Shown here piece by piece: positions 1-55,954 of a stretch of 55,954 nucleotides of DNA. The notes beneath the pieces were generated by a model that did no database searches, had not been told where the DNA came from, and worked only from the letters and a program-made list of their open reading frames with translations. This DNA is from an uncultured Erysipelotrichaceae bacterium (GTDB lineage Bacteria > Bacillota_I > Bacilli_A > RFN20 > CAG-826), in the NCBI GenBank assembly GCA_902797795.1, contig CADBUF010000070.1:1-55954 (forward strand), read 5' to 3'. The position numbers and the translations under genes are program-made. Position 1 is the first letter of the stretch. Every line of letters starts with the position of its first letter.

Positions 1-17
1 TAAAATCTCTAGTTTTT

Positions 18-44
18 AAAAAAGCAAAGCTTTTGCTTCTTTTT
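18..44. terminator. Intrinsic terminator (likely bidirectional) downstream of the 804-aa lipoprotein gene
   Basis: Stem AAGCAAA-gct-TTTGCTT (22-38) flanked by A-tract and T-tract. Confidence 0.6.
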
Positions 45-65
45 GTCGTATCTTTTTATAAAAAT

Positions 66-2480
66 TTATAAGATAATAGTTGTATAGGTATATCCCATTT
101 CGATTAAGTTCGTCTTATAATCTTCGAACGCACTTTCAGCGAGTGCAACAGATGTAAAGGTTGCTGTAAAATCAACTTCCTTCCAACCATCTAAATCCGC
201 AACTTGCAAGATGCTATAGATAACACCGGAATCAGTAATAACTGGGTATTCAAGATTAGGGAATAAGGAAGAAATAGTCTCACTTGGGAAAGTTGTTTGT
301 TCACTTGGATCATCTTTGTGAGCAGTAACTTCCATAGAGACAATCTTATTACCGAAAGATTCAACAGGAGTCACTCTAATATCAATAACTTCATCAGTGA
401 TGATCGTAGCATTACCATCAGTTTTGGATTTCATTCCATCTTTACAAGATAATAAAGAAGCACAATATAAAGAAGCACAGTTAGATGGATCCATACTTCC
501 AGTTAGATAGATATCAATCCAAACTTTTTCACCAAAGTCTTCAATCTCAACAGAACTGAAAGCAAATGAAGGAGTAGGGAAAGTGAATTCACCAATTTCT
601 TTAATGGCTTCACTAATGTCTTCGCTTGGCCAGATAACTTCTTCACTAGGAATAACAAAATCGGTTCCATTAGTGGTAGTTATATCAATGTATAAGTTGC
701 CACTAAGTTCATAGATGACAATATTAAATTGTCCATTTGGCGATAAACATTGACCAATACTATATTTTGGGCTTTCTCCATTTAGAGTAAATCCGTTATT
801 AAGGAGAATAGAAATATAAGTAGCAATAGCTTGACTTGTATCAGCGTCTTTTGGCATTAATAAACAAATTTCTAAATCACCTTGATAAAGATATACATCA
901 GTTCCATATGATTCAATAAATGCAGGAACAGAATCAGTAATACCGTTATATTCCAAAATGGATTTAATGTTTTTTTCTGGGAATCTAGCGTCAGCAAAAG
1001 TAATAGTGACTGAACCACTAGTGGCGTAATATGTCGTAATCGCGATTTCATGATTTGGTGACATATAAATCGTGTCACTATAATAATCTAGACCGTATTC
1101 AGTATAACCAGCGTTTAAAAGAGTCTCTTTATAGCTAGCTACTCCACTTGTTTCTGTACCTGTTTTTACGGAAACAAGGACCATGTAGCCCATGTAATCT
1201 TCAATGACAGAGAATCCATTATTTGCGCCTTCATATTCTGGAATAGAGTCAATGAAACCTTCTCCTAAAATATGAGCGATTTCTTCTCTTGGCCACCCAG
1301 TTTCTGGGATTGGATCAAATGCATAATATAAAGTGAATTTAACAGAACTCTCATTCTCGTAATATTCGATATCATATTTGCCATAACATACATCAGGAAT
1401 AAGTTTTCTAATCGTGTAATTTTTATCACTGTTTTCTGTTACTTCGTAACCACTACTTTCTAAATTAGTTATATAAGTATCAAAAGTAGTTCTACTAACG
1501 TTATAGACTTCAACGAAAGCAGTAATTAATTCATACATTTCATGTTCATAGTAATAATCATTTTTCACATTATTTCTATATAGATAAAAGCTTCCTTCAA
1601 GAGGAACAACACCAAAATTTTCTAAATCGTATTTGGTGTAGAAATCATTAATTTGGTTAGCTGGCCAATAAGGAATAGGGGCAAGATGAATGTCTAATGA
1701 TTTAATACCACTGTCGTATAAATAATAAAGTGCGTATTGTTCATCAGGAGAAACAGCGACATAGAAAGTGTCATCATATTTTTCTTCTAAAACGTTCCAA
1801 TAAGCATTAGTAAGAATCTCGCTATAACCACCGTCATCGAGATTACTATCTAAATAACAATAAATAGCAAGTTCTGAATCATCAATTTCATAATATTTAG
1901 CCTCAATAGCAGGTGGGACTTCTTTTGAATAGAATGATAATTCTGCGTAATCGCTAATAAATTCACTTGGGAAAGAATATACATATGGATCATATGCTTC
2001 TAAATAGAATGTTCCTTCTCCTATAGAGGAAGGGACACCAGTGTTATTTTCCGCATATAGTAAAAATTCAACACATCTCACTCCTAAAGATGTATCAAAT
2101 TCACCAAACCCTTTATAAACGCTACCTTCTTGGAGGTTATTAATTCTTGAGATATCTTTAACCTCAAAATCGTCACTTAATTTCAAAGCATATGTAGAAA
2201 GTTCGTTATTTTGAACATCTCCACCATTTAAAATGACTTTATTTTCTTCTTCATTAAAGGTTACAGTCGTCTCATCTTTATAACGTGGGAAAACATAATC
2301 ATGAAGATGAGTGGACATAACTAAAGCTTCTTCTTCACTCCATGTAGGTGTTGGTTCTGGAGTTGGGGTAGGAATAGGTGTAACTGGGGTACTATCTCCA
2401 CTACCTCCACTAGATCCACAAGAAACCATAACTACTGTTAGTAAAGAAATAAATAGAGAACTAATCAATTTATTTTTCAT
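66..2480 (-). CDS. Large acidic surface lipoprotein with Pro/Thr linker and ~6 tandem ~100-120 aa repeat domains, function unknown
   Basis: Signal peptide with lipobox-like MVSC; TPVTPIPTPTPEPTPT linker; recurring [WF]PxxxI...YxxxLxxxG[YF] motif; GGAGG SD upstream. Confidence 0.75.
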   Translation of the reverse strand: MKNKLISSLFISLLTVVMVSCGSSGGSGDSTPVTPIPTPTPEPTPTWSEEEALVMSTHLHDYVFPRYKDETTVTFNEEENKVILNGGDVQNNELSTYALKLSDDFEVKDISRINNLQEGSVYKGFGEFDTSLGVRCVEFLLYAENNTGVPSSIGEGTFYLEAYDPYVYSFPSEFISDYAELSFYSKEVPPAIEAKYYEIDDSELAIYCYLDSNLDDGGYSEILTNAYWNVLEEKYDDTFYVAVSPDEQYALYYLYDSGIKSLDIHLAPIPYWPANQINDFYTKYDLENFGVVPLEGSFYLYRNNVKNDYYYEHEMYELITAFVEVYNVSRTTFDTYITNLESSGYEVTENSDKNYTIRKLIPDVCYGKYDIEYYENESSVKFTLYYAFDPIPETGWPREEIAHILGEGFIDSIPEYEGANNGFSVIEDYMGYMVLVSVKTGTETSGVASYKETLLNAGYTEYGLDYYSDTIYMSPNHEIAITTYYATSGSVTITFADARFPEKNIKSILEYNGITDSVPAFIESYGTDVYLYQGDLEICLLMPKDADTSQAIATYISILLNNGFTLNGESPKYSIGQCLSPNGQFNIVIYELSGNLYIDITTTNGTDFVIPSEEVIWPSEDISEAIKEIGEFTFPTPSFAFSSVEIEDFGEKVWIDIYLTGSMDPSNCASLYCASLLSCKDGMKSKTDGNATIITDEVIDIRVTPVESFGNKIVSMEVTAHKDDPSEQTTFPSETISSLFPNLEYPVITDSGVIYSILQVADLDGWKEVDFTATFTSVALAESAFEDYKTNLIEMGYTYTTIIL

Positions 2481-2564
2481 AAGTCGTTCCTCCTTTGAGG
2501 TTATCTAAAATATAAAAAAATTGATCAATAAAATCAACTTTTTATCTAATGTAAAAATGATAAA

Positions 2565-3200
2565 TTAGATTCCGACATAGTGGCTTGTAACTACCCAGGC
2601 CGCTAAAATGAGAAGGATTATTCCTCCAATAATCATTGTGATTTCATATTTTCCTTTAAAGAGTTTAGCGATTGCGCTTCCAAGGAAAAGGCCAATTAAA
2701 CAAATCACAAAAGTAATAACAATAATAATAGCAGCGTGAAGCCACACAGTAGCGTTATTACTATATCCTGCATGAAGAGTAACACCTACCGCCATCGCAT
2801 CAATCGCAGTAGCTATACCCATAATAAGCACTTCTTTAAGCGAGAAATGTTTTCTTTCTTTTTGTTCGCTTTCTTTTCTAGTTTCAAGAATTCCTTCAAG
2901 TAGCATCTTTCCACCAATGAAGACTAATAAACCGAAAGAGATCCATGTAATCGTTGTTGAAAAGATTTGTCCTGCTCTAACCCCACTTGATTCACCGACG
3001 ATATATTCAATAAACTCAATAAAGAAATAACCAATTAGAGGCATGATGCCTTGCATTAAGCCAAAAACACCCGCAATAAAGAATGATTTCTTCTTATTGA
3101 TATCTTCATAAACAAGACTGTCAGTTACACTGACAGCAAAAGCGTCCATTGCTAGAGCAACACCAAATAAGATAATTTGAGAAATAATTAATAAAGTCAT
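2565..3200 (-). CDS. mntP: Manganese efflux pump MntP family membrane protein
   Basis: Duplicated motifs ALAMDAFAVS and ATAIDAMAVG; ~6 hydrophobic segments; ATG at 3200 preferred over GTG at 3206. Confidence 0.85.
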   Translation of the reverse strand: MTLLIISQIILFGVALAMDAFAVSVTDSLVYEDINKKKSFFIAGVFGLMQGIMPLIGYFFIEFIEYIVGESSGVRAGQIFSTTITWISFGLLVFIGGKMLLEGILETRKESEQKERKHFSLKEVLIMGIATAIDAMAVGVTLHAGYSNNATVWLHAAIIIVITFVICLIGLFLGSAIAKLFKGKYEITMIIGGIILLILAAWVVTSHYVGI

Positions 3201-3282
3201 CCTCACTATTATAATTGTTATTCTTAATAAGTGATAACTAACTTGTTATTGTGATAAACTTTATTTAATTGGAGAGAAGATA

Positions 3283-4278
3283 ATGATGAAAAAGATTGGA
3301 ATATTAGGAAGTGGTACTTGGGGTACCGCTTTAGCAAACATGCTCGTTAAGATGGGGCATAATGTTACTTTATGGAGTAAATTTGAAAAGGATTCAATTC
3401 TTTTAAAAGAAACACACACTCATCCTAATCTTCCTGGCTCGATCATTTCTAGTGATATCAATTTTGTGACCGACATTTCTAAAGCCTGCTTAGATATGGA
3501 TTTTGTTATCTTTGCTACTCCTTCTATTTATATTCGTGAAACTGCAAATGTTACCAAGCCATTTTTAAATGACAAACAAGTAATCATCACTGTCTCTAAA
3601 GGAATTGAAAAGGATACCCTCTTTACGATGAGTGAAATTTTAGAAGATGTTTTAGGTTCTTCGTTTAATGTTGTCGCTTTAAGCGGTCCAACCCACGCAG
3701 AAGAAGTTGCTAAAGGATTGCCAACTTTAATTGTTTCTAGCTGCAAAGATAAAAAAATAGCAAAGCTTGTACAAGAAGAAGTGAGCAATAATGTTTTAAG
3801 AGTTTACACAAATACCGATATTAAAGGTGTGGAATTATGTGGCGCTTTAAAAAATATTATTGCCTTAGCTGCTGGTATGTCTGAAGGATTAGGATATGGA
3901 GATAACGCTAAAGCCGCAATTATCACAAGGGGCTTAGCAGAAATTACTCGTATAGGTTTAGCTATGGGCTGCACTGAACAAACTTTTTCTGGTTTAAGTG
4001 GTATCGGTGATATTGTTGTTACCGCAACAAGTACAAATAGTAGAAACCATAACGCTGGTGTTCTTATTGGACAAGGTTATTCCTTAAAAGAAACATTAGA
4101 AAAAGTTGGAATGGTTGTTGAAGGTATCAACGCCTTAGAGGCTGCTAAAGAACTTGAAAAGAAATATCAAGTTGAACTACCAATTATCGATGTAGTTTAT
4201 CGTATTGTGAAAGATGATATTCCTGTCACAATGGCGATTCCATTATTATTTGGAAGAGAAAAAATAAGCGAGATCTGA
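3283..4278 (+). CDS. gpsA: NAD(P)H-dependent glycerol-3-phosphate dehydrogenase
   Basis: GSGTWGTA Rossmann motif, SKGIE, LSGPTHAEEV, GALKNIIA, SRN. Confidence 0.95.
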   Translation: MMKKIGILGSGTWGTALANMLVKMGHNVTLWSKFEKDSILLKETHTHPNLPGSIISSDINFVTDISKACLDMDFVIFATPSIYIRETANVTKPFLNDKQVIITVSKGIEKDTLFTMSEILEDVLGSSFNVVALSGPTHAEEVAKGLPTLIVSSCKDKKIAKLVQEEVSNNVLRVYTNTDIKGVELCGALKNIIALAAGMSEGLGYGDNAKAAIITRGLAEITRIGLAMGCTEQTFSGLSGIGDIVVTATSTNSRNHNAGVLIGQGYSLKETLEKVGMVVEGINALEAAKELEKKYQVELPIIDVVYRIVKDDIPVTMAIPLLFGREKISEI

Positions 4279-4293
4279 GCGATTCTCGCTTTT
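4266..4293. terminator. Terminator hairpin between convergent gpsA and ABC transporter genes
   Basis: AAGCGAGA...TCTCGCTT stem overlapping the gpsA stop codon. Confidence 0.6.
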
Positions 4294-4296
4294 AAT

Positions 4297-6267
4297 TTAT
4301 TCCAATTCAAACGCTCCGGTATATAGGTTATAGTAGACACCTTTTTGTTTGATTAAATCATCGTGAGTTCCACGTTCAATAATGTGACCATGATCAAGAA
4401 CCATAATCGCATCACTATTTTGAACAGTGGACAATCGATGGGCAATCACAAAGACGGTTCTACCTTCCATTAATTGGTCTGTACCTTTTTGCACCAATCT
4501 TTCAGTACGAGTATCAATTGAAGAAGTTGCTTCATCTAAAATCATAACAGGAGCATCTGCTACTGCTGCTCTAGCAATAGAGAGGAGCTGTCTTTGACCT
4601 TGCGAGAGATTACTGCCATCTCCAGAAAGCATGGTGTCATATCCTTCAGGTAGTCGACTAATGAAATCATGAGCGTTAGCAATTTTTGCGGCTTCGATAC
4701 ATTCTTCATCAGTTGCGTCTAATCGACCATAACGGATATTCTCCATTACTGTTCCTGAGAACAAGTTAGTGTCTTGTAAAACAATACCTAATGAACGACG
4801 TAAATCAGCTTTTTTAATTTTATTAATATTGATTCCATCATAACGGATTTTCCCATCCGCAATATCATAGAAACGATTAATCAGATTAGTAATTGTGGTT
4901 TTGCCTGCTCCAGTAGCGCCTACAAAGGCAATTTTTTGTCCTGGATGAGCATAGATAGAAACATCTTCAAGAACAAGACGTTTACCATCATAAGAGAAAT
5001 CAACTTTATCTAAAACGATATCGCCTTTAAGTTCACGATATTCAATGGTTCCATCTTTGTGGCGATATTTCCAAGCATAATTTCTAGTATGTTCATCAGT
5101 TTCTTCGAAACTACCATCTTCATTATATTTAATGTTACATAAATAGACATAGCCTTCATCTTTTTCTGCTTTTTCATCCATTAACTCCAAACAGCGAGAT
5201 GCACCCGCCATACCCATAACAATGAAAATAATTTGTTGTGAGAATTGGTTAACGTTATTGGCGAACATTCTGCTCATCATTAAGAAGAGGGCAATCATTC
5301 CCGCGAATCGAGCAGGGTCACCTTTAATTGGTTCATATCCACTGAAGGATAGATTCTTCCATCCAAAGACATAGATAAAGGCACCCATAAGTCCGCATAA
5401 AATATATAGGAAGTTGCCTATGTTACCCATAACCGGCATCATCACGTTACCATGAATGTTCGCGGTTGTTGCATAATCACGTAGTTCTTCATTTAAAGTG
5501 TCAAATTCCTCAGCGCTCTTTTGTTCATGAGTGAATACTTTGATGACTTTAAGTCCTTTAATACTTTCTTCAATTGAACCTTCAACTTGTCCTAATGCGG
5601 CTTGTTGTTTAATAAAGTATTTTGAGGATTTTCCTCCAAGTCCTTTAACAACACCAACCATAATGATGAAACCAACAACAACGACTAAAGTCATCCAAAC
5701 TGATGTTGATAACATAATGAAGAAGACAAAGATTGAAACTAAACCTGTCTGAATTAAACTTGGCAAAGCTTGAGAGATGAATTGTCTAATCGTATCAATA
5801 TCATTTGTGTATAAAGACATGATTGATCCATGAGCGTGCGTATCAAAATATTTGATTGGTAAATCTTCCATATGGGAGAACATTGCTTTACGGAAGTCAT
5901 TCATAAACTTTTGAGTGACAATCGCCATTGTGCGATTCCAAGTCCAGCTAGCAAGAATACCAACTAAATAAATAGAACCTAAAATGATTAATAAATAAGA
6001 TACATTACTATAAATAGTAAAACCAAATGTTGATGAGATTGGATAGACATCCACAAATGGGTTGAATGAATCCTTTCCTGCTTGAGTCAAAGCATTAGTA
6101 GCAAGGGATACAAAAACAGAGGATGATAAATTTCCAAATACATTAAACACTAAACAAATAAGTGAGACGATAAGTTGAGCAGGATAGAGTTTGAATAAAC
6201 GTTTGAGAAGAGTTTTCATCGTACCTTTTCTCGCTCTTCCTCTTTCTCTAATACGAACTGGTGGCAT
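4297..6267 (-). CDS. ABC exporter fused permease/ATPase, subunit 2 of a heterodimer
   Basis: TM domain plus Walker A GATGAGKT, signature LSQGQRQ, Walker B ILDEATS, IAHRLS. Confidence 0.92.
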   Translation of the reverse strand: MPPVRIRERGRARKGTMKTLLKRLFKLYPAQLIVSLICLVFNVFGNLSSSVFVSLATNALTQAGKDSFNPFVDVYPISSTFGFTIYSNVSYLLIILGSIYLVGILASWTWNRTMAIVTQKFMNDFRKAMFSHMEDLPIKYFDTHAHGSIMSLYTNDIDTIRQFISQALPSLIQTGLVSIFVFFIMLSTSVWMTLVVVVGFIIMVGVVKGLGGKSSKYFIKQQAALGQVEGSIEESIKGLKVIKVFTHEQKSAEEFDTLNEELRDYATTANIHGNVMMPVMGNIGNFLYILCGLMGAFIYVFGWKNLSFSGYEPIKGDPARFAGMIALFLMMSRMFANNVNQFSQQIIFIVMGMAGASRCLELMDEKAEKDEGYVYLCNIKYNEDGSFEETDEHTRNYAWKYRHKDGTIEYRELKGDIVLDKVDFSYDGKRLVLEDVSIYAHPGQKIAFVGATGAGKTTITNLINRFYDIADGKIRYDGININKIKKADLRRSLGIVLQDTNLFSGTVMENIRYGRLDATDEECIEAAKIANAHDFISRLPEGYDTMLSGDGSNLSQGQRQLLSIARAAVADAPVMILDEATSSIDTRTERLVQKGTDQLMEGRTVFVIAHRLSTVQNSDAIMVLDHGHIIERGTHDDLIKQKGVYYNLYTGAFELE

Positions 6268-8099
6268 TATTTATCACCTCCAACTCTATTTTGTGTGTAG
6301 TACACTTCTTGATAAATATGATTATTTTTCAATAATTCTTCATGGGTGCCGATGGCATCAACATGACCATTATCCAAGATGATGATTTGATCAGCGTCCT
6401 CAATAGAACTAATACGCTGAGCAATAACGATTTTTGTCATTTCTGGTAAATCATTCTTTAATCCTCTTCTAATTAAACGGTCAGTTTTTGTGTCAACCGC
6501 ACTAGTAGAATCATCCAAAATCATAATCTTTGGATTTTTAAGGATGGCACGAGCAATACAAAGACGTTGTTTTTGTCCGCCTGAGAAGTTTGCTCCACCT
6601 TGTTCAACTTTTGATTGAAGTCCTTCAGGTTTAGCCTTAACTATTTCTTCGGCTTGAGCAATACGACATGCTTTCCACATATCTTCTTCACTTGCGTTAA
6701 GATTTCCCCATTTCAAATTGGATTCAATTGTTCCTGAGAAAAGGAAATTCTTTTGAAGGACAACCGCGACATTATCTCTTAAAGTTTCAAGGTCATATTC
6801 TTTGACATTATGACCTGCAACAAGAACCTCTCCTTCACTAACATCATATAGACGAGAAATGAGGTTGATGACCGATGTTTTTCCAGAACCAGTAGAACCT
6901 AAAATTCCGATAAATTGGCCACTTTTGATGTGAATATCAATATTATTTAACGCATTTCTTTCAGCGTTTTTCTTGTATTTGAATGAAACATTATTGAAGT
7001 CAACATCACCATTTACAACGTTATTAAGAGAGACGGGAGGATTAACAATTGTTGGCTCTTCTTCAAGGACTTCTGAGATACGTTTGATGGACTCAATTGA
7101 CATGGCAATCATCACCATAATCATAGAAATCATCATCAGGGACATAAGGATTTGGATACCATATGTGATAAGGGCGCTTAATTGCCCTAAAGTTAATTGT
7201 CCACCTACCCAGTCACCAACTATATGACCAGTAGCGGGGTCAATCTTGGTTTCAAAATGTCCTGATTTATAAATAAGTAATGAACCTAAACCAATAATTA
7301 AAATATTACTAACATGGATAGCCGTATTCATTAAAGGATTATTAAGAGCAACAATCTTTTCTGCTTTGACAAAGTCGGTAGTAATTGCGTCACTAGCTTT
7401 GGCAAATTTTTCTTTTTCGAAGTCTTCTCTAACATATGATTTAACAACTCGAATACCAGAGACGTTCTCTTGAATGGATTCGTTGAGTTTGTCATATCGT
7501 TTAAAGATGGACATAAATAATTTCATCGCATGTCTGATAATCAAAAGTAATCCGAAGGCTACAATTGGAATTAATCCCACAAAGATAAAACCCATCATTC
7601 CTCCACCAACGAAAGTCATAACAGCGGAGAAAATGAGCATTAATGGAGCTCTAATAACAATACGAATCATCATTTGGAACGCCATCTGAACATTATTAAT
7701 ATCAGTGGTCATTCTAGTAACTAAACTACTCGTAGAGAATTTATCAATGTTCTCAAAAGAGAAATTAGTCAACTTTTTATACAAGTCGCTACGTAAATTA
7801 GCAGCCATTCCAACAGAAGCTTTAGAAGCATATATTCCTCCAAAAATACCACAAAGTAGTGAAATAATGGCCATCCCTAATAACATTAGAGCTAGATAAA
7901 ACACTGGTATAGAGCCATCACTTGTATGGAAAAAATCACCAGAGTTATTGAGAAGTTTAATTTCATCAACGAATAAACCCATGATAAATGGCATAGCGCA
8001 TTCCATTGCTGCTTCACCAATCATAAATAAAGGAGTTATAAGAGCGTATTTCTTATATTCCCTCACACTTTTTAAAATTAGTTTTATCTTTTTTAACAT
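6267..8099 (-). CDS. ABC exporter fused permease/ATPase, subunit 1 of a heterodimer (degenerate Walker B)
   Basis: GSTGSGKT, FSGGQKQR, ILDDSTS, IAQRIS: the TM287/288-type asymmetric pattern. Confidence 0.92.
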   Translation of the reverse strand: MLKKIKLILKSVREYKKYALITPLFMIGEAAMECAMPFIMGLFVDEIKLLNNSGDFFHTSDGSIPVFYLALMLLGMAIISLLCGIFGGIYASKASVGMAANLRSDLYKKLTNFSFENIDKFSTSSLVTRMTTDINNVQMAFQMMIRIVIRAPLMLIFSAVMTFVGGGMMGFIFVGLIPIVAFGLLLIIRHAMKLFMSIFKRYDKLNESIQENVSGIRVVKSYVREDFEKEKFAKASDAITTDFVKAEKIVALNNPLMNTAIHVSNILIIGLGSLLIYKSGHFETKIDPATGHIVGDWVGGQLTLGQLSALITYGIQILMSLMMISMIMVMIAMSIESIKRISEVLEEEPTIVNPPVSLNNVVNGDVDFNNVSFKYKKNAERNALNNIDIHIKSGQFIGILGSTGSGKTSVINLISRLYDVSEGEVLVAGHNVKEYDLETLRDNVAVVLQKNFLFSGTIESNLKWGNLNASEEDMWKACRIAQAEEIVKAKPEGLQSKVEQGGANFSGGQKQRLCIARAILKNPKIMILDDSTSAVDTKTDRLIRRGLKNDLPEMTKIVIAQRISSIEDADQIIILDNGHVDAIGTHEELLKNNHIYQEVYYTQNRVGGDK

Positions 8100-8111
8100 G
8101 ACGTCACCTTC

Positions 8112-8714
8112 TTATCTTAATAACATTTCCATGATTACTTCACTATGTGGACACACGAATTTCTTATATCCTATATGAATGCGATTAAACGCAATTCCTT
8201 TTATCAAACTAAGGATAGAGATAGAAAGTTCAGCACTGGAATAATCATTGAAATCGCCTTCTAACTTACCTCTATTAATTAAATCTTCAATTGTAGAGTA
8301 AATAAATGTATGACCTTGTTCATTTTTCTTAACAACCTTTAAACTCTTTTGAAGATGGATATTTAACAATAAATATAATTCTTTTACCTTTTCATCATTA
8401 GGAGACTTAAGAACCTTAAGAACAGTATCGAGTAAATCATGTATAACAAACTTGGCTTTTTGATCGAAATTAATACACTCCACCATTGTTTTACAACTTG
8501 GATAAACAATCTGTTCAATAACACCTTGATAGAGTTCTTCTTTTGATTTGTAGTAGTGATATAGCAAACCATGGCTACAATGAGCGTCCTTAGTCACTTC
8601 ATCAAGATTGACCGCGTCATACCCTTTTAAAACAAAAAGATTTAAAGCACTCCTCAAGATTGTATCTTTTCTTTCGTTACGAATTTGTTCAAATTGTTCT
8701 TTTGATTTTGGCAT
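8112..8714 (-). CDS. TetR/AcrR family transcriptional regulator
   Basis: N-terminal HTH ILRSALNLFVLKGYDAVNLDEVTKDAHCSHGLLYHYYKSKEELY; heads the ABC operon. Confidence 0.92.
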   Translation of the reverse strand: MPKSKEQFEQIRNERKDTILRSALNLFVLKGYDAVNLDEVTKDAHCSHGLLYHYYKSKEELYQGVIEQIVYPSCKTMVECINFDQKAKFVIHDLLDTVLKVLKSPNDEKVKELYLLLNIHLQKSLKVVKKNEQGHTFIYSTIEDLINRGKLEGDFNDYSSAELSISILSLIKGIAFNRIHIGYKKFVCPHSEVIMEMLLR

Positions 8715-8723
8715 ATTTTTTAA

Positions 8724-8739
8724 TTGACTAGTCTGTCAA
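8724..8739. promoter_or_regulatory. Putative TetR operator
   Basis: Inverted repeat TTGAC-tagtct-GTCAA between the tetR -10 and its ATG. Confidence 0.65.
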
Positions 8740-8744
8740 CGAAC

Positions 8745-8796
8745 ATAATACCTGTATACGCACGTACTTGCAACAAAAAACATTAAAAAATATAAT
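8745..8796. promoter_or_regulatory. Divergent sigma-A promoters sharing one palindromic -35 (TTGCAA, 8768-8773)
   Basis: Plus strand TTGCAA-17-TATAAT (8791-8796); minus strand TTGCAA-17-TATTAT (8750-8745). Confidence 0.7.
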
Positions 8797-8816
8797 TAAA
8801 TGAAGAAAATAAGAAT

Positions 8817-10100
8817 ATGAAAAATTTTGTACTAATTTCACCAAACTTCCCAGAAACATATTGGCAATTCGCTAGAGCTCTTCGAAATGTCGGTTTTAGG
8901 GTCCTCGGAATTGGGGATGCTTCATATGGGGAACTCAAACAAGAACTCAAAGATTCCCTTCATGAATATTATAGAGTTAATAATCTCGATAATTTCGATG
9001 AAGAGAAAGAGGCTGTAGGTTATTTTGAAAGAAAATATGGCCATATCGATTTTTTAGAAAGCAATAATGAATATTGGCTAAGAAAAGACTCAATTTTAAG
9101 AGATCTATTTTCAATTGATACCGGTTTAAAATCATTCGAATTAGACCAATATCAAAGGAAAAGTTTGATGAAAGAGAGTTTCAAAAAAGCTGGTGTTAAA
9201 GTTGCACCTTATATCCTTGTAAATGATTTAGAAAGCTTAAAAAAGTTTGCTGAAGAAAATGGCTTCCCTCTCTTTGTTAAACCTGATATTGGGGTCGGCG
9301 CTGAAGAAAGCTTTAAATTATCAAATATGCAAGAATTAGAGGATTTTTTCGCAAAAAAACACGAAAATTGTCAATATATATGCGAAAGATTTGTCTCTGG
9401 AGATATCGTCACTTTTGATGGTATAGCAGATATTAATAGCGAGGTAGTTTTCTTTGCGTCATTAGAATGCCCACCATCGATTAGCGATATCCTTCATGAA
9501 GGTAGTGAAATGTTCTATTATTCAAATCCTTTCATTAGCAAAGAGTTTGAAGAAATAGGAAGAAAAACAGTAAAATCATTTGGACTTAAAAATAGATGTT
9601 TCCATATTGAATTTTTCCGAGTTACTAAAGCAATACAGGGTTTTGCAAATGTTGGAGATATCGTTGGATTAGAGGTTAATATTAGAACTCCTGGTGGTTA
9701 CACACCTGATATGCATAATTTTGCAAATTCTGTAAACATGTATCAAATATATGCAAACACTGTTGCTGATTTCAATCCTCGTCCTATTTGTGATCCTAAA
9801 TTCTATTGTGCTACTGCTTCTAGAAGAGATGGTGTTCAATATTTTTATTCAGATGAAGATGTTTTAAGAACATACGAAAAAGAAATTTGTGGCTCTGGAA
9901 GATATCCAAAAGTACTCGCGGGTGTTATGGGTGACAAATTTTTTATGGCGAAATTTACAAATTTAAAAGAGTTAGAAGTATTTAAAGAATATGTGAATAG
10001 AAGAAATATGCCTTCCGAACATAAAGCAAGTGGTTCTATGTTCAACAAAGAAGGAAATTCTAATGACAATATTTGTGATACTCATATTGATGGAGCGTAA
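8817..10100 (+). CDS. ATP-grasp domain protein (CarB-like small ATP-grasp ligase family)
   Basis: FPLFVKPDIGVGA, YICERFVSG, FHIEFF, LEVNIRTPGG. Confidence 0.8.
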   Translation: MKNFVLISPNFPETYWQFARALRNVGFRVLGIGDASYGELKQELKDSLHEYYRVNNLDNFDEEKEAVGYFERKYGHIDFLESNNEYWLRKDSILRDLFSIDTGLKSFELDQYQRKSLMKESFKKAGVKVAPYILVNDLESLKKFAEENGFPLFVKPDIGVGAEESFKLSNMQELEDFFAKKHENCQYICERFVSGDIVTFDGIADINSEVVFFASLECPPSISDILHEGSEMFYYSNPFISKEFEEIGRKTVKSFGLKNRCFHIEFFRVTKAIQGFANVGDIVGLEVNIRTPGGYTPDMHNFANSVNMYQIYANTVADFNPRPICDPKFYCATASRRDGVQYFYSDEDVLRTYEKEICGSGRYPKVLAGVMGDKFFMAKFTNLKELEVFKEYVNRRNMPSEHKASGSMFNKEGNSNDNICDTHIDGA

Positions 10101-10102
10101 TA

Positions 10103-10609
10103 ATGTCCTACCTAGAATATAAACCAGCAATATGGGACAAGATTTTTGTTAATGAAAAGGCAAACCTTCATTTTCATTTGCCCCAATATAAATTTAATGT
10201 TGAACATATTGGAGCAACATCAGTTCCTAATTGTCGCTCCTTTAGAAACGTTGATATTATGATTTCTTTGCACGACTTCAAAGACATTCATACGGTAGCG
10301 TTATTATTAGCAACCAAGGAATATAAAATCATCAAAGAAAGATCAACTCCTGACTGCATGGTTTTAGCAAAAACTCATAAATATCAAAAGGTTGGAGTAA
10401 CAATAAGAATTGTTCAATACGCTGGAAGATGGTTTAATCGTTGTCATGCTTTCTTAACTTTGTTAAGAGAAAGTTATGATCGCGTTATAAAATATAACAA
10501 TTTCAGGGAAGAACTATTTGTCAAAGTTAATGGTAATATAGCTCAATACAACCAAATTAAAGGTAACTACATCAATTCAATTATTGATGACAATTTTAAA
10601 TTCGAATAA
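10103..10609 (+). CDS. GrpB family nucleotidyltransferase-fold protein (divergent)
   Basis: YKPAIWDKIF..E N-terminus, VEHIGATSVP, VDIMI, C-terminal YN..K..YI. Confidence 0.7.
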   Translation: MSYLEYKPAIWDKIFVNEKANLHFHLPQYKFNVEHIGATSVPNCRSFRNVDIMISLHDFKDIHTVALLLATKEYKIIKERSTPDCMVLAKTHKYQKVGVTIRIVQYAGRWFNRCHAFLTLLRESYDRVIKYNNFREELFVKVNGNIAQYNQIKGNYINSIIDDNFKFE

Positions 10610-10610
10610 G

Positions 10611-11495
10611 ATGCACGGAATAATAATCACAAATCAAGAATTAGGACATAATGTCTATAAATTAAAAAGATTAACCGAGGAAGGAAAGAAACTCGGTATT
10701 TCTTTGTCACATTATGTTAATGATGGAACATTGGCGATTATTGAAAATGGTAATACTATTATTAATCTTCCTAAATGTGACTTCATCATCTATTTAGATA
10801 AAGACATATATCTAGCTAGAATACTTGAAAAAGCAGGTCACCGTTTATTCAACAAAGCAGATTTTATCAAAATATGTGATGACAAGATGCTTACTAACAT
10901 TATGTGTGCTAATGCGAACATAAGAATGCCGAAGACAATCGCGGGACCACTATTCTATTCTCAAGAATTAAAAGAAGAGAATATGGAATTCTTAAAAACT
11001 GTAGGAACGAAATTAGGATTCCCATTAGTGTTTAAGAAGGTATATGGTTCATTAGGTACAGGTGTATTTTTAGTCAATAACGCGAAAGAACTTGCTTCTT
11101 TATATACTAAATATTGTCGTGAACCACTCCAATTTCAAGAATATATTTCTTCTAGTTATGGCAGGTCTATAAGAGTGTTAGTAATTGATGGAAAAATCGT
11201 TGGAGCCTTCCAAAGATTTAACGAAAATGATTTTAGAAGTAATTTCGGTCAAACTGCATCAAGCAAAGAATTTAATCTAAATGCCAAATTCATAAAAGAG
11301 ACAAACAACATTATTGATTTGTTTAATATCGAATACGCTGGAATCGACTTCTTATTTGGAGAAGACGACGAACCAGTATTATGTGAAATAAATTCTAACG
11401 CCTTCTTTGAAGAATTTGAAAAAATCACTAAAATAAACGTTGCTAAACTATTTATGGAAATGGTTGAAAGAAAAATTAATAATGAACAAAAATAA
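10611..11495 (+). CDS. RimK/LysX family ATP-grasp alpha-L-glutamate ligase
   Basis: CDDKM, FPLVFKKVYGSLGTGV, QEYI, DFRSN, GIDFL, CEINS; ATG at 10611 directly after the GrpB stop. Confidence 0.85.
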   Translation: MHGIIITNQELGHNVYKLKRLTEEGKKLGISLSHYVNDGTLAIIENGNTIINLPKCDFIIYLDKDIYLARILEKAGHRLFNKADFIKICDDKMLTNIMCANANIRMPKTIAGPLFYSQELKEENMEFLKTVGTKLGFPLVFKKVYGSLGTGVFLVNNAKELASLYTKYCREPLQFQEYISSSYGRSIRVLVIDGKIVGAFQRFNENDFRSNFGQTASSKEFNLNAKFIKETNNIIDLFNIEYAGIDFLFGEDDEPVLCEINSNAFFEEFEKITKINVAKLFMEMVERKINNEQK

Positions 11496-12405
11496 AAAAC
11501 GTTTTGAACACAGATCGAAAGATTATACAAATATTAGAGAGTATCCAGTTAATAAAAACTCAGAACTTTTAGAATTTCTTTTAGAAACATTGAAAGGCCA
11601 GTCTCGTAATTCGATTAAATCTCTTTTAACTAATCATCGCGTTTCAGTTGATGGAGCGCCTATATCTCAATATAACTTTAAATTGGTTAAAGGCGACACT
11701 GTTATAATCTCTAAAACACCTATTCATAAAAAGACACGTAGCAATCTACCAATTATCTTTGAAAACGAAGAAATGATTGTTATCAATAAACCATCAGGGC
11801 TCTTATCTATAGCTAGCGATAAAGAAAAAGGTTCAACCGCTTATCGTATGTTAACCGATTACGTTCAACAAAAGGACAAACATAATAGAATCTTTGTTGT
11901 TCACAGATTAGACGAAGACACCTCAGGAGTCTTAATGGCGGCTAAAAACCCAAAATTGCAGAAAGCCTTACAAGATAATTGGAATGATTTGGTTAAATCA
12001 CGTGGCTATTATGCGATTGTCGAAGGAAACTTAAAAGAGAAAAGTGGCACTATCAAATCATATCTAAAGAAGAATAGTCAGAATATGATGTATTCCTCAA
12101 AAAAAGAGGGAGATGGTCAATTCTCAATTACTCATTACAAAGTAATAATGGAGTCCGATAAATATTCACTACTAGATGTTCATATTGATTCAGGAAGAAA
12201 GAACCAAATCCGTGTTCACTTAGGAGATTTAGGACATCACGTTATTGGCGATGATAAATATGGAAATCCATCAAATCCAATTGGAAGGCTTGGACTACAT
12301 GCTTATGAATTAAAACTTATTCATCCTTTTACAAATAAAGAATTAAAATTCACAGCCCCAACCCCAAAAGAATTTAAGACTTTATTCCCAAACTTTAACA
12401 AATAA
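11482..12405 (+). CDS. RluA family 23S rRNA pseudouridine synthase with S4 domain
   Basis: INKPSGL, VHRLDEDTSG, GRKNQIRVH, GDDKYG, LHAY. Confidence 0.93.
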   Translation: MNKNKKRFEHRSKDYTNIREYPVNKNSELLEFLLETLKGQSRNSIKSLLTNHRVSVDGAPISQYNFKLVKGDTVIISKTPIHKKTRSNLPIIFENEEMIVINKPSGLLSIASDKEKGSTAYRMLTDYVQQKDKHNRIFVVHRLDEDTSGVLMAAKNPKLQKALQDNWNDLVKSRGYYAIVEGNLKEKSGTIKSYLKKNSQNMMYSSKKEGDGQFSITHYKVIMESDKYSLLDVHIDSGRKNQIRVHLGDLGHHVIGDDKYGNPSNPIGRLGLHAYELKLIHPFTNKELKFTAPTPKEFKTLFPNFNK

Positions 12406-12427
12406 TACCCTTAGGGTATTTTTGTTT
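12404..12427 (+). terminator. Intrinsic terminator
   Basis: AATACCC-tta-GGGTATT followed by T-rich tract. Confidence 0.65.
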
Positions 12428-12519
12428 ATTTTTTACTATCTAGATATACTTATTGCTTTTCAAAAATATTTATATTTTTCATTCAAATAAAAACATTAGA
12501 TTAGTATAATTGAGATACT

Positions 12520-14115
12520 ATGAAGAATAAGTATTTAAAGTCATTTTTAAATAGCGCGATATCAATCATTCCAATTCTAGCGATTGTTTATTCGCTTTCT
12601 TTTATTCTTCAAGCAAATAAAATGCAAGGTCTTACCAATACCGAATATGTTATGTTAGCCTTCGGTGGCTTTGGAATGATTGTTGGTTTATCTTTCTTCC
12701 AAATCGGTTGTCAAAACAGTTTGATCACTATTGGCGAATATATGGGCGCCTCTTTATCAAAGCAGAAGAAATTGATTATTGTTATCATCTTTTCTTTCCT
12801 TCTTGGAGCGCTTGTTACTTGTGCCGAACCAAGCATTTTAATCATGTCTAAGCAGATATCCCCGGACAACAATATTGACTTTGTTTTTGTTTTCTCAATT
12901 GCCGCTGGTGTTGGGATATTTGTTGTCGTAGGAATTATCAGAATAGTTATCAAAAAATCATTAAATATTTGGTTTTTGTCGTTTTATTTGATAGTTTTTA
13001 TGCTTATTTGCATATTACAAGTTAATCCACAAAACCATCCATATTTACCATTTGTTTTTGACGCAGGGGGTGTGACTACTGGTAGTGCCACTGTTCCATT
13101 TATTCTTGCTTTAGGAGCAGGAGTAGCTATGACTCGTGGTGGTAGAAAAAGTAGCGATGGTTCGTTTGGTTTAGTTGGTCTAGCCTCAATTGGTCCAATC
13201 ATCACCATGATAATCAATATTCTTGTTCGTCCTGAAGGATTACCTGTCTATTCTGTTGGTGTGGTTGAACAAACTGTTACCGATGGAATTGATTGGGTAT
13301 ATTTTGAAAACAAGATTTTGAATTCACTTCTTCCTAGCGGGAACTCTTTCGGTTCAATTATTGAAGTCTTATTAGCTTTAGCGCCAATTCTAATCATCTT
13401 CTTTGCGTATGAACTGATTTACATAAAGCTTTCTGTTAAAAAAGTTCTTCATCTACTTATTGGGATTATCATTACCTTCTTTGGATTAACTGTGTTTTTA
13501 ACCGCGGTTGGATCGGCAATGAGTCCAATTGGTTTGAAGCTTGGTTTATATATTGCTGGATTACAAGATTGGATACTCATCTTATTAGGATTTGGAATCG
13601 GGTGTGTCACCATTTTATGCGAACCTGCGGTACATGTTTTAACCACCCAAATAGAAGCTGTTAGTAATGGGGAACTTAAAAAACGCACTGTATTAATAGC
13701 TTTATCTATCGGTGTTGGTCTAGCGATATGTTTATCGGTCATTAGAGTCTTATATCAAGTTCCAATAATGTATTTCATTATTCCTGGATATTTATTATCT
13801 CTTTTACTAATGTTCTGTGTTCCAGAATTATACACTGCTGTAGCTTTTGACTCTGGTGGTACCGCAAGCGGACCAATGGCGGTCTCCTTTGTTTTCCCAC
13901 TAGTAATTGGTATTTATAGTATTCGATATAACGTCACAGCCTCTACTGAATTCTATTCATACGCCTTTGGCGTTGTCGCTTTAGTCGCATTAATGCCAAT
14001 TTTAGCAATACAGATTTTAGGTACTACAAGTTCGATTAAGAATCTTTACTACATGCATGCCATCAGAAATCAAGTCTCTGACGCTCGTAATAATGAAATT
14101 ATTCATTTTAATTAA
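12520..14115 (+). CDS. DUF1538 double-domain membrane protein (putative transporter)
   Basis: Two internal repeats with T.AEP / LCEPA and FDAGGVTTG / FDSGGTASG motifs; many TM segments. Confidence 0.85.
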   Translation: MKNKYLKSFLNSAISIIPILAIVYSLSFILQANKMQGLTNTEYVMLAFGGFGMIVGLSFFQIGCQNSLITIGEYMGASLSKQKKLIIVIIFSFLLGALVTCAEPSILIMSKQISPDNNIDFVFVFSIAAGVGIFVVVGIIRIVIKKSLNIWFLSFYLIVFMLICILQVNPQNHPYLPFVFDAGGVTTGSATVPFILALGAGVAMTRGGRKSSDGSFGLVGLASIGPIITMIINILVRPEGLPVYSVGVVEQTVTDGIDWVYFENKILNSLLPSGNSFGSIIEVLLALAPILIIFFAYELIYIKLSVKKVLHLLIGIIITFFGLTVFLTAVGSAMSPIGLKLGLYIAGLQDWILILLGFGIGCVTILCEPAVHVLTTQIEAVSNGELKKRTVLIALSIGVGLAICLSVIRVLYQVPIMYFIIPGYLLSLLLMFCVPELYTAVAFDSGGTASGPMAVSFVFPLVIGIYSIRYNVTASTEFYSYAFGVVALVALMPILAIQILGTTSSIKNLYYMHAIRNQVSDARNNEIIHFN

Positions 14116-14136
14116 GGAGTAGATAATACGTAGTTT

Positions 14137-14559
14137 ATGGAAGAAAAGAAAAAGAAAGTTGATAAGAAAAAGCCCTCTCCAAAAAAGGTTAATAAAGAAC
14201 CTCGTTTTGAAGAGCGACTAGACATCAAAAAACTTCTTTTATATACGATTATAGTGCCTAGAGGACAATCTGATAACATTGCTAGATTATTAAAAACAAA
14301 TAAGAGTAGCGCTCAATTCTTCCAAATCGGAGAAGGTACTGCTAGTAGTAGAATTAGAGAAATATTAGATATTGATGACACTGACAAAGATATTATTTAC
14401 ACAATAGTTAGCGAAGAAGCCGCTAAGGAAATCAAAAAAGAATTAGATGTCTTCTTCTTGGTTAATAAGAAAAATCGCGGAATTGCTTACACCATCCCAT
14501 TAACGACATTAATGGGAGTCAAAATGTATAAATTCTTTACTCAAACTGTAAGGGGGTAA
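14137..14559 (+). CDS. PII-like protein (divergent, Lys-rich N-terminal extension)
   Basis: IIVPRGQ..., GEGTA, GIAYTIPL; adjacent to DUF1538 gene. Confidence 0.7.
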   Translation: MEEKKKKVDKKKPSPKKVNKEPRFEERLDIKKLLLYTIIVPRGQSDNIARLLKTNKSSAQFFQIGEGTASSRIREILDIDDTDKDIIYTIVSEEAAKEIKKELDVFFLVNKKNRGIAYTIPLTTLMGVKMYKFFTQTVRG

Positions 14560-14563
14560 TTTT

Positions 14564-14884
14564 ATGGCAGACAAAAATAATCATGAATTAATTGTTGTGA
14601 TCGTCAATGATGGTCACTCTGACCAAGTGATGGACGCTGCAAAAGAAGCAGGAGCAAAAGGTGGAACAATTCTTCACGCTCGTGGAAGTGGGACAAAAGA
14701 TATTGAGAAAAAATATAACATTATGATTACTCCTAGAAAAGAAATGCTCTATATTTTAGTGAACAGCAAAATACGTGATGCAGTTATTACTGCTATCAAT
14801 AATAAATGCGGATTAGAGACTCCTGGACAAGGAATTATATTCTCTTTACCAGTCAATAATGTTTCTGGTCTTAAACTTGAATAG
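14564..14884 (+). CDS. P-II family regulator
   Basis: VMDAAKEAGAKGGTILHARGSG, GQGIIFSLPVNNVSG. Confidence 0.85.
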   Translation: MADKNNHELIVVIVNDGHSDQVMDAAKEAGAKGGTILHARGSGTKDIEKKYNIMITPRKEMLYILVNSKIRDAVITAINNKCGLETPGQGIIFSLPVNNVSGLKLE

Positions 14885-14954
14885 AAGGTTAGATATTTAA
14901 CAAATTTTAAAAATGAATATAATATCTATATAAATAATTAGAGGGGAAATTATT

Positions 14955-15326
14955 ATGCCAGTTAAAAAAGCAAAGCCAGCAGGAAAGAAACCTGCAGTGA
15001 AAAAAGCAGTCCCAAGCAAGGCCCCAGCAAAGAAAGCTGCGCCTGCTAGTAAGCCTGCTACAAAAGCTAATCCAGCAAAGAAAGCTGCTCCAGCTAAAAA
15101 ACCAGCGAAGAAAGAAGAAGTTGGCTACAGAACTTATCACCTCGTTAAGAGAAGTGATGGCAAATGGGAAGTCAAATTTGCTGGTGGACAAAAGGCAATC
15201 AAATTGTTTGATACCCAAAAGGAAGCTTTGGAATATTCTAAAAAGATGGCCGCTAATCAAGATGGCTCAGTCTTAATTCACAATTCCAAAGGTTCTAATA
15301 AAGGTCGTATCCAAAAGAAAAGATAA
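14955..15326 (+). CDS. DUF2188 domain protein with histone-H1-like Pro/Ala/Lys tail
   Basis: C-terminal YHLV.R.DGKWEVK..G...A...FDTQKEA...S.LIH..KG; N-terminal PAKK repeats. Confidence 0.8.
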   Translation: MPVKKAKPAGKKPAVKKAVPSKAPAKKAAPASKPATKANPAKKAAPAKKPAKKEEVGYRTYHLVKRSDGKWEVKFAGGQKAIKLFDTQKEALEYSKKMAANQDGSVLIHNSKGSNKGRIQKKR

Positions 15327-15328
15327 CT

Positions 15329-15368
15329 AAAAAAATAGCGATGGAAATCAAATCCATCGCTTTTCTTT
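15329..15368. terminator. Bidirectional intrinsic terminator
   Basis: AGCGATGGA-aatcaaa-TCCATCGCT with A-tract before and T-tract after. Confidence 0.8.
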
Positions 15369-15382
15369 CGCTTTAATAATAA

Positions 15383-17215
15383 TTATTCTGCTTCTTGCGC
15401 TCTTTTTACATGAGCTTCATATTTTTTTCTTTCAGCAGTATTTAATATCTTTTTACGCATTCTGTAGGTTGTAGGCGTGATTTCTACTAATTCATCAGAA
15501 TTAATATAATCTAAACATGCCTCCAAAGATAACTTTCGAGGTGATTTAAGTACAACTGTATTGTCTTTATTAGAACTTCTAACATTCGTTAAGTTTTTCT
15601 TTTGTGTAACATTAACCGCCAAATCAAAGTCGTAGCGGTGTTCTCCTACTATCATTCCTTCATATACTTCAGTTCCTGGAAGAATAAACATTGTTCCTCT
15701 TTCTTCAGTATGTTCAATAGCGTAAGGAGTCGCTTGTCCTGCTTCAACGGAAACAAGAACGCCAATATTTCTTTCTCCAATACCAGAGGTAGTAATTGGA
15801 CGATATTCTTTATAGGTGTGAGATAAAATTCCATAACCTTTTGTTAAAGTCATGAAATGTGTCATATAGCCGAGCAATCCACGGCTTGGAATAACATAGT
15901 TAAGAATTGTGACTGTCTCTTTAGGATCCATATTAACAAGCTCTCCACCACGTTCACCAATAGTAGTCATGATATCTCCAACATATTCATTTGGAACATC
16001 AATTAATAAATCTTCATATGGTTCACATTTTTGACCATTAATTTCTTTAATAATAACTTGAGGTTTACTAACTTCTAATTCAAAACCTTCTCTTCTCATG
16101 TTTTCAATCAAAATTGAAAGATGCAATTCACCTCTGCCGGAAACAATCCAACTTTCAGTATTAACAATTCTTTCAACACGTAAAGCAACATCTTTCTGTG
16201 TTTCTCTAAATAAACGTTCTTCTATTTTTCTTGCGGTAAGAAGTTTCCCGTCCCTTCCACTTAAAGGAGATGAATTGGTACCGAAAGTCATTTGCAAGGT
16301 TGGTTCATCTAAACGAATTAAAGGAAGTGGATCAACGTGTCCAACTTGACAAATTGTTTCACCAACGTTAATATCCGCTAATCCGGCAACCGCGACAATA
16401 TCACCAGCATGAGCTTCATCAATTTCTAATCTTTTGAGACCTTGGAAACCAAATAATTTAAGAACTCTAAAATTATTAGTTTCACCATTTAAGCGCGATA
16501 CCGTCACGTTATCGTTAACTTTTATCGTGCCTCTTTTAATAGTGCCAATACCAATACGGCCAACAAAATCATTATAATCAAGTAACGCGATTTGAAGTTG
16601 AAGAGGTGAATCTTTATCCATATTTGGAGCAGGAATTTGATCAATGATTGTTTGTAAAACAGCGTCCATTCCACTGACTTGAGTCATAGGATCTGGATCA
16701 TATGATGATGTTCCTTTAAGAGCGCTGGTGTAGACAGTTTTGAAATCTAAAAATTCATCAGGAGCACCTAATTCAATAAATAGATTAAGCACTTCATCAA
16801 GTGTCTTTTCAACATCAATATTCGCTCTATCAATTTTATTGATAACAACGATTGGTTTAACATGAGCTTCAAGAGCTTTCTTTAATACAAATCTAGTTTG
16901 TGGCATTGTTCCTTCAAAGGCATCCACTAAAAGTAAGCAGCCATCCACCATATTCATAATACGCTCCACTTCACCGCCAAAATCAGCGTGACCTGGAGTG
17001 TCTAAAATATTAATTTTTGTGTCGTTATAAATAATAGAGGTGGTCTTAGCTAAAATAGTAATTCCTCTTTCACGTTCAATGTCATTTGAATCCATCGCAC
17101 GATCAGATAATTCTTCATTACTTCTAAATGTGGAGGAAGATTTTAAAAGTTGATCAACAAGAGTAGTTTTTCCGTGGTCAACGTGAGCGATAATTGCAAT
17201 GTTTCTAACTTCCAT
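15383..17215 (-). CDS. typA: Translational GTPase TypA/BipA
   Basis: IAIIAHVDHGKTTLVD, ERGITI, DTPGHADFGGEVER, GRGELHL. Confidence 0.97.
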   Translation of the reverse strand: MEVRNIAIIAHVDHGKTTLVDQLLKSSSTFRSNEELSDRAMDSNDIERERGITILAKTTSIIYNDTKINILDTPGHADFGGEVERIMNMVDGCLLLVDAFEGTMPQTRFVLKKALEAHVKPIVVINKIDRANIDVEKTLDEVLNLFIELGAPDEFLDFKTVYTSALKGTSSYDPDPMTQVSGMDAVLQTIIDQIPAPNMDKDSPLQLQIALLDYNDFVGRIGIGTIKRGTIKVNDNVTVSRLNGETNNFRVLKLFGFQGLKRLEIDEAHAGDIVAVAGLADINVGETICQVGHVDPLPLIRLDEPTLQMTFGTNSSPLSGRDGKLLTARKIEERLFRETQKDVALRVERIVNTESWIVSGRGELHLSILIENMRREGFELEVSKPQVIIKEINGQKCEPYEDLLIDVPNEYVGDIMTTIGERGGELVNMDPKETVTILNYVIPSRGLLGYMTHFMTLTKGYGILSHTYKEYRPITTSGIGERNIGVLVSVEAGQATPYAIEHTEERGTMFILPGTEVYEGMIVGEHRYDFDLAVNVTQKKNLTNVRSSNKDNTVVLKSPRKLSLEACLDYINSDELVEITPTTYRMRKKILNTAERKKYEAHVKRAQEAE

Positions 17216-17284
17216 ATTTATCCTCCTAATAAAAAATCTTTTCTATTTTAAGAAAAGAGGACATATTAATTCAATAAAAACTTT

Positions 17285-18124
17285 TTATTTTATTAATTCC
17301 TTAATGCGATTCTTGCGGATATTATATAATTCCGAAGCGGTTTCAATAGCGGCTTTTTTATCCATTCCCTTAGAGAGAAAATAATTAACTTTTAAGATGA
17401 TTTCATCATCAGTAAATTCTTCTTTTTTATCATTACCTGAGACCACTATTACCATTTCTCCCTTAAGGGAGTTAATATCGATATTTTTAAATTCTGATAA
17501 GTAACCATATAACTTTTCTTCATTAATTTTAGTTAGTTCTCTTTGTAAAGAAATATAACGATCACCAAAGACTTCTAAAAGTAAATTTAAAGTCTTCTCA
17601 ATACGATGAGGACTTTCATAAAACACGATGGTCTCTTTTTTGTTTTTGAGCTCTTCTAATTCTTCCTTAGCTTCATTTGGTTTACTAGACAAGAAACCAT
17701 GAAAATAAAAATGTGTAGTATCAATTCCCGAACTTGTTAAAGCATTGATAAAAGCACACCCTCCAGAAATAACAGACACCGCAATATCATTTTCAATGCA
17801 AAGTTTTGCTAATAAATACCCAGGATCAGAAATACCAGGATATCCAGCGTCACTCATATAAGCAACTTTTTTACCTTTTTTAATTTCGTCGATTAGTTTT
17901 CGAGAAGCTTCTATCTCATTGTGTTCACGTAATGATATAGCTGGTTTAGAAATATTGAATCTATGTAATAAATCAAGAGTGTTTCTTGTATCTTCGGCGG
18001 CAATCAAGTCCATTTCTTTAACTAAGTCAATCGCGCGACTTGAAAACTCGCCTAAATTCCCAATAGGGGTAGCTATTAAATATAAAATAGGTGCTTCATT
18101 ATTAAATGATTTAATTCTTTTCAT
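17285..18124 (-). CDS. rsmI: 16S rRNA (cytidine1402-2'-O)-methyltransferase
   Basis: ATPIGNL, AEDTR, SDAGYPGISDPG, FYESPHR, RELTK. Confidence 0.95.
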   Translation of the reverse strand: MKRIKSFNNEAPILYLIATPIGNLGEFSSRAIDLVKEMDLIAAEDTRNTLDLLHRFNISKPAISLREHNEIEASRKLIDEIKKGKKVAYMSDAGYPGISDPGYLLAKLCIENDIAVSVISGGCAFINALTSSGIDTTHFYFHGFLSSKPNEAKEELEELKNKKETIVFYESPHRIEKTLNLLLEVFGDRYISLQRELTKINEEKLYGYLSEFKNIDINSLKGEMVIVVSGNDKKEEFTDDEIILKVNYFLSKGMDKKAAIETASELYNIRKNRIKELIK

Positions 18125-18983
18125 TTTCTTCTAATTTTTGAGGTTTTGGTTTGAACCCAGTTTGAGTTTTAAAATCTTCTAATGAGAGGAACATTGTATC
18201 TTCCTCACTATCGATTTTGATCATTTTAGAAACCACATTAACTGAAGTAACTGTGAATTCAACTTTATTGATAAATACTTTATATCCTAGAGGTGGGAAG
18301 TCTTTTTTGAGTTCGGTATAAGCTTCATCTTCATATTTCAAACAGCAAAGAAGTTTGCCACAGTGTCCAGAGAGTTTAGGAATGTTGATAGCAAGCATTT
18401 GATTTTTCGCTCTAATAATTGAAATGCCATCAAATTCATTTAAGAAAGTAGCACAGCAAAGTGGGAGCCCACATAAGCCAATACCACCAACAAGTTTTGC
18501 TTTGTCTCTACTACCAATTTGACGGAGTTCAATGCGGGTGTGAAATTTACTTGCAAGTACCTTTAATAGTTCACGGAAATCTACTCTTTCATCAGCAACG
18601 TAAGAAAAGATAACTTTGCTCTTATCAAGAGTGTATTCACAAGAAATTAAATTCATGTCAATTGCTAACTTTTTTACTTCATTTTTGCAGATTTCTAACG
18701 CAAATTGTGCATCTTTTAAATTTATTTCATGTAATTTGAGATCAACATCAGTGGCTTTTCTTAGGATTGGTTTTAACTCTAATGGTGAGCGATATTGGTC
18801 GATTGGAATTGGGTCAAAAAAAATCTCCCCAAGTTCTGGTCCATGTGTTGTTTCAACAACCACTTTATCGCCTTTAACGAGATCTAAATCTTTATAACCA
18901 AAAAAGTAAGCGTGATTAGAATAATGAAACCTCACACCAACGTAGTGACTATATTTATTTGCTAAAAAATTATCTTCCATCAT
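18111..18983 (-). CDS. ricT: PSP1-domain protein RicT/YaaT
   Basis: RVDFRELLK, RIELRQIG.RD, GLCG..LCC, SGHCGKLLCCLKYE. Confidence 0.9.
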   Translation of the reverse strand: MMEDNFLANKYSHYVGVRFHYSNHAYFFGYKDLDLVKGDKVVVETTHGPELGEIFFDPIPIDQYRSPLELKPILRKATDVDLKLHEINLKDAQFALEICKNEVKKLAIDMNLISCEYTLDKSKVIFSYVADERVDFRELLKVLASKFHTRIELRQIGSRDKAKLVGGIGLCGLPLCCATFLNEFDGISIIRAKNQMLAINIPKLSGHCGKLLCCLKYEDEAYTELKKDFPPLGYKVFINKVEFTVTSVNVVSKMIKIDSEEDTMFLSLEDFKTQTGFKPKPQKLEENEKN

Positions 18984-19977
18984 GTTGCTCCTTTACGAGT
19001 TTGAATATTAAGTGGTCTATTAATAGGCCAATATTGACATTTAAGTTAACCGTGTTTCTTGCTTTTAATATTTCTACTAATGAATCCTCAATATGAGGAA
19101 GTTTATTAGATAGATTAGTAAGTATTGTAGCATAAGTAGATAAACTTATGCCCCTATTTGCTTTGATATTTAAAATATCTTCAAATGCTTCTGAGAGCAA
19201 ATCAACAAAAAATCTTAATTCTTCTTTACTTTTAATAAGGGGAATAAGATTCTTTTGAGAATAGTAGATAACATCCTTATAGTTACCTACTTCCATTATT
19301 TCGAGTAGACCCACTAATCCTTTTTTTGCTTCAAAGTAGTTATCACTTTCTTCTTTATCGGTTAAGAAATTGGCAATTAGTTCACTGTCGTTATAAAAAT
19401 ACGACAACAATTCAGCGTCTTCAGGGTTGACCATCAAAGACTTAGCTTCTTCAATTACCTTTTTACGAGGAACACTTTTAAAATTTAATGTCTGGCATCT
19501 ACTTACTATGGTTGGTAAAACATTATTCACATTGTTGGTGGTTAAAAAAGCATAAACTTCACTATCGGGTTCTTCTAAAAATTTGAGCATTGAATTAACT
19601 GCTTCGCTAGTCATGTTTTCAACAAGATTAATGATATAGATCATTATGCCTTTGGTTTCAAATGCAGTTTTTTCAAATCTAGATTCAATATTTAAGACAT
19701 CTTCTTTTTTAATTGTCCCTTTAGCGCCATCAAGTTTAATAATGTCTGGATAATTATCACTTTCAATTCTTAAACAGGTAATACAGTTATCACACGCTAA
19801 AGGAGAAGGATCATCACACAATATTGATTTTGCTAAATATTGTGCACTTTCATATAAAGGAATACCGGGATTTCCAACAATTAAATATGCATGAGAAAGG
19901 GTGTGGTTCTTAAACGAATTTAAAAACGTCGTATAGACAATTGGTTGGTTTTCTTTAAGGTATTTGCCTATTTGCAT
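18970..19977 (-). CDS. holB: DNA polymerase III delta' subunit
   Basis: HAYL, C..C..C..C zinc motif, [18 protein letters not shown]; position after tmk. Confidence 0.9.
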
Positions 19978-20588
19978 AGTCTATTTAAGATGGTATCGAG
20001 AGTGTTCTTAGCGACTTCTTCTTTTGATTTAGAAGCATCGATGATCACAAATCTTTCTGGGTATCGTTTTGCAAGTTCAAGGAATGTATCTCTGACTTTG
20101 TGATGGAAATCTAATTTCTCTAGATCAAGTCTATTGACTTCACGATTTGCGTTACTAGCAATTCTTTTTAAACCTTCTTCTGGTTTGATATCAAAAAGAA
20201 GAGTTAAATCAGGCCAAGTATTTTCAGTGGCAAATAAATTGATATTAAGAACATTTTCTACACCTAAGCCTCTTGCTCCACCTTGATAGGCTAAAGAAGA
20301 ATCTAAATAACGATCACAAATAACAATTTTGCCTTCTTTTAAAGCAGGCCAAACTTTTTCTACGAGATGTTGTCTTCTACTAGCGGCGTATAAAAGAGCT
20401 TCGGTTCTAGGATCCATCGCAGTATTCTTTTTATCTAAAATAACATTACGTATTTCTTCAGCAATAGGAGTGCCGCCTGGTTCTCTAGTTCTAACTATTT
20501 CATAACCTTTTTCTTGCAAAGCTTTAACAGCAGCTTCAACCGCGGTTGTTTTTCCTGATCCCTCAGGCCCTTCGAGTGTAATAAACAT
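19968..20588 (-). CDS. tmk: Thymidylate kinase
   Basis: [32 protein letters not shown]. Confidence 0.97.
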
Positions 20589-20599
20589 ATCGATACCCC

Positions 20600-21196
20600 T
20601 TAAATCTTATGTCGTCCTTCAAGGGCTTTAGATAAAGTTAGAGGATCAACATAATCAAGATTGCCTCCAATTTGTAGCCCATAAGCTAGACGAGTAACAT
20701 TGACGTTATAATTTTGTAAAAGTTTATTTAAATAAGCGGATGTAGTTTCTCCATCCACAGTCGGATTAGTGGCAATAATAATTTCTTTGAAATTGGATTT
20801 TTCAACTCGTGATAAAAGTGAATCGATATTTAATCCTTCAACATCCATTCCTTTAGAGATAGAAAGTTCTCCATTTAAAACATGGTATTGACCGTTGAAG
20901 CAATTACTTTTTTCAATCGACATCACATCTTTAGGATAACAAACCACCATCAAGGTGCTCTCGTCACGATTTTTATCATCGCAAATATAGCAACCATCAA
21001 TATCTGTTATCATTCCACAGATAGGGCAAAAGTGAATTTTACTTTTTAATTCGCTTATTGATTTTGCAATATCTTGGAGATCATCATCAGAAAAATCTAA
21101 AAGAGAATACGCCATACGTTCCGCACTCTTTTTGCCTACTCCAGGTAGTTTATATAAGTTTTCAATTAGATTATCTAATGACTTTAAATTGTCCAT
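20600..21196 (-). CDS. recR: Recombination mediator RecR
   Basis: [12 protein letters not shown]4 zinc finger, Toprim [11 protein letters not shown]. Confidence 0.96.
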
Positions 21197-21197
21197 A

Positions 21198-21500
21198 TTA
21201 GAATCCTATGATTCCGCTCTTGCCTGTAATTCTTTCTTCTATTTCTTCAAATTCTTTATCGATTTGTTCAAATAGTTCATTAATACCAGAGACAATTAAT
21301 TCTTCCACCATCTCTTTATTTTCTGGTTCAAATCCATCGGCCTCAATATTAATTGATTTAATCTCTTTGCTTCCAAGAACGATAATTTCAACTAAGCCAG
21401 CTTTGTTGGTTTTGAATTCTTTTTCATATAAAGCATCTTTGGCTTTTTGAAGTTCTCTTTGCATCTTTTGTGCTTGGATCATCATTTGTTGCATGTTCAT
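21198..21500 (-). CDS. ybaB: YbaB/EbfC nucleoid-associated protein
   Basis: MQQMMIQAQKMQ N-terminus; located between dnaX and recR. Confidence 0.9.
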   Translation of the reverse strand: MNMQQMMIQAQKMQRELQKAKDALYEKEFKTNKAGLVEIIVLGSKEIKSINIEADGFEPENKEMVEELIVSGINELFEQIDKEFEEIEERITGKSGIIGF

Positions 21501-21504
21501 AAGT

Positions 21505-23223
21505 TTATTCTCCTATAAATTCAATTGTGACATCTTTGGCTTTTGGTAATTTACCAATTTGGAAAAGATTCATATATAAAGATTGAAGTTCAATTGATTT
21601 ATTTCTACTCACACCATAGACAAACATTTTCTTCTTGAATACTTGTTCCATAATTGTTTGTAATTCTGCTTGGTTATCCTTGAGATTAACCTTGTCCACT
21701 AGTTTTGGCATTTCGTAAGCAAGAACAACCATATTATTAGAAGCCACTAGTGGGCGACCATCTAATAGCAATGTTGCTGCTTTCCCTAAGGTTGGATGAG
21801 TGGATAGTTTTTTAATGTTTTTCCATTCCTCAATCAATTTACCTTTGATTTCTTTTTTAGAAAGGACCATGACATTAACCATCATGTTGTCATCAATTTC
21901 AAAGTTCTCTTCACCTTCTGCTTCTTTTGGGAAAATTACAGAATCAACAATTTTAATATCCGAATCGTACTCGATATTTACTGGTTCTTCTTTAATTGTT
22001 TCATTTATTGGTTTTGGTTCTTCTTTTTTAACTACAACAGGAGTTTCTTTAACAGGCTTAACCTCTTGATTTAGAGGCTTTCTTATATCGTAATCACTCT
22101 TTTTTGTTTCTTCTTGTTTAGGTATATATGTTTCTTTAACAGGTTTTGAATCAAGCGAAGTCATCTTAATTAATGTGATTTCAAAAATTGGATTAATAGA
22201 TGTAACGTTTTTATAGTTTTTAACTGTTTCCATCAAAATATCAATCATCTTTAAAGCATCAATATTAGAAATTGTTTTACCTAATTCGATTGCTTCATCT
22301 TCTTTTAGACATTCTAAATATTGTCCATTATAGGAAGAATTAAAAATAACTAAGTCTTTATAAATTAATAGGAGATCTTCAGTGAGTCGTTTGATATCTG
22401 TTCCTTTTGTGATGTAGTTATTTAAACGCGCTAAAACGTCACTCATATCATGCTTGGCAATGGAATTGATTAATTTGATTTTTTCTTCTTTGCTTTCAAG
22501 AGCGAAGATATCTAAAACATCTTTTTCGTTTAATGTGTTACCACTATAAGCGAGAACTTTCTCTAATATTGAAAGAGCGTCTCTCATTCCCCCATCAGCA
22601 AGATTAACAATAATGTTAATAGCGTCTTCATTATATTCAACACCCTCTTTTTCTAAGATGTCTCTTAATCTTCCTTTGATATCTTCCTCGCTAACTTTGT
22701 TAAAATCATATCTTTGACATCTACTTAAAATAGTAGGAAGAATTTTATGAGGTTCAGTAGTCGCTAAAATGAAAATTACGTGTTCTGGTGGTTCTTCAAG
22801 AGTTTTAAGTAAGGCATTAAACGCACCAGTTGATAACATATGGACTTCATCAATAATGTAAACCTTATATTTACCAAGAATTGTTCCATATTTGACTTTG
22901 TCAATAAGCTCACGAATTTCATCAACACCATTATTACTAGCGGCGTCTAATTCCAAAACATCTGGATGGCTTCCTTCAGTAATTGCTACACAATTTTTGC
23001 ATACATTACATTGGCAGCCAACTCCTTGTTCACAGTTAAGTGCCTTGGCAAATAATTTTGCCATTGTGGTTTTTCCGGTTCCACGAGGACCAGCAAAAAG
23101 ATATGCATGCGCTATTTTTCCAGTAGCTAATGCATTTTTTAATGTTCTAACAATGTGTTCTTGTCCTGCAACTTCTTCAAATGTTTGAGGACGATAAGTT
23201 CTATATAATGCTTTATACGCCAT
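21505..23223 (-). CDS. dnaX: DNA polymerase III tau/gamma subunit
   Basis: YRPQTFEEVAGQ, GPRGTGKTT, DAASN, IIDEVHML, SRCQ. Confidence 0.97.
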   Translation of the reverse strand: MAYKALYRTYRPQTFEEVAGQEHIVRTLKNALATGKIAHAYLFAGPRGTGKTTMAKLFAKALNCEQGVGCQCNVCKNCVAITEGSHPDVLELDAASNNGVDEIRELIDKVKYGTILGKYKVYIIDEVHMLSTGAFNALLKTLEEPPEHVIFILATTEPHKILPTILSRCQRYDFNKVSEEDIKGRLRDILEKEGVEYNEDAINIIVNLADGGMRDALSILEKVLAYSGNTLNEKDVLDIFALESKEEKIKLINSIAKHDMSDVLARLNNYITKGTDIKRLTEDLLLIYKDLVIFNSSYNGQYLECLKEDEAIELGKTISNIDALKMIDILMETVKNYKNVTSINPIFEITLIKMTSLDSKPVKETYIPKQEETKKSDYDIRKPLNQEVKPVKETPVVVKKEEPKPINETIKEEPVNIEYDSDIKIVDSVIFPKEAEGEENFEIDDNMMVNVMVLSKKEIKGKLIEEWKNIKKLSTHPTLGKAATLLLDGRPLVASNNMVVLAYEMPKLVDKVNLKDNQAELQTIMEQVFKKKMFVYGVSRNKSIELQSLYMNLFQIGKLPKAKDVTIEFIGE

Positions 23224-23306
23224 AAATGTACCTGAAAATAAGTATACATTAGAGTTAATTATGTTTGAAGAATTAATATTAATATTAACGATTATTTCTT
23301 GTCTCT

Positions 23307-23334
23307 TTGTAATGTCTTCATATTATGTTATAAT
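23307..23334 (+). promoter_or_regulatory. Sigma-A promoter of the prfA operon
   Basis: TTGTAA-16-TATAAT with extended TG. Confidence 0.6.
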
Positions 23335-23355
23335 CTTCCAGGCAAAGAGGTAGTT

Positions 23356-24432
23356 ATGGAATCAAGCATGTACCAAAGGCTATTAGTGGCCAGCAAAAGA
23401 CTAAATGAGATTGATCAAGAATTACTTGATGAGAACACAATGAAAGATATCAAGCATTTTCGTGAGATTTCCAAAGAAAGAGCGGTTTTAGACCCACAAG
23501 TGGAAGCTTTTAATAAATACTTAAAAGCGGAATCTGATTTAAAAGACGCGACCGAAATGAGTAACGATACTGATCCAGAATTATCAGAAATGGGTAAAGA
23601 AGAAGTTAAAAGACTCACCAAAGAATTAGAAGATTTAGAAATAGAATTAAAAGAACTTCTTTTACCAAAAGATCCTAACGATGATAAAAACATTATTGTT
23701 GAAATTAGAGGAGCTGCTGGAGGAGATGAAGCAAACATCTTTGCTGGTGACTTATTTAGAATGTATACAAGATATGCCGAAAACCAAGGCTGGAAGATTC
23801 AAATGATGGATGAATATCCATCTGAGGCCGGTGGATTTTCACAAGTATCATTTATGATTAAAGGAAAGATGGTGTATTCCAAACTTAAGTTTGAAAGTGG
23901 AGCCCATCGCGTTCAAAGAGTGCCAAAAACAGAAGCAAGCGGAAGAATTCATACCTCCACTGCAACTGTTTTAGTAATGCCTGAAGCCGAAGAAATCGAT
24001 GTTGAAATTAATCCAAATGATTTACAAGTTGATACATACCATTCTCAAGGCGCTGGTGGACAAAATGTTAATAAAACAGAATCCGCTGTTCGTATTACTC
24101 ATATTCCAACCGGTATTGTAGTTGCTTGCCAAACTGAGAAATCACAAATCCAAAATAGAGAAATTGCGATGCAGATGTTAAGAGCAAAGATGTATTCGAC
24201 CATGCTTGAAAAACAACAAGAAGAAATTGGTAATGAAAGAAGATTAAAAATTGGCACAGGCGAAAGAAGTGAAAAAATCAGAACCTATAACTATCCTCAA
24301 AATAGAGTAACCGATCATCGAATTGGTTTTACAATTCAACAATTAGATAGAGTAATGGAAGGTGAGCTTGATTCTATTATTGAAGCTTTAGTCCATTATG
24401 ACCAATCTCAAAAAATAGCAGGTGAGAATTAA
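23356..24432 (+). CDS. prfA: Peptide chain release factor 1
   Basis: PKT recognition loop, GGQ motif; ATG at 23356 after GAGG. Confidence 0.97.
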   Translation: MESSMYQRLLVASKRLNEIDQELLDENTMKDIKHFREISKERAVLDPQVEAFNKYLKAESDLKDATEMSNDTDPELSEMGKEEVKRLTKELEDLEIELKELLLPKDPNDDKNIIVEIRGAAGGDEANIFAGDLFRMYTRYAENQGWKIQMMDEYPSEAGGFSQVSFMIKGKMVYSKLKFESGAHRVQRVPKTEASGRIHTSTATVLVMPEAEEIDVEINPNDLQVDTYHSQGAGGQNVNKTESAVRITHIPTGIVVACQTEKSQIQNREIAMQMLRAKMYSTMLEKQQEEIGNERRLKIGTGERSEKIRTYNYPQNRVTDHRIGFTIQQLDRVMEGELDSIIEALVHYDQSQKIAGEN

Positions 24433-25289
24433 TGACTTACCGTGAACTATATTTCGAATTACAAAAAAAGACAAATAAATATTTAAATTTACAAGCAATA
24501 AAAGTGCTACTTGAAAAAGATGGCAATTTTAGTGATTTTTTTAACCTCATTAAGCATTTTGATGATGATGTTAAAGATGAAAAGAAAATTTTGGAAAATG
24601 TCGATAGAGTAAAAGGGGGCGAACCTCTTCAATATGTAACTGGGTACGCCTATTTTGTTAATTCAAATTATATAGTAAATAAGGACGTACTAATCCCACG
24701 GCAAGAAACAGAAGAACTCGCTGTTGGTTTATTAAAAATGATTGTTAAACTATTCGGAAAAAATCCGGAAATAAAGATCATTGATATTGGAACAGGTTCT
24801 GGTGTTCTTGGTATATATTTAAAAGAATATTTTCCAGAATCAAAAGTAATTTGCACTGATATTAGTGAAAATTGCTTAAAAATTTGCAATAAAAATGCAG
24901 CACTACATAATGTTAAAATTGAAACTAGACAAGGAAATATTCTTGATCCGATAAAGGATATAAATGATATCTCAGTTATCGTAAGTAATCCACCTTACAT
25001 CAAAGACGAATCAACAGTTGATTCTCAAACTTTAAAGTATGAACCACATCTTGCTCTATTTGCCTCTCCTCAAGAAAAGTTTTACGAAGAAATTTTAAAA
25101 GCAATTGATTTAAATTTGCTTTCTAATAGATTTATAATCGCTTTTGAAATTGAAGAAAACATGGAAAATACATTAACCCACATACTTGAAAGTAAATATA
25201 AAGGTGTAATATATAAATTCGAGAAAGATATTTGTGGAAAAACTAGATTTCTATATATAGTAAAAGATGAAGGTATAGTTAATGCTTAA
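24432..25289 (+). CDS. prmC: Release factor glutamine methyltransferase
   Basis: GEPLQY, LIPRQETEEL, DIGTGSG, SNPPY. Confidence 0.93.
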   Translation: MTYRELYFELQKKTNKYLNLQAIKVLLEKDGNFSDFFNLIKHFDDDVKDEKKILENVDRVKGGEPLQYVTGYAYFVNSNYIVNKDVLIPRQETEELAVGLLKMIVKLFGKNPEIKIIDIGTGSGVLGIYLKEYFPESKVICTDISENCLKICNKNAALHNVKIETRQGNILDPIKDINDISVIVSNPPYIKDESTVDSQTLKYEPHLALFASPQEKFYEEILKAIDLNLLSNRFIIAFEIEENMENTLTHILESKYKGVIYKFEKDICGKTRFLYIVKDEGIVNA

Positions 25290-25878
25290 AAAAGAATACA
25301 AGATTGCTAAAGAAGTATTAGATAATTCTGGAATTATCGCTTTTCCTACTGAAACCGTTATGGGTTTGGGCGTCTATTTTAATGATTACGAGGCTTATAA
25401 GTTTTTAAACAAAGTAAAAGAAAGACCAGAAGATAAACCATACACACTTATGCTTTCATCTACAGATGAGATATCAAAATATGCCTATGTAGATAAAAGA
25501 GCGCAGAAAATTATTAACCGTTTTATGCCTGGTGAAATAACTATCCTTTTAAAGAGTAAAGGAATAGTGCCATCATACGTTACTCACAATACAGGTGTTA
25601 TAGGTATACGCGTACCAAATCATAAATTATTATTAGAATTTTTATCTTATTTAAAAACTCCATTACTTGTGCCAAGTGCAAATAAAAGTGGGGAAAAACC
25701 TGCTATGACTATTGAAGAAGTAAAAGAAATATTCCACGATGATGTAGGATTTGTTTTTAATGGACGAGCTTTAGGTGGTGTTCCTTCAACTTTAGTTGAC
25801 CTCACAAATAAAGAAGTTAAAATTTATAGAGAGGGAAACATTAAAGCTTCAGATATATTAAGTGCTTTAAAGGAGTGA
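25282..25878 (+). CDS. tsaC: L-threonylcarbamoyladenylate synthase (TsaC/Sua5, YrdC domain only)
   Basis: FPTETVMGL, K.RP.DKP, GIRVP, SANKSG. Confidence 0.9.
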   Translation: MLKKEYKIAKEVLDNSGIIAFPTETVMGLGVYFNDYEAYKFLNKVKERPEDKPYTLMLSSTDEISKYAYVDKRAQKIINRFMPGEITILLKSKGIVPSYVTHNTGVIGIRVPNHKLLLEFLSYLKTPLLVPSANKSGEKPAMTIEEVKEIFHDDVGFVFNGRALGGVPSTLVDLTNKEVKIYREGNIKASDILSALKE

Positions 25879-25883
25879 TGTTT

Positions 25884-26321
25884 ATGTTAAAAATTGCAGT
25901 TGGAAGTGATCATGGCGGACTAGAATATAAAAACGCTATTAAAGAGCATTTAGAAAAAGAAGGTTATATTGTAATTGATGTTGGAACATATACAAAAGAT
26001 AGCTGCCACTATCCTATTTTTGGTGCTGAAGTAGCTAAAAAAGTTTCTAACAAGGAATGTGATTTCGGCGTAGTTGTTTGCACTTCAGGCGAAGGAATTT
26101 CAATGGCGGCAAACAAAATTAAGGGTGTTAGATGCGGTATTGCCTATAACGATGATGTAGCTAGATTAATGAGACAGCATAATAACGCTAACGTAATATC
26201 TTTTGGGCAAGCGTTTATGGAACTCAACGATGTAATCAGGAGAGTAGATATATTTCTAAATACAAAGTTTGAAGGCGGTAGGCATCAAACAAGGGTCGAT
26301 TTAATATCAGAATTAGAATAA
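25884..26321 (+). CDS. rpiB: Ribose-5-phosphate isomerase B
   Basis: GSDHGG, CTSGEG.SMAANK, HNNAN, FEGGRH..R. Confidence 0.93.
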   Translation: MLKIAVGSDHGGLEYKNAIKEHLEKEGYIVIDVGTYTKDSCHYPIFGAEVAKKVSNKECDFGVVVCTSGEGISMAANKIKGVRCGIAYNDDVARLMRQHNNANVISFGQAFMELNDVIRRVDIFLNTKFEGGRHQTRVDLISELE

Positions 26322-26340
26322 GTTACTCTTATAAAAATTG

Positions 26341-26372
26341 GTCATTGCTTTATTGGGCGATGACTTTTTTTT
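26341..26372 (+). terminator. Intrinsic terminator of the prfA-rpiB operon
   Basis: GTCATTGC...GCGATGAC stem followed by T8. Confidence 0.8.
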
Positions 26373-26505
26373 ATTTTTTCGAAAAATTTTTCGATATAAC
26401 GACTATTAAATATATGAGAGGACTTTTTATGAAATATCGTCAAAGACATGAACTCTAATAGTGTATTAATTATTAATCCAAAATCTATATCAGAAAGGAG
26501 AATAA

Positions 26506-26829
26506 ATGAGCAAGAAAAAGATTTATAACAAGCACTTAGAAGAAGGACGTTTTTATATACATAGCGATGGTCATGGAGGTCATCCAGCTCTCCTTTATAA
26601 GAAGAGTGACAAGAAAAATGTTTATTTTGTCATTGTTTTCACATCATCACCAGGCCCAAAAAGAAAACAGCTTAAACACAGTATTGAACCAATTAAGATA
26701 AAATTTTCTTTTGTGCATAATACGCCAAAAATTAGTTCTAGGCGTGAACTAGGTAGAAAACCTATGAATGGATTAAAGATAGATAAAGAAGACAAGCCTC
26801 TTATCGAAACCATAAAAAGAAAAAAATGA
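26506..26829 (+). CDS. Small basic hypothetical protein, PemK/MazF-like endoribonuclease candidate
   Basis: Strong SD AGAAAGGAG. GRFYI..D...GHPALL......VIVFTSS resembles the MazF/PemK G.IY...RPALV......IV.PITS pattern; resemblance judged by eye only. Confidence 0.55.
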   Translation: MSKKKIYNKHLEEGRFYIHSDGHGGHPALLYKKSDKKNVYFVIVFTSSPGPKRKQLKHSIEPIKIKFSFVHNTPKISSRRELGRKPMNGLKIDKEDKPLIETIKRKK

Positions 26830-26868
26830 TTCACAAGACCGTTTAACGATCTCTACGTGCGAATCACT
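26814..26868 (-). ncRNA. Candidate ~50-nt bulged-hairpin small RNA convergent with the 107-aa ORF
   Basis: 11-bp + 7-bp stems with 3 G-U pairs valid only on the minus strand; U7-C-U5 tail; upstream TTGCAT-17-TTAAAT promoter-like element. Confidence 0.45.
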
Positions 26869-26904
26869 ATATATATTTAATCAAAAGAAAGGAGATGATG
26901 CAAT

Positions 26905-28068
26905 ATAGAAACTTATAAATGTCCTATTTGTGGAAACACCGATATTCATTCGATAGGAATATTAAATGGCAAGCCATATTGTCGTAGATGCATTTCTTTT
27001 AAAGGTGAAGAAGTAGAACATAAACCATCTTATCCAAAGAAAGCACCTATATATCTAGAATATGAACTATCTCCAGAGCAAAAAGAATTATCGGATAAGT
27101 TAGTTGAGAACTATAAGAAAGGAATTGATAGTCTAGTTTATGCGGTGTGCGGATCTGGAAAAACAGAGATCATTCTTAAATGTATTCAATATTGTATTAA
27201 TTGTGGAGATAAAGTAGCGTTTGCAGTACCTCGAAAAGATGTATGTATTGAATTATCAAATAGGTTAAAAACTATTTTTAATAAAAATAAAGTAATCTCC
27301 TTATTTGGAGGACATACAAAAGAAACAAAAGGAGACATAATTATTCTCACCACACATCAACTATATCGATATAAGAGCTATTTTGACTTAATCATTCTAG
27401 ATGAAATAGATGCATTCCCATTTAAAGGAGACAAAATACTTGAAGCAATGTTTTATTCATCTTTAAAAGGACATTATATAATGATGAGTGCCACCCCTTC
27501 TAAAGATGTAATAAATCATTTTGAAAAACCGGGTAAAGATATATTGAAATTAGATATTAGATTTCATCATAAACCATTACCAGTTCCTAAGTTTATAAAA
27601 GGACCAACCATACTGCTCTTTATTCGTATGTTATTTCTACTAAAGAGATATACAAAAGAAGGAAAAAGAGTCTTTATATTTGTACCTACAATATCAGAAT
27701 GCGAGCAGTTGTTTTTATATGTTCATCTATTATTTAAAAATGGTAATTATGTTCATTCAAAAAGGCGAAATCGAAGTGAGATAATCGATGCTTTCCGTAA
27801 TAAAGTTTATGACTATTTAGTAACAACATCAGTTTTAGAAAGAGGAGTAACAATGCCCAATTTGCAGGTAATAATCTATAAAAGTCATGAAAAAATTTAT
27901 GATAAAGGAACATTAATTCAAATTTCAGGAAGAGTAGGAAGAAAGCAAAACGCTCCCTATGGTGACGTGATTTTTTTGGCAAATAAAATAACAAAAGAAA
28001 TGGAGGAATGTGTCAGTGAAATTAATAGAAGCAACAAAGTACTGCAAGATATGTTTCAATCAAATTAA
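26905..28068 (+). CDS. comFA: ComFA-like DEAD/DEAH helicase (competence), with non-canonical or damaged start
   Basis: Frame open from ATA 26905 encoding CPIC..CRRC, AVCGSGKTE, DEID, SATP, TSVLERGVT, QISGRVGR; the ORF-track start at 27145 is internal. Confidence 0.8.
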   Translation: METYKCPICGNTDIHSIGILNGKPYCRRCISFKGEEVEHKPSYPKKAPIYLEYELSPEQKELSDKLVENYKKGIDSLVYAVCGSGKTEIILKCIQYCINCGDKVAFAVPRKDVCIELSNRLKTIFNKNKVISLFGGHTKETKGDIIILTTHQLYRYKSYFDLIILDEIDAFPFKGDKILEAMFYSSLKGHYIMMSATPSKDVINHFEKPGKDILKLDIRFHHKPLPVPKFIKGPTILLFIRMLFLLKRYTKEGKRVFIFVPTISECEQLFLYVHLLFKNGNYVHSKRRNRSEIIDAFRNKVYDYLVTTSVLERGVTMPNLQVIIYKSHEKIYDKGTLIQISGRVGRKQNAPYGDVIFLANKITKEMEECVSEINRSNKVLQDMFQSN

Positions 28069-28651
28069 AGACAATTCATTTTACTCTTTGTTGCACAAAG
28101 ACAATTTGCTCTGCGAAAAGTGTTTTTCCTCTTTAAAAGCAAGATTTATAAATTTTAAAATTGGCAATATAAATTCTATAGCTATATATGATTATGATGA
28201 CACCATCAAAAAACTCATTTATACATTTAAAGGATGTTATGATTACGAACTCAAAGATGTCTTTTTAAATAGATATCTTACTTATTTAAGAATCAAATAT
28301 GCTGGATACGTTCTTGTACCAATTCCTTCTAGTGAAATCGACGATCAAAAAAGAGGGTTTAATCACGTTAAGGAAATGTTTAGTGCTCTTAAACTCCCAT
28401 ATATTGATGTTCTAAGAAAAAATAATAATGAAAAACAATCGGCTAAAAGCAGTAAAGATAGGTTAAATATCGATAATATTTTAGTTGAACAAAATATCAA
28501 CATTCTTTATGGGAAAAAAGTGCTGATAATCGATGATATTTACACAACAGGAGCAACAATGTTCAAGGCAATTCAACTAGTGAAAAAAGCTAATCCAAAA
28601 GTTATCAAAGTGTTAGTAGTAGCAAAGACCATTGATTTAAAAAAAAGGTAG
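28010..28651 (+). CDS. comFC: ComFC/ComF phosphoribosyltransferase-fold competence protein
   Basis: CKIC..CEKC, RGFNH, IIDDIYTTGAT; follows comFA (GTG at 28016 is an alternative start). Confidence 0.9.
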   Translation: MSVKLIEATKYCKICFNQIKDNSFYSLLHKDNLLCEKCFSSLKARFINFKIGNINSIAIYDYDDTIKKLIYTFKGCYDYELKDVFLNRYLTYLRIKYAGYVLVPIPSSEIDDQKRGFNHVKEMFSALKLPYIDVLRKNNNEKQSAKSSKDRLNIDNILVEQNINILYGKKVLIIDDIYTTGATMFKAIQLVKKANPKVIKVLVVAKTIDLKKR

Positions 28652-28776
28652 TCAAAAAATGAGAATAGTTAATATTGAGCAAAATGTATTAGCGTTGACT
28701 AATACAAAAATGATATATTTATTATCGAACGCAAATTTATTCTTTTTAAAAAAGAAAAATAACGGAGGCACATCAT

Positions 28777-31173
28777 ATGGGATTATTCGATAAATTGGCT
28801 ATCAAAAAATATGGCCGCATCGCGGATAAAGTCATTGCATTAGAAGAGACAATGAAAAGTCTTTCGGATGACGATTTAAGAGCTAAGACTGATTACTTTA
28901 AAGAACTTCTTAGAAATGGAAAAACTTTGGATGATATTAAAGTCGAAGCTTTTGCAGTCGCTAGAGAAGCCGCTAGAAGAACTATTGGTGAATTCCCATA
29001 CAAAGTACAAATCATCGGATCTCTCGCTCTTCACGCTGGTGATGTTGCCGAAATGAAAACTGGTGAAGGTAAAACCTTAACAGCAACAATGGCAGTTTAT
29101 TTAAACGCCTTAGCGGGTAGAGGTGTCCACGTAGTCACCGTTAACGAATATCTTAGTGAACGTGACGCTAACTGGATGGGCCAAATATATCGATTCTTAG
29201 GTTTAACTGTTGGAGTTAACCTTAGAGCGAAAACAACAAGCGAAAAAAGAGAAGCATATCTTTGTGATATAACATACACCACTAACTCCGAATTAGGCTT
29301 TGATTATCTTAGAGACAACATGGCCAATTCCATGGAAGGTCGTGTTTTAAGAGGACTTGATTTCTGTATTGTTGATGAAGCTGACTCAATCTTAATTGAT
29401 GAATCTCGTACACCGCTTATTATTTCAGGTGGTGCTAGAGCAAGCGCATCACAATACACAGTTGCTGATCGTTTTGTAAAATCACTTAGAAAAAATGTTG
29501 ATTATGAAATCGACGTTAAAGACAAAACAGTTAACTTAACTGACTCTGGTAACGCGAAGGCCGATCAGATGTTTGGAATTAAAAATCTTTATGATCCTCA
29601 ATATGCTGACTTAGTGCATAGAATCCATAACGCCTTAAAAGCTAACTACATTATGGCTAGAGACGTTGATTATTTAGTGGATGCCGAAGGACAAGTACAA
29701 ATTATCGACCAATTTACTGGACGTGTTCTCCCAGGAAGAGAATGGTCTGATGGTCTTCATCAAGCTGTTCAAGCTAAAGAAAATGTTGAAATCAAACAAG
29801 AGACAGTGACAATGGCCACTATTACATATCAAAACTTCTTCCGTCTATATAAGAAGATGGCAGGTATGACAGGTACTGCTAAAACCGAAGAAGAAGAATT
29901 CCGTAAAATTTATAACATGCGCGTTGTTTGTGTACCTACAAATAAGCCTGTAATCCGTATAGACGCACTCGATTATGTCTATGCACACAAAGGGCCAAAA
30001 CTAGCCGCATTAATCAAGGAAGTTAAAGAAAGACATGAAAAGGGACAACCAATTTTAATTGGTACTGTCTCAGTTGAATCATCTGAAGAAGTAAGTAAGT
30101 TGCTCACAGAAGCGGGCTTAAAACATGAAATGTTAAACGCCAAAAACCACGCTCGTGAAGCTGAAATCATTAAGGACGCTGGTAAAAAAGGCGCTATTAC
30201 TCTTGCTACCAACATGGCAGGTCGTGGTACCGATATCAAAATTGATGATGAAGTCAGAGCGTTAGGTGGTTTGTGTGTTTTTGGCACAGAAAGACATGAA
30301 TCAAGACGTATTGATAATCAATTAAGAGGTCGTGCTGGCCGTCAAGGTGATCCAGGATTCTCCAGATTCTATGTTTCTTTCGATGACGAACTATTAGTGA
30401 GATTCGCTGCTGATAATATGCGTAAATTCATTGAAAAGAATTTTGGTGATGAAGCTTTAGAGGCTCGTATGGTCACTAATGTTATTACAAGCGCTCAAAA
30501 ACGTATTGAAGGACAAAACTTTGACACTCGTAAATCATTGCTTGATTACGATGATGTTTTAGCCAAACAACGTCAAATTGTCTATGACAAACGCGATAGA
30601 ATCATTGAAGGAAAAGATATTAGTGATATCGTTGATGATATCTTTAGAACCACTGGCACATTCTTAGCAAGTAAAGCAGTGCCAGAAGGAAATACTGATA
30701 AAGTTATTTCTGGCGATTTATTAGTTAAAGAAGTTGAACCAAGATTCTTACCACAAGGTTCCCTTAAAGCCGCATTATATGATGAATCATATGTAGATGA
30801 TGTTGGACCAGATCTAGGTGAAGTTTTATATGACCGTTATCTTGAAAAGAGAAAAGAATGGCCTGAAGAACTCCAAGGACAAGTTGAAAGAAACTTTATT
30901 TTAAGATGTATTGATCAAAACTGGACCAAACATATCGACGCAATGGCGAGATTACGTGAGGGTATCCATTTAAGAAGCTACGCTAACATAAACCCACTTC
31001 AAGATTATGTTAACGAAGGCTATAAAATGTTTAGAGAATGCTTAGATATTGCAAGTGTTGATGCTGTTTTGAATTTGCTTAATGTCAAAATAGAAAAGAA
31101 ACCAGTTGAAGAAACTCCAAAAGATACAACTGTTGTCGATGTTGAAGCCGAAAAGAAAGAAGAAAATAAATAA
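28777..31173 (+). CDS. secA: Preprotein translocase ATPase SecA (no C-terminal zinc-binding tail)
   Basis: MKTGEGKT, DEADSILIDE, ATNMAGRGTDI, QLRGRAGRQGDPG. Confidence 0.97.
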   Translation: MGLFDKLAIKKYGRIADKVIALEETMKSLSDDDLRAKTDYFKELLRNGKTLDDIKVEAFAVAREAARRTIGEFPYKVQIIGSLALHAGDVAEMKTGEGKTLTATMAVYLNALAGRGVHVVTVNEYLSERDANWMGQIYRFLGLTVGVNLRAKTTSEKREAYLCDITYTTNSELGFDYLRDNMANSMEGRVLRGLDFCIVDEADSILIDESRTPLIISGGARASASQYTVADRFVKSLRKNVDYEIDVKDKTVNLTDSGNAKADQMFGIKNLYDPQYADLVHRIHNALKANYIMARDVDYLVDAEGQVQIIDQFTGRVLPGREWSDGLHQAVQAKENVEIKQETVTMATITYQNFFRLYKKMAGMTGTAKTEEEEFRKIYNMRVVCVPTNKPVIRIDALDYVYAHKGPKLAALIKEVKERHEKGQPILIGTVSVESSEEVSKLLTEAGLKHEMLNAKNHAREAEIIKDAGKKGAITLATNMAGRGTDIKIDDEVRALGGLCVFGTERHESRRIDNQLRGRAGRQGDPGFSRFYVSFDDELLVRFAADNMRKFIEKNFGDEALEARMVTNVITSAQKRIEGQNFDTRKSLLDYDDVLAKQRQIVYDKRDRIIEGKDISDIVDDIFRTTGTFLASKAVPEGNTDKVISGDLLVKEVEPRFLPQGSLKAALYDESYVDDVGPDLGEVLYDRYLEKRKEWPEELQGQVERNFILRCIDQNWTKHIDAMARLREGIHLRSYANINPLQDYVNEGYKMFRECLDIASVDAVLNLLNVKIEKKPVEETPKDTTVVDVEAEKKEENK

Positions 31174-32277
31174 TGAAAGACCTAGTTAGTCTGAAACAAG
31201 AACTGGGTGCTGTTGGCGAGAGAATCCGTCAACTCGGGTATTCTCTTTGACCTCGCAAAATTAGATAAAGAGATTAAAGAACTCCAGTCAATTAGTGAAA
31301 AAGAGGATTTTTGGAACGATCAAAAGTCTGCTTTAGAGACAATAAACGAACTAAACTCCAAAAGAGGAGCGTTTGAAAAATATAACACTCTATTAAATAA
31401 CTTCAAAGACATTGAGGAACTTTTAGAATTAGCAGACGAAGAACTTTTAGAGTCATTAAACGATTCTATTGATGAGTTAAAAACCTTAGTGGCTGAATTT
31501 GAAGTAGAGAGATTATTTAATGGTGAATTCGATAATCTTAACGCAATCTTAGAAATTCATCCTGGTGCAGGTGGAACCGAAGCTCAAGATTGGGCTGATA
31601 TGTTATATCGAATGTATGTTTTATTTGCAGAAAGTCATAAATTCAAAATGCAACTTATCTCTTATGAACCAGGAGAAGAAGCAGGACTAAAATCAGTAAC
31701 CATTAAAATCAGTGGTAAACATGTCTATGGACTTTTAAAAAGCGAAAAAGGGGTCCACAGATTAGTAAGAATATCTCCTTTTGACGCGAACAAAAGAAGA
31801 CATACATCATTTGCCTCAGTGAACGTTATTCCTGAATTCTTAGATAATTCAATTAATATTGAAATAAATGATTCTGATTTAAAGATAGATACTTATAGAA
31901 GCGGAGGCGCTGGTGGGCAAAATGTCAACAAAGTTGAAACCGCAGTTAGAATTACCCACTTACCTACCGGTATCGTTGTTTCTTGTCAAGTTGAAAGAAG
32001 TCAATTATCTAATAAAGAAACCGCTATGGCGATGTTAAAAAGTAAGTTATATCTTTTAGAAGTAGAAAAAAGAAATAACGAATTAAATTCAATTGTTGGA
32101 GAAAAGAAAAATATCGAATGGGGATCACAAATACGTTCATATGTATTTTGCCCATATACATTAGTTAAAGATAATCGAACAGGGCATGAAGAAGTAGACG
32201 TTAACGCCGTTATGAATGGTAAAATAGACGACTTCTTATATGCTTATTTACAAATGGAGGCCAAAAACAATGTCTAA
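31173..32277 (+). CDS. prfB: Peptide chain release factor 2 with programmed +1 frameshift at CTT TGA C (31245-31251)
   Basis: ATG 31173 gives [25 protein letters not shown]-stop; the +1 frame continues DLAKLDKE... with SPF and GGQ. Confidence 0.95.
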
Positions 32278-33241
32278 AAAATTAACAAAACAATTGATGA
32301 ATTACACTTTAGTAATTATCGGAACTATTTTATTAGCTTTTGGTGCAGTTATTTTCTATTCGAAAGTTGAATTAGTTGCCGGTGGTGTTTCTGGTATTGC
32401 CATTATCATTCAACACTTTGTAAAAAATGTATACATCTATGATTATCTAGTCGCCGCTTTCATAGTTCTTTTCTGGATTTTAGGACTGGTCTTTATTGGA
32501 AAAGACTTTGCCTTAAAAACATTACTATCATCTTTAGTTTATATAGGGGCTACTTTCCTTTTCTCAAGAGTAGGTTTCTTTAATAATTTAGCCGAACATT
32601 TTGCGGGTGTGAATACCGCTAACCAAGTTTTAATTAATGGTTCACAATTCACTATCGTATATACAGACGCTCAAGTTGGTAACTACATGCTTTGTGGCTT
32701 GTTTGGAGGCGTGTTTGTTGGAGGAGGAGTTGCCTTAACATTCTTAGGTGGAGGATCCACCGGTGGAGTTGATGTAATTCAAGTCGCATTAAACAAATAT
32801 TTCCATATCAAAGAATCAATATCATCTTTTGTTATTGACGCCTTCATCATTATTATCGGTATGGCTGTAATGCAATTATGGGTTCCAGCATTATGCGGTA
32901 TTCTCTCATGTTTTGTTAGCGCTGTGCTTATTGAAGTGGTCTATATTCGTAACCAAACAAGTTACCAAGTTGATATCATTTCTGAAAAGTGGAAAGAAAT
33001 AAATCAATTCGCTCAAATTGAGTTAGATAGAGGCACCACTATCATCCACGCTGAAGGCGGATATAAAGGTGACAAGAGAGTAATTCTAAGAGTTGTTTTT
33101 AACAAGAATCAATACGAAAAATTAAAAGATTATATTGCTCAAATTGATCCAACTGCGTTCGTTACTTTTACTCAAACAAATGCAGTCTATGGAGAAGGAT
33201 TCAGAAGCAATAAAAAATCTATCAAAATTAGAAAAAAATAG
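32270..33241 (+). CDS. YitT family membrane protein (DUF161/DUF2179)
   Basis: [19 protein letters not shown]...GGY, IDPTAFV...V.GEGF; GGAGG SD at 32256. Confidence 0.88.
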
Positions 33242-33250
33242 TCATTTTGC

Positions 33251-35242
33251 ATGAAAAATATCGATTATTCACATAAATTTGAAATAGTTTCTAAGTTCAA
33301 ACCAACAGGTGATCAACCCACTGCCATAAAGGATTTAGTTGATGGCTTAAACGCTGGTAAAAGGCTACAAGTTTTACTAGGGGCAACTGGAACTGGAAAA
33401 ACTTTTACAATGGCTAATATCATTGAAAGAGTTCAACGTCCCGCTCTTGTTTTAGTGCATAACAAAACTTTAGCAGGACAACTATATTCAGAATTCAAAG
33501 AATTGTTTCCCAATAACCGTGTTGAATATTTCGTTTCTAATTTTGACTTCTATCAACCAGAAGCCTACATTCCAAAAAGCGACACTTATATTGATAAAAC
33601 AGCTTTAATGAATGATGAGATTGAAATGTTACGAACTAGCGCTATTAACTCGGTGTTAGAAAGAAGGGACACAATTGTAGTTGCATCAGTTGCCTCTATT
33701 TATGGATTAACTGATCCTGATGAATATCGTAACTTAGTGTTTGAAATACGTGTCGGAGAAGAGATTAATCGTCAAGACTTTTATAAAGCACTAGTAGATG
33801 CACAATATAAAAGAAACAATTTAGACACTCCACCAGGTAGTTTTAGAGTAAGAGGGGATATCATTGAAATAGTCCCTGCTAATATGACTGATAATACAGT
33901 TATTAGACTCGACACCTTTGGTGATGAAATAGAAAAAATATATGAAGTAGATTTACTCACCGGAGAAATTAAGCATTCATATCATACATACCCAATTTTC
34001 CCTGCCTATGATCACGCTTCCACTCGAGAAAGAATTAAAGAAGCGTGCGTATCGATCAAAGCCGAATTAATTGAACGCCTTCAATATTTTAGAAAAGAAG
34101 GAAAATTATTAGAAGCTGAGCGATTAGAAATGCGCACGAATCAAGACGTGGAAAACATGGAAGAATTTGGTATGTGTCCAGGAATTGAAAACTACTCTAG
34201 ACATATTGATAAACGTAAACAAGGACAAAGACCTTTCTGCTTAATTGACTATTTCCCAAAAGATTTTCTTTTATTTGTTGATGAATCACACGTTTCACTC
34301 CCTCAAATAAGAGGAATGTATAACGGCGATAGAAGTCGAAAAGAAACGCTTGTAGAATATGGCTTCCGCCTCCCAAGCGCCTTGGATAATCGACCACTAA
34401 ATTTTGAGGAATTTGAAGATTTAATGCCTCAAACTATTTGTACTTCCGCTACACCCGGAGATTATGAACTCAATCATACCGACGCTAAGATAGCAGAACA
34501 AATTATACGTCCAACAGGTCTATTAGATCCTGAAATTGAAGTAAGACCAACTAGAGGACAAATAGACGACATCCTTTTTGAAATTAAGGAAAGGATTACC
34601 CGTAACGAAAGAGTGATGATTGTCACTCTCACAGTTAAAATGGCGGAAGACCTCTCTTTATATTTAAAAGAAAGAGGAATCAAAGTTGTCTATTTACATC
34701 ACGAAACCAAAACGTTAGAAAGAAGCGAAATCATTTATCAATTACGTAAAGGTAAATATGACGTTTTGGTGGGTATTAATCTTCTTAGAGAAGGCTTAGA
34801 TATTCCAGAAGTCTCTTTAGTGACCATATTAGACGCTGATAAAGAAGGATTTTTACGTTCGACACGAAGCTTAATTCAAGTAATCGGAAGAGCGAGTAGA
34901 AACGCTCAAGGGAAAGTTATCATGTACGCTGATAACATGACCGATTCTATGAAAAATGCGATTGATGAAACAAATAGAAGAAGAAATATTCAAAAAGCAT
35001 ATAACGATGAATATGGAATCGTTCCAAAAACTATCATTAAAGAAATTAGGCCACCTATTCATAACGCCGACGATGAAATTAGCGAAATGGTTAAACTTTC
35101 TAAACATGGAACAAGGAGTCAATTAACAGCAAAAATTAAGGAGCTGGAGAAGCAAATGCGACAAGCAGCAAAAGAATTTGATTTTGAGCGTGCCGCCGAG
35201 CTTCGTGATATTATATTGGAGATGAAAGCAGAACTTAATTAA
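33251..35242 (+). CDS. uvrB: Excinuclease ABC subunit B
   Basis: [37 protein letters not shown]. Confidence 0.98.
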
Positions 35243-35282
35243 ATTTAAGTTTTATAAAAGTTTATTTTGTTTAAATAATGTT

Positions 35283-35963
35283 ATGAAAATTTTATTAGTA
35301 GAAGACTCACAACAATTAAATAAGGCCTTGGCTACGGTGTTAAAACGTAGCAATTATATTGTTGACTCCGTCTATGACGGAGAAGAGGCCGTTGATTACC
35401 TTAAAGAATATAAATACGACTGTGTAATTTTAGACATCATGCTTCCAAAGAAAAACGGACTTGAGGTTTTAAAATGGGCAAGAGAAAGCAAAATAGAAAC
35501 TCCAATTATTTTATTAACCGCCAAATCAACCACGATTGATAAAATCAATGGTTTAGATTTAGGGGCTGACGATTATCTTGCTAAACCATTTGTTGTTGAA
35601 GAACTATTAGCAAGAATCCGTGCTTTGATGAGAAGAAAACCATCATACACAGAAGAGAGTAATCTTAAATTTGGCGATTTAGTTTTGGAATTAGATAGTT
35701 CAACATTATCAAATGGTGATGAAAAAGTGCTATTGATGAATAAAGAATTTCAAATTATGAATATGCTAATGAGCAGTGGTTCAAAGATTATTTCTTTAGA
35801 CACAATTACTAAAAATGCATGGGATATAGACGCTTATTCAACAAGCGAAAATGTTTGGGTGTTTATCTCTTATTTAAGAAAGAAATTAGAATCGATTCAC
35901 TCAAAAGTTAAAATTAAATCAATTAGGTATCAAGGTTATTATTTAGATTATAAAGATGATTAA
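35283..35963 (+). CDS. OmpR/PhoB family response regulator
   Basis: ILLVED, LDIMLP, GADDYLAKPF, VWVFISYLRKKL. Confidence 0.93.
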   Translation: MKILLVEDSQQLNKALATVLKRSNYIVDSVYDGEEAVDYLKEYKYDCVILDIMLPKKNGLEVLKWARESKIETPIILLTAKSTTIDKINGLDLGADDYLAKPFVVEELLARIRALMRRKPSYTEESNLKFGDLVLELDSSTLSNGDEKVLLMNKEFQIMNMLMSSGSKIISLDTITKNAWDIDAYSTSENVWVFISYLRKKLESIHSKVKIKSIRYQGYYLDYKDD

Positions 35964-37152
35964 AAAATTAAAGATTAAGTTCATTTTATTATCAATGGTG
36001 TCTGTCTTATTTGTGTTATCAGTAACCATTGCTGTCATCAATATTAGCAACTACAATTCTGTTGAAAAAGATGGAAGAAAGGCGCTTTCTTTAGTCTTAT
36101 CGCGTGGTGTTAATGATAACGGTAAATACCAAAGTGAAGGGGCTCCACCTCCTCCATTAGAGTTAATGACTGAACATTATTTTGTTGTTGGATTTAACGC
36201 TGATGGATCAATTTTTGACTCTGACTTTGTTCATATTTTTACAATTACTAAAGAATATGGAGAAGGTATTGCCAAAAATGTCTTATACGAAGGTAAGGGT
36301 AGCGGAAAAATTGATAACTTTAGATATCAAACTAGCACCTCCAATGGCATCACCTATGTTGCCTTTGTCGATTTAACTGATGAATTTGCTTATTTTCATC
36401 GTTTTTTAATCACTTCCACAACAATTGCTTCTGGATGTTATATCTTACTTTTCTTATTAATTCTTCTTGCATCTAAACTTGCCTTCCTTACAAGCGAAGA
36501 GTCATATAGAAAGCAAAAATCATTCATCACCAATGCTTCTCATGAATTAAAAACTCCTCTTACCATCATTTCTACTGATATTGAAATCATTGAAATGGAT
36601 TATGGTAAAAACGAATGGACCGAATCGATTCGAGACCAAATTAACCGTTTGAGCTCAATGACTACTCAACTTGTCACTCTTTCTAGATTGGATGAAGGGG
36701 ATGTTAATAGTTATCCTTTCTCAGAATTTAATCTTTCTAGTGTGGCTAAAGAGTGCGTGGATTCTTTCACTCCTTCACTTGAAAAGGACGGATTTAAATT
36801 AATTAGTAATATAGAAGGTGACATAAATTATAAAGGTAATAAATATCTTCTTAATGAAATATTTTATATCTTCTTAGATAATGCGCATAAGTACGCGAAA
36901 AGCGGAGGAGAAATAGAAGTAGATGTCGCTAAAATAGATAAGAAAGTATCTATAGTTTTCAAAAACGATATTGCCGATAGTGACAATATCAACACAAAAT
37001 TAATATTTGACCGTTTCTATCGTTCTGAAAATCAAACTAAACCCGGCTCTGGAATCGGTTTAAGTATTGCAAATGAAATCATCAAGCTTCATAAAGGCAA
37101 AGTGAGTGCCTCTATTGAAAATAATAAGATTATCTTTTCAATTCTTTTTTAG
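35956..37152 (+). CDS. Sensor histidine kinase
   Basis: Two TM helices, ASHELKTPL H-box, DNAHKY, FDRFYR, GSGIGL. Confidence 0.93.
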   Translation: MIKKLKIKFILLSMVSVLFVLSVTIAVINISNYNSVEKDGRKALSLVLSRGVNDNGKYQSEGAPPPPLELMTEHYFVVGFNADGSIFDSDFVHIFTITKEYGEGIAKNVLYEGKGSGKIDNFRYQTSTSNGITYVAFVDLTDEFAYFHRFLITSTTIASGCYILLFLLILLASKLAFLTSEESYRKQKSFITNASHELKTPLTIISTDIEIIEMDYGKNEWTESIRDQINRLSSMTTQLVTLSRLDEGDVNSYPFSEFNLSSVAKECVDSFTPSLEKDGFKLISNIEGDINYKGNKYLLNEIFYIFLDNAHKYAKSGGEIEVDVAKIDKKVSIVFKNDIADSDNINTKLIFDRFYRSENQTKPGSGIGLSIANEIIKLHKGKVSASIENNKIIFSILF

Positions 37153-37203
37153 GTTTATTTTAGTTTATTAAATTATAATTTTTTCACTTTAGGAGGAAAA
37201 AAT

Positions 37204-39681
37204 ATGAAAAAGAGAAGAGTACTAAGTTGCTTAGCAGTGTCATTTTTACTTGCTGGATGCGGCGCTAATGCAAATAGTGATCCACAACCAACAGGCAGCT
37301 CTCAAGTTGAAATTTTATTAACATCAATTAGTTTTGTTAACGAAGATGAAGTTGTTAAATCATATAGATATGGCGAATCTTTCGTCAAACCAGAAATATT
37401 AGCAACATATAGCAATGGCTTAACAGTAAATGTTACCGAATCGGTCTCAGTCAGTGGATTCAATTCTCGTAAATTAGGGGAACAATCAGTAACACTCTCT
37501 TATGAAGGCAAATATCTTACTTATTCAGTAACGATTTATAATCTTTTAAAAGAGATTTCAATAAGTGGACAAATCACCTCTTTTGAAGTTGGTGATGACT
37601 TTGCTTTTGGTGGTATTGTTCACGCGATTTATGATGATGGAACAGTCTATAACGTAACAGGAAGCGCTCTATTTAATGGCTATGATATGTCAGTAAGTGG
37701 TACTCAAACAGTTTTCGTTAGTTATGATGGTTTCTCTGCAAGTTATGAAATAACAATTAATGAAAAAAGCGAAAAAGTTGTTCAATCGATCTCACTAAGT
37801 AATTTAATTGAAGAATATAAAGTTGGTGATGACTTTGTTAGACCAACAGTCACTGCTACTTTTGATGATGAATCAACACTTGATGTTAGTGACGCAGCCT
37901 CTATTAGTGGCTATGACCTATCCAAAGTAGGAACTTATGAAGTAGTCGTTTCATATAAAGGACAAAGCGCATCTTATAGCGTTACCGTCAAAGAAAAAGA
38001 AGGTAATGTCGATGATCTTGATCCAGACAATGATGAAATTGAAGGCGATTTCTCTATCACCACTAAAGATGGTGGGGAAGTCACCGTTGAAGATAATGTT
38101 TACACAATTACAACCGCAGGAACATATTCTCTTAAAGGCAAACTCACCAATGGACAAATTGTTGTAGACGCTACAGATGCAGAAGTTGAATTGTCTTTAG
38201 AAGGTGTTTCAATTTCTAATAGTAATGATTCACCTATTTACATTAAAACAGCCGATTCAATCGATATCAGCGCGAAAAAGAACACAAAGAACTATGTTTA
38301 TGACAATAGATCAACACCTTCAAGCGACGAAGATGTAAAAGGAGCTGGTATTTATTGCGAAGATGGTGATTTAAAAATCAAAGGTAAGGGAACATTAGTA
38401 GTTACTTCCTTAGCTAATAATGGTATCCACGGAAAAGATGATGTAACCATTAAAAACGCAACATTAATTGTTAGAGCCGTTAATAACGGTATTAGAGGCA
38501 ATGACAGTGTTTCTATTGAAGAGACACCTACTATTGATATCATCTGTGGTAATGATGGTATTAAAACCTCAAGCTCTGATATTTCTAGCAAAGAAAAACA
38601 AAGAGGAACCGTCAGTATTACAGGCGGCACCATTCAAATTAATTCCTACGCTGATGGAATTGATGCAGCATATGACGCAGTCATTGCCGATACTATAGTA
38701 GAAGAAAGTGATGGAACCACAAGTGTAATATCTCCAGTTATTGACATTTACACTAACATCTACTCTTCATATTCAGTTACCGATTTAAGTGAAGGCGCTC
38801 TTGAAGCTAACATCCTTAGAGCATGGGGTCCAGAACCTAGTAGCGAAGGTAATACCGCTAAAGCAGCAGATTCCGCTAAAGGTATCAAGGCGTGCAATTT
38901 GATCGATATCTCTGGTGGGACAACATATGTCAAAGCATACGATGATGGAATCCATGGAAATAAATATTCCGATGATGAATTAATCAGCCTTGAAAATGGC
39001 GAAAACGCAACAGGAGACGTCTCAATTAGTGGCGGAGTTGTTACTTTAAATGTTAGCGACGATGGAGTTCACGCTGATGGAACACTCAATCTATCTGGTG
39101 GCGAAGTCACTGTTGAAGGATCTTATGAAGGATTAGAAGGAACAGTCATTATTGTTACTGGTGGTAAGGCCACGGTTAATGCTACTAATGATGGAATTAA
39201 CGCCTCTAACTCTCACAGCAACGATTCTTGTTCTATCAATATTAGTGGCGGATATTTAGATGTTACAGTCGATTCAAATGGAGACCATGACGGAATTGAT
39301 AGTAACGGTACAATCACTATCAGTGGCGGTACAGTAGTTACTAGAGGTCCAAATAGTCAAAATATGTCACCAATTGACGCTGATGGAACAATCAAAGTTG
39401 AAGGCGGAACCGTCGTTGTTATTGGAAGAAACATGTCTTCTGGTAATGGAGGATGGTATGCTCCTGGTGGCGGTCCTGGTGGAGGAGGCGGATTCCCTGG
39501 TAGCAGTTCTATAACTGTTGGAAGTGGAGTTACAACCACAAACGCAACCACTGGTGGATCTAAAGGTAACCACACTATTACATTTGCCAATTCAAACGAA
39601 GTAATCAGCTACTATAATAGCTATACCTATAGCAATTATGTGACCGTTTATAGTGTTAATGGAACAGCAACTGTTAAATAA
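37204..39681 (+). CDS. Lipoprotein with three Ig-like (Big_3-type) repeats and a Cthe_2159/DUF4353-type beta-helix carbohydrate-binding domain
   Basis: Lipobox LAGC; three V.ATY.DG...V....SGY....G...V.VSY repeats; ITTAGTYSLKG, DGIDA, DDGIH, EGLEG, DGIDSNG; AGGAGG SD. Confidence 0.8.
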   Translation: MKKRRVLSCLAVSFLLAGCGANANSDPQPTGSSQVEILLTSISFVNEDEVVKSYRYGESFVKPEILATYSNGLTVNVTESVSVSGFNSRKLGEQSVTLSYEGKYLTYSVTIYNLLKEISISGQITSFEVGDDFAFGGIVHAIYDDGTVYNVTGSALFNGYDMSVSGTQTVFVSYDGFSASYEITINEKSEKVVQSISLSNLIEEYKVGDDFVRPTVTATFDDESTLDVSDAASISGYDLSKVGTYEVVVSYKGQSASYSVTVKEKEGNVDDLDPDNDEIEGDFSITTKDGGEVTVEDNVYTITTAGTYSLKGKLTNGQIVVDATDAEVELSLEGVSISNSNDSPIYIKTADSIDISAKKNTKNYVYDNRSTPSSDEDVKGAGIYCEDGDLKIKGKGTLVVTSLANNGIHGKDDVTIKNATLIVRAVNNGIRGNDSVSIEETPTIDIICGNDGIKTSSSDISSKEKQRGTVSITGGTIQINSYADGIDAAYDAVIADTIVEESDGTTSVISPVIDIYTNIYSSYSVTDLSEGALEANILRAWGPEPSSEGNTAKAADSAKGIKACNLIDISGGTTYVKAYDDGIHGNKYSDDELISLENGENATGDVSISGGVVTLNVSDDGVHADGTLNLSGGEVTVEGSYEGLEGTVIIVTGGKATVNATNDGINASNSHSNDSCSINISGGYLDVTVDSNGDHDGIDSNGTITISGGTVVTRGPNSQNMSPIDADGTIKVEGGTVVVIGRNMSSGNGGWYAPGGGPGGGGGFPGSSSITVGSGVTTTNATTGGSKGNHTITFANSNEVISYYNSYTYSNYVTVYSVNGTATVK

Positions 39682-39739
39682 TCATTGAATTAATTATTTC
39701 AATTAATTAAAATATTTCACAGCGAAAGGAGAAAGAACT

Positions 39740-39979
39740 ATGCTAGGTTGGTACGATTGGGTATTACTTGGTGTCAGCGTAATCATTATCGTCTTGTGCT
39801 TGTTACAAGGTGGTAAATCAGAAGGTGCTTCTGGTGCGATTACTGGTGGCGGTCTTAACGTTTTCGTTAAAACGAAAGAAAGAGGAGCAGAAAAAGTTAT
39901 TTCCATCCTCACACTTATTACTGTAGCGATCTTCTTCTTAATCGCTATATTAATCAAAATCCTTAACGGACAAGGTTGA
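39740..39979 (+). CDS. secG: Preprotein translocase subunit SecG
   Basis: LLQGGKSEGASGAITGG...KERGAEK between two TM helices. Confidence 0.9.
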   Translation: MLGWYDWVLLGVSVIIIVLCLLQGGKSEGASGAITGGGLNVFVKTKERGAEKVISILTLITVAIFFLIAILIKILNGQG

Positions 39980-39993
39980 TAGTTAAATCAAAT

Positions 39994-40032
39994 AAAAAGA
40001 CTCGAGTTGATAAATTCGAGTCTTTCTTTTTT
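39994..40032. terminator. Bidirectional intrinsic terminator
   Basis: AAAGACTCGAGTT-gata-AATTCGAGTCTTT between convergent genes. Confidence 0.8.
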
Positions 40033-41668
40033 ATAATTTGATACAAGTTATGGTTGCACCATTTTCGTTTACTTCATCGAAATAGATAGCCCAACCAAGT
40101 TTAATTCGAGTATTTAATTTTTCTTTTAATGGGAATTGGTTTTTATAGGTGCCCATGGTGAAATAATCGCCAGTACCAAATAAATCATCATTTGTTAAAC
40201 TAAATTCATCACGATCATCTTTATAGACACCACCATCTTTAGTGTTAAATTCATAACCTTTTCTAATAACAGTTAATTGTCTATAGGCACTTGAACCCGC
40301 TAAATCAACAGCTCTATCGCCGCCAGAATTACTTGTCGCATGAACAACGTTTCCTTTTGATGGTAAACCTGTAGTACCACCAGTATTAGTGGAATATAAA
40401 CGGGAATCAACATGCCATAATCTAATTCCATAAGAATCAGGCCCAGCATTACGATTCTTTAATGCGTAGTCGGTATCAAATTTATTCAATCCATTTGGAG
40501 AATAAAATTCAATCATTAAAAAATTATGGAATGGGGTACCAAATGTATTAGCGTTTGAACTCAAGGCAATAACTTCTCCACCTTCTTCCATTGGTTTAAG
40601 GTGAATCTTCACTGTTTCTTGAGGATGATACGCTTTTGCCCACCCTAAAGCATAACGACTATATGGATCATGGCCTCCAACATTTTCATCTTGCATCGAG
40701 AATGATAAAGCAGGTGAAGAGGCACCAGAATAATCATAATAATCATTTAATCCAAAGATGTGCCCCATTTCATGGATAAAAGTATGAGCATCAATATTAC
40801 AATGTCTAGTATCTCCACTGGCATAAGAGCTACCACTTCTACTAATAGCGGCATCTTTAGAATACATGAAATCATAACTAGACCAGAAAAATGCATTAAC
40901 AGTAGGGTTAAAGGTGCTAGAAGCAGATAACGTCCAAGAAGTATAAGCCCATAAATTACTAGCATCGTTATTTCCTAATGCTGCTTGATCAGGGGCGCCA
41001 TAAACCATCATCACGCCATCTAAATAACCATCTTTATCAGTGTCAAAAGATGAAAGAGTATCAACATCTAAATATGATTTATACCAATCAATTGCCTTTT
41101 TTAACAAGGATTCAGTTCTGTAATCGTTATCAACATAATAATGTTCACTACTATAGCCACATTCATACCAAGGGGTAACTACACCTTCAAGATGAACGGT
41201 GCCAAAGGAATCGGCGTCGTAATAACTACTAACAGAGTGCCAACCTGTATCTTCTTCATTTCCAAAGAAAGCGGTTTTTATGTCATCTTTAACGTTATCA
41301 GGATAAAGAATATAATCGCTAGAATCAGTGAACCAAATTGGAATAACTAAAAGTTTTGGATTACCAGTAGAAGGGCAAACACTTAGTCCATAATATGAGT
41401 TTTTAGCGAAATCTTGATAAGTAATACTAGATTTCTTACCAGAGAACTCACTAACTTCTAAATCATCATAAGTGTGATCATATTCATCATAGATAAGGTT
41501 ATCTATTGGTTTTGGATTTTCCTCTTCTTGAGGTTTGCCTTCTTCTTGACTTGGTTTAGAAGGAATAAAAGTACCACCACTAGAAGAGGTATTTTGAAAG
41601 CCACACCCAGCAACACTAAGTGCGTTAACTAATATGAAAGCAAATAGTAAACCTTTGTTCTTTTTCAT
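40031..41668 (-). CDS. M6 (immune inhibitor A-like) zinc metalloprotease lipoprotein
   Basis: Lipobox VAGC; LVIPIWFTD, SVSSYY..SFG, FD.DKDGYLD, HEMGHIFGLNDYYD. Confidence 0.85.
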   Translation of the reverse strand: MKKNKGLLFAFILVNALSVAGCGFQNTSSSGGTFIPSKPSQEEGKPQEEENPKPIDNLIYDEYDHTYDDLEVSEFSGKKSSITYQDFAKNSYYGLSVCPSTGNPKLLVIPIWFTDSSDYILYPDNVKDDIKTAFFGNEEDTGWHSVSSYYDADSFGTVHLEGVVTPWYECGYSSEHYYVDNDYRTESLLKKAIDWYKSYLDVDTLSSFDTDKDGYLDGVMMVYGAPDQAALGNNDASNLWAYTSWTLSASSTFNPTVNAFFWSSYDFMYSKDAAISRSGSSYASGDTRHCNIDAHTFIHEMGHIFGLNDYYDYSGASSPALSFSMQDENVGGHDPYSRYALGWAKAYHPQETVKIHLKPMEEGGEVIALSSNANTFGTPFHNFLMIEFYSPNGLNKFDTDYALKNRNAGPDSYGIRLWHVDSRLYSTNTGGTTGLPSKGNVVHATSNSGGDRAVDLAGSSAYRQLTVIRKGYEFNTKDGGVYKDDRDEFSLTNDDLFGTGDYFTMGTYKNQFPLKEKLNTRIKLGWAIYFDEVNENGATITCIKL

Positions 41669-41715
41669 GGCGATATTTTATACCCCTAATTCCTTAAATG
41701 AAACAAATCTAAGTT

Positions 41716-43401
41716 TTATTTAAGTGAATTGATTAAACCACCAATACCTTGTTCTTTCAATATTTTTATGTAATCACCTAATAAATTTACTATGAGTTCG
41801 TCTAAGGCATTCATTGATCTCATTTCAATATCAGCGTTGTCATCATAAAGACGATAACCGGTATCTTGATATCTTTTTAAACCAGTAATTTCATTGGTCA
41901 TTTCATATATAACACTTTGGTAATCTTCTTTAACCGAAGCGACATTTTCAAGTTCTTGCTTAACGTCTTTAACTCCGTTATAGGCAAAAACTTCTACTCC
42001 GGTTCCTTTACCAATTGTATATAAATTACCAAAAACAGAAATAGCGGTGTCGCATAACGTATGAGACATGCTACCAGGAGTGTCACTATTCATGTTGATA
42101 TTCATCATCATAAGACCATCATAATTGAGATGTTTTTTCACTAAAGTGAAAAATTCCACTGTTGTCATATGAAATGGAGCGCTTATTGATGTGTAGGCAT
42201 CAACTAAAATAATGTCGTATTTATCATTTGTTCTTGCTAAAAAATTTCTTCCATCATCACATATAACATTTACAGTTGGATTCATGTGGAAATATTCATA
42301 AGAAAGATCGATGATTTTTTGATCGATTTCAATCGCAGTAATATGACAATTTGAGTTCATATAGTTTTTCATCATTGTGGCGTATGTTCCAGTTCCATTA
42401 CCAAGAATTAAAATCTCAGGATTGTCTTTGACTAAATATTTGCTACTTAAAAGATAGTCATAATACATTCCAGTTAAAGAATCATCATCTTTAATCATTG
42501 ATTGAACACCAAATAGAATGTTGGTACTTAGATATGTAGCGTTATCCTGACGATAAACTTTCAAATAATTATAAGTGGATTCTGTTTCTTTAATCGTTCC
42601 TTTTTCTTCCCACAAGGTGAATGAAGCATTAATAGAAAAGATCATTCCCACAATAAAAGTAGCGGAATATATACAAGTTAACACGATAGAGCGTATGAAC
42701 CTGCGCTTTTCTTTTTTGCCATCTTTAGTTGAAGTGACTTCCACTTCTTCTTTTCTTGGTTTGTTTTTATAGATTTCAATGAACGAAGTTATCACATAAA
42801 GTAAGCCAACTAAAGCGATTAATCCACCAAAGAGAACAAAGGAATTGCTTGTTCCGATAAATGGAATAGTTAAAAAGGTTGGCAAGAAAGTACCTAATAT
42901 AGAACCAACAGTGTTCAAAGCTTCTAATAAGCCAATGACTTTACCGCTAACTTTTTCTCCCATCGCATATTTAATCAAGCTAGGAGTAACTTTGCCTAAA
43001 AATAGTAAAGGAGGAACAAAAAGAATGATGCATGAGAATAACGCCGCCCAAATTACAAGGTTATGAGTTATAAAAAGAGCAAAGAGAACACTAACACCAA
43101 CAATTACATATTTGCCAAGGAAAGGAATAAGAATGATATAAACACCTGCAAAAGATAATTCTAAATACAATCTTAGATATGATGGTTTTTTATCAGCCTG
43201 TTTTCCACCCCAATAGTTCCCAACTGCCATAGCAATCATAATGACGCCAATAATAAGAGTCCAAACGACTTGGCTAGAAGAAAAATATACAGAGATGAGT
43301 CTTGACGCACTCATTTCAATTCCCATAAGACATAGTCCAACAAGAGCCTCTGTAATGAAATAATAAGTTTTACTGTGAATAAATAGCGGTTTCTTTTCCA
43401 T
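41716..43401 (-). CDS. Fused membrane domain / spermidine synthase-like SAM-dependent transferase
   Basis: N-terminal TM helices (GIEMSASR, NTVGSILGTF); C-terminal ILGNGTG, IEID, DDGR, DIILVDAY. Confidence 0.8.
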   Translation of the reverse strand: MEKKPLFIHSKTYYFITEALVGLCLMGIEMSASRLISVYFSSSQVVWTLIIGVIMIAMAVGNYWGGKQADKKPSYLRLYLELSFAGVYIILIPFLGKYVIVGVSVLFALFITHNLVIWAALFSCIILFVPPLLFLGKVTPSLIKYAMGEKVSGKVIGLLEALNTVGSILGTFLPTFLTIPFIGTSNSFVLFGGLIALVGLLYVITSFIEIYKNKPRKEEVEVTSTKDGKKEKRRFIRSIVLTCIYSATFIVGMIFSINASFTLWEEKGTIKETESTYNYLKVYRQDNATYLSTNILFGVQSMIKDDDSLTGMYYDYLLSSKYLVKDNPEILILGNGTGTYATMMKNYMNSNCHITAIEIDQKIIDLSYEYFHMNPTVNVICDDGRNFLARTNDKYDIILVDAYTSISAPFHMTTVEFFTLVKKHLNYDGLMMMNINMNSDTPGSMSHTLCDTAISVFGNLYTIGKGTGVEVFAYNGVKDVKQELENVASVKEDYQSVIYEMTNEITGLKRYQDTGYRLYDDNADIEMRSMNALDELIVNLLGDYIKILKEQGIGGLINSLK

Positions 43402-43551
43402 AACTGCTCCTCATTGTATAATTATAATTGTTTTTACAAAGTAACTTTGACGATAATAGTTATTGATGTAATAATCATATCATTCGATTATATCGAATAA
43501 AACAAATATTTGCTATCTCCTAACTTAATTAAATTTGCTATCATATTTGTG

Positions 43552-44085
43552 ATGACAGACAAAGTATATCGAAACGGACATAGAGCCGCACTATTTGGAC
43601 TAGTAGTAGCAATATTAACTTTAGTTGGTGGAGCAGTTGTAATCCCAATTGTAGTTTTTGCTAGAAACTTACCAGTTTTTAAAACCCACAACATTTCCGT
43701 TATGCCAAGAACCTTAATTGGTGATTATTATTTAAAAGGTAATACGTATAATTACAGCACCTATGATGATGGCATAATTACCATCACCTCAGATAAAGGA
43801 CATGCGAGTTTAGGTAATATTGATGGGACTTCCTACTTGTATTCGCTTAAAACTGACGAATTAACCACACTAACCTTTAACCTCTTTATAGGTGAAAAAA
43901 ATATTTATCGATTAGACAATTTTAATGTTTATAGATGTGATTCAACCGGAACAATCATCACAAAAATTAGTCCGTCCGAATTACGCCTTGTAGGAACATA
44001 TATGAATATCGCTCTTGAATACGATTTTGATAGTGATGTCTATATCTATGGCGTCGATATAACTTACACAGTTAGAGAAAAATAA
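43552..44085 (+). CDS. Hypothetical membrane-anchored protein
   Basis: Single N-terminal hydrophobic helix, beta-rich C-terminus; ATG 7 nt after TGcTATCAT. Confidence 0.6.
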   Translation: MTDKVYRNGHRAALFGLVVAILTLVGGAVVIPIVVFARNLPVFKTHNISVMPRTLIGDYYLKGNTYNYSTYDDGIITITSDKGHASLGNIDGTSYLYSLKTDELTTLTFNLFIGEKNIYRLDNFNVYRCDSTGTIITKISPSELRLVGTYMNIALEYDFDSDVYIYGVDITYTVREK

Positions 44086-44107
44086 AAGATGACTCAGTCA
44101 TCTTTTT
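44084..44107. terminator. Bidirectional intrinsic terminator
   Basis: Perfect AAAAGATGAC-tca-GTCATCTTTT. Confidence 0.8.
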
Positions 44108-44355
44108 TATAGTGATAATGATTTATAGAAGATGAAATTATTTTCGCCGTCTATATATCCAACTTCTTTGCCGTTGATTATGATTGATCCATCATCATCT
44201 ACATATCCGATTTTCTTTGGAGGAAAAGATATTTCTCCCTCGTCAGATATTTCTGCAAACTTTCTTCCATTTATATAAAGGACGTTTTCGCCGATATACC
44301 CAACTAGTTTTTCGTCTATATAGATATTTTTACCAAACGAATCAATTATTAGCAT
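44107..44355 (-). CDS. Small hypothetical protein with ~15-16-aa beta repeats
   Basis: Repeats I.I.G..VGYI/IGYV; start overlaps the glmU end. Confidence 0.65.
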   Translation of the reverse strand: MLIIDSFGKNIYIDEKLVGYIGENVLYINGRKFAEISDEGEISFPPKKIGYVDDDGSIIINGKEVGYIDGENNFIFYKSLSL

Positions 44356-45374
44356 ATCTCTTCGTCTTTTTTGAAAACGTATGGTCCAATAAACTTGTTA
44401 TCAGAAATTTTAACGTTTTCAAGAGTGGAATTCATGATGTGATTGTCATTTCCCATATTAACATTTGTTAATGAAGTGTTTGGGCCAAGCCAGTTTGCTT
44501 CACCAATCTTACAAGGACCTAAAATAGAAGTATTTGGTCTAATAATTGTGTCTCTACCAATTACAGCGTCAGGAGAAATATAAGCTGTATCTGGATCTTC
44601 AATAGAAACACCAGAAAGCATTAGTTTACGGTTTACTCTTTTTCGAATAACTTTAGCAGCATAGCTTAATTGGAAACGATCGCTAACACAGAAGATATCT
44701 TGAGCATCTTCTAAAACATAAGCTTCAACTCGATATCCATCACGATTAAATAATTTCACAAGTTCGGAAAGATAGAATTCTTTTTTAGCATTACTATTCG
44801 ATAACTTAGGAAGGTACTCTTGTAATAACCTGTTATTAATAATATAAATACCAGCGTTAACTTCGCCTATTTCTCTTTCTTCAGCGTTACAGTCTTTATC
44901 TTCACGGATATCTAATAAACGATAACTGCCTTTTTCTCTAATAACACGGCCGTATCCTGTAGGATTTTCAAATACAGAAGTACAGATAGTTAAAGCGTTA
45001 TCGCCTTTTTCATGTTTGTGATAAATCTTTTGAAGAGTTTTGGTTGTTAATAATGGGGTATCTCCACCTACAACAATAATATCTCCGTCTTTATCAGCAA
45101 GTTCTTTAACTTGCATTAAAGCGTGCCCGGTTCCAAGAATTTCTTTTTGCCAAACAACTTTTGAATAATCTTTAACACACGCTTCAGTAGCTTTTCCACC
45201 AAAACCAACAACCGTGTATAAATCTTTTAAACCTAACTGTATAACAGCGTCAACCACATAGTTAATAAGTGGTTTTCCTAAAATTGGATAAGCAACTTTT
45301 GAATGGTTTGGGTCACGGCTTTCCATACGGGAGCCTCTTCCAGCGCCTAATATAACTGCATATTTATCTTTCAT
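44349..45374 (-). CDS. glmU: GlmU-like uridyltransferase, C-terminally shortened (partial LbH domain)
   Basis: LGAG.G.RM.S, Q...LGTGHA, GDTPL, PTGYGR, EVNAGIY, EFYL, GV.I.DP; ends shortly after IGPY. Confidence 0.8.
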   Translation of the reverse strand: MKDKYAVILGAGRGSRMESRDPNHSKVAYPILGKPLINYVVDAVIQLGLKDLYTVVGFGGKATEACVKDYSKVVWQKEILGTGHALMQVKELADKDGDIIVVGGDTPLLTTKTLQKIYHKHEKGDNALTICTSVFENPTGYGRVIREKGSYRLLDIREDKDCNAEEREIGEVNAGIYIINNRLLQEYLPKLSNSNAKKEFYLSELVKLFNRDGYRVEAYVLEDAQDIFCVSDRFQLSYAAKVIRKRVNRKLMLSGVSIEDPDTAYISPDAVIGRDTIIRPNTSILGPCKIGEANWLGPNTSLTNVNMGNDNHIMNSTLENVKISDNKFIGPYVFKKDEEIC

Positions 45375-45390
45375 TCTTTTCTTCTCCTTA

Positions 45391-46242
45391 CTAATTTATA
45401 ACTTTTGTTACTTCAACGAAGTAATGATCATCTAATTCTTTTGCCACTTTCTTTATAAGTGATGAGTCTGTAGAAAGAGCGAAAACAGTAGAACCTGATC
45501 CACTCATGAGAACAATTTTAAAACCTCGGTCAAATAGTGTTTGTTTAATCTGCTGTATCTCTGGCACTAGTTTAATCGCAGCTTCTTCTAAGGAATTACC
45601 AATAGAGGCCGCTAATAAATCATCATCACCTTCTTTAAGGGCTTTGATGACATCATCAACTTTGACATGTTTATATGGAAGTGAATCTGCAATTGCAAAA
45701 ACTTCTTTTGTTGAACAACCAATATTTGGTTTAACTAATAAAACATGGTAATTGTTCTTAACTTCAATTGGATGCAATTCTTCTCCAATTCCATTACATC
45801 TAGATGGAACGCAAGGAATAAAGAAAGGGATATCAGCACCTAGAGGTGTAGCAAGTTCAATAAGCTCTTGCTCACTCGCATTAAGTTTTAGCATCTCGTT
45901 AACTGCTTTTAAAGTAAATGCAGCGTTACTACTTCCACCACCTAAGCCAGCTTGCATAGGAATGTTTTTATGAATATAAACTCTAAATTTAGTAGTGAAA
46001 CCATATTTCTTCGCTAAAGACTCAATCGCACTTGTTGCTAAATTATAATGGACAAGCCCATTAGAAAAGTCGTCAACAGTAACAAAGTTATCATTACTTT
46101 TATATAAAGGTTCAATAATAATTGAGTCATGAAGTTCAATAGGAAGCATAACGGAGTCTAATTCATGATATCCGTTACTTTTCTTACTAACTACATCAAG
46201 AGAAATATTAATTTTTGCAAAACTTTTAATCGATTTAACCAT
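45391..46242 (-). CDS. ispE: 4-diphosphocytidyl-2-C-methyl-D-erythritol kinase
   Basis: AKIN.SL, GYHEL, IPMQAGLGGGSSNAA, GADIPFF, MSGSGS. Confidence 0.95.
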   Translation of the reverse strand: MVKSIKSFAKINISLDVVSKKSNGYHELDSVMLPIELHDSIIIEPLYKSNDNFVTVDDFSNGLVHYNLATSAIESLAKKYGFTTKFRVYIHKNIPMQAGLGGGSSNAAFTLKAVNEMLKLNASEQELIELATPLGADIPFFIPCVPSRCNGIGEELHPIEVKNNYHVLLVKPNIGCSTKEVFAIADSLPYKHVKVDDVIKALKEGDDDLLAASIGNSLEEAAIKLVPEIQQIKQTLFDRGFKIVLMSGSGSTVFALSTDSSLIKKVAKELDDHYFVEVTKVIN

Positions 46243-46264
46243 ATTGATACACCTACATTATATA

Positions 46265-47068
46265 TTATTTACTTAAGTTAAATAATCGATACATTTCTAA
46301 ATATTCATTTGGAGAGATATTTTCGGGTCTTTTATTTCCCTCTATCCCTAACTTATTTAAAACTTCATTAATTTTATCAACGTCATTAGAGTAGTTCTTT
46401 AAATTGTTAAAAATAGTTTTTCTACGATTAAGGAATAACGTTTTACACATTTTATATACACCTAAAATTATTTCCCTATCGCAAACAGGTCGATAAGAAA
46501 AGACAAACACACAAGAATCACATTTAGGGGCGGGGTAGAATGATCCTGGTTTAACAGTTAATAGTTTTTTACTCTCGCCCAATAAGTGGAGCATAACTCC
46601 TAGCGGTCCATATTTTTCTCCACTAATTTCAAAGAATCTCGCAAAGGCTTCGCTTTGACACATCAACACCATTTTAGAAGCTTCGCTGTTAAGTAAAAGA
46701 AAAGCAACTAATTCAGTAGTGATGTTATAAGGGAGATTTCCAATGATTTTATTATATTTAGATACATCGATTTTTCTTACATCGTTCAAAATATAATTAA
46801 CATCTTCCTTATAAAATATTTTAAGAAAATCAATCATCCGAGAATCAATATCACAGACATCTAAATCACACTTCCCCACCATAAAATGAGTTAGAGATCC
46901 TAGGCCTGGGCCAATTTCTAAAACTTTATCTTCTTTATTTAATTCAAGAGCAGCAACAATACGTTCAGATATCAAAGGCTCAATAAGAAAATTTTGGCCA
47001 TAGTCCTTATCTGGTCTAACATTACATTTATTTACTAACTCGTTGATATTTGTTCTATTAATTTCCAC
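46265..47068 (-). CDS. rsmA: 16S rRNA adenine dimethyltransferase KsgA
   Basis: GQNFL, EIGPGLGSLT, NLPYNIT. Confidence 0.95.
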   Translation of the reverse strand: MEINRTNINELVNKCNVRPDKDYGQNFLIEPLISERIVAALELNKEDKVLEIGPGLGSLTHFMVGKCDLDVCDIDSRMIDFLKIFYKEDVNYILNDVRKIDVSKYNKIIGNLPYNITTELVAFLLLNSEASKMVLMCQSEAFARFFEISGEKYGPLGVMLHLLGESKKLLTVKPGSFYPAPKCDSCVFVFSYRPVCDREIILGVYKMCKTLFLNRRKTIFNNLKNYSNDVDKINEVLNKLGIEGNKRPENISPNEYLEMYRLFNLSK

Positions 47069-47588
47069 GAATATTGTCCTCTACTTCTCCTGGTGAAATA
47101 TTTAAAATGTTAAGCTGATTTTCAAGCGATTTAATGTTCCCACTAATTAACCTATATTTATTTATAAGCTTTTCTTTATATTTACATGGTTCTTCACTTA
47201 AAGAGATAATGTTAACTAAGTCATATGAGTGTCTTGTTATCTCATAGTCACAAGCAAAAGGCTTTAACGCTTCAATAACTGCTTCTTTACTCGATTCTGC
47301 AACACCCGACTTTTTATAATTATTTCTAACAATTTTCTCACTTTTTGCTTCAAAAACATTATTAATTTCGTTTTTTATTCTATTTCTGATTTGCTCTCCA
47401 GCAACATCGTTATCAGTAAAAATTATGAGTTTTCTAACCTTTGAAGCTTCTTTTAAAAAAATAATTTTTTCTTCGCTTAAATCATAACCATTTGTAATAA
47501 AAAAGTAGGTATTAATAAATGAAGACAAATAACTTACATCCGATTTACCTTCAACAACTAAAACAGCATCGATATTAATCTTCTTCAT
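47058..47588 (-). CDS. rnmV: Ribonuclease M5 (Toprim)
   Basis: VVEGKSD, FTDNDVAGEQIR, GVAE; tatD-rnmV-ksgA order. Confidence 0.85.
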   Translation of the reverse strand: MKKINIDAVLVVEGKSDVSYLSSFINTYFFITNGYDLSEEKIIFLKEASKVRKLIIFTDNDVAGEQIRNRIKNEINNVFEAKSEKIVRNNYKKSGVAESSKEAVIEALKPFACDYEITRHSYDLVNIISLSEEPCKYKEKLINKYRLISGNIKSLENQLNILNISPGEVEDNIRGN

Positions 47589-48354
47589 TGATATTAAACA
47601 CTCTTAATGAGTTTTTATAAATAACGTCTTCTAAATGCTTTTTAGACATCTTTTTTAGTCTTGAAATTTCATCTAAAACCAAACAAATATATTTCGGTTC
47701 ATTCTTTTCTCCTCTATGTGGATGAGGAGTTAAATATGGAGCATCTGTTTCAATCACCAATTTTTCTAAAGGTACTTCTTCTGCAACTTCTTTTGGCGTT
47801 TTTGCGTTAGTAAAAGTTACAGTTCCTCCTAAAGAAATTAATAATCCTAAATCAATAACTTCATACATCGTTTCGACGCTTCCAGAATAACAATGCATGA
47901 TGCCTCCATAAATTGGGGTATGCTCTTTTAAAATCTTTACACAGTCTTCGGTGCTTTCTCTATTATGAATAGAAATTGGTAAATGATGGTTATTAGCAAA
48001 ATCAATTTGCTTGATAAACCATTCTTTTTGTTTTTCTCTTTGTTCGCAATCTTTAATCCAGTGATAATCTAATCCAATTTCCCCAATCGCCACTACTTTT
48101 TTATTAGATACTAGCGACATGGTTTTGTTATATTCTTCATCACTAACATTAAATATTTCTGTTGGGTGATAGCCAATTGCGGCGTAGCATTCTACAAATC
48201 TATTAGCGATATCCACTGCCAACTTACTACTTGGGCCATCATAACCGACAACTAAAAATTTCTTTACCCCGGTCTTTTTAGCGTTTTCAATCACTTCATC
48301 GATTCGAGGATAAAGGTTCTCATCATTTAAATGGCAATGAGTATCAAAGATCAT
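47575..48354 (-). CDS. tatD: TatD family DNase
   Basis: DTHCHL, GEIGLDY, IHNRE, HCYSG, ETDAPYL; ATG at 48354. Confidence 0.93.
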   Translation of the reverse strand: MIFDTHCHLNDENLYPRIDEVIENAKKTGVKKFLVVGYDGPSSKLAVDIANRFVECYAAIGYHPTEIFNVSDEEYNKTMSLVSNKKVVAIGEIGLDYHWIKDCEQREKQKEWFIKQIDFANNHHLPISIHNRESTEDCVKILKEHTPIYGGIMHCYSGSVETMYEVIDLGLLISLGGTVTFTNAKTPKEVAEEVPLEKLVIETDAPYLTPHPHRGEKNEPKYICLVLDEISRLKKMSKKHLEDVIYKNSLRVFNINEED

Positions 48355-48355
48355 T

Positions 48356-49684
48356 TTATTTTCCAACACAGAAACGAGAGAATATCTCCTTTGATATATC
48401 TCTTTGATTATATTCACCTAAAATTTCTAACACAGAATTATAGGCATCATGTAAAGAAACACTTACGAGATCAATTGGTAAATTATTTAAGGCATCTTCT
48501 TTAGCTTTTAAGAGGCTTTCTTTCGTGTTTTTTAGCAAACCTAATTGTCTAACGTTATTTAAAGATGGAGTTTTATAAGTTTGTTCACTTAAACCTAGTT
48601 TAGCGTATATCGCATCTTTTAAAGGTTTGATGTTATTATTAAGCGCAGAAATTGAAATTGCATTATCGAACTTTTTATCACTCTTATCTATTTTGTTATA
48701 AACAATGATATGAGGGGTTTCTTTAACGTATTCCAAGATATTTTTATCATCTTCATCTAATTCAGTTGAAGCATCTAAAAGAACAATGACCAAGTCAGCT
48801 TCTTTAATTGTGTCTTTAGATTTGTTAACTCCGATGATTTCAACTTTATCAGTAGATTCTCTAATTCCAGCAGTGTCTAATAAATGAAGAACGACACCAT
48901 TAAGATTGATTTCACCTTCAACTATATCTCTAGTGGTTCCTGCTATATCAGTAACAATCGCCTTATTTTCACCTAGCAAGGCATTAAGTAAAGAAGATTT
49001 ACCAACATTTGGTTTTCCAACCAACGCCACTTTAATTCCTTCTTTAATAATTAATCCTTTTTCACCTTCATTAACAAGTTTATCGATGATAGGAGTAAGC
49101 TCATCTACTAGAGTAATTACGTGTTCTTTATTAGCTACTTCAATATCTTCATATTCTGGATAATCAATATTGACTTCAATTAAAGACAAAACATCTGCGA
49201 TTCTTTCTCTTAGAGGGACAATTAATTTAGAAGTATCTCCTTTTAAAGAAAGAAGTGAGAGTTCTTTTGCTTCTTTTGTGGTTGCATTAATCACATCATT
49301 AATGGCTTCTGCTTGAATTAAATCAATGCGATTATTAAGGAACGCTCTTGAAGAATATTCACCATTAGTAGCAAGTCGAGCCCCTTTAGATAAAAGAAGT
49401 TGAATAATTTCATTAGCGATTAATGTTGAACCATGACAAATAATCTCAACAAGGTCTTCCCCTGTAAATGATTTTGGTCCTTTATAAATTGCTAAAACAA
49501 CTTCATCAACAACATTATCGTTATCAACAATCTTTCCAACTAACAATGTGCGTTTATCAATGTTACGAATATCTTTATTGAAGCACTTAGAAACAATATC
49601 AAAAGCATCTCCTCCAGATACACGAATAATGTGGAGAGCGCTTTTAAGCGGGGCTGTAGCAAGAGCAACAATTGTTTCTAACAT
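48356..49684 (-). CDS. mnmE: tRNA modification GTPase MnmE
   Basis: GKPNVGKSS, GTTRD, DTAG, NKID, C-terminal FCVGK. Confidence 0.97.
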   Translation of the reverse strand: MLETIVALATAPLKSALHIIRVSGGDAFDIVSKCFNKDIRNIDKRTLLVGKIVDNDNVVDEVVLAIYKGPKSFTGEDLVEIICHGSTLIANEIIQLLLSKGARLATNGEYSSRAFLNNRIDLIQAEAINDVINATTKEAKELSLLSLKGDTSKLIVPLRERIADVLSLIEVNIDYPEYEDIEVANKEHVITLVDELTPIIDKLVNEGEKGLIIKEGIKVALVGKPNVGKSSLLNALLGENKAIVTDIAGTTRDIVEGEINLNGVVLHLLDTAGIRESTDKVEIIGVNKSKDTIKEADLVIVLLDASTELDEDDKNILEYVKETPHIIVYNKIDKSDKKFDNAISISALNNNIKPLKDAIYAKLGLSEQTYKTPSLNNVRQLGLLKNTKESLLKAKEDALNNLPIDLVSVSLHDAYNSVLEILGEYNQRDISKEIFSRFCVGK

Positions 49685-49723
49685 ATTATCTCCTAAAAAG
49701 CACCCAAAGGGTGCATTTAGTTT

Positions 49724-50347
49724 TTATTCTTCTGAATTATCTTTCTTCTCTTCAACATAGATAATTTGAACTTGTCTATGACTACCTTCACCAATGGATT
49801 CGGTTTTGATATTTCTCCAACCGTTTAGAGCGTTATGAATAGCTCTTCTTTCATCCGCTGGCATTGGATCAAAGGTATAAGTAGTCTTGCTTCTTTGAAC
49901 ATCTTTAGCGGTCTTACGAGCAAGTCTTTCAAGTTTAGAATATTTATTATCTTTGTAGCCATTAATATCAAGTAAGATTCTAAATCTTCTATGAAAGTGA
50001 TTGTTTGCGGCTAATTTCACAAGTTCATTCAAAGCTTGAAGAGTAACACCATTCTTTCCAATTAAAATTGGATTATGAGTGCTATCTAATGTAATGCGAA
50101 TGATATCATCATCTAATTTTGATTTGACTGAGCTTTCAATGCCTAAGGCATCAGTAGCATTTAATAAGTAATCTTCAGCGTATCTGATGACATCAGAAAG
50201 ATCATAAACTTCGATTTGAACTTTTTTTGAAATAAAACCAACTGTTTTACCGGTATCAATATAGATTAATTCGTCTTTAGGAACGCCGGTATCTTTGGAA
50301 GCTTTTTCAAGAGCTTCTTCAACGTTTTTTCCTGTATATATTTCCAT
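49724..50347 (-). CDS. jag: Jag/EloR (KhpB) RNA-binding protein
   Basis: Jag_N, KH LIGKNG.TL.AL, R3H ERRAIH. Confidence 0.92.
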   Translation of the reverse strand: MEIYTGKNVEEALEKASKDTGVPKDELIYIDTGKTVGFISKKVQIEVYDLSDVIRYAEDYLLNATDALGIESSVKSKLDDDIIRITLDSTHNPILIGKNGVTLQALNELVKLAANNHFHRRFRILLDINGYKDNKYSKLERLARKTAKDVQRSKTTYTFDPMPADERRAIHNALNGWRNIKTESIGEGSHRQVQIIYVEEKKDNSEE

Positions 50348-50359
50348 AAAATATAACTC

Positions 50360-51925
50360 CTATTTTTTCTTGGCGCTTCTATTAGTAAGTACAGTAGTAA
50401 GGATTGTTTGAAGGATGGTGAAAACTGCACCAACAAACCAGTAGATACCCATTGCACTAACAAGTGAGAATCCCATGAATATAATTAAGGCGAGCATAAC
50501 ATAGGTAAAGATCTTCATTGTTCTATTTTGAGATTTTTGAGCAGGGTTCTTTCCTAATTTAGCTACTTTTTTAGCCTTTGCTTTTTGAATCCATTGAGGT
50601 AAAAGCATACTAATGGTTTGAGTTCCTGCCATTAATAAGAAGAGAATGAAGGCAGTTACTGCAGAGTAATTACCAGCAGGACCCCAGTTAGAGCCGATAA
50701 AGAGGATATCTTTGATACCTAAATCAAGTCTCATTCCTAATAGTGTGCCGTTAGTAATTGCGCTCGCGCCACTTAAAGCACCCCAAACACAAATGAAGAT
50801 TGGGAATTGGAGAATCATTATAAGAATACTGGTAAATGGATTAACTTTATTCTTCTTATACAAACGATTCATTTCTTCAGCCATACGCTGCTTTTCAGCA
50901 TATGACGTATTTGCGTTCGGATATTTGTTTTGAATCTTTTGAATTTCAGGCTGTAATTCTGTCATCTTTGCCGTGCTCTTGGTTTGCTTAAATGTGATTA
51001 ATAACATTAATGAACGAATAATAAGAGTGACAAAGACGATTCCCCAGAAAGCACTCCATCCAGAAGAGGCAACACCTCTAAAGCCGGAAACAATGTTATC
51101 AATTAACCAACCCATTGGCCAAACAAGGAGGCCTTCAAAGAATCCTTTAGACCAAGCATAACCCCAACTCTTCGCGTTGATATAGACACCTTCGGTGCTA
51201 TAACCGTAAGTTCCATATTTATCTTCTTTTGTTGTTAAACAAGTACGATAAACACTAGCTTTGCTATAAACAGCAGAAGTATAGGCGGCGATAAAATCGT
51301 ATTTAGGACATTTGTCAGACTCCACAACCGCTCTTACACGAGCATCGAGACTATCAAAGTTGTCCCACATTTTTCCGTTTTCACCAGAAATGTATTTCAA
51401 GAAACAGTATTTTTCACACACACGATCAAATTGAGCGTGAGCGTAACTCTTTTCACCATTTGGATAATCAGCAATATCAATAGTGAGATCAGTGCTATTG
51501 ATTGTTTGAGCATAATAGAAGAGGACATCTTCTAAAAAATATCGGTCATAAAGTCTAAAATACTCTACTGTGTTTTGGTTAACAGAGGAAAAACCATTTT
51601 CTCTAACTGCAGAAATAACTTCGTTTAAAGTACTAACACGAAGATATTGTCCTTTTGTTTCATCAGCAAAGTGGAAACACGCAGTAGCAGTAACCCACTC
51701 CGCAACGACTGGTTTACAGTGTTTGAGCGTTACTTTCCACCCATTTCTATTGAATTCAAGATCAGGGGCGGTCTCATCTGCTTCATAATATGTGATACCT
51801 GGATCAAAGGCGCACATGATACGTGCAGTGTCGACAGGAGAACAGAAAGATTGAGTACAGCTGGTTAAAGCAACAACACCAAGGAAAAGTGTTGCACCTA
51901 ACCCAATTTTTGTTCTTTTTTTCAT
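50360..51925 (-). CDS. yidC: Membrane protein insertase YidC, lipoprotein form with a large extracytoplasmic insertion
   Basis: Lipobox LTSC; LIIRSL, LQPEIQKIQ.KY, LYKK..VNP, QFPIF, IYW; located between rnpA and jag. Confidence 0.92.
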   Translation of the reverse strand: MKKRTKIGLGATLFLGVVALTSCTQSFCSPVDTARIMCAFDPGITYYEADETAPDLEFNRNGWKVTLKHCKPVVAEWVTATACFHFADETKGQYLRVSTLNEVISAVRENGFSSVNQNTVEYFRLYDRYFLEDVLFYYAQTINSTDLTIDIADYPNGEKSYAHAQFDRVCEKYCFLKYISGENGKMWDNFDSLDARVRAVVESDKCPKYDFIAAYTSAVYSKASVYRTCLTTKEDKYGTYGYSTEGVYINAKSWGYAWSKGFFEGLLVWPMGWLIDNIVSGFRGVASSGWSAFWGIVFVTLIIRSLMLLITFKQTKSTAKMTELQPEIQKIQNKYPNANTSYAEKQRMAEEMNRLYKKNKVNPFTSILIMILQFPIFICVWGALSGASAITNGTLLGMRLDLGIKDILFIGSNWGPAGNYSAVTAFILFLLMAGTQTISMLLPQWIQKAKAKKVAKLGKNPAQKSQNRTMKIFTYVMLALIIFMGFSLVSAMGIYWFVGAVFTILQTILTTVLTNRSAKKK

Positions 51926-52257
51926 TTAGTAATTCCTATCTTACTTAACAAGATGTTAAGTATAATTTTGTTGTTCTCGAAGGATGAATTCAAAAATTCT
52001 TCTTTTACCACGATTACAACATCGATTGTGTGAGATGAATAATCGATTAACGAGTCACACATAGCTCGTGTTTGTCTTTTGATACGGTTACGCGTTACAG
52101 CGTTACCAATTCGTTTTGAGACACTAAGCCCTATTCGGCAAACAGAAAGTTCGTTAGGTAGGTAATGAACTATATAGGGGGTCTCTTTGAGAGTTCTACC
52201 TTTTCTAACCGCATTTACAAATTCTTCATTTCTTTTGATACGGTTAATTACTTTCAT
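51922..52257 (-). CDS. rnpA: Ribonuclease P protein component
   Basis: RIGLSVSKRIGNAVTRNRIKR. Confidence 0.95.
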   Translation of the reverse strand: MKVINRIKRNEEFVNAVRKGRTLKETPYIVHYLPNELSVCRIGLSVSKRIGNAVTRNRIKRQTRAMCDSLIDYSSHTIDVVIVVKEEFLNSSFENNKIILNILLSKIGITK

Positions 52258-52297
52258 TTCTAAAAACCCTCAAATGGATAAAGTGAAATACTAAAAA

Positions 52298-52432
52298 TTA
52301 GGCAGCTAAGCGTTTGCGGCCTTTAGCTCTTCTTCTAGCTAAAACATTTCTTCCGTTAGCGGATTTCATTCTAGCTCTGAAGCCAGCTTTGTGAGCATGC
52401 TTCACTTTACTTGGTTGATATGTTCTTTTCAT
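52298..52432 (-). CDS. rpmH: 50S ribosomal protein L34 (not in the ORF track)
   Basis: Manual translation [44 protein letters not shown]; GGAGG SD. Confidence 0.97.
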
Positions 52433-52464
52433 GATACGTATTCCTCCAATTTTACGCATTAAAG

Positions 52465-52494
52465 ATTATAAATGTATTTATAAAGAATTGTCAA
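52465..52494 (-). promoter_or_regulatory. Consensus sigma-A promoter of the rpmH operon
   Basis: TTGACA-18-TATAAT on the minus strand. Confidence 0.8.
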
Positions 52495-52554
52495 AGAATT
52501 GTGTGCGTATAAGCACAAAAGTGTAGACACTGACCAGAATGAAAAACAGCAAAT

Positions 52555-52876
52555 TGTGAAATCCACAAAATTAAAATTATTTAAGAAATATGACTTTTAG
52601 CCAAAAAAAGTTATCCACATAAAAATATGGTAATCAAATATAAAAAAGTAGGGTAATAAGAATGAACAATGTTCATTCATATAGATTTCTTTAAACTACA
52701 TTAAAAATTATCCACTTTTGTACACACTTTCCACACACTTTCCACATTCAATCCACATTTCAAAATTGTGGAAAACTCTTTTAAAACACTATAGTAATTT
52801 TTTCCCATAAAGAGTATGTGGAAAACTAAAATTGCCCAATTTTTCAATTAAAAATAACGCGCGGATAAAGTATAAT
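52555..52876. other. oriC: oriC part 1: DnaA-box cluster upstream of dnaA
   Basis: TTATCCACA 52611, TTATCCACT 52708, CTTTCCACA 52727 and 52738, CAATCCACA 52749, TGTGGAAAA 52767 and 52817; TATAAT 52871. Confidence 0.88.
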
Positions 52877-52903
52877 TTTTTCACACTCTTGGGGGTACTT
52901 GAT

Positions 52904-54283
52904 ATGGTTATGACGGTTACTGAAATGACAAAATTATGGACTAACGTGTTGAAGTTAGTTCAAACAAGAATTAACGATGCTCATACCTTTGAAACATTCT
53001 TCTCAAATTCCTATATTTATGACCGTCAAGGTAACAAATTATATGTCGTAGTCCACAATCAAGTTAGCAAAGTTGTCATCCCAACAAAATATGGTGATCT
53101 TGTTTTAGATTGTTTAAACGATGTTCAAGATGAGAATTATGAAATCGAATATATCATCGAAGAAGATATAGAGAAAAACAGAAAAGAATCAAGTGCTGCT
53201 CCAGTATCTAGAGATAAAGAAGATGTGAGCTTTGATAACAATAAAATTAATCCTGAGCTAAAATTTTCTAATTTCGTCGTTGGTGAATTTAACAAAGACG
53301 CCCATAAAGCAGCGTTATATGTTGCTAGAAACGGTGGAACGCTTTTTAATCCACTTTTTATCTATTCAAATTCTGGTCTAGGCAAAACCCATTTGTTACA
53401 CGCAATTGGAAACGACATCAAAGAGAACAGAATGCCAAATGCAAAAATACTTTATATCTCAGCGTATGACTTTGTTGAAAAATACATAAAATATGTCAGA
53501 GCAGAAAAAGACGCCAAGATGATAAAAGACTTCTTTAAAGGCGTTGATGTGCTTCTTTTTGACGATGTTCAATTTTTGGCAGAGAAGGTTAAAACTGAAG
53601 AGATGTTCTTCTACGTTTACCAAGACTTAATCAATAACGGAAAACGCATCATCATCACTTCAGATAGACAGCCTAACGAATTGAAGGGTTTAGAAGATAG
53701 ACTCATCACCAGATTCACCCAAGGCTTAACAGTGAAAATTAATGATCCAGACATCGATACTTGTGTTGAAATTCTCAAACAAAAAATTGTCGGTTCTGGT
53801 ATGAAAATTGAAAAATTTGACGCAAATGTTATATATTTTCTAGCAGAAAAATTTTCTCGTAATGTTAGAGAACTTGAGGGAGCACTCAATTCTTTAATGT
53901 TCTCTTGCCTCAATTTATTAGACGAACAAAAGATTACAATGGATGTTGCAATCAAGGCTGTTTCCTCGATTAAAGGTGGCAAAAAAATCGCTACTCAACT
54001 TAATGAACAAAAGATTGTAAATGTTGTTGCGGATTACTATAATTTGACTCCTTCACAAATCACAGGGAAGGATAGAAATGGTCAGATAGTTTTAGCTCGA
54101 CACATCGCTATGTATTTGATTAGAAAACACTTAGATGTTCCTTTAAAGAAAATTGGCGAGATGTTCGGTGGCAAAGATCATACAACTGTTATGAACGCAC
54201 TTACCAAGGTGGATAAAGAGTTGAAAACTAATATACAATTACAAGACGCTATAAACGACTTAGAAAAGAGAATATCTAAATAA
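52904..54283 (+). CDS. dnaA: Chromosomal replication initiator DnaA
   Basis: FNPLFIY..SGLGKTHL, DDVQF, NVRELEGA, GGKDHTTV; ATG 52904 after GGGGGT. Confidence 0.97.
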   Translation: MVMTVTEMTKLWTNVLKLVQTRINDAHTFETFFSNSYIYDRQGNKLYVVVHNQVSKVVIPTKYGDLVLDCLNDVQDENYEIEYIIEEDIEKNRKESSAAPVSRDKEDVSFDNNKINPELKFSNFVVGEFNKDAHKAALYVARNGGTLFNPLFIYSNSGLGKTHLLHAIGNDIKENRMPNAKILYISAYDFVEKYIKYVRAEKDAKMIKDFFKGVDVLLFDDVQFLAEKVKTEEMFFYVYQDLINNGKRIIITSDRQPNELKGLEDRLITRFTQGLTVKINDPDIDTCVEILKQKIVGSGMKIEKFDANVIYFLAEKFSRNVRELEGALNSLMFSCLNLLDEQKITMDVAIKAVSSIKGGKKIATQLNEQKIVNVVADYYNLTPSQITGKDRNGQIVLARHIAMYLIRKHLDVPLKKIGEMFGGKDHTTVMNALTKVDKELKTNIQLQDAINDLEKRISK

Positions 54284-54353
54284 TTTATTTAAAAAATAAA
54301 TGTTAGAGTATTAAACACTATGTTAGAATAAATTAAAGGCTTGCGCTAAGGAG

Positions 54354-54410
54354 TTATCCACATATCCACAGGCGTAATAATAATTATTAATAATTAAATA
54401 TAATAAAAAA
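54354..54410. other. oriC: oriC part 2: tandem DnaA boxes, GC spacer, DnaA-trio-like/AT-rich unwinding element
   Basis: TTATCCACA-TATCCACA-GGCG-TAATAATAATTATTAATAATT, same layout as the B. subtilis incC unwinding region. Confidence 0.85.
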
Positions 54411-54424
54411 GAAGGTAAATCTAA

Positions 54425-55549
54425 ATGAGATTTGTAATTAAACGAGACGAATTCCTAAAAGCTTTGCTTATAGCAGGTAGAGCGGTTAACTCCAAAAATA
54501 GTGCTGTACCAGTATTAGCGAATTTAAAATTAGAACTTAGCGATAACGGTTTAGCTATTACAGGTAGTAATTATGAACTAACTATTAAAACCACTGTTCC
54601 ATTTTCACTAAATGATGAAGAAATCATTAGAAATGTTCAAGAAGGAACAACTTTAGTTAATGCCAAAATCATTACAGATATGGCAAGAAAGATTGATGCT
54701 GAAGAAATTAATTTTGAAGTAATTGATTCCACTATTGCTGTTATTACAGCAGGTAAAATTAAGTATAACCTAAATTGCATCAAAGCAAATGAATATCCAG
54801 ATGTTGACTTAGAACCAACAGGCATCCAAATCAATTTAACTAGATTAGAATTCTCATCAATCGTATCTCAAACAGCTTTTGCTGCTTCTTTAAAAGAGCA
54901 GCGTCCTATTTTAACTGCTGTTAATTTAGAAGCTTCAAATGGTGTATTAACAGCTACTACTACCGATAGTGCGCGTTTAGCTAGAAAACAAATCCCAGTT
55001 TCTACCGATTTACAATTCTCCGCTAATGTTCCGGCTAAAATGATGGTGGAAATCGATCACCTTTTAGAAGGATCAGAATCTTTGAAGATTGCCCTTAGTG
55101 ATAAAAAAGCTTTATTTAGCTTTGATAACACCGTGATAGCGACACGTTTGATTGCTGGTGAATATCCTAACACTAAAAACATTGTTCCACGCATTACAAA
55201 CTACTCTTTAGAAGTTAATGCTGCAGATTTCTTAAAAGCTATCGATCGTGTCAATATTCTATCGATTGATAGAGAAAACGTTGTTGACCTATATTTAGAT
55301 GAAGACACTGTTGAAATCAGCGCCAAATCAACTCAAGTTGGTTCTGCTACTGAAAAAATTGAAACATTCAAATTTGTTGGAAATAACCTACAAATCTCTT
55401 TCAATAGTGAATTTGTTTCATCTGCAATTAGGGCTCTTGGAAGCGAAGATGTGACATTCTTGTTTGTTGGGGAAATGAAACCATTTGTTATTAAAAATCC
55501 TAACGATGAATCTATCATCCAAATCGTTACTCCTGTGAGAACTTATTAA
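54425..55549 (+). CDS. dnaN: DNA polymerase III beta sliding clamp
   Basis: PVLAN, EYPD, RPILTAV, TDSARLA, RLIAGEYP, C-terminal PVR. Confidence 0.97.
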   Translation: MRFVIKRDEFLKALLIAGRAVNSKNSAVPVLANLKLELSDNGLAITGSNYELTIKTTVPFSLNDEEIIRNVQEGTTLVNAKIITDMARKIDAEEINFEVIDSTIAVITAGKIKYNLNCIKANEYPDVDLEPTGIQINLTRLEFSSIVSQTAFAASLKEQRPILTAVNLEASNGVLTATTTDSARLARKQIPVSTDLQFSANVPAKMMVEIDHLLEGSESLKIALSDKKALFSFDNTVIATRLIAGEYPNTKNIVPRITNYSLEVNAADFLKAIDRVNILSIDRENVVDLYLDEDTVEISAKSTQVGSATEKIETFKFVGNNLQISFNSEFVSSAIRALGSEDVTFLFVGEMKPFVIKNPNDESIIQIVTPVRTY

Positions 55550-55571
55550 TTAACAAAACAAGCGATTTAAG

Positions 55572-55599
55572 AGGCGTTCTAGTAGCGCCTTTTATTTTT
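55572..55599 (+). terminator. Intrinsic terminator after dnaN
   Basis: AGGCGTT-ctagt-AGCGCCT followed by T-rich tract. Confidence 0.7.
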
Positions 55600-55739
55600 G
55601 TATATTTTTGATTTATCAAACTTCTATTGGCTGTTTTTGCGCCTTAAAAATAGGTATTTATCAACTATATTCAATATATGGAATATTATTATTCCATTTA
55701 AACATTATATCGTGTATAATACACATAGAGTGCGTAACC

Positions 55740-55954
55740 ATGGCTAAAAAAGAGATTAAAATCCGTGATGATGAAGAATACATTACCTTAAATGTTCTTC
55801 TTAAAATCGCTGATGTCATTCCTACTGGTGGGATGGCCAAGATCTTTTTAGCGGAAAACGATGTATTCGTCAACGGAGAGAAAGAAAACCGTCGAGGTCG
55901 AAAATTATATCGAGGCGATATTGTTAAGGCAAATAAAGCGGAATTCTTGATTAA
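55740..55954 (+). CDS. yaaA: S4-domain protein YaaA, runs off the window end (not in the ORF track)
   Basis: Manual translation MAKKEIKIRDDEEYITLNVLLK..DVIPTGGMAK.FL...V.VNGEKENRRGRKLY.GD. Confidence 0.92.
   Translation, partial: MAKKEIKIRDDEEYITLNVLLKIADVIPTGGMAKIFLAENDVFVNGEKENRRGRKLYRGDIVKANKAEFLI

What the first reader, a model, noticed from the sequence alone, without database searches (positions are those of the whole stretch)
26506..26903. Orphan PemK/MazF-like ORF paired with a convergent, self-contained ~50-nt hairpin RNA: candidate RNA-antitoxin toxin-antitoxin module
Seen: a very basic 107-aa ORF with a strong SD sits alone between the rpiB terminator and comFA, with no protein-antitoxin-sized ORF beside it. 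Just downstream, the MINUS strand reads AGUGAUUCGCA-CGUAG-AGAUCGU-UAA-ACGGUCU-UGUGAAUCAUU (26868-26825). This folds into an 11-bp stem, a 5-nt bulge and a 7-bp stem, running into a U7-C-U5 tail. Its three G-U pairs become A-C mismatches on the plus strand, so the fold is strand-specific. No credible minus-strand gene lies upstream for it to terminate. Instead, TTGCAT(26903-26898)-17 nt-TTAAAT(26880-26875, preceded by TGn) ends 6 nt before the first stem base, although this -10 is imperfect. Known: type III toxins (ToxN/CptN/TenpN) have a MazF/Kid-like fold and are inhibited by RNA from upstream tandem repeats; type I antitoxins are often convergent antisense RNAs but usually pair with small hydrophobic peptides. 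Inference: an RNase-fold protein with a single convergent hairpin sRNA fits neither class. It could be an undescribed TA or anti-phage module, and might also gate read-through into comFA-comFC.
Basis: partly seen in the sequence, partly recalled or inferred. Interest (0 to 1): 0.8.

Follow-up and report, generated by a model that had tools for sequence, protein, structure and literature searches.

The report
MazF-fold gene with convergent small RNA
A small gene whose predicted protein folds like the RNA-cutting toxin MazF is always paired with a tiny hairpin RNA gene that faces it, which looks like a toxin held in check by an RNA where MazF toxins normally have a protein antidote.

Summary
ORF107 (26506-26829, +) has no Pfam, NCBIfam, PADLOC or PHROGs match. 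Its AlphaFold model (pLDDT 88.7) matches MazF structures over nearly its whole length (VIA Z 8.6; Foldseek's top rows are all MazF, Kid or CptN).

The hairpin at 26825-26868 folds at -18.0 kcal/mol on the minus strand and -8.5 on the plus strand.

Comparison with relatives, all rumen Bacilli MAGs of one genus, shows it is a conserved small-RNA gene that runs towards the protein gene:
- TTG lies exactly 17 nt upstream of TGnTT(T/A)AAT in 49 of 51 distinct units.
- A closed hairpin starts 6-8 nt after that hexamer in 42 of 51.
- A U-run follows and overlaps the stop codon.
- In 26 distinct class-A hairpins, 9 of 18 pairs show changes on both sides, and two G-U pairs are kept in 26/26 and 24/26.
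- Each protein paralog class I looked at has its own RNA body behind the same promoter.
- Orphan RNA units occur in tandem.

No protein antitoxin gene and no upstream repeat array is present.

Best reading (0.55): an RNA-antitoxin toxin-antitoxin module. It has the layout of Gram-positive type I systems, where the two RNAs overlap at their 3' ends, but the toxin has a MazF fold. Direct RNA-protein inhibition (type III-like) is not excluded.

Expression, toxicity and rescue are untested. I rate it a new variant of a known kind.

The parts
26493..26500 (+). Shine-Dalgarno sequence GAAAGGAG of ORF107, 5 nt before the ATG
   Evidence: Read from the sequence. CAGAAAGGAG is conserved upstream of homologs.
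26506..26829 (+). ORF107: a 107-aa basic protein with a predicted MazF/Kid/CcdB-type fold; the candidate toxin. H26 is invariant and P27 nearly so in the family.
   Evidence: ORF. Model pLDDT 88.7. Foldseek's top rows are all MazF, Kid or CptN. VIA Z 8.6, rmsd 3.3, 91 residues against 5xe3_A. Family alignment A1.
26898..26903 (-). -35-like hexamer TTGCAT of the small-RNA promoter. It lies 2 nt upstream of the comFA start codon, on the other strand.
   Evidence: TTG lies exactly 17 nt upstream of the -10-like hexamer in 49 of 51 distinct units. This includes units that are not next to comFA.
26875..26883 (-). Extended -10-like element TGA-TTAAAT
   Evidence: The hexamer is TTTAAT in 32, TTAAAT in 18 and TTTAAA in 1 of 51 units. 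TG was part of my search filter; the -35 was not.
26814..26868 (-). Predicted small RNA of about 50 nt: hairpin 26868-26825 plus the U7-C-U5 run 26826-26814. It doubles as its own intrinsic terminator. Its 3' end is antisense to the last codons and the stop codon of ORF107.
   Evidence: Fold -18.0 against -8.5 kcal/mol. Covariation in 9 of 18 pairs, with G-U pairs kept in 26/26 and 24/26. The covariance model R1 hits 26816-26876 (-) at E 7.7e-17 and nowhere else in the genome.
26905..26907 (+). Probable ATA start codon of comFA, preceded by AAAGGAG at 26888-26894. No plus-strand terminator separates ORF107 from comFA.
   Evidence: TGA at 26896-26898 closes the frame upstream. The same position is ATG in 8, ATA in 16 and ATC in 2 of 26 distinct contexts. 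The only plus-strand terminator-like site found by the scan is that of rpiB.

Best explanation
This is a two-gene toxin-antitoxin-like module.

ORF107 encodes a MazF/Kid-fold protein, probably a sequence-specific endoribonuclease. An invariant His (H26) sits where E. coli MazF has Arg29.

Facing it is a self-contained small-RNA gene. It has a sigma-A-type promoter (TTGCAT, 17 nt, TGnTTAAAT). Transcription should start about 6-8 nt later, at the foot of a bulged hairpin. The hairpin plus its U-run is an intrinsic terminator that ends the RNA after about 50 nt, on top of the ORF107 stop codon.

The RNA is the antitoxin. The most likely mode is the Gram-positive type I mode. The sRNA pairs with the complementary 3' part of the ORF107 mRNA, which probably reads on into comFA because the sense strand has neither a stable hairpin nor a U-run. 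The duplex is then cut by RNase III, so toxin mRNA is removed.

A second mode is not excluded: the hairpin binds and blocks the protein directly, as type III antitoxins do.

Shown here: the predicted fold; conservation and covariation of the hairpin; its strand bias; the conserved promoter spacing; the pairing of each protein class with its own RNA body; the absence of a protein antitoxin gene and of upstream repeats; the presence of RNase III.

Inferred: transcription of the RNA, toxicity of the protein, and any neutralisation.
For: Fold
- AF2 model pLDDT 88.7, pTM 0.78.
- Every Foldseek row shown is MazF, Kid or CptN; best E 2.6e-3, TM 0.50-0.59.
- VIA Z 8.6, rmsd 3.3 over 91 of 107 residues against 5xe3_A; 22 chains reach Z 8 or more; CcdB scores 7.6 and CptN 7.2.

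The RNA gene is conserved
- The automatic filter found an antisense unit within 200 nt downstream of 50 of 62 gene copies (duplicate loci included).
- I inspected 8 further copies by eye, 7 of which the filter had missed. All 8 show TTGnnn-17-TT(T/A)AAT, a structured body and a U-run on the antisense strand.
- 49 of 51 distinct units have TTG exactly 17 nt upstream of the hexamer. The hairpin starts 6-8 nt after the hexamer in 42 of 51.

Structure
- In 26 distinct class-A hairpins, 87.9% of cells are paired, against 32-46% when the 3' partners are slid by 1-3 columns.
- 9 of 18 pairs have changes on both sides; 0 of 500 shuffles reach this.
- G-U is kept at columns 22-51 in 26/26 and U-G at columns 34-44 in 24/26. 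These would be C-A and A-C mismatches on the sense strand.

Strand
- With no pre-selection, the antisense strand is the more stable one in 36 of 43 distinct 74-nt segments around the stop codons (mean -14.9 against -10.3 kcal/mol).

Cognate pairs
- Each of the roughly eight protein classes I sorted by eye has a different RNA body behind the same promoter.
- The class-A RNA model hits all 11 genomes that hold a class-A protein (E 1e-45 or better), plus 2 others, among 41 searched.

Other points
- Orphan and tandem RNA units keep promoter and structure: 4 in L010 and 5 in L011.
- No protein antitoxin gene; no PF02452 hit elsewhere in the genome.
- RNase III is present at 222.5 bits, over the family cut-off.
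- The layout matches type I systems of Gram-positive bacteria (PMC4147584, passages read).
- Some copies are broken, as is common for toxin-antitoxin loci: a frameshift in L002 and an in-frame TAG in L012.
Against: - No expression data exist for either strand, and no toxicity data.
- Sequence-level homology to MazF is not established. Pfam gives 0 hits for ORF107 and PF02452 appears in 1 of 36 family members at E 0.01, under the cut-off. hhalign against E. coli MazF gives probability 0.14, E 0.43.
- Z 8.6 is in the range the tool calls middling, and partial Tudor/SH3-like matches reach Z 7.3.
- The -10-like hexamer lacks the consensus A at position 2, and the generic promoter scan did not call it.
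- The overlap with the coding region is only the stop codon and a few Lys codons, so antisense action needs an mRNA that reads through the hairpin. That was not shown.
- There is no complementarity between the sRNA and the toxin's translation-initiation region beyond chance: cognate -15.4 against non-cognate -16.0 kcal/mol, and shuffled RNAs pair as well or better.
- In 7 of 43 segments the sense strand is the more stable one, including class C (L013, L020).
- The invariant outer-stem sequence is not explained by a purely antisense mechanism.
Confidence: 0.55

Rival explanations
1. Type III-like module. The hairpin RNA binds the MazF-fold protein directly and blocks its active site, as ToxI and CptI do. 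Here, however, it would be a single hairpin made from its own convergent promoter rather than units processed from upstream tandem repeats. This shares the 'RNA antitoxin' claim of the best explanation and differs only in the mode of action.
For: - Type III toxins share the Kid/MazF-like fold (PMC5086642, passages read). CptN 4rmo_A matches the model at Z 7.2.
- The outer-stem sequence (UUCG paired with UGAA) and two G-U pairs are invariant in 26 distinct class-A RNAs, while the bulge and inner stem vary. That points to sequence-specific recognition rather than duplex formation alone.
- Each protein class has its own RNA body.
- Tandem orphan RNA units that overlap no gene keep their promoter and structure (L010, L011). 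This fits an RNA that acts in trans.
Against: - The defining layout is absent. There is no tandem repeat in 26000-27200. The region upstream of ORF107 in the window is unstructured (z +1.39). The RNA is on the opposite strand.
- No binding test is possible with these tools.
- Invariance among class-A units may partly reflect recent common descent.
Confidence: 0.2
2. Regulatory pair, not a toxin-antitoxin pair. The protein is a non-toxic RNA-binding protein or RNase, or a CcdB-like protein binder (for example of the ComFA zinc-ribbon domain). The convergent promoter-terminator unit tunes expression of ORF107 and comFA by antisense pairing or by RNA polymerase collision.
For: - In the window and in most relatives the module sits directly upstream of comFA-comFC with no sense-strand terminator between them.
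- The sRNA -35 element lies 2 nt from the comFA start codon, which is the weak codon ATA.
- In arrays, intact 87-90-aa ComFA N-terminal ORFs sit immediately upstream of the next MazF-fold gene, in the position a type II antitoxin would hold.
- The MazF Arg is replaced by His.
Against: - The same gene-plus-sRNA module occurs away from comFA: in L006, L010, L011 and L014 no comFA match lies within about 1.5 kb.
- So the sRNA is tied to the protein gene, not to comFA.
- Multi-copy paralogs, broken copies and orphan RNA units are typical of toxin-antitoxin loci rather than of a housekeeping regulator.
Confidence: 0.17
3. The hairpin is only a one-way terminator or insulator against stray antisense transcription, and the promoter-like motif has no function.
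For: - The hairpin with its U-run is a textbook intrinsic terminator on the minus strand.
- The hexamer is imperfect.
Against: - TTG at exactly 17 nt, the TGn and the hexamer recur in 49 of 51 distinct units. These include tandem units about 93 nt apart that terminate nothing but each other.
- No minus-strand gene lies upstream.
Confidence: 0.05
4. The strand-specific bulged hairpin is a DNA recombination site for cassette movement, like an integron attC site, rather than an RNA.
For: - Modules occur as cassette-like arrays between rpiB and comFA.
- The layout (outer stem, unpaired spacer, inner stem, small loop) recalls a folded attC strand. This resemblance is recalled, not tested.
Against: - Array junctions lie in the comFA 5' repeats, at the shared junction ...CGS|PKT..., not at the hairpins.
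- The promoter in front and the U-run behind have no role in a DNA site.
- I made no search for an integrase.
Confidence: 0.03

Closest known systems
Gram-positive type I toxin-antitoxin systems with 3'-overlapping convergent RNAs (txpA/RatA, bsrG/SR4 of Bacillus subtilis; par RNAI/RNAII of pAD1)
   Same: The antitoxin is a small RNA made from its own promoter on the opposite strand. It converges on the toxin gene and overlaps the toxin's 3' end. No protein antitoxin is present. RNase III is available. The layout and the RNase III mechanism are described in PMC4147584 (passages read).
   Different: Those toxins are small peptides (TxpA is 59 aa, per PMC4147584), and almost all type I toxins have a putative transmembrane domain. 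Here the toxin is a 107-aa basic protein with a MazF fold. The overlap here is about 50 nt and is almost entirely 3' UTR, against about 75-120 nt there. The sRNA here is little more than its own terminator hairpin.
SymE/SymR of E. coli
   Same: A type I pair whose toxin is a soluble protein of about 110 aa, described as acting as a ribonuclease, rather than a membrane peptide (PMC4147584, passages read).
   Different: SymR overlaps the 5' end and start codon of symE. That SymE has an AbrB/MazE-like fold rather than a MazF fold is recalled, not tested here.
Type III systems ToxIN, CptIN, TenpIN
   Same: A Kid/MazF-like endoribonuclease toxin is neutralised by a non-coding RNA (PMC5086642, passages read). 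CptN matches the model at Z 7.2.
   Different: In type III the antitoxin is a tandem repeat array upstream on the same strand, behind one promoter, and separated from the toxin gene by a terminator. None of this is present here.
MazEF / PemIK (Kid-Kis) type II systems
   Same: The same predicted fold over 91-97 of 107 residues. A (G)HP motif aligns with the RP of MazF, and T46 with T52 (the alignment is not significant).
   Different: There is no MazE/PemI gene, no significant profile match to PF02452, and His stands in place of the Arg.

Membership tests
MazF/PemK toxin family (PF02452, type II) | SH3-like barrel with a C-terminal helix (MazF/Kid/CcdB fold) | tested here: met
   Predicted model only. 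VIA Z 8.6, rmsd 3.3, 91 residues against 5xe3_A, with 22 chains at Z 8 or more. All Foldseek rows shown are MazF, Kid or CptN.
MazF/PemK toxin family (PF02452, type II) | Significant match to the family profile | tested here: not met
   0 Pfam or NCBIfam families for ORF107 at E up to 10. PF02452 in 1 of 36 family members at E 0.01. hhalign against E. coli MazF gives probability 0.14.
MazF/PemK toxin family (PF02452, type II) | Adjacent gene for a MazE/PemI-type protein antitoxin | tested here: not met
   No ORF of that size on either side in the window. The short upstream ORFs are not conserved in sequence.
MazF/PemK toxin family (PF02452, type II) | Catalytic Arg and Thr (R29 and T52 of E. 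coli MazF; their roles are recalled, not from a call) | tested here: inconclusive
   The non-significant hhalign alignment puts invariant H26-P27 on R29-P30 and T46 on T52. Position 46 is not invariant in the family.
MazF/PemK toxin family (PF02452, type II) | Endoribonuclease activity and growth arrest | not testable with these tools
   Needs an expression experiment and an RNase assay.
Type I toxin-antitoxin (Gram-positive, 3'-overlap layout) | Antitoxin sRNA gene on the opposite strand, converging on and overlapping the toxin's 3' end | tested here: met
   At the level of sequence signals only. The promoter, hairpin and U-run are conserved, and the U-run overlaps the stop codon. Transcription was not shown.
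Type I toxin-antitoxin (Gram-positive, 3'-overlap layout) | Toxin is a small hydrophobic peptide | tested here: not met
   107 aa, Lys/Arg-rich, with a beta-barrel model. Exceptions such as SymE are on record (PMC4147584).
Type I toxin-antitoxin (Gram-positive, 3'-overlap layout) | Toxin mRNA extends across the region complementary to the sRNA | not testable with these tools
   Indirect only: the sense-strand hairpin is weak (-8.5 kcal/mol) and no U-run follows it.
Type III toxin-antitoxin (ToxIN/CptIN/TenpIN) | Tandem array of antitoxin repeats upstream of the toxin gene, on the same strand | tested here: not met
   Tandem Repeats Finder returned 0 rows for 26000-27200 at minimum score 30.
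Type III toxin-antitoxin (ToxIN/CptIN/TenpIN) | Rho-independent terminator between the antitoxin and toxin genes | tested here: not met
   The window's 145 nt upstream fold no better than shuffles (z +1.39). Some relatives have a CCCCT...AGGGG-U5 hairpin there, but no repeats precede it.
Type III toxin-antitoxin (ToxIN/CptIN/TenpIN) | The RNA binds and inhibits the toxin protein | not testable with these tools
   No RNA-protein prediction or assay is available.

The most novel reading that the evidence does not exclude
A new kind of toxin-antitoxin pair. A MazF-fold RNase is held in check by a single bulged-hairpin RNA of about 50 nt, made from its own convergent promoter, which binds the protein directly. 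The invariant G-U pairs and the UUCG/UGAA stem would be the recognition marks. Each paralog class would have its own cognate RNA. The modules would spread and shuffle as cassettes by recombination between copies of the first ~84 codons of the competence gene comFA, that is, through the DNA-uptake pathway they sit in.
Probability: 0.15. Interest if true: 0.85.

Novelty: new variant of a known kind. Interest (0 to 1): 0.68.

Why it matters
MazF-family toxins are the textbook case of a toxin neutralised by a protein. RNA antitoxins are known for membrane peptides (type I) and for ToxN-like RNases fed by upstream repeat arrays (type III).

A MazF-fold protein family whose only conserved partner is a convergent hairpin RNA would link these classes. 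It would show that one toxin fold has been put under three different kinds of control.

It would also provide a very compact RNA-controlled RNase module of about 0.45 kb, with several naturally distinct protein-RNA pairs to compare.

I found no such pairing in three full-text searches. each listed only the best 12-15 of the papers that matched, and I read titles and abstracts. One search covered the type III literature.

The family is confined to uncultured rumen Bacilli. The test therefore needs only cloned genes in a laboratory host.

Tried and rejected
RNA evidence
- One run search found only small shares of the stretch (at most 0.16 of the sampled words in RNA runs).
- I laid four RNA runs (X1-X4), all held as contigs, so they carry no strand, start or end information.
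- The pieces were 90-99% alike and mostly came from relatives.
- Two 91-nt contigs of X4 run from inside the hairpin to the comFA start (26858/26868 to 26927). One 170-nt contig of X1 covers 26659-26819.
- These neither show nor exclude the small RNA.

Homodimer prediction
- Two copies of ORF107, using alignment A1: the verdict was 'no answer'. This is no evidence either way.

Pairing with the translation-initiation region
- Cognate sRNA-mRNA pairs pair no better than non-cognate pairs (-15.4 against -16.0 kcal/mol; 11 pairs). Shuffled RNAs do as well. I rejected the idea.

A hidden hydrophobic peptide on the minus strand
- The window has a 70-aa GTG frame at 26622-26834.
- The longest stop-free stretch in that antisense frame ranges from 28 to 85 codons across 21 homologs. 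It is not conserved, so I rejected it.

Library searches
- Rfam: no family near its threshold in 26200-27100.
- PADLOC: none for ORF107; 1 of 36 family members at E 0.047.
- PHROGs: none for ORF107; a MazF-like phrog in 1 of 36 at E 0.043.
- PDB sequence profile search: 0 hits at E up to 10.
- ESM Atlas: neighbours are hypothetical proteins. One cluster at score 0.92 carries PF02452 on 14% of its members, which is a lead only.
- Earlier findings of this scan: nothing by sequence or by place.

Recent co-transfer of the module with the comFA 5' end
- ComFA residues 1-87 are 89-97% identical between genomes, against 59-66% for the rest.
- Third-codon positions are only 0.62-0.82 identical. This is mostly purifying selection on the zinc-ribbon domain, not recent transfer.

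Caveat on the first strand test
- The hairpins (37 of 42 more stable on the antisense strand; 90 G-U pairs against 17) were picked by folding the antisense strand. I therefore repeated the test without selection.

Full report
**What is in the window**

ORF107 (26506-26829, +) follows rpiB and its terminator (26340-26365 plus a T-run). It precedes comFA, comFC and secA. It has a good Shine-Dalgarno sequence and no neighbouring ORF of antitoxin size.

The minus strand of 26868-26825 folds into an 11-bp stem, a 5-nt bulge, a 7-bp stem and a 3-nt loop. Its energy is -18.0 kcal/mol (z -3.44). The plus strand reaches only -8.5 (z -1.70), because three G-U pairs become A-C mismatches there.

The hairpin runs into U7-C-U5. 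This run is the complement of the Lys/Arg codons and the stop codon of ORF107. TTGCAT (26903-26898), 17 nt, then TGA-TTAAAT (26883-26875) lie just upstream on the minus strand.

**The protein**

Pfam, NCBIfam, PADLOC and PHROGs give nothing for ORF107. A profile of the family finds no solved structure by sequence.

The family is small and narrow:
- 199 relatives among 5.8 billion clustered proteins, the best 120 at 68-94% identity.
- 68 clusters at 50% identity among 1.84 billion representatives.
- Present in 16 of 22 genomes of the window's genus and in 0 of 18 genomes of other genera.
- The named contigs are rumen Bacilli MAGs.

An AlphaFold model built on 36 family members is confident (pLDDT 88.7, pTM 0.78). 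Foldseek's list is uniformly MazF, Kid or CptN (best E 2.6e-3, TM 0.50-0.59). VIA-align gives Z 8.6, rmsd 3.3 over 91 residues against a mycobacterial MazF. Twenty-two chains reach Z 8 or more. CcdB scores 7.6 and the type III toxin CptN 7.2.

Z 8 is middling on the tool's own scale. The match is, however, full-length and comes from one superfamily.

A profile-sequence alignment with E. coli MazF is not significant (probability 0.14). It does place the family's invariant H26-P27 on R29-P30, and T46 on T52. So the fold claim is supported, family membership by sequence is not, and catalytic competence is open.

**The RNA**

Downstream of homologs the hairpin recurs, always on the strand opposite the gene.

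In 51 distinct units:
- TTG lies exactly 17 nt upstream of TT(T/A)AAT in 49.
- The hexamer is preceded by TGn. TGn was part of my filter; the -35 element was not.
- The hairpin begins 6-8 nt after the hexamer in 42.

The -35 element is kept in units that have no comFA start beside them. So it is not just the shadow of the comFA ribosome-binding region.

In 26 distinct class-A hairpins:
- 87.9% of cells pair, against 32-46% when the 3' partners are slid.
- 9 of 18 pairs change on both sides.
- Two wobble pairs are fixed, G-U in 26/26 and U-G in 24/26.

A strand test without pre-selection used the 74 nt around every distinct stop codon. It favours the antisense strand in 36 of 43 segments. The 7 exceptions include class C, whose extra element folds better on the sense strand.

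A covariance model of the class-A hairpin finds one copy in the window's genome, at 26816-26876 (-). Among 41 genomes it hits 13, all of the same genus. These 13 include all 11 genomes that hold a class-A protein.

**Protein-RNA pairing**

The automatic filter found an antisense unit downstream of 50 of 62 gene copies. I inspected 8 further copies by eye, 7 of which the filter had missed. All 8 have the same promoter followed by a different structured RNA and a U-run.

The protein classes, which I sorted by eye, each have their own RNA body. Bodies range from about 40 to 120 nt and carry one to three hairpins. In each class the terminator sits on or next to the stop codon.

Orphan units occur in tandem: four about 93 nt apart in L010 and five in L011. 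Some protein copies are broken.

The module also occurs away from comFA, beside a glycosyltransferase-like, an ATPase-like and a surface-protein-like gene (my reading of the translations).

**Mechanism**

The layout is that of Gram-positive type I systems. [quoted passage not shown] RNase III is encoded in this genome.

The sense strand has no stable hairpin and no U-run. ORF107 mRNA therefore probably continues into comFA and carries the full complement of the sRNA.

Some points argue against a pure antisense model. The outer stem sequence is invariant, the G-U pairs are fixed, and orphan units are maintained. These fit recognition by a protein, as in type III systems, whose toxins share this fold (PMC5086642, passages read).

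The type III layout itself is absent. The window has no upstream repeats and no leader terminator.

There is no pairing with the translation-initiation region beyond chance. The antisense 70-aa frame is not conserved.

I put 0.55 on an RNA-antitoxin module with the type I-like mode as the leading mechanism. The rivals get 0.20 (direct-binding mode), 0.17 (regulatory pair that is not a toxin), 0.05 (terminator only) and 0.03 (DNA recombination site).

**Limits**

Nothing here shows transcription, toxicity or rescue. The RNA libraries available were contigs of relatives with no strand information. The genome is 85.7% complete. Many loci are duplicates of the same contigs reached by two routes, so I give counts for distinct sequences where I could. 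Kinship among units inflates any statistics.

**Verdict**

It is best described as a new variant of RNA-controlled toxin-antitoxin modules: a type I layout with a MazF-fold toxin. It is worth a bench test.

Noticed in passing
window 26896-26922; loci listed: comFA has no ATG, GTG or TTG start. TGA at 26896-26898 closes the frame, and the first sense codon after AAAGGAG is ATA (26905-26907). At the same position, 26 distinct comFA or comFA-fragment contexts have ATA in 16, ATG in 8 and ATC in 2. This looks like a conserved weak, non-canonical start.
   Followed up: partly
L007, L008, L009, L012, L013, L017, L018: In relatives, the space between rpiB and comFA holds arrays of [MazF-fold gene + antisense sRNA + comFA 5' fragment]. 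The fragments share one junction...AVCGS|PKT(R/T/S)N(P/T)*, followed by CAGAAAGGAGG and the next toxin gene's ATG. Six of 12 inspected are intact 87-90-aa ORFs; the rest are 17-73-aa stubs or frameshifted. This suggests one ancestral insertion at the Walker-A codons of comFA, carrying a replacement 5' end, followed by unequal crossing-over between the comFA 5' repeats.
   Followed up: partly
window 26905-28065 against L002-L020: ComFA residues 1-87 (the four-Cys zinc-ribbon part, up to the Walker A motif) are 89-97% identical between genomes; the rest is 59-66% identical. Third-codon-position identity is 0.62-0.82 against 0.47-0.54. The step is mostly purifying selection on the N-terminal domain. 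Whether this domain is a partner of the MazF-fold protein was not tested.
   Followed up: partly
L010:1135-1514 (+), L011:1153-2165 (+): Tandem orphan sRNA units, each with its own TTGnnn-17-TTTAAT promoter, hairpin and U-run: four about 93 nt apart in L010 and five in L011. Only one unit in each locus abuts a MazF-fold gene.
   Followed up: partly
L013:1815-1900, L020, L032, L011:1261-1400: Class C modules carry an extra conserved element (starting GGACTTAGTGCATCGGGCAG...) between the stop codon and the hairpin. It folds much better on the sense strand (-29.9 against -14.7 and -28.8 against -16.1 kcal/mol), with G-U pairs on that strand. Its role is unexplained.
   Followed up: no
upstream of homologs, e.g. 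L003:1410-1435 and L010; window 26400-26460: Relatives have a conserved inverted repeat, CCCCT, a loop with TATAAAT, AGGGG, then T5, 60-110 nt upstream of the gene. A short ORF of 8-17 codons follows, and its peptide is not conserved. This could be SD sequestration or a leader. The repeat is degenerate in the window, where only a 9-codon ORF (ATG at 26430) remains.
   Followed up: partly
L002:1970-2000; L012:1501-1806: Broken paralogs. The second copy in L002 is frameshifted in an A-run at codons 3-6, which may be an assembly error in a homopolymer. The L012 copy has an in-frame TAG.
   Followed up: no
window 10410-10438 (+) and 41732-41760 (-): Two further exact matches to TTG-N17-TGN-TTWAAT in the window: 3 found in all, against 0.59 expected. 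I did not examine them.
   Followed up: no
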